A stretch of 12,188 nucleotides of DNA from Candidatus Heimdallarchaeota archaeon. GTDB taxonomy: Archaea; Asgardarchaeota; Heimdallarchaeia; Heimdallarchaeales; Heimdallarchaeaceae. Below the pieces are notes generated by a model, which saw only the letters and a program-made list of their open reading frames with translations, had not been told where the DNA came from and ran no database searches. Position 1 is the first letter of the stretch. The number at the start of each line of letters is the position of its first letter. This document shows, one piece after another, positions 1 to 12,188 of this stretch. The position numbers and the translations under genes were made by a program. The stretch is from the NCBI GenBank assembly GCA_019057375.1, contig DXJF01000004.1, positions 1 to 12,188 on the forward strand, written 5' to 3'.

Positions 1-122
1 CTGCTACTAAGGTTCCTACTGCTAAAAAACCTACTGCCAAAAAACCTGCTACTAAGGTTCCTACTGCTAAAAAACCTACTGCCAAAAAACCTGCTACTAA
101 GATTCCTACTGCTAAGAAGCCT
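1..122 (+). repeat. Coding tandem repeat: 45-bp unit built from 15-bp subunits, encoding PATKV-PTAKK-PTAKK
   Basis: Bases 1-45 and 46-90 are identical (ctgctactaaggttcctactgctaaaaaacctactgccaaaaaac). Bases 91-122 are a degenerate partial third copy. The array may extend upstream of the window. Confidence 0.95.
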
Positions 123-650
123 GTAGCAGAAAGTAAAGATAAATCAATTCCTAAACCAAAGGTTCCTAAAACAACTCCAAAAGCAGTTGTAAAGAAAACT
201 GAACCTAGACCTTCTGTAAGACAGCCTGTTGCAAAAGCTCCAGTAAAGAAATCAATAACAGTCAAAACTACAGTTTCAGAAGCTACAAGAAAAGCTATAG
301 AACAAGGTACTCACATATTTACAATTAAAAAGAAGAGAACTAAGAAATCTAAACCAAAGAGGTTAGCTAAGATTTCTACAACATTTGGTGTTGTTACCAG
401 AATTTTACATGATGGTGCAGGAAAATCTAAGAATAGAACTGTTACTATGAAACTCTATGAAACTGAGATTCCATTAGAAAAATATCTTGGTAGAAAAGTT
501 AAAGTCAATTTCCCAAATTCAGATAAACATCTTATAGGAACTATTACAAGACTTCATGGAAAAAGCTCTTCAGTTGATAAATCAGTTGTAGTTAGATTCT
601 CACAGGGCGTGAGCCCTCATATATTAACAGCAAGAGGAACGTTCCTTTAG
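3..650 (+). CDS. rpl35ae: 5'-truncated protein (at least 215 aa): K/P/T/A-rich low-complexity extension plus C-terminal ribosomal protein eL33 (L35Ae)-like domain
   Basis: The frame of track ORF 447..650 has no stop back to base 3 (ATKVPTAKKPTAKKPATKV...). The last ~88 aa (from ~384: FGVVTRIL...EKYLGRKVKV...KHLIGTITRLHG...VVVRFSQGVSPHIL) follow the L35Ae pattern G-V-V...[LY]-[IL]-G-[RK]-x-V...G-x-[IV]-x-R-x-H-G...V-x-x-x-F. The match is divergent, so a paralog cannot be excluded. Confidence 0.7.
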   Translation, partial: ATKVPTAKKPTAKKPATKVPTAKKPTAKKPATKIPTAKKPVAESKDKSIPKPKVPKTTPKAVVKKTEPRPSVRQPVAKAPVKKSITVKTTVSEATRKAIEQGTHIFTIKKKRTKKSKPKRLAKISTTFGVVTRILHDGAGKSKNRTVTMKLYETEIPLEKYLGRKVKVNFPNSDKHLIGTITRLHGKSSSVDKSVVVRFSQGVSPHILTARGTFL

Positions 651-692
651 AATAGCCATTAATCTTAAAAAGGGCTGTTCCTTATTTTTCTT

Positions 693-1058
693 ATGGCAAG
701 AAAAAGAGACCTTCAGAGATGGGCACAAATATTATCCTATACTGGAGGAGTTTTATTTGCTCTAGGCGCTGCTCTGTTATTTCTTAATCATTTTCTTCCT
801 TCACCTTACCTACCAAATATCGTTCAAGATTTAATTGTAAAAACAGTTTTATTTACCGTTCCATTAACTACTATAGTCTTAGCAATTATTGGCGTAGTTT
901 TAGGTGCTACTATAATAATTTTAGTTGGAGCTGAACCTCCAGAAATGGTTACTGGTATCATACTAATTATCATTGGATTATTTGGTCTTGGGATTCCAGG
1001 ATTATTTGCAGTAGTTGGCGGAATATTGTTTATTATTGCTTCCACAAGAAAGCGATAG
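693..1058 (+). CDS. Small 4-TM membrane protein (121 aa), paralog A, function unknown
   Basis: ATG start, basic N-terminus (MARKRDL), four Gly-rich hydrophobic segments, basic C-tail (RKR). Clear similarity to 1125..1478. Confidence 0.85.
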   Translation: MARKRDLQRWAQILSYTGGVLFALGAALLFLNHFLPSPYLPNIVQDLIVKTVLFTVPLTTIVLAIIGVVLGATIIILVGAEPPEMVTGIILIIIGLFGLGIPGLFAVVGGILFIIASTRKR

Positions 1059-1087
1059 TATTTTCTAATTATTATATCTTTTACTTA

Positions 1088-1102
1088 AAGAAAATTTAAA
1101 TA
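1088..1102 (+). promoter_or_regulatory. Candidate archaeal BRE + TATA box for a leaderless transcript of paralog B
   Basis: aagaaaa-tttaaata, with the TATA box at 1095-1102 starting 30 nt upstream of ATG 1125; no SD motif. AT-rich background lowers specificity. Confidence 0.55.
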
Positions 1103-1124
1103 GAACAACCTTTCATTAGGCTTT

Positions 1125-1478
1125 ATGGCGAAGAAAAAAGAACTCGCGCAATGGGGTACAATTTTTGGAGTACTCGGTGGTGCTTTTTGGATCGTAGTCG
1201 GAGTTTTAACTATATTGGAAACCATAGCAGCTGGAATTATGGATGTATTCTATACAGCATCTTGGCTGGATAAAATAGGTGGAGGACTGCAACCTCTAAT
1301 TCTTGGAATAATATTGATTGCAATTGGAGCACTTGTAGTTCTTTTATGTTTAGGACGCTTTGGTTTATCTTATGTTGTTATTGGAATATTGCTGATAGTT
1401 TTTGCTATTATTGGAAGTGGTCTTCCAGCAATTTTAACTTTAATTGGAGGCATATTCTTTATTGTAGCCGGCGCATAA
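1125..1478 (+). CDS. Small 4-TM membrane protein (117 aa), paralog B, function unknown (C-terminal half loosely DUF4064-like)
   Basis: MAKKKELAQW N-terminus and four hydrophobic segments. The C-terminus GSGLPAILTLIGGIFFIVA parallels GLGIPGLFAVVGGILFIIA of paralog A. Confidence 0.85.
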   Translation: MAKKKELAQWGTIFGVLGGAFWIVVGVLTILETIAAGIMDVFYTASWLDKIGGGLQPLILGIILIAIGALVVLLCLGRFGLSYVVIGILLIVFAIIGSGLPAILTLIGGIFFIVAGA

Positions 1479-1499
1479 TTTTTAATTCCTTTTTTTTTT
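1479..1499 (+). terminator. Oligo-T archaeal-type terminator candidate
   Basis: T5-aattcc-T10 (T10 at 1490-1499) directly after stop codon 1476-1478. Confidence 0.6.
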
Positions 1500-1551
1500 G
1501 TTCTCTAAATCTATTTTACAATAGTTTTTATATTTTGATTCTCCTCTTTAA

Positions 1552-4539
1552 TTGAAGATAATGTCAGATACAGATAGATTCAATCCTTCTCTTTATTTAG
1601 GAAAAGAACATTCTACAGATGAAGATGTATTTTTGCCTCTAAAGGCTTTAAATAAACACATAAGCGTTTTTGGGCAAACAGGATCAGGGAAAACAGTCGC
1701 ATGTAAAATACTTATTGAGGAAGCTGTGAGACATGAAATTCCTGCAATTATTATTGATCCTCAAGGAGATATAAGCTGCTTGGCTATGGTTGAAGATTAT
1801 GAGAAACTGAAACCTTATGGCATTTCAGAGGAGTTTTACAATGAATACAAAGATAAGGTTGAAGTTGTAATTTTTACACCTGCATCTGAAAAAGGGATTC
1901 CTCTTTCAATTAATCCTCTTATAATGCCTCCTCAAGAGTTAGACAAGGAGGAGAAAATTTTGGCTATAGATGGTATTGCTACAACTATGGTAAATGTACT
2001 TGGATACAAAATTAATACAGAAAAGGGAGGAGCTGTAAAAGCTTATTTAGTCTCTCTTTTTGACCAATGTTTAGAAAAAGATATACTGATAGCTAACTTT
2101 GAGATGTTGATTGATTTGATTAGAACAGAAGAAGCATATCTATCAGAAAGTATTAGAACTTTATTATCACAAAAAGAGAAGGATTCACTAATAAAAAGAA
2201 TAAAATCAATTAACGTAGGAGCTTCTTCTCTTGTATTTAATTTGGGACCAAAATTATCTGTTCAGAATTTGATCCGCCCAACTAATCCAGATAAAATCAG
2301 AATTGCTATAATTTTTATGAATACACTTTCAAACCTAAGACTGAGGGAACTCTACATTACAACCCTTGCTCAAAATCTTTACACTTACATACGCTCTAAT
2401 CCATCTACAGATCCTCAACTTATTTTTTATATAGATGAATTGGCGGGACCACCTCAACTAATTCCCCCTCATCCAAAAAATCCTCCTACAAAACAGTGGT
2501 TGCAGCTTCTATTCAAACAAGGCAGAAAATATGGTCTATCTATGGTAGTAGCAACTCAGAATATAAGTGATGTAGATTACAAATCCTTTGGTCAAGTAAG
2601 CACCTTTCTCTTTGGTAGATTCGTCACTCCTCAAGATTTGAGAATAGTTGACAAAATGCTTCAATCTCACCCTGAAGCTAGATTCATAGTAGACCAATTG
2701 CAAAAATTTAGGAGTGGAGAATTTTACGTTCTTTCACCAGATAATTTCAATGCTCCAGTTCACATTATTACAAGAAGACTCTACTCAGTTCACCAAACCC
2801 TTTCAGATGAAGATGTAGCAAAAATGTATGAGTATCCACCTGCTACCTTATGCAAGCAGATAGGTGATTATGATCATGATATTGACTCTGTGGATTTTGA
2901 AGATATTGAAAAAGAACTAAATTTAGAGGATTTGGAAAAAGAATTATCTGCTATCAGAAAATTTACTAAAACTACTAGTTTGCTTGATCAACAGGTAGAT
3001 CTTATTGAAGATGAAGACAATGCAGTTGAAGAAGAAATAAGAAAAGCAACTGAAGAAATCGAATCTGAGGAGAGAGATGAAATTGAAGAAGAATCAGACA
3101 TCTCAGTCTTAGAACCCATCGACCTAACCAAAATAATAAAGTCAATGAAAGAACAATACTTGAAGTATGAGCCTGTAGAGTTCAAAGAATTATTGGAAAA
3201 ATTCTTTGGAACTAGGAAAATAAACTATCTCGGAACCGAGAATCTCAATCTTGCATATGTTCCCTTTTTGTATCTCGATTTTCAAATAAAAGCTAAGAGA
3301 AGAATTAAAGTTAATTATGCTAATGCAGAAAGATGGGAAAATGCTTTGCTTGAACTACCTATAAGAAGAATTTTTCCCTTATTAGACCGTATAGAATTTA
3401 GTGACAAAGAAAAGATTTGGGGACAAACAAGTATTCCAATTCAAGCTGAAGAAGTATTTGAAGAACTTATTTCAGTCCTTCCAATGAAAAATCTAGGAAG
3501 TTTATTCTCAGCATCATCAGCTAATATTAAGCAATTAGAAGTTCAAAGAAAACCTGAATCCATCCTTGAATCATTTCATGATGTTCTCTTGATAGATCAA
3601 ACGTTCTATGTTCAAGCTTGGCAAAACTGTATTAAAGAAGGACTAGTAACTATTGAGAAAGAACATGAAGCTGAAATACAAAATTGGTTAGAAGAATTGG
3701 AGAAGGAAAGAGATACACTCTGGAAGGAAATTGATATCAAAAGAAAGAAAGTTAAACAATTTCAAGCAAAAATTGAACAAGCTAAGGCTCTCTATGTTAC
3801 TCTTAAACCATTGATTGAGGATAAATACAAATTCAAGAGTAATAACGATGTTACTGATTATAATAAAGCAATAGAAACCATCAAATTTGGCCCTGAGGTT
3901 GTAAAGAACTTTGTGAAAGATGTGGAGAAAGCAATTGTTAGAATAAAGGAAATTGACATAATAGCTAAAGAATCACCCAAAGTCAGATTAATTGAAGATA
4001 ATCTTCGTTTAACCGCTAAGAAGGAATTCATTATACCAAAAAGTTCAGAAATACGGGACATCTATGCTGCTTTGATTTATATCCCAGTTTCATTAGCTGA
4101 AATTGCTGTATCAGATGCAAACGGCAATAAAATTAAAACTCACGGAATTGCTGAATCTGTTCTAGGAACTGAGATTCACTTGCTATGTGATTTGTGTCTT
4201 ACAAAACAAGCAGCAAAAATGTTATTTGTGTCAACTCCAGATGTATGTTCAGTCTGTGGAAGTGTTCTCTGTCAAGATCATACAGTTACAGATAGCATAA
4301 CACATGAAATAATATGCTCAGATCACGCTGTTGTTTGTTCATACTGTAAAAATGTTGTATCATCTGAAAAGGGGTCCAAATGTGCTTTCTGTGATAATCA
4401 TGTGTGCAGTGATCATATCATCAAATGTTCAACCTGTGGTAAAGTGATTTGCAGTAAGCATTCAAAAAAGATAGTAAAGAAAGGTGTGTTCAAAGAAGAA
4501 GAACAATATAGATGTCCAGATCATTCTAAAAGGAAGTGA
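1552..4539 (+). CDS. HerA/FtsK-superfamily (DUF87-type) ATPase with acidic linker, coiled coil and C-terminal Cys/His zinc-finger repeats (995 aa; ATG 1561 is an alternative start)
   Basis: Walker A GQTGSGKT followed by IIIDPQGD, FTPASEKGIPLSI, Walker B IFYIDE and QGRKYGLSMVVATQ (Arg finger/sensor). D/E-rich region ~2866-3123; heptad-like region ~3655-3800; CxxC-x4-CxxH repeats 4186-4524. Confidence 0.9.
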   Translation: MKIMSDTDRFNPSLYLGKEHSTDEDVFLPLKALNKHISVFGQTGSGKTVACKILIEEAVRHEIPAIIIDPQGDISCLAMVEDYEKLKPYGISEEFYNEYKDKVEVVIFTPASEKGIPLSINPLIMPPQELDKEEKILAIDGIATTMVNVLGYKINTEKGGAVKAYLVSLFDQCLEKDILIANFEMLIDLIRTEEAYLSESIRTLLSQKEKDSLIKRIKSINVGASSLVFNLGPKLSVQNLIRPTNPDKIRIAIIFMNTLSNLRLRELYITTLAQNLYTYIRSNPSTDPQLIFYIDELAGPPQLIPPHPKNPPTKQWLQLLFKQGRKYGLSMVVATQNISDVDYKSFGQVSTFLFGRFVTPQDLRIVDKMLQSHPEARFIVDQLQKFRSGEFYVLSPDNFNAPVHIITRRLYSVHQTLSDEDVAKMYEYPPATLCKQIGDYDHDIDSVDFEDIEKELNLEDLEKELSAIRKFTKTTSLLDQQVDLIEDEDNAVEEEIRKATEEIESEERDEIEEESDISVLEPIDLTKIIKSMKEQYLKYEPVEFKELLEKFFGTRKINYLGTENLNLAYVPFLYLDFQIKAKRRIKVNYANAERWENALLELPIRRIFPLLDRIEFSDKEKIWGQTSIPIQAEEVFEELISVLPMKNLGSLFSASSANIKQLEVQRKPESILESFHDVLLIDQTFYVQAWQNCIKEGLVTIEKEHEAEIQNWLEELEKERDTLWKEIDIKRKKVKQFQAKIEQAKALYVTLKPLIEDKYKFKSNNDVTDYNKAIETIKFGPEVVKNFVKDVEKAIVRIKEIDIIAKESPKVRLIEDNLRLTAKKEFIIPKSSEIRDIYAALIYIPVSLAEIAVSDANGNKIKTHGIAESVLGTEIHLLCDLCLTKQAAKMLFVSTPDVCSVCGSVLCQDHTVTDSITHEIICSDHAVVCSYCKNVVSSEKGSKCAFCDNHVCSDHIIKCSTCGKVICSKHSKKIVKKGVFKEEEQYRCPDHSKRK

Positions 4540-5114
4540 ATTATATCTCATCAAAACCACATAGAAGACCACCACTTGTGATAGTACTTGCAGGACTTCC
4601 AGGAACAGGTAAGTCTACATTAGCAAGAAAACTAGCAAGGAAATATAGACTAGAGCATATAAGTACGGATTCCGTTAGAAAAAGAATTTTTAGAGATGTA
4701 AGAAGGAATACATTTGGTAGAGGTTCTTATAGCAATAGACAAAGAATGATAGTTTACGATACAATCTATTATGTGCTTTATACACTTTTGAAAAATGGCG
4801 TGGGATGCGTTCTAGATGGAACTTTTTATCAAGAAAGGCTTCGTAGCAAAGTCGGAAGAATCTGCGCAAGATTTGACGCTAAGTTTGTTCTTGTAATTGT
4901 CGATTGTCCAGATAGCATAATCAATAAAAGGTTCAAAGAGAGAGATAAAAGAACTAGACGAACCTTAAGTGATGCAGATTTACAAATATATGAGAAATTC
5001 AAAAAACTATTTGAGACAACAAGCCTTCCACATATTGAAGTTAATATGGCTTCAGAACATAATGAAATATTAGAAAGGATTAGCGATGCTATCACAGGAA
5101 AAGATACTGAGTAA
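4536..5114 (+). CDS. AAA_33 / COG0645-type P-loop kinase (192 aa)
   Basis: GLPGTGKST P-loop, STDSVRK, VLDGTF, and lid region R-x3-R...SDAD. The GTG start overlaps the upstream TGA (GTGA, 4536-4539). Confidence 0.88.
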   Translation: MNYISSKPHRRPPLVIVLAGLPGTGKSTLARKLARKYRLEHISTDSVRKRIFRDVRRNTFGRGSYSNRQRMIVYDTIYYVLYTLLKNGVGCVLDGTFYQERLRSKVGRICARFDAKFVLVIVDCPDSIINKRFKERDKRTRRTLSDADLQIYEKFKKLFETTSLPHIEVNMASEHNEILERISDAITGKDTE

Positions 5115-6075
5115 TTTACAAAAATCATCTTATTATCCACATGAAACCAACAAGGATATTCAGATGATTGAAACCCATATAAGTTGGGTTTTCTTAACTG
5201 GTTTGTATGTATATAAAATGAAAAAATCGCTCAAATTTGGAGATATTTTGGATTTTTCTACTGTTGAAAAAAGGTTTCAAGCATGCAAAAATGAACTTTT
5301 TTACAATAAGCGCTTAGCTCCTTCCATTTACTTGGAAATCGTTCAAATTAATACCAATCTAGAATTTTCCGTGCGTGGTAAGCCATTAGAATACCTAGTA
5401 AAGATGAAGCAATTACCTCAAGAAGATTTGTTGTTAAATAAAGTTAAAAATAGTGAAGAATTATCTGATGTACTCTTCATTAAACTTGCAAAAATTATTG
5501 CTGAATTTCATAAGAAAAACACTATTCAACCTGAATTTTCTGTATATGAAAATATATTTGAAAAATGGGATGAAAATTTCCGTACAACGAGAACTTATCC
5601 TGACTTTCCTTTGGATTCAGTTTTAGAAACCAGAGTGTTTAGTTTTTTGGAGAAAAATGAAAACTTCTTTAACAAACGCTCCAATCAGGGGAAAATTGTG
5701 GATGGTCATGGGGATTTAATTCTAGCAAATATCTTCTATTTCAAAGGAGAAATTATTATTTTTGATTGTATTGAATTCAATGAAATGCTTAGAATCCAAG
5801 ATGTTCTCGAGGAAGTTGCATTCCTCGCAATGGATTTGGATTTTCACGGGTTATATGATTTATCTGTATTATTTATGAAAGAATATCTTGAAAGAATCAA
5901 TAGTGACTTTACATCTGAATCACCAATAATTAACTTTTACAAATCCTATAGGGCATATGTAAGGGCAAAAGTCTATTACTCACAAGTTCTTCAAGAGGAA
6001 TCAGGAGAAGCTAGAGACAAAGTTGTAGCATTGTCAAAAAAGTATATGAAATTAGCTTCTTCGTATGACTTCTAG
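5086..6075 (+). CDS. Aminoglycoside phosphotransferase-like (COG2187-type) protein kinase-fold enzyme (329 aa)
   Basis: YPH...IETHISWVFLTG...YKMKK, HGDL catalytic loop, DCIEFN, DV..EVAFLAMDL and FYKSYRAYVRAKV. Overlaps the upstream gene by 29 nt. Confidence 0.9.
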   Translation: MLSQEKILSNLQKSSYYPHETNKDIQMIETHISWVFLTGLYVYKMKKSLKFGDILDFSTVEKRFQACKNELFYNKRLAPSIYLEIVQINTNLEFSVRGKPLEYLVKMKQLPQEDLLLNKVKNSEELSDVLFIKLAKIIAEFHKKNTIQPEFSVYENIFEKWDENFRTTRTYPDFPLDSVLETRVFSFLEKNENFFNKRSNQGKIVDGHGDLILANIFYFKGEIIIFDCIEFNEMLRIQDVLEEVAFLAMDLDFHGLYDLSVLFMKEYLERINSDFTSESPIINFYKSYRAYVRAKVYYSQVLQEESGEARDKVVALSKKYMKLASSYDF

Positions 6076-6083
6076 ATTCAAAT

Positions 6084-6090
6084 AGAGGGA
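6084..6090 (+). promoter_or_regulatory. Possible ribosome-binding site for nfo
   Basis: agaggga ends 7 nt before ATG 6098, inside a 22-nt intergenic gap. Confidence 0.4.
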
Positions 6091-6097
6091 ATTATGA

Positions 6098-6940
6098 ATG
6101 GTAAAGCTTGGTTGTCATGTTTCCATATCTAAATCGGTAGATTTATCCTTTGATCGAGCTAAGGAAAAGGGATGTGATGTTTTCCAAGTTTTTGTCAAAA
6201 ATCCTAGAGGTTGGGTAGCAAAAAATCTATCTGAAGAGGAAATAAGTAAGTTCAAAAGTAATCAGTCAACTAGAAATCTTTATCCAACCTTTGCTCACAT
6301 TTCCTATCTTCCTAATCTTGCATCACAGAATCCTGAAATGTATAAGAAGTCTATTGACTGTTTTTCTATTGAAATTGAAAGATGTAAAATTTTAGAAATT
6401 CCTTATTTTGTAGTTCATGGAGGATCATATAAAGGAGGAACTTTGGAACAAGGTTTAACCACATATATACAATCCATCATAAAAGGAATTGAAGCTTCTG
6501 AAGGTAAAGTTACGATTTTAATCGAGAATTCATCGGGTGGAAAAAATTCCTTAACGGGTTCACTCAAAAATATTGGGAAGATTATAGCTGAAATTAATGA
6601 TTCACATGCAGTGCAGGTATGCTTTGATACATGCCATGGATTTGGTGCAGGATATGATCTAAGAGATTCTAAAGCTGTACAAAACACTAAGGAAATTATA
6701 GAGGAAAATATAGGTCTAACTAACTTAGCTCTGATTCATGCAAATGATTCTCTAGGAGAGTTGAATTCATTCAGAGATAGACATGAGCATATAGGATTAG
6801 GTAATATAGGTGAAGAGGGATTTAGAGCACTGATAAATGACAAAGATTTTAATCAAATTTCATGGATATTAGAAACTCCTATTGATGAAAGGAGAAATGA
6901 TATCGGTAATTTAACTTACCTCAGATCCTTAATAAAATAA
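6098..6940 (+). CDS. nfo: Endonuclease IV (AP endonuclease family 2), 280 aa
   Basis: LGCHVSI, AHISYLPNLAS, VVHGGS, LIENSSG, CFDTCHGFGAGYDL, HANDS, DRHEHIG.G.IG and ILETP; the tri-metal ligand motifs are recognisable. Confidence 0.95.
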   Translation: MVKLGCHVSISKSVDLSFDRAKEKGCDVFQVFVKNPRGWVAKNLSEEEISKFKSNQSTRNLYPTFAHISYLPNLASQNPEMYKKSIDCFSIEIERCKILEIPYFVVHGGSYKGGTLEQGLTTYIQSIIKGIEASEGKVTILIENSSGGKNSLTGSLKNIGKIIAEINDSHAVQVCFDTCHGFGAGYDLRDSKAVQNTKEIIEENIGLTNLALIHANDSLGELNSFRDRHEHIGLGNIGEEGFRALINDKDFNQISWILETPIDERRNDIGNLTYLRSLIK

Positions 6941-6955
6941 AGAAATTGATGTAGT

Positions 6956-7540
6956 CTAATTGAATGGTGGAAAGACTACATTGAAAATTATTGTGAATAA
7001 AATACCTAGTCCAATAGTATATACTCCTGCGAGAAATGCTGGGGCCATTTTTGGAATTCTTTTCTCTCCAGGTCGAATATCGGTATCGATGAATTTTCCT
7101 GTTGTTTCATCAAGAGATTGACCTGTTGCCATCTCACTCACAATCTTCTTCTTTTTCAGAACTTGTATTTCCTCTTTAACATCATCTAAGCTTTTTTCTG
7201 CTTTACGAAACTTATATTTAATAAATAACCAGTAAGTTTGCATCATATCTAAGGAAGTTGAAAATCCATATAGAAAAGCTGAAGCTCCATAAATAAACAA
7301 GAATAAAATTGTTGTGCTCAATGAGCCACTAGTAAATCCTAATCCAAGTAGAACCCCTGTTAGTATTGCAGAAAACCAGAGGATGGAAGCTAACAACCAG
7401 GAAGATAGGGGCATTTTCATAATTTTATCATAAAAGATTCCTGCTCTTGATACATCAAAGGAATATCCACAGTAGGGACATTTGTATACTCCTCCTTCCA
7501 TAAGTTCAATATTTTCTAGTTTGCAGAATCTACAATCCAT
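6956..7540 (-). CDS. Zn-ribbon, 3-TM membrane protein (~194 aa), function unknown
   Basis: Encoded on the minus strand (reverse complement of 7540 downwards reads ATG GAT TGT AGA TTC TGC); the track label + is wrong. Contains CRFC-x14-CPYC, two TM helices, a Lys-rich loop and a C-terminal TM helix. ATG 7540 is preferred over TTG 7543 because of SD spacing. Confidence 0.85.
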   Translation of the reverse strand: MDCRFCKLENIELMEGGVYKCPYCGYSFDVSRAGIFYDKIMKMPLSSWLLASILWFSAILTGVLLGLGFTSGSLSTTILFLFIYGASAFLYGFSTSLDMMQTYWLFIKYKFRKAEKSLDDVKEEIQVLKKKKIVSEMATGQSLDETTGKFIDTDIRPGEKRIPKMAPAFLAGVYTIGLGILFTIIFNVVFPPFN

Positions 7541-7545
7541 CAATT

Positions 7546-7551
7546 ATCACC
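7546..7551 (-). promoter_or_regulatory. Shine-Dalgarno-like site GGTGAT
   Basis: The minus strand reads GGTGAT-AATTG-ATG. GGTGAT is complementary to the AUCACC part of the 16S rRNA 3' end. Confidence 0.6.
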
Positions 7552-7560
7552 ATATAATAC

Positions 7561-7593
7561 AAAGAAGATAAATCCAAAGTCTTTATATTCTTT
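7561..7593. repeat. Imperfect inverted repeat (12-bp arms, 1 mismatch, 9-nt spacer) in the GTPase-to-membrane-protein intergenic region
   Basis: aaagaagataaa (7561-7572) / tccaaagtc / tttatattcttt (7582-7593). Confidence 0.5.
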
Positions 7594-7635
7594 ACGGAAC
7601 TACCCTCTTTTTAATATATAAAATTCTTTTCCTTG

Positions 7636-8544
7636 CTATGCTAATAGCGATTTAACGAAATCTGCAAGCTTTTCTTTATTCTGATTCTTTTTGTTTTTGG
7701 ATAAATATTCGTTGACAAGAAAAGCTAATCTTCGAGCTTCAGGTAATGTTTGTTCATTATCTACAGCTATAGAAATAAAATGATTTTTCTCTTCACATAT
7801 GAAGTAGAAGTAAGGATCAACCTTGATAACTTTGAATTTATCATGACCGAGAAGTTCATTAGTAAAACCACTCAATGCATTGAGATATCCAACAAACATA
7901 TTCGAATCTTCAACAATGTTATCTGGATCATAAAGGTTTAGAATGTTTCCGTCAACATCTGTAATTAGGAGTGCATTTGGTGTTGTTTTCTGAATGTCGA
8001 TTAATTGTTTAACCTTACTTACAAACCATTTCATTGCATATTCTGTGTTTTTAGCTTCTCTAAAGGATGTCTTAAAGAATTGAAAGGAGAGGTTCTGATG
8101 CTGAGACATTTTTGTGAGATTTAGAAGCTCAATAATCTCTTCAAGATTCATTGCTTTTTGCAAGTCAGATTTGTTAGCTATGAACATTATAACTTTATCA
8201 GAATAGTTACCCTGTAGCCATTCATCAACCATAATCCAGAACCATTTAGAAGCTTCTTCAAGCTGTTCTCTATCTGAGGAATCGAGAACAAAAATAATCC
8301 CCACAGAAGTCATTACGTATGATTTCCAGATTGTTGAACGAAAGGATTTTTGTCCCGAGATGTCGAAGATACTGAAATTTATGTTGCTAATTTTAATTTC
8401 TTCAAAATTAACACCAACAGTAGGTTTTGGTCTTGTGAATCTACCTTCTTTAATCCAATTCACAAGAGTTGTCTTTCCAGCATATGGTAAACCAATTATC
8501 GTTATTGGAATTCCATTTTTGTTCAACTTCTGAATGTCTTCCAT
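7636..8544 (-). CDS. Arf-family-like small GTPase fused to a C-terminal longin-like domain (302 aa)
   Basis: Minus strand (reverse complement from 8544 reads ATG GAA GAC ATT CAG). G1 GLPYAGKT, G2 PTVG, G3 DISGQ, Arf-type FR..IW..Y, GIIFVLDSSD, G4 ANKSDL followed by AMNLEEI..LL.L, and G5 region TSF. The last ~115 aa show a beta-beta-alpha-beta-beta-beta-alpha-alpha pattern. Confidence 0.88.
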   Translation of the reverse strand: MEDIQKLNKNGIPITIIGLPYAGKTTLVNWIKEGRFTRPKPTVGVNFEEIKISNINFSIFDISGQKSFRSTIWKSYVMTSVGIIFVLDSSDREQLEEASKWFWIMVDEWLQGNYSDKVIMFIANKSDLQKAMNLEEIIELLNLTKMSQHQNLSFQFFKTSFREAKNTEYAMKWFVSKVKQLIDIQKTTPNALLITDVDGNILNLYDPDNIVEDSNMFVGYLNALSGFTNELLGHDKFKVIKVDPYFYFICEEKNHFISIAVDNEQTLPEARRLAFLVNEYLSKNKKNQNKEKLADFVKSLLA

Positions 8545-8575
8545 TCTCTCTCAAAGAACTATCATTCTGAAAGTT

Positions 8576-10870
8576 TTAAAGATTGAGGAGAAGGTAATCC
8601 AAAATTGAAACCATCTCTGAATAAGGAGCAGGTTGCCTTTTCCTTCTATCTCTAACTGCTTTACTGTTCTCTCGACAGAATAAAGAAAATGTGTATATCA
8701 TCTGTGGCATTTCTTTCTGTTCTTCCAGATATTCTGTTATTTTTCCTAGTGTCTCACTGACTTCGTAAAAGTTTTTACTAGATTTAGTATAATTACTTGA
8801 AGCCTTAGAAGGTTTCTTTACAATAGCGTAAAGTTCACCAAGAATGACCCCTTGTAAACCTTCATACATCTTTTTGATAACAGGTCCAAAGACATTCCTT
8901 CTTTTAACAAAATCCCAGTTGATTTCATTCCCCTTTATGGAAACACTTTTGCTTGTTGCTATTAATTCTTGAGTATCTAATAATATAAGATCCAGTAGTT
9001 CATGAAATTCAGTCATTTCTGCAAATTGCTTTTCAACTGCTTCAGCTAGAACTTCTGGTAACTCCTCAGATTCAATCGTAACTCCAATCATCTCTTCGAT
9101 GAACTTTCTAACTACATTCTTGTATGTACTTTGAAGACCTAGTGTAACCAAACTTGATTCAGTTACCATTCCCACAGTTTTTGTCTCAATCATCCTTTCA
9201 TTAATTAAGTTTTTTAATTCCTTTTCTTGCTTCTTTATACCAACCATGCTTTGTTCTGCTTTCTTGGCATAATAATGAGCTCTAGAACGTAAAATTAAAT
9301 CTAGAACAATGTTATTATCTGCAAACAAATAGACCTTATTTTCAGAAATCAATGACTTAACGTAGTATCTTATGGCATGAACTTTCTTTCTTTGGTTATC
9401 TCTCTCAGGTATAAAAGAAGGTAAAAGTTCAATGGCTTTTTCTAAATATGAGAGCTTCTCATCAAGTTCTTGCAATTCGCTGAAACTTGCTCTAGGGTTC
9501 TCATCATTAACTTTGAGAAATGATAAATGAACTTCAGAGAGAGCTGAACTCATAGATTTTAAAGGGAAGCTGAATTGTGAAACAAGTCTATCAATTATGT
9601 TCAAATGGGATAAATCCTGCTGAAGTAGTTCACTTATTATTGTTGAGGCTGAAGAATATGCTACACTAACACCATAAATGTAAGGTAGTGATCCTGTTCC
9701 CTCTATTTCACCGAGTAATTTTTCTATGTCAACACATGCTTGAAGAGCCTCTTCTGCTTTTTGATCATATAATTTTTCTACTAAAGTTGAGTGTTTTAAT
9801 CCTAATTTGGTCAAAATATGTAGAATTTTTAGTTCTGATTCCTCTTGCTGATATTGTTTGTGTATTTTTTGTCCTTCAGGATTTTCTGTTTGTTCTAGAA
9901 GATCACAAGCCTTCTTGTATTCTTTCAATGCTTTTGCATAGTATTTAGATGCATGATTAAGGTCTCCACTCTCTAATGCACCATTTGCTAGTAATTTGAA
10001 GTGTTGTACGAGAGAAAGAGAACTATGTGCTTCAACTATTGGTAAAAATTCCTTTTGAATTGTTATTGCTCGATTTCCTTGAGTTTCAGGGCTTTTGGTC
10101 CAAATCTCAACTGTAGTCTCAAAATGCTCTTTAGCATGATTCAATATGGATATTTCACTGATAGGATCAGCCCACCAGAAATCTTGTGCAGCTTTCTTAG
10201 ATACATCAATTATATTTGAAAGCAATGTAACTCCTTGTAAGTAATCATATTCACTTTTAATCATTAATACGCTTAAATCTTTATCACTATCAGGAAGGCT
10301 ATCGTAAAGCGGAAGAAGTCTTTTCATATTTTCTAGTTGAACTAGTGGCATTAACACATTCAGCATGTCCCCTATAATTGGTGCAGGTGTCAAGCTTGTT
10401 GTACTTGCTTCAGGAATCTCATTATGCAGTACTCGATAGAGAATTTTATCAATAGATTTTTTTGCAGTAATATAGTATATGTATTGACTAGTTGATGGGG
10501 AAAAACCAAAGACTCCTCTATTTCTCACTTGAGAATAAACATACGTAAGTACACCTAATTGAAGCTCAAATTGATTAAGGGCCATTAACTGGTTAGAGAA
10601 ATCACCATAAAGAAGATCATGAAGAGGTAAAGGATTTGTTTTTGTTTCCTTTACATCAAGAAACACGTCATATAGTCTCTCAATGGCCATGTCAGCTAAA
10701 CTATTGATTGACGATAGGTTTTGAGCACATGATTCTGCAAAGATAACCCATGCTGTAGAAATTTCCTTAGGTTCATCTAAAGTAGTAAATGAGCGATAAA
10801 GATCATCTCTTTCTAATTCCATTTCTACAAATTTATTAAAAGGTCTAGTATCTAGCAAAGAAAGATGCAT
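8576..10870 (-). CDS. Large soluble, predominantly alpha-helical protein with TPR-like repeats (764 aa), function unknown
   Basis: Minus strand (reverse complement from 10870 reads ATG CAT CTT). No catalytic motif or TM segment recognised. TPR-like stretches: ALESGDLNHASKYYAKAL, LSYLEKAIELLP, LGELYAIVKKPSKASSNYTKS. Confidence 0.8.
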   Translation of the reverse strand: MHLSLLDTRPFNKFVEMELERDDLYRSFTTLDEPKEISTAWVIFAESCAQNLSSINSLADMAIERLYDVFLDVKETKTNPLPLHDLLYGDFSNQLMALNQFELQLGVLTYVYSQVRNRGVFGFSPSTSQYIYYITAKKSIDKILYRVLHNEIPEASTTSLTPAPIIGDMLNVLMPLVQLENMKRLLPLYDSLPDSDKDLSVLMIKSEYDYLQGVTLLSNIIDVSKKAAQDFWWADPISEISILNHAKEHFETTVEIWTKSPETQGNRAITIQKEFLPIVEAHSSLSLVQHFKLLANGALESGDLNHASKYYAKALKEYKKACDLLEQTENPEGQKIHKQYQQEESELKILHILTKLGLKHSTLVEKLYDQKAEEALQACVDIEKLLGEIEGTGSLPYIYGVSVAYSSASTIISELLQQDLSHLNIIDRLVSQFSFPLKSMSSALSEVHLSFLKVNDENPRASFSELQELDEKLSYLEKAIELLPSFIPERDNQRKKVHAIRYYVKSLISENKVYLFADNNIVLDLILRSRAHYYAKKAEQSMVGIKKQEKELKNLINERMIETKTVGMVTESSLVTLGLQSTYKNVVRKFIEEMIGVTIESEELPEVLAEAVEKQFAEMTEFHELLDLILLDTQELIATSKSVSIKGNEINWDFVKRRNVFGPVIKKMYEGLQGVILGELYAIVKKPSKASSNYTKSSKNFYEVSETLGKITEYLEEQKEMPQMIYTFSLFCRENSKAVRDRRKRQPAPYSEMVSILDYLLLNL

Positions 10871-10956
10871 AAGATAACATATCTTTTAACTTCAATAAAT
10901 GTTTTGCAGAATCTTTCATACAAAAAATCTAAATATAAACTCTCTAAAACAAAGAT
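10871..10956. promoter_or_regulatory. 86-bp divergent intergenic (bidirectional promoter) region
   Basis: Lies between head-to-head starts at 10870 (-) and 10957 (+). TATAAA at 10934-10939 is positioned for a leaderless + transcript. Confidence 0.55.
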
Positions 10957-12042
10957 GTGAAACCCATAGATTATATTAAAAGGCAAAATATGATTATTGA
11001 TGTTCTAAAAAATGAAGAAATAGATATGCTGATGGTTCCCCCTTCAATTAATTTCTTTTATTTGTTTAAAGGATATTTGGGGTTGAGTGAGAGATTGATT
11101 TGTGGGATTCTTTCACCCTCAGAAGATTCTATACTAATAGCCCCTTCATTTGAAAAAGAGAACCTGCAAATTCAGACTACTTATGATGAGATAGTAACTT
11201 GGAAGGAGGAAGAAAACCCATATGTAATTCTAAAAAACGCACTTTCCTCTAGACCAAAGAAGATTGCTTTAGAACCTTCTACTCCTTTTGAAATTTATAA
11301 AAGATTGAAACAACAGTTCCCAGAATCAGTTTTTGTTGATGCTGGACCAATAATAAATGAGTTTAGATCAGTAAAAACTGAAGAGGAGATTCAAAGAATG
11401 ACAAAGGCTTCTGAAGATACAGCTACTGGTATAGCTTCAGCTCTTGAGATTATTCAAACTGGCCAAACTGAACTGGAAATATTGAAAATTGTACAGGAAC
11501 AAATGGCTCTTATTTCAGGAGAGATGGGATGGGCATTAGTTCAAATTGATGAAAACAGTGCTGTACCACATGGTAAATCATCAAAGAAGAAACTGAAACA
11601 AGATAGTGTGATTCTTGTTGATGCTGGAACAACATGTGACCGTTACTTTGCTGATATTACAGTCACAAGTGTGCATGGAAAACCTTCACAAGCGTTCCTT
11701 GATGTATATAGTATAGTTGAGGATGCTAATAACAAGGCTCTTGAAGTTTCCAAATCGGGGGTTCCAGCTGAACAAGTAGATTTTGCAGCAAGGGAAGTAA
11801 TCGAAAAAGCTGGATATGGACAGTATTTTACTCATAGATTAGGTCACGGTTTAGGGTTGCAGGTACACGAAGAACCCTACATAGTCAAAGGAAATATTGA
11901 ACCATTAGTTTCAGGAAATGTTCATACAGATGAGCCTGGGATTTACATTCCAGGTAAATTCGGTATTCGAATAGAAGATGATGTTTTAGTAGGAGAAAAA
12001 TCTAGAAGATTGGTTGAATTTGATAGATATTTGTGGAAGTAA
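10957..12042 (+). CDS. pepQ: Xaa-Pro aminopeptidase/prolidase, peptidase family M24B (361 aa)
   Basis: Creatinase-like N-domain, then PHG, DAG..CDRYFADIT, HRLGHGLGLQVHEEP and EPGIY.PGKFGIRIEDD metal-binding motifs. GTG start. PepQ versus PepP cannot be resolved by eye. Confidence 0.92.
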   Translation: MKPIDYIKRQNMIIDVLKNEEIDMLMVPPSINFFYLFKGYLGLSERLICGILSPSEDSILIAPSFEKENLQIQTTYDEIVTWKEEENPYVILKNALSSRPKKIALEPSTPFEIYKRLKQQFPESVFVDAGPIINEFRSVKTEEEIQRMTKASEDTATGIASALEIIQTGQTELEILKIVQEQMALISGEMGWALVQIDENSAVPHGKSSKKKLKQDSVILVDAGTTCDRYFADITVTSVHGKPSQAFLDVYSIVEDANNKALEVSKSGVPAEQVDFAAREVIEKAGYGQYFTHRLGHGLGLQVHEEPYIVKGNIEPLVSGNVHTDEPGIYIPGKFGIRIEDDVLVGEKSRRLVEFDRYLWK

Positions 12043-12043
12043 A

Positions 12044-12188
12044 ATGAATTACAAAAATTATGATCGAGTTGCAAGTGTATACGATTTTACGCGTAAAATT
12101 CCAAACGAATCAATTCAGTTCTTTAAAGAAAAAATATACACATTTTTGGATAACAACTACAGCTCTTCCAATTACAGGATTCTATCTA
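12044..12188 (+). CDS. 3'-truncated probable class I SAM-dependent methyltransferase
   Basis: ATG 1 nt after the peptidase stop. It translates as MNYKNYDRVASVYDFTRKIP...NYRILS, matching the common [FY]D-x-x-A-x-x-YD-x-x-R N-terminus, with RILS plausibly leading into motif I. The glycine loop lies beyond the window. Confidence 0.6.
   Translation, partial: MNYKNYDRVASVYDFTRKIPNESIQFFKEKIYTFLDNNYSSSNYRILS

Follow-up and report, generated by a model that had tools for sequence, protein, structure and literature searches.

The gene of an Arf-family GTPase with a longin-type domain is conserved beside that of an orphan helical protein in Heimdallarchaeaceae

Eukaryote-like small GTPases are numerous in Asgard archaea and, to our knowledge, hardly any of their partners has been identified. 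We asked if a three-gene locus of Candidatus Heimdallarchaeota archaeon encodes such a GTPase together with proteins that act with it. Coordinates refer to the window, the 12,188-nt stretch at positions 1-12,188 of contig DXJF01000004.1 (GCA_019057375.1). An earlier note on this DNA described three co-oriented minus-strand genes between a divergent and a convergent gene, and these were found where the note had placed them. The gaps, claimed to be 31 nt and ~95 nt, measured 31 nt and, between the GTPase gene and the P0003 gene, 95 nt. The features discussed below are as follows.

10957-12042, plus strand: M24 peptidase gene, the divergent flank of P0001
10890..10906, minus strand: promoter-like element CAAAACATTTATTGAAG, BRE/TATA-like, ~25 nt upstream of the P0001 ATG
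8576..10870, minus strand: gene of the 764-aa protein P0001, first cistron of the pair (open reading frame and homologues)
8545..8575, minus strand: 31-nt spacer between the P0001 and P0002 genes
7636-8544, minus strand: gene of the 302-aa GTPase P0002 (open reading frame and homologues)
7990..8544, minus strand: GTPase G domain, residues 1-185, Arf-family/ArfR type by sequence
7636..7989, minus strand: predicted longin-type domain, residues 186-302 and stop codon (AF2 model, weak profile matches)
7579..7599, minus strand: promoter-like element TTCCGTAAAGAATATAAAGAC, TATA-like, ~40 nt upstream of the P0003 gene
7546-7551, minus strand: GGTGAT Shine-Dalgarno-like site, downstream of TTCCGTAAAGAATATAAAGAC and before the P0003 gene
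6956..7540, minus strand: gene of the zinc-ribbon membrane protein P0003, 194 aa (ATG start chosen from orthologues)
6098-6940, plus strand: AP_endonuc_2 gene, the convergent flank of P0003

All three are real genes: for each, full-length homologues number in the dozens, at 46-94% identity. From its TTG start the P0003 open reading frame spans 6956-7543 on the minus strand and encodes 195 aa; because the orthologues start MDCRFC or MECRFC, we take the true start to be the ATG at 7540.

The distribution of promoter-like elements bears on how the cluster is transcribed. CAAAACATTTATTGAAG is found at equal distance from the P0001 gene at six further loci (L001, L002, L006, L009, L010 and L024) where the surrounding sequence has diverged; we infer that it functions as a promoter. 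Its distance from the ATG suggests that the P0001 mRNA would be leaderless or carry a short leader. Within the P0001-GTPase pair, a conserved TATA-like element occurs upstream of the P0001 gene only. The 31-nt spacer lacks one and ends, as the earlier note had described, in the purine-rich, Shine-Dalgarno-like GAGAGAGA ahead of the GTPase ATG. Across 14 measured loci the spacer ranges from 21 to 74 nt and its sequence is not conserved; most spacers in relatives end purine-rich or GGTGAT-like, directly before the GTPase start. TTCCGTAAAGAATATAAAGAC is conserved at 12/12 compared co-directional loci and also lies upstream of the P0003 gene where the arrangement is inverted (L001, L003), so that the element moves with the gene, which strengthens the earlier proposal that the third gene may have its own promoter. 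By these sequence features, the cluster comprises two predicted transcription units, a P0001-GTPase bicistronic pair and a separately promoted P0003 gene.

P0002 was claimed to be an Arf-longin fusion, and both halves of that description are supported. Pfam Arf matches residues 8-177 (E 1.7e-34, 119 bits against a cut-off of 22.3), and the closest solved structures by sequence are the Asgard ArfR proteins 8oun, 8oum, 8oul and 8ouk (E 2e-35 to 1.5e-30); Arl8 and Arf1 rank below them. In the VIA structure comparison the G-domain model superposed on Arl1-GTP and HodArfR1-GTP with Z 22 and rmsd 2.1-2.2 Å over 165-171 residues, and on Arf1 also with Z 22. The motifs include G1 GLPYAGKTT, T42, DISGQ...R69...W73...Y76, which contains the Arf-type switch II/interswitch signature DxxGQxxxRxxWxxY, and NKSD; G5 is atypical (KTS). 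GxxxxGKT (18-25), D61-x-x-G64, R69, W73 and N124-K-x-D127 are invariant in 24/24 orthologues, T42 is replaced by S in 3/24 and Y76 is present in 15/24. Position 65 is Q in 17/24 and H in 7/24; His in place of the Gln after DxxG occurs in Sar1 and SRbeta as well. We conclude from sequence that the G domain is Arf-family, ArfR-type by its best matches, with motifs G1-G4 intact. Five Pfam families were reported at E ≤ 0.01 for P0002, and Gtr1_RagA is not one of them. Separately, Pfam SRPRB matches P0002 (E 3.2e-07), and in a few orthologues a precomputed PF04670 match accompanies a stronger Arf match. In keeping with the earlier view that the GTPase lacks an obvious lipid anchor, Gly2 and a conserved long N-terminal helix are absent from P0002, and its N-terminus consists of ~10 variable residues ahead of strand 1 (pLDDT < 50).

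The C-terminal domain is longin-type in the AF2 model, where its elements follow the longin order beta-beta-alpha-beta-beta-beta-alpha-alpha (E191-196, E201-205, H214-232, E237-242, E245-251, E255-261, H264-283 and H290-301; pLDDT 84-91). An LPEARR motif at residues 267-272 is conserved among orthologues. The same strand and helix order occurs in longin domain 1 of the Mon1/Ccz1, Fuzzy/Inturned and HPS1/HPS4 families (PF19031, PF19036), to which several GTPase orthologues and one paralogue are collinear over ~75 residues, with scores of 14-20 bits that all lie under the cut-offs of 23.7 and 26.1. Mon1/Ccz1, Fuzzy/Inturned and HPS1/HPS4 differ in being tri-longin GEF subunits that stand alone and are not fused to a GTPase. 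Among 15 members, Intu_longin_1 matched four (best E 0.001, 19.7 bits, under the 23.7 cut-off), Fuz_longin_1 gave collinear, sub-threshold matches to two, and no match to Robl_LC7 was reported. Searched by sequence against solved structures, the domain matched only designed proteins, at E ≥ 0.005. A GAP-type longin was also considered and rejected: the loop at 197-200 has no Arg among the residues tallied in 24 orthologues, and strand 2 is followed by D-P, not G-P, whereas the GAP-type longins FLCN, SMCR8 and NPRL2 carry an arginine finger in the loop between strands 1 and 2 and a GP motif (PMC12290439).

Several known systems resemble P0002 in part. The Asgard ArfR/AArf proteins (HodArfR1, GerdArfR1; 8ouk-8oun) are closest to its G domain in sequence and share a common G fold. 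The ArfRs that have been studied consist of a single domain of ~180 aa, and many of them carry an amphipathic helix at the N-terminus (10.1101/2024.02.28.582541; PMC11914678), whereas P0002 lacks Gly2, starts with a short variable N-terminus, has an atypical G5 and ends in a C-terminal domain of 117 aa. Some ArfR members have extra domains (10.1101/2024.02.28.582541, PMC11914678), longin being named in one of the two papers. We know of no partner or operon described for such fusions. Rag/Gtr proteins and LokiRagO (8yl2, 6s6a, 7t3a) are, like P0002, ~300 aa long with a G domain followed by an alpha/beta platform domain, and Foldseek aligned full-length P0002 to LokiRagO 8yl2 and to RagA/RagC/Gtr1 across 291-314 columns. 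However, P0002 has an Arf-type rather than a RagGtr-type G domain and a longin rather than a roadblock element order, and the TM score is only ~0.45 owing to a differing domain orientation. SRbeta with the longin-like SRX domain of SRalpha likewise brings an Arf-family G domain together with a longin-like domain and anchors them in the membrane, as an analogy only; P0002 carries its longin domain in cis, a separate protein, P0003, has the membrane segments, and no SRP-related gene lies nearby.

The third gene product had been described as a zinc-ribbon protein with three transmembrane segments, and its sequence agrees. The N-terminus of P0003 carries a zinc ribbon, CxxC-x14-CxxC, with invariant C4, C7, C22 and C25, and hydrophobic segments lie at ~46-68, 75-98 and, C-terminally, 166-190. 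A charged loop of ~65 aa with an invariant TDIRPGE separates the second and third segments. The family is present in 30/30 genomes of f1, the Heimdallarchaeia family that source names call Heimdallarchaeaceae, and in 0/52 genomes in the rest of the class. An ArfGAP-like zinc ribbon was considered for P0003 and rejected: the soluble N-terminus is just ~44 aa, Pfam ArfGap gave no match, and the Arg after the second CxxC is not conserved.

For P0001 the analysis did not show the TPR-like solenoid that the earlier note describes. The model is all-helical, with 26 helices (pLDDT 87.6, pTM 0.88), and has no Pfam family; none is shared among 30 family members. Its one TPR motif is a marginal TPR_2 match (E 0.45), TPR matches occur in 3/30 family members, all at E ≥ 0.016, and segment-against-segment hhalign found no internal repeats beyond a single weak pair (294-348/677-733, probability 38%). 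Searched as a whole by Foldseek, VIA and a structure atlas, the P0001 model gave no match above helical background, adaptin, COP, SNAP and TPR folds included. The top Foldseek row in the PDB was the irregular TPR scaffold TTC7B (5dse; E 1.2e-3, prob 0.80), yet with TM 0.12-0.13 and rmsd 37 Å this is no evidence of kinship. With the whole model, VIA returned a best Z of 10.8-11.5, under the background of ~13 expected for helical models, and a structure atlas search gave TM ≤ 0.29. A language-model search scored ≤ 0.82, with a TTC7_N cluster among the weak matches (0.78). A profile search of 1.84 billion representatives recovered 58 clusters, of which nearly every one was full-length, at 720-780 aa, and none came from another known family. 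The family has a signature of its own, WWWxDPI at residues 231-237, in which D235 is invariant. On these searches, P0001 represents an orphan protein family restricted to Heimdallarchaeia. A superposition of residues 273-373 with three-helix bundles of the MIT type (Z 11.5, rmsd 1.3 Å, 73 residues) is a lead only.

Conserved adjacency in relatives holds within f1 and fails outside it. The P0001 and GTPase genes are adjacent and co-directional in 28/28 f1 genomes with both assembled, and in these 28 genomes the GTPase orthogroup was never found apart from the P0001 gene. At one locus (L003) a single inversion has turned both genes together and left the flanks and the P0003 gene in place. The P0003 gene always lies beside the pair, including in the inverted cases, which represent two independent inversions. 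The whole neighborhood is syntenic across f1 at similar evolutionary rates. Its unrelated flanks (HerA-like, AAA_33, APH-like, AP endonuclease and M24 peptidase genes) show 40-60% identity from genus to genus and equal the trio in synteny; the adjacency of P0003 therefore carries little specific weight. Outside f1, members of the P0001 family are found in f2, f3, f4 and f7, none of them next to a GTPase gene. These homologues, and the f1 paralogue G000:C26, adjoin unrelated genes (BpsA_C, OapC, AdoHcyase, AlaX-like, CbiM, a hydrolase, Rpb6 and QueC), and no conserved partner gene was found beside the homologues outside f1. Genomes of f3 and f4 contain no close GTPase relative at E ≤ 1e-25, so the P0001 family as a whole is not tied to the GTPase. 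According to Tran et al. 2024 (PMC10933270), genes of Asgard GTPases do not generally share operons with regulators, which makes the conserved P0001-GTPase pair unusual.

We consider it an evenly balanced call that this f1-restricted cluster encodes, in its operon pair, a soluble GTPase and a direct partner, with P0003 as a possible tether. The GTPase, its G motifs being intact, would cycle between GTP and GDP states, and its longin domain could serve as a dimerization or docking platform, by analogy with longin and roadblock domains elsewhere. The co-translated P0001 would be its direct partner, as an effector or regulator; a functional link is plausible for the pair and weak for P0003, which may hold the two proteins at the membrane. 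Tethering is the weakest step of this scheme and is suggested by a GTPase with no anchor of its own. What the analysis establishes is how the genes and their operon are laid out, which domains they encode and how they are distributed taxonomically; every contact among the proteins we infer. A complex prediction of full P0001 with GTPase residues 1-190, GTP and Mg, run without controls, scored 0.00 and speaks neither for nor against binding. It is somewhat unlikely that the arrangement reflects inherited synteny only, with P0003 unrelated to the other two and P0001 independent of the GTPase, as P0001 homologues have to be wherever a lineage is without this GTPase. The equally syntenic flanks, the P0001 homologues beside unrelated genes and the lack of close GTPase relatives in f3 and f4 would fit this, but the pair keeps a short spacer without a promoter-like element, has been inverted as a unit, and in 28 genomes includes every member of the GTPase orthogroup.

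In its fullest form, the module of the earlier note would be a three-protein coat, adaptor or tether machine at the membrane in which P0003 is the receptor, the GTPase the switch and P0001 a solenoid scaffold for shaping or tethering membrane. The confinement of all three families, or of specific clades, to one archaeal family is consistent with it, as are the P0003 gene staying adjacent through two independent inversions and the GTPase lacking its own anchor. For P0001, however, neither repeats nor an above-background match to any solenoid, adaptin, COP and SNAP among them, turned up, the P0003 gene is transcribed separately by our prediction, and no trafficking-specific Pfam domain is present; we regard such a machine as improbable. 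The broader idea that in Heimdallarchaeaceae the trio makes up a GTP-controlled machine for membrane recruitment, specific to the lineage and working like Arf-effector-receptor systems, is a similarly long shot. Another reading is a Rag-like signaling dimer, in which the GTPase dimerizes with itself or a paralogue through its C-terminal domain and reports metabolic state, with P0001 as target or sensor and no link to membrane remodeling. The top full-length structural matches, LokiRagO and Rag/Gtr proteins, and the many same-architecture paralogues in the genome are in its favor, but the G domain is Arf/ArfR by sequence, with Gtr1_RagA not reported at E ≤ 0.01, and we think it very unlikely.

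Returning to the operon pair and its possible tether, the conserved bicistronic arrangement offers a directly testable binding hypothesis for an Arf-family GTPase, and two protein families emerge from the analysis as orphans, one of them marked by the striking WWWxDPI signature. Should the pair bind, it would show Arf-type switch wiring before eukaryotic effectors existed; if not, the cluster is a lineage-specific synteny of modest interest. A membrane-recruitment machine, if true, would consist of two protein families without known relatives and a GTPase, and the trio would be the first set of a GTPase and its partners to be defined genomically in Asgard archaea.

The GTPase paralogues of the same architecture include an abutting tandem pair on C37. 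The closest paralogue has a 922-aa neighbor, which we considered as a relative of P0001 and rejected (hhalign probability 0.2%); the neighbor is a beta-rich secreted repeat protein.

Three genes occupy the minus strand of this contig (C108), which belongs to a 3.47 Mb host genome that is 89% complete, and the closest protein matches are labeled by their source as Candidatus Heimdallarchaeota and Heimdallarchaeaceae. The ORFs match exactly those described in the earlier note, which had also correctly placed one divergent and one convergent gene at the flanks and gaps of 31 nt and about 95 nt between the three.

6956-7543, minus: zinc-ribbon membrane protein (P0003), 195 aa from TTG, 194 aa from the ATG at 7540
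7579-7599: another conserved element, TTCC..AAAGAATATAAAGAC, present in all loci ~40 nt before the P0003 gene
7636-8544, minus: Arf-longin GTPase (P0002), 302 aa
8576-10870, minus: all-helical protein (P0001), 764 aa
10890-10906: TATA-like element CAAAACATTTATTGAAG, ~25 nt before the ATG of the helical gene, kept in every locus examined
upstream of the three genes, divergent: M24 peptidase gene
downstream of the three genes, convergent: AP-endonuclease-type TIM-barrel gene

Because P0003 orthologues begin one codon after the TTG, the ATG at 7540 was taken as the true start. The gap between the helical and GTPase genes measures 31 nt, with GAGAGAGA at its end, and the gap between the GTPase and P0003 genes measures 95 nt. 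Across the loci compared, the helical gene-GTPase spacer varies from 21 to 74 nt without sequence conservation and lacks a TATA-like element, and its 3′ end is purine-rich or GGTGAT-like in most of them. The helical gene and GTPase gene are inverted as one unit at one locus (L003), with the flanks unchanged, and the P0003 gene is inverted alone at another (L001); the element at 7579-7599 accompanies the P0003 gene where it is inverted (L001, L003). This comparison of promoter-like elements and spacers indicates that the locus is two transcription units, the helical gene with the GTPase gene and the P0003 gene separately, in agreement with the earlier suggestion that the third gene may have its own promoter.

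The G domain of P0002 matched Pfam Arf over residues 8-177 (E 1.7e-34), with weaker matches to Ras, Roc and SRPRB. When a profile built on 24 orthologues was searched against all solved-structure sequences, the Asgard ArfR entries 8oun, 8oum, 8oul and 8ouk ranked first (E 2e-35 to 1.5e-30), followed by Arl8 and Arf1. The AF2 model (pLDDT 80.5) superposed on Arl1-GTP, HodArfR1-GTP and Arf1-GTP with Z ~22 and rmsd 2.1-2.5 Å over 165-171 residues. G1, D61/G64, R69, W73 and NKxD do not vary among the 24 orthologues, and G5 reads K-T-S. At residue 65 (window 8350-8352), the catalytic position that follows DxxG, 17 of the 24 have Gln and 7 have His, an alternation that mirrors the difference between Arf and Sar1/SRbeta. 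Gly2 is absent across the same comparison and the N-terminus is a variable stretch of ~10 residues. Together with the Arf-family matches, these features show that P0002 carries an Arf-family G domain lacking the usual membrane anchor, in line with the earlier note, which had seen no obvious lipid anchor.

Residues 186-302 of the P0002 model follow the longin order, beta-beta-alpha-beta-beta-beta-alpha-alpha. Several orthologues gave collinear matches, below threshold, to longin domain 1 of Inturned/Ccz1/HPS4, one paralogue matched the first longin domain of Fuzzy/Mon1/HPS1, and no roadblock family was matched by the C-terminal domain in searches with the orthologues and paralogue. A nearly invariant LPEARR motif opens the penultimate helix, and the 24 orthologues lack the arginine finger seen in GAP-type longins (PMC12290439). 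The best full-length Foldseek alignments were to LokiRagO (8yl2), RagA, RagC and Gtr1, and therefore we conclude that the architecture of P0002 is Rag-like, with a G domain outside the Rag clade. "Arf-longin fusion" is thus a fair name for this Arf G domain with a longin-order C-terminal domain; fusions of this type receive passing mentions in PMC11914678 and bioRxiv 10.1101/2024.02.28.582541.

P0001 belongs to an orphan, all-helical family. Its model (pLDDT 87.6, pTM 0.88) contains 26 helices, of which many span 30-50 residues. When 1.84 billion representatives were searched with a profile, only 58 clusters came back, nearly all of them full-length (720-780 aa), and no Pfam family was common to 30 diverse members. 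Members at ~20% identity retain WWWxDPI (231-237, with D235 invariant), IDExxEI..W (31-41), RxxDE (65-69) and Y112/G119. The analysis did not demonstrate the proposed TPR-like solenoid, as no internal repeats were detected and fold searches gave nothing over the background expected for helical models with Foldseek (best E 1.2e-3, TM 0.12), VIA (best Z 10.8-11.5) or the atlas (TM ≤ 0.29).

The three-helix stretch at P0001 residues 273-373 (window 9752-10054), which holds the protein's sole TPR-like sequence motif, superposes on MIT domains of MITD1, Vps4 and an archaeal Vps4-like protein (rmsd 1.3-1.6 Å over 71-74 residues) at Z 10.4-11.5, under the helical-model background, and we treat this possible likeness as a lead only.

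P0003 has four invariant cysteines (CxxC-x14-CxxC), hydrophobic segments at ~46-68, 75-98 and 166-190, and a charged 65-residue loop ending in an invariant TDIRPGE. Its family comprises ~90 clusters, all at least 47% identical, with no Pfam family in any.

The helical family was sought in 400 genomes of the phylum and found in all 30 genomes of f1 (Heimdallarchaeaceae), in 1/1 of f2, 3/3 of f3, 9/12 of f4 and 4/12 of f7, and in no other family. The P0003 family occurs in 30/30 f1 genomes and 0/52 of the rest of the class, and the orthogroup of the GTPase (390 bits or more) is restricted to f1, with no close relative of P0002 in f3 or f4 (E ≤ 1e-25). Within f1 the expected adjacency was conserved: the GTPase orthologue is the next gene downstream of the helical one in 28/28 genomes with it assembled, the region being missing or cut by contig ends in the other three. 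It did not extend further, as no GTPase adjoins the helical gene outside f1 or at the second f1 paralogue, where neighbors are unrelated. Even inside f1, adjacency is weak evidence by itself, because the HerA-like, AAA_33, APH-like, AP-endonuclease and M24 genes on the flanks are as syntenic as the trio and have diverged at comparable rates (between genera, 40-60% identity). The order of HerA-like, AAA_33 kinase, APH-like kinase and AP-endonuclease genes next to the trio (window 1552-6940) is kept across f1 genera, with the endonuclease gene absent at two loci (L001 and L024).

The anatomy of the trio, the identities of its domains, its operon structure and its distribution are observed. From the conserved bicistronic arrangement we infer that P0001 is the partner of the GTPase, a reading about as likely as not; the main argument against it is that the helical protein is, family-wide, independent of this GTPase. 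That P0003 would anchor P0001 and P0002 appears unlikely, the case for it being limited to its lasting position beside the pair, the narrow distribution that they have in common and a GTPase without an anchor. The partner candidates P0001 and P0003 are undescribed orphan families, and no published description of the helical gene-GTPase operon was found in the literature searched.

The f1 genomes carry two helical-family paralogues. In a midpoint-rooted FastTree tree, indicative only, the window-type f1 clade adjoins an f2+f4 clade and the second paralogue is placed elsewhere. This second paralogue (755-783 aa; G000:C26:14854-17121, equal to L016 6855-9122, plus, and L023 6581-8932) is followed in two genera by a BpsA_C-like gene and an OapC-like zinc-ribbon gene, with no GTPase nearby. 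At two f7 loci (L021 3073-8888, G081:C11; L022), the P0001 homologue and an APH-like kinase gene are divergently oriented, and a 473-aa HEAT-repeat/Ras-like GTPase fusion is encoded at a distance of ~2 kb; the window trio, too, has an APH-like kinase gene nearby (5086-6075).

Elsewhere in the host genome, the closest GTPase paralogue is divergent from a gene (L017 2877-5645, G000:C135, minus) for a 922-aa secreted, beta-rich protein with no Pfam family, ~90-residue W/Y/I/E-rich repeats and a C-terminal membrane anchor. Two paralogous minus-strand genes at G000:C37:2109-4115 (L018 2109-3104 and 3105-4115; 331 and 336 aa) abut with a gap of 0 nt, and both encode a GTPase with a C-terminal platform domain. 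The two products are candidates for a Rag-like heterodimer, similar to the operonic pair reported for Lokiarchaeon MK-D1 (PMC10933270).
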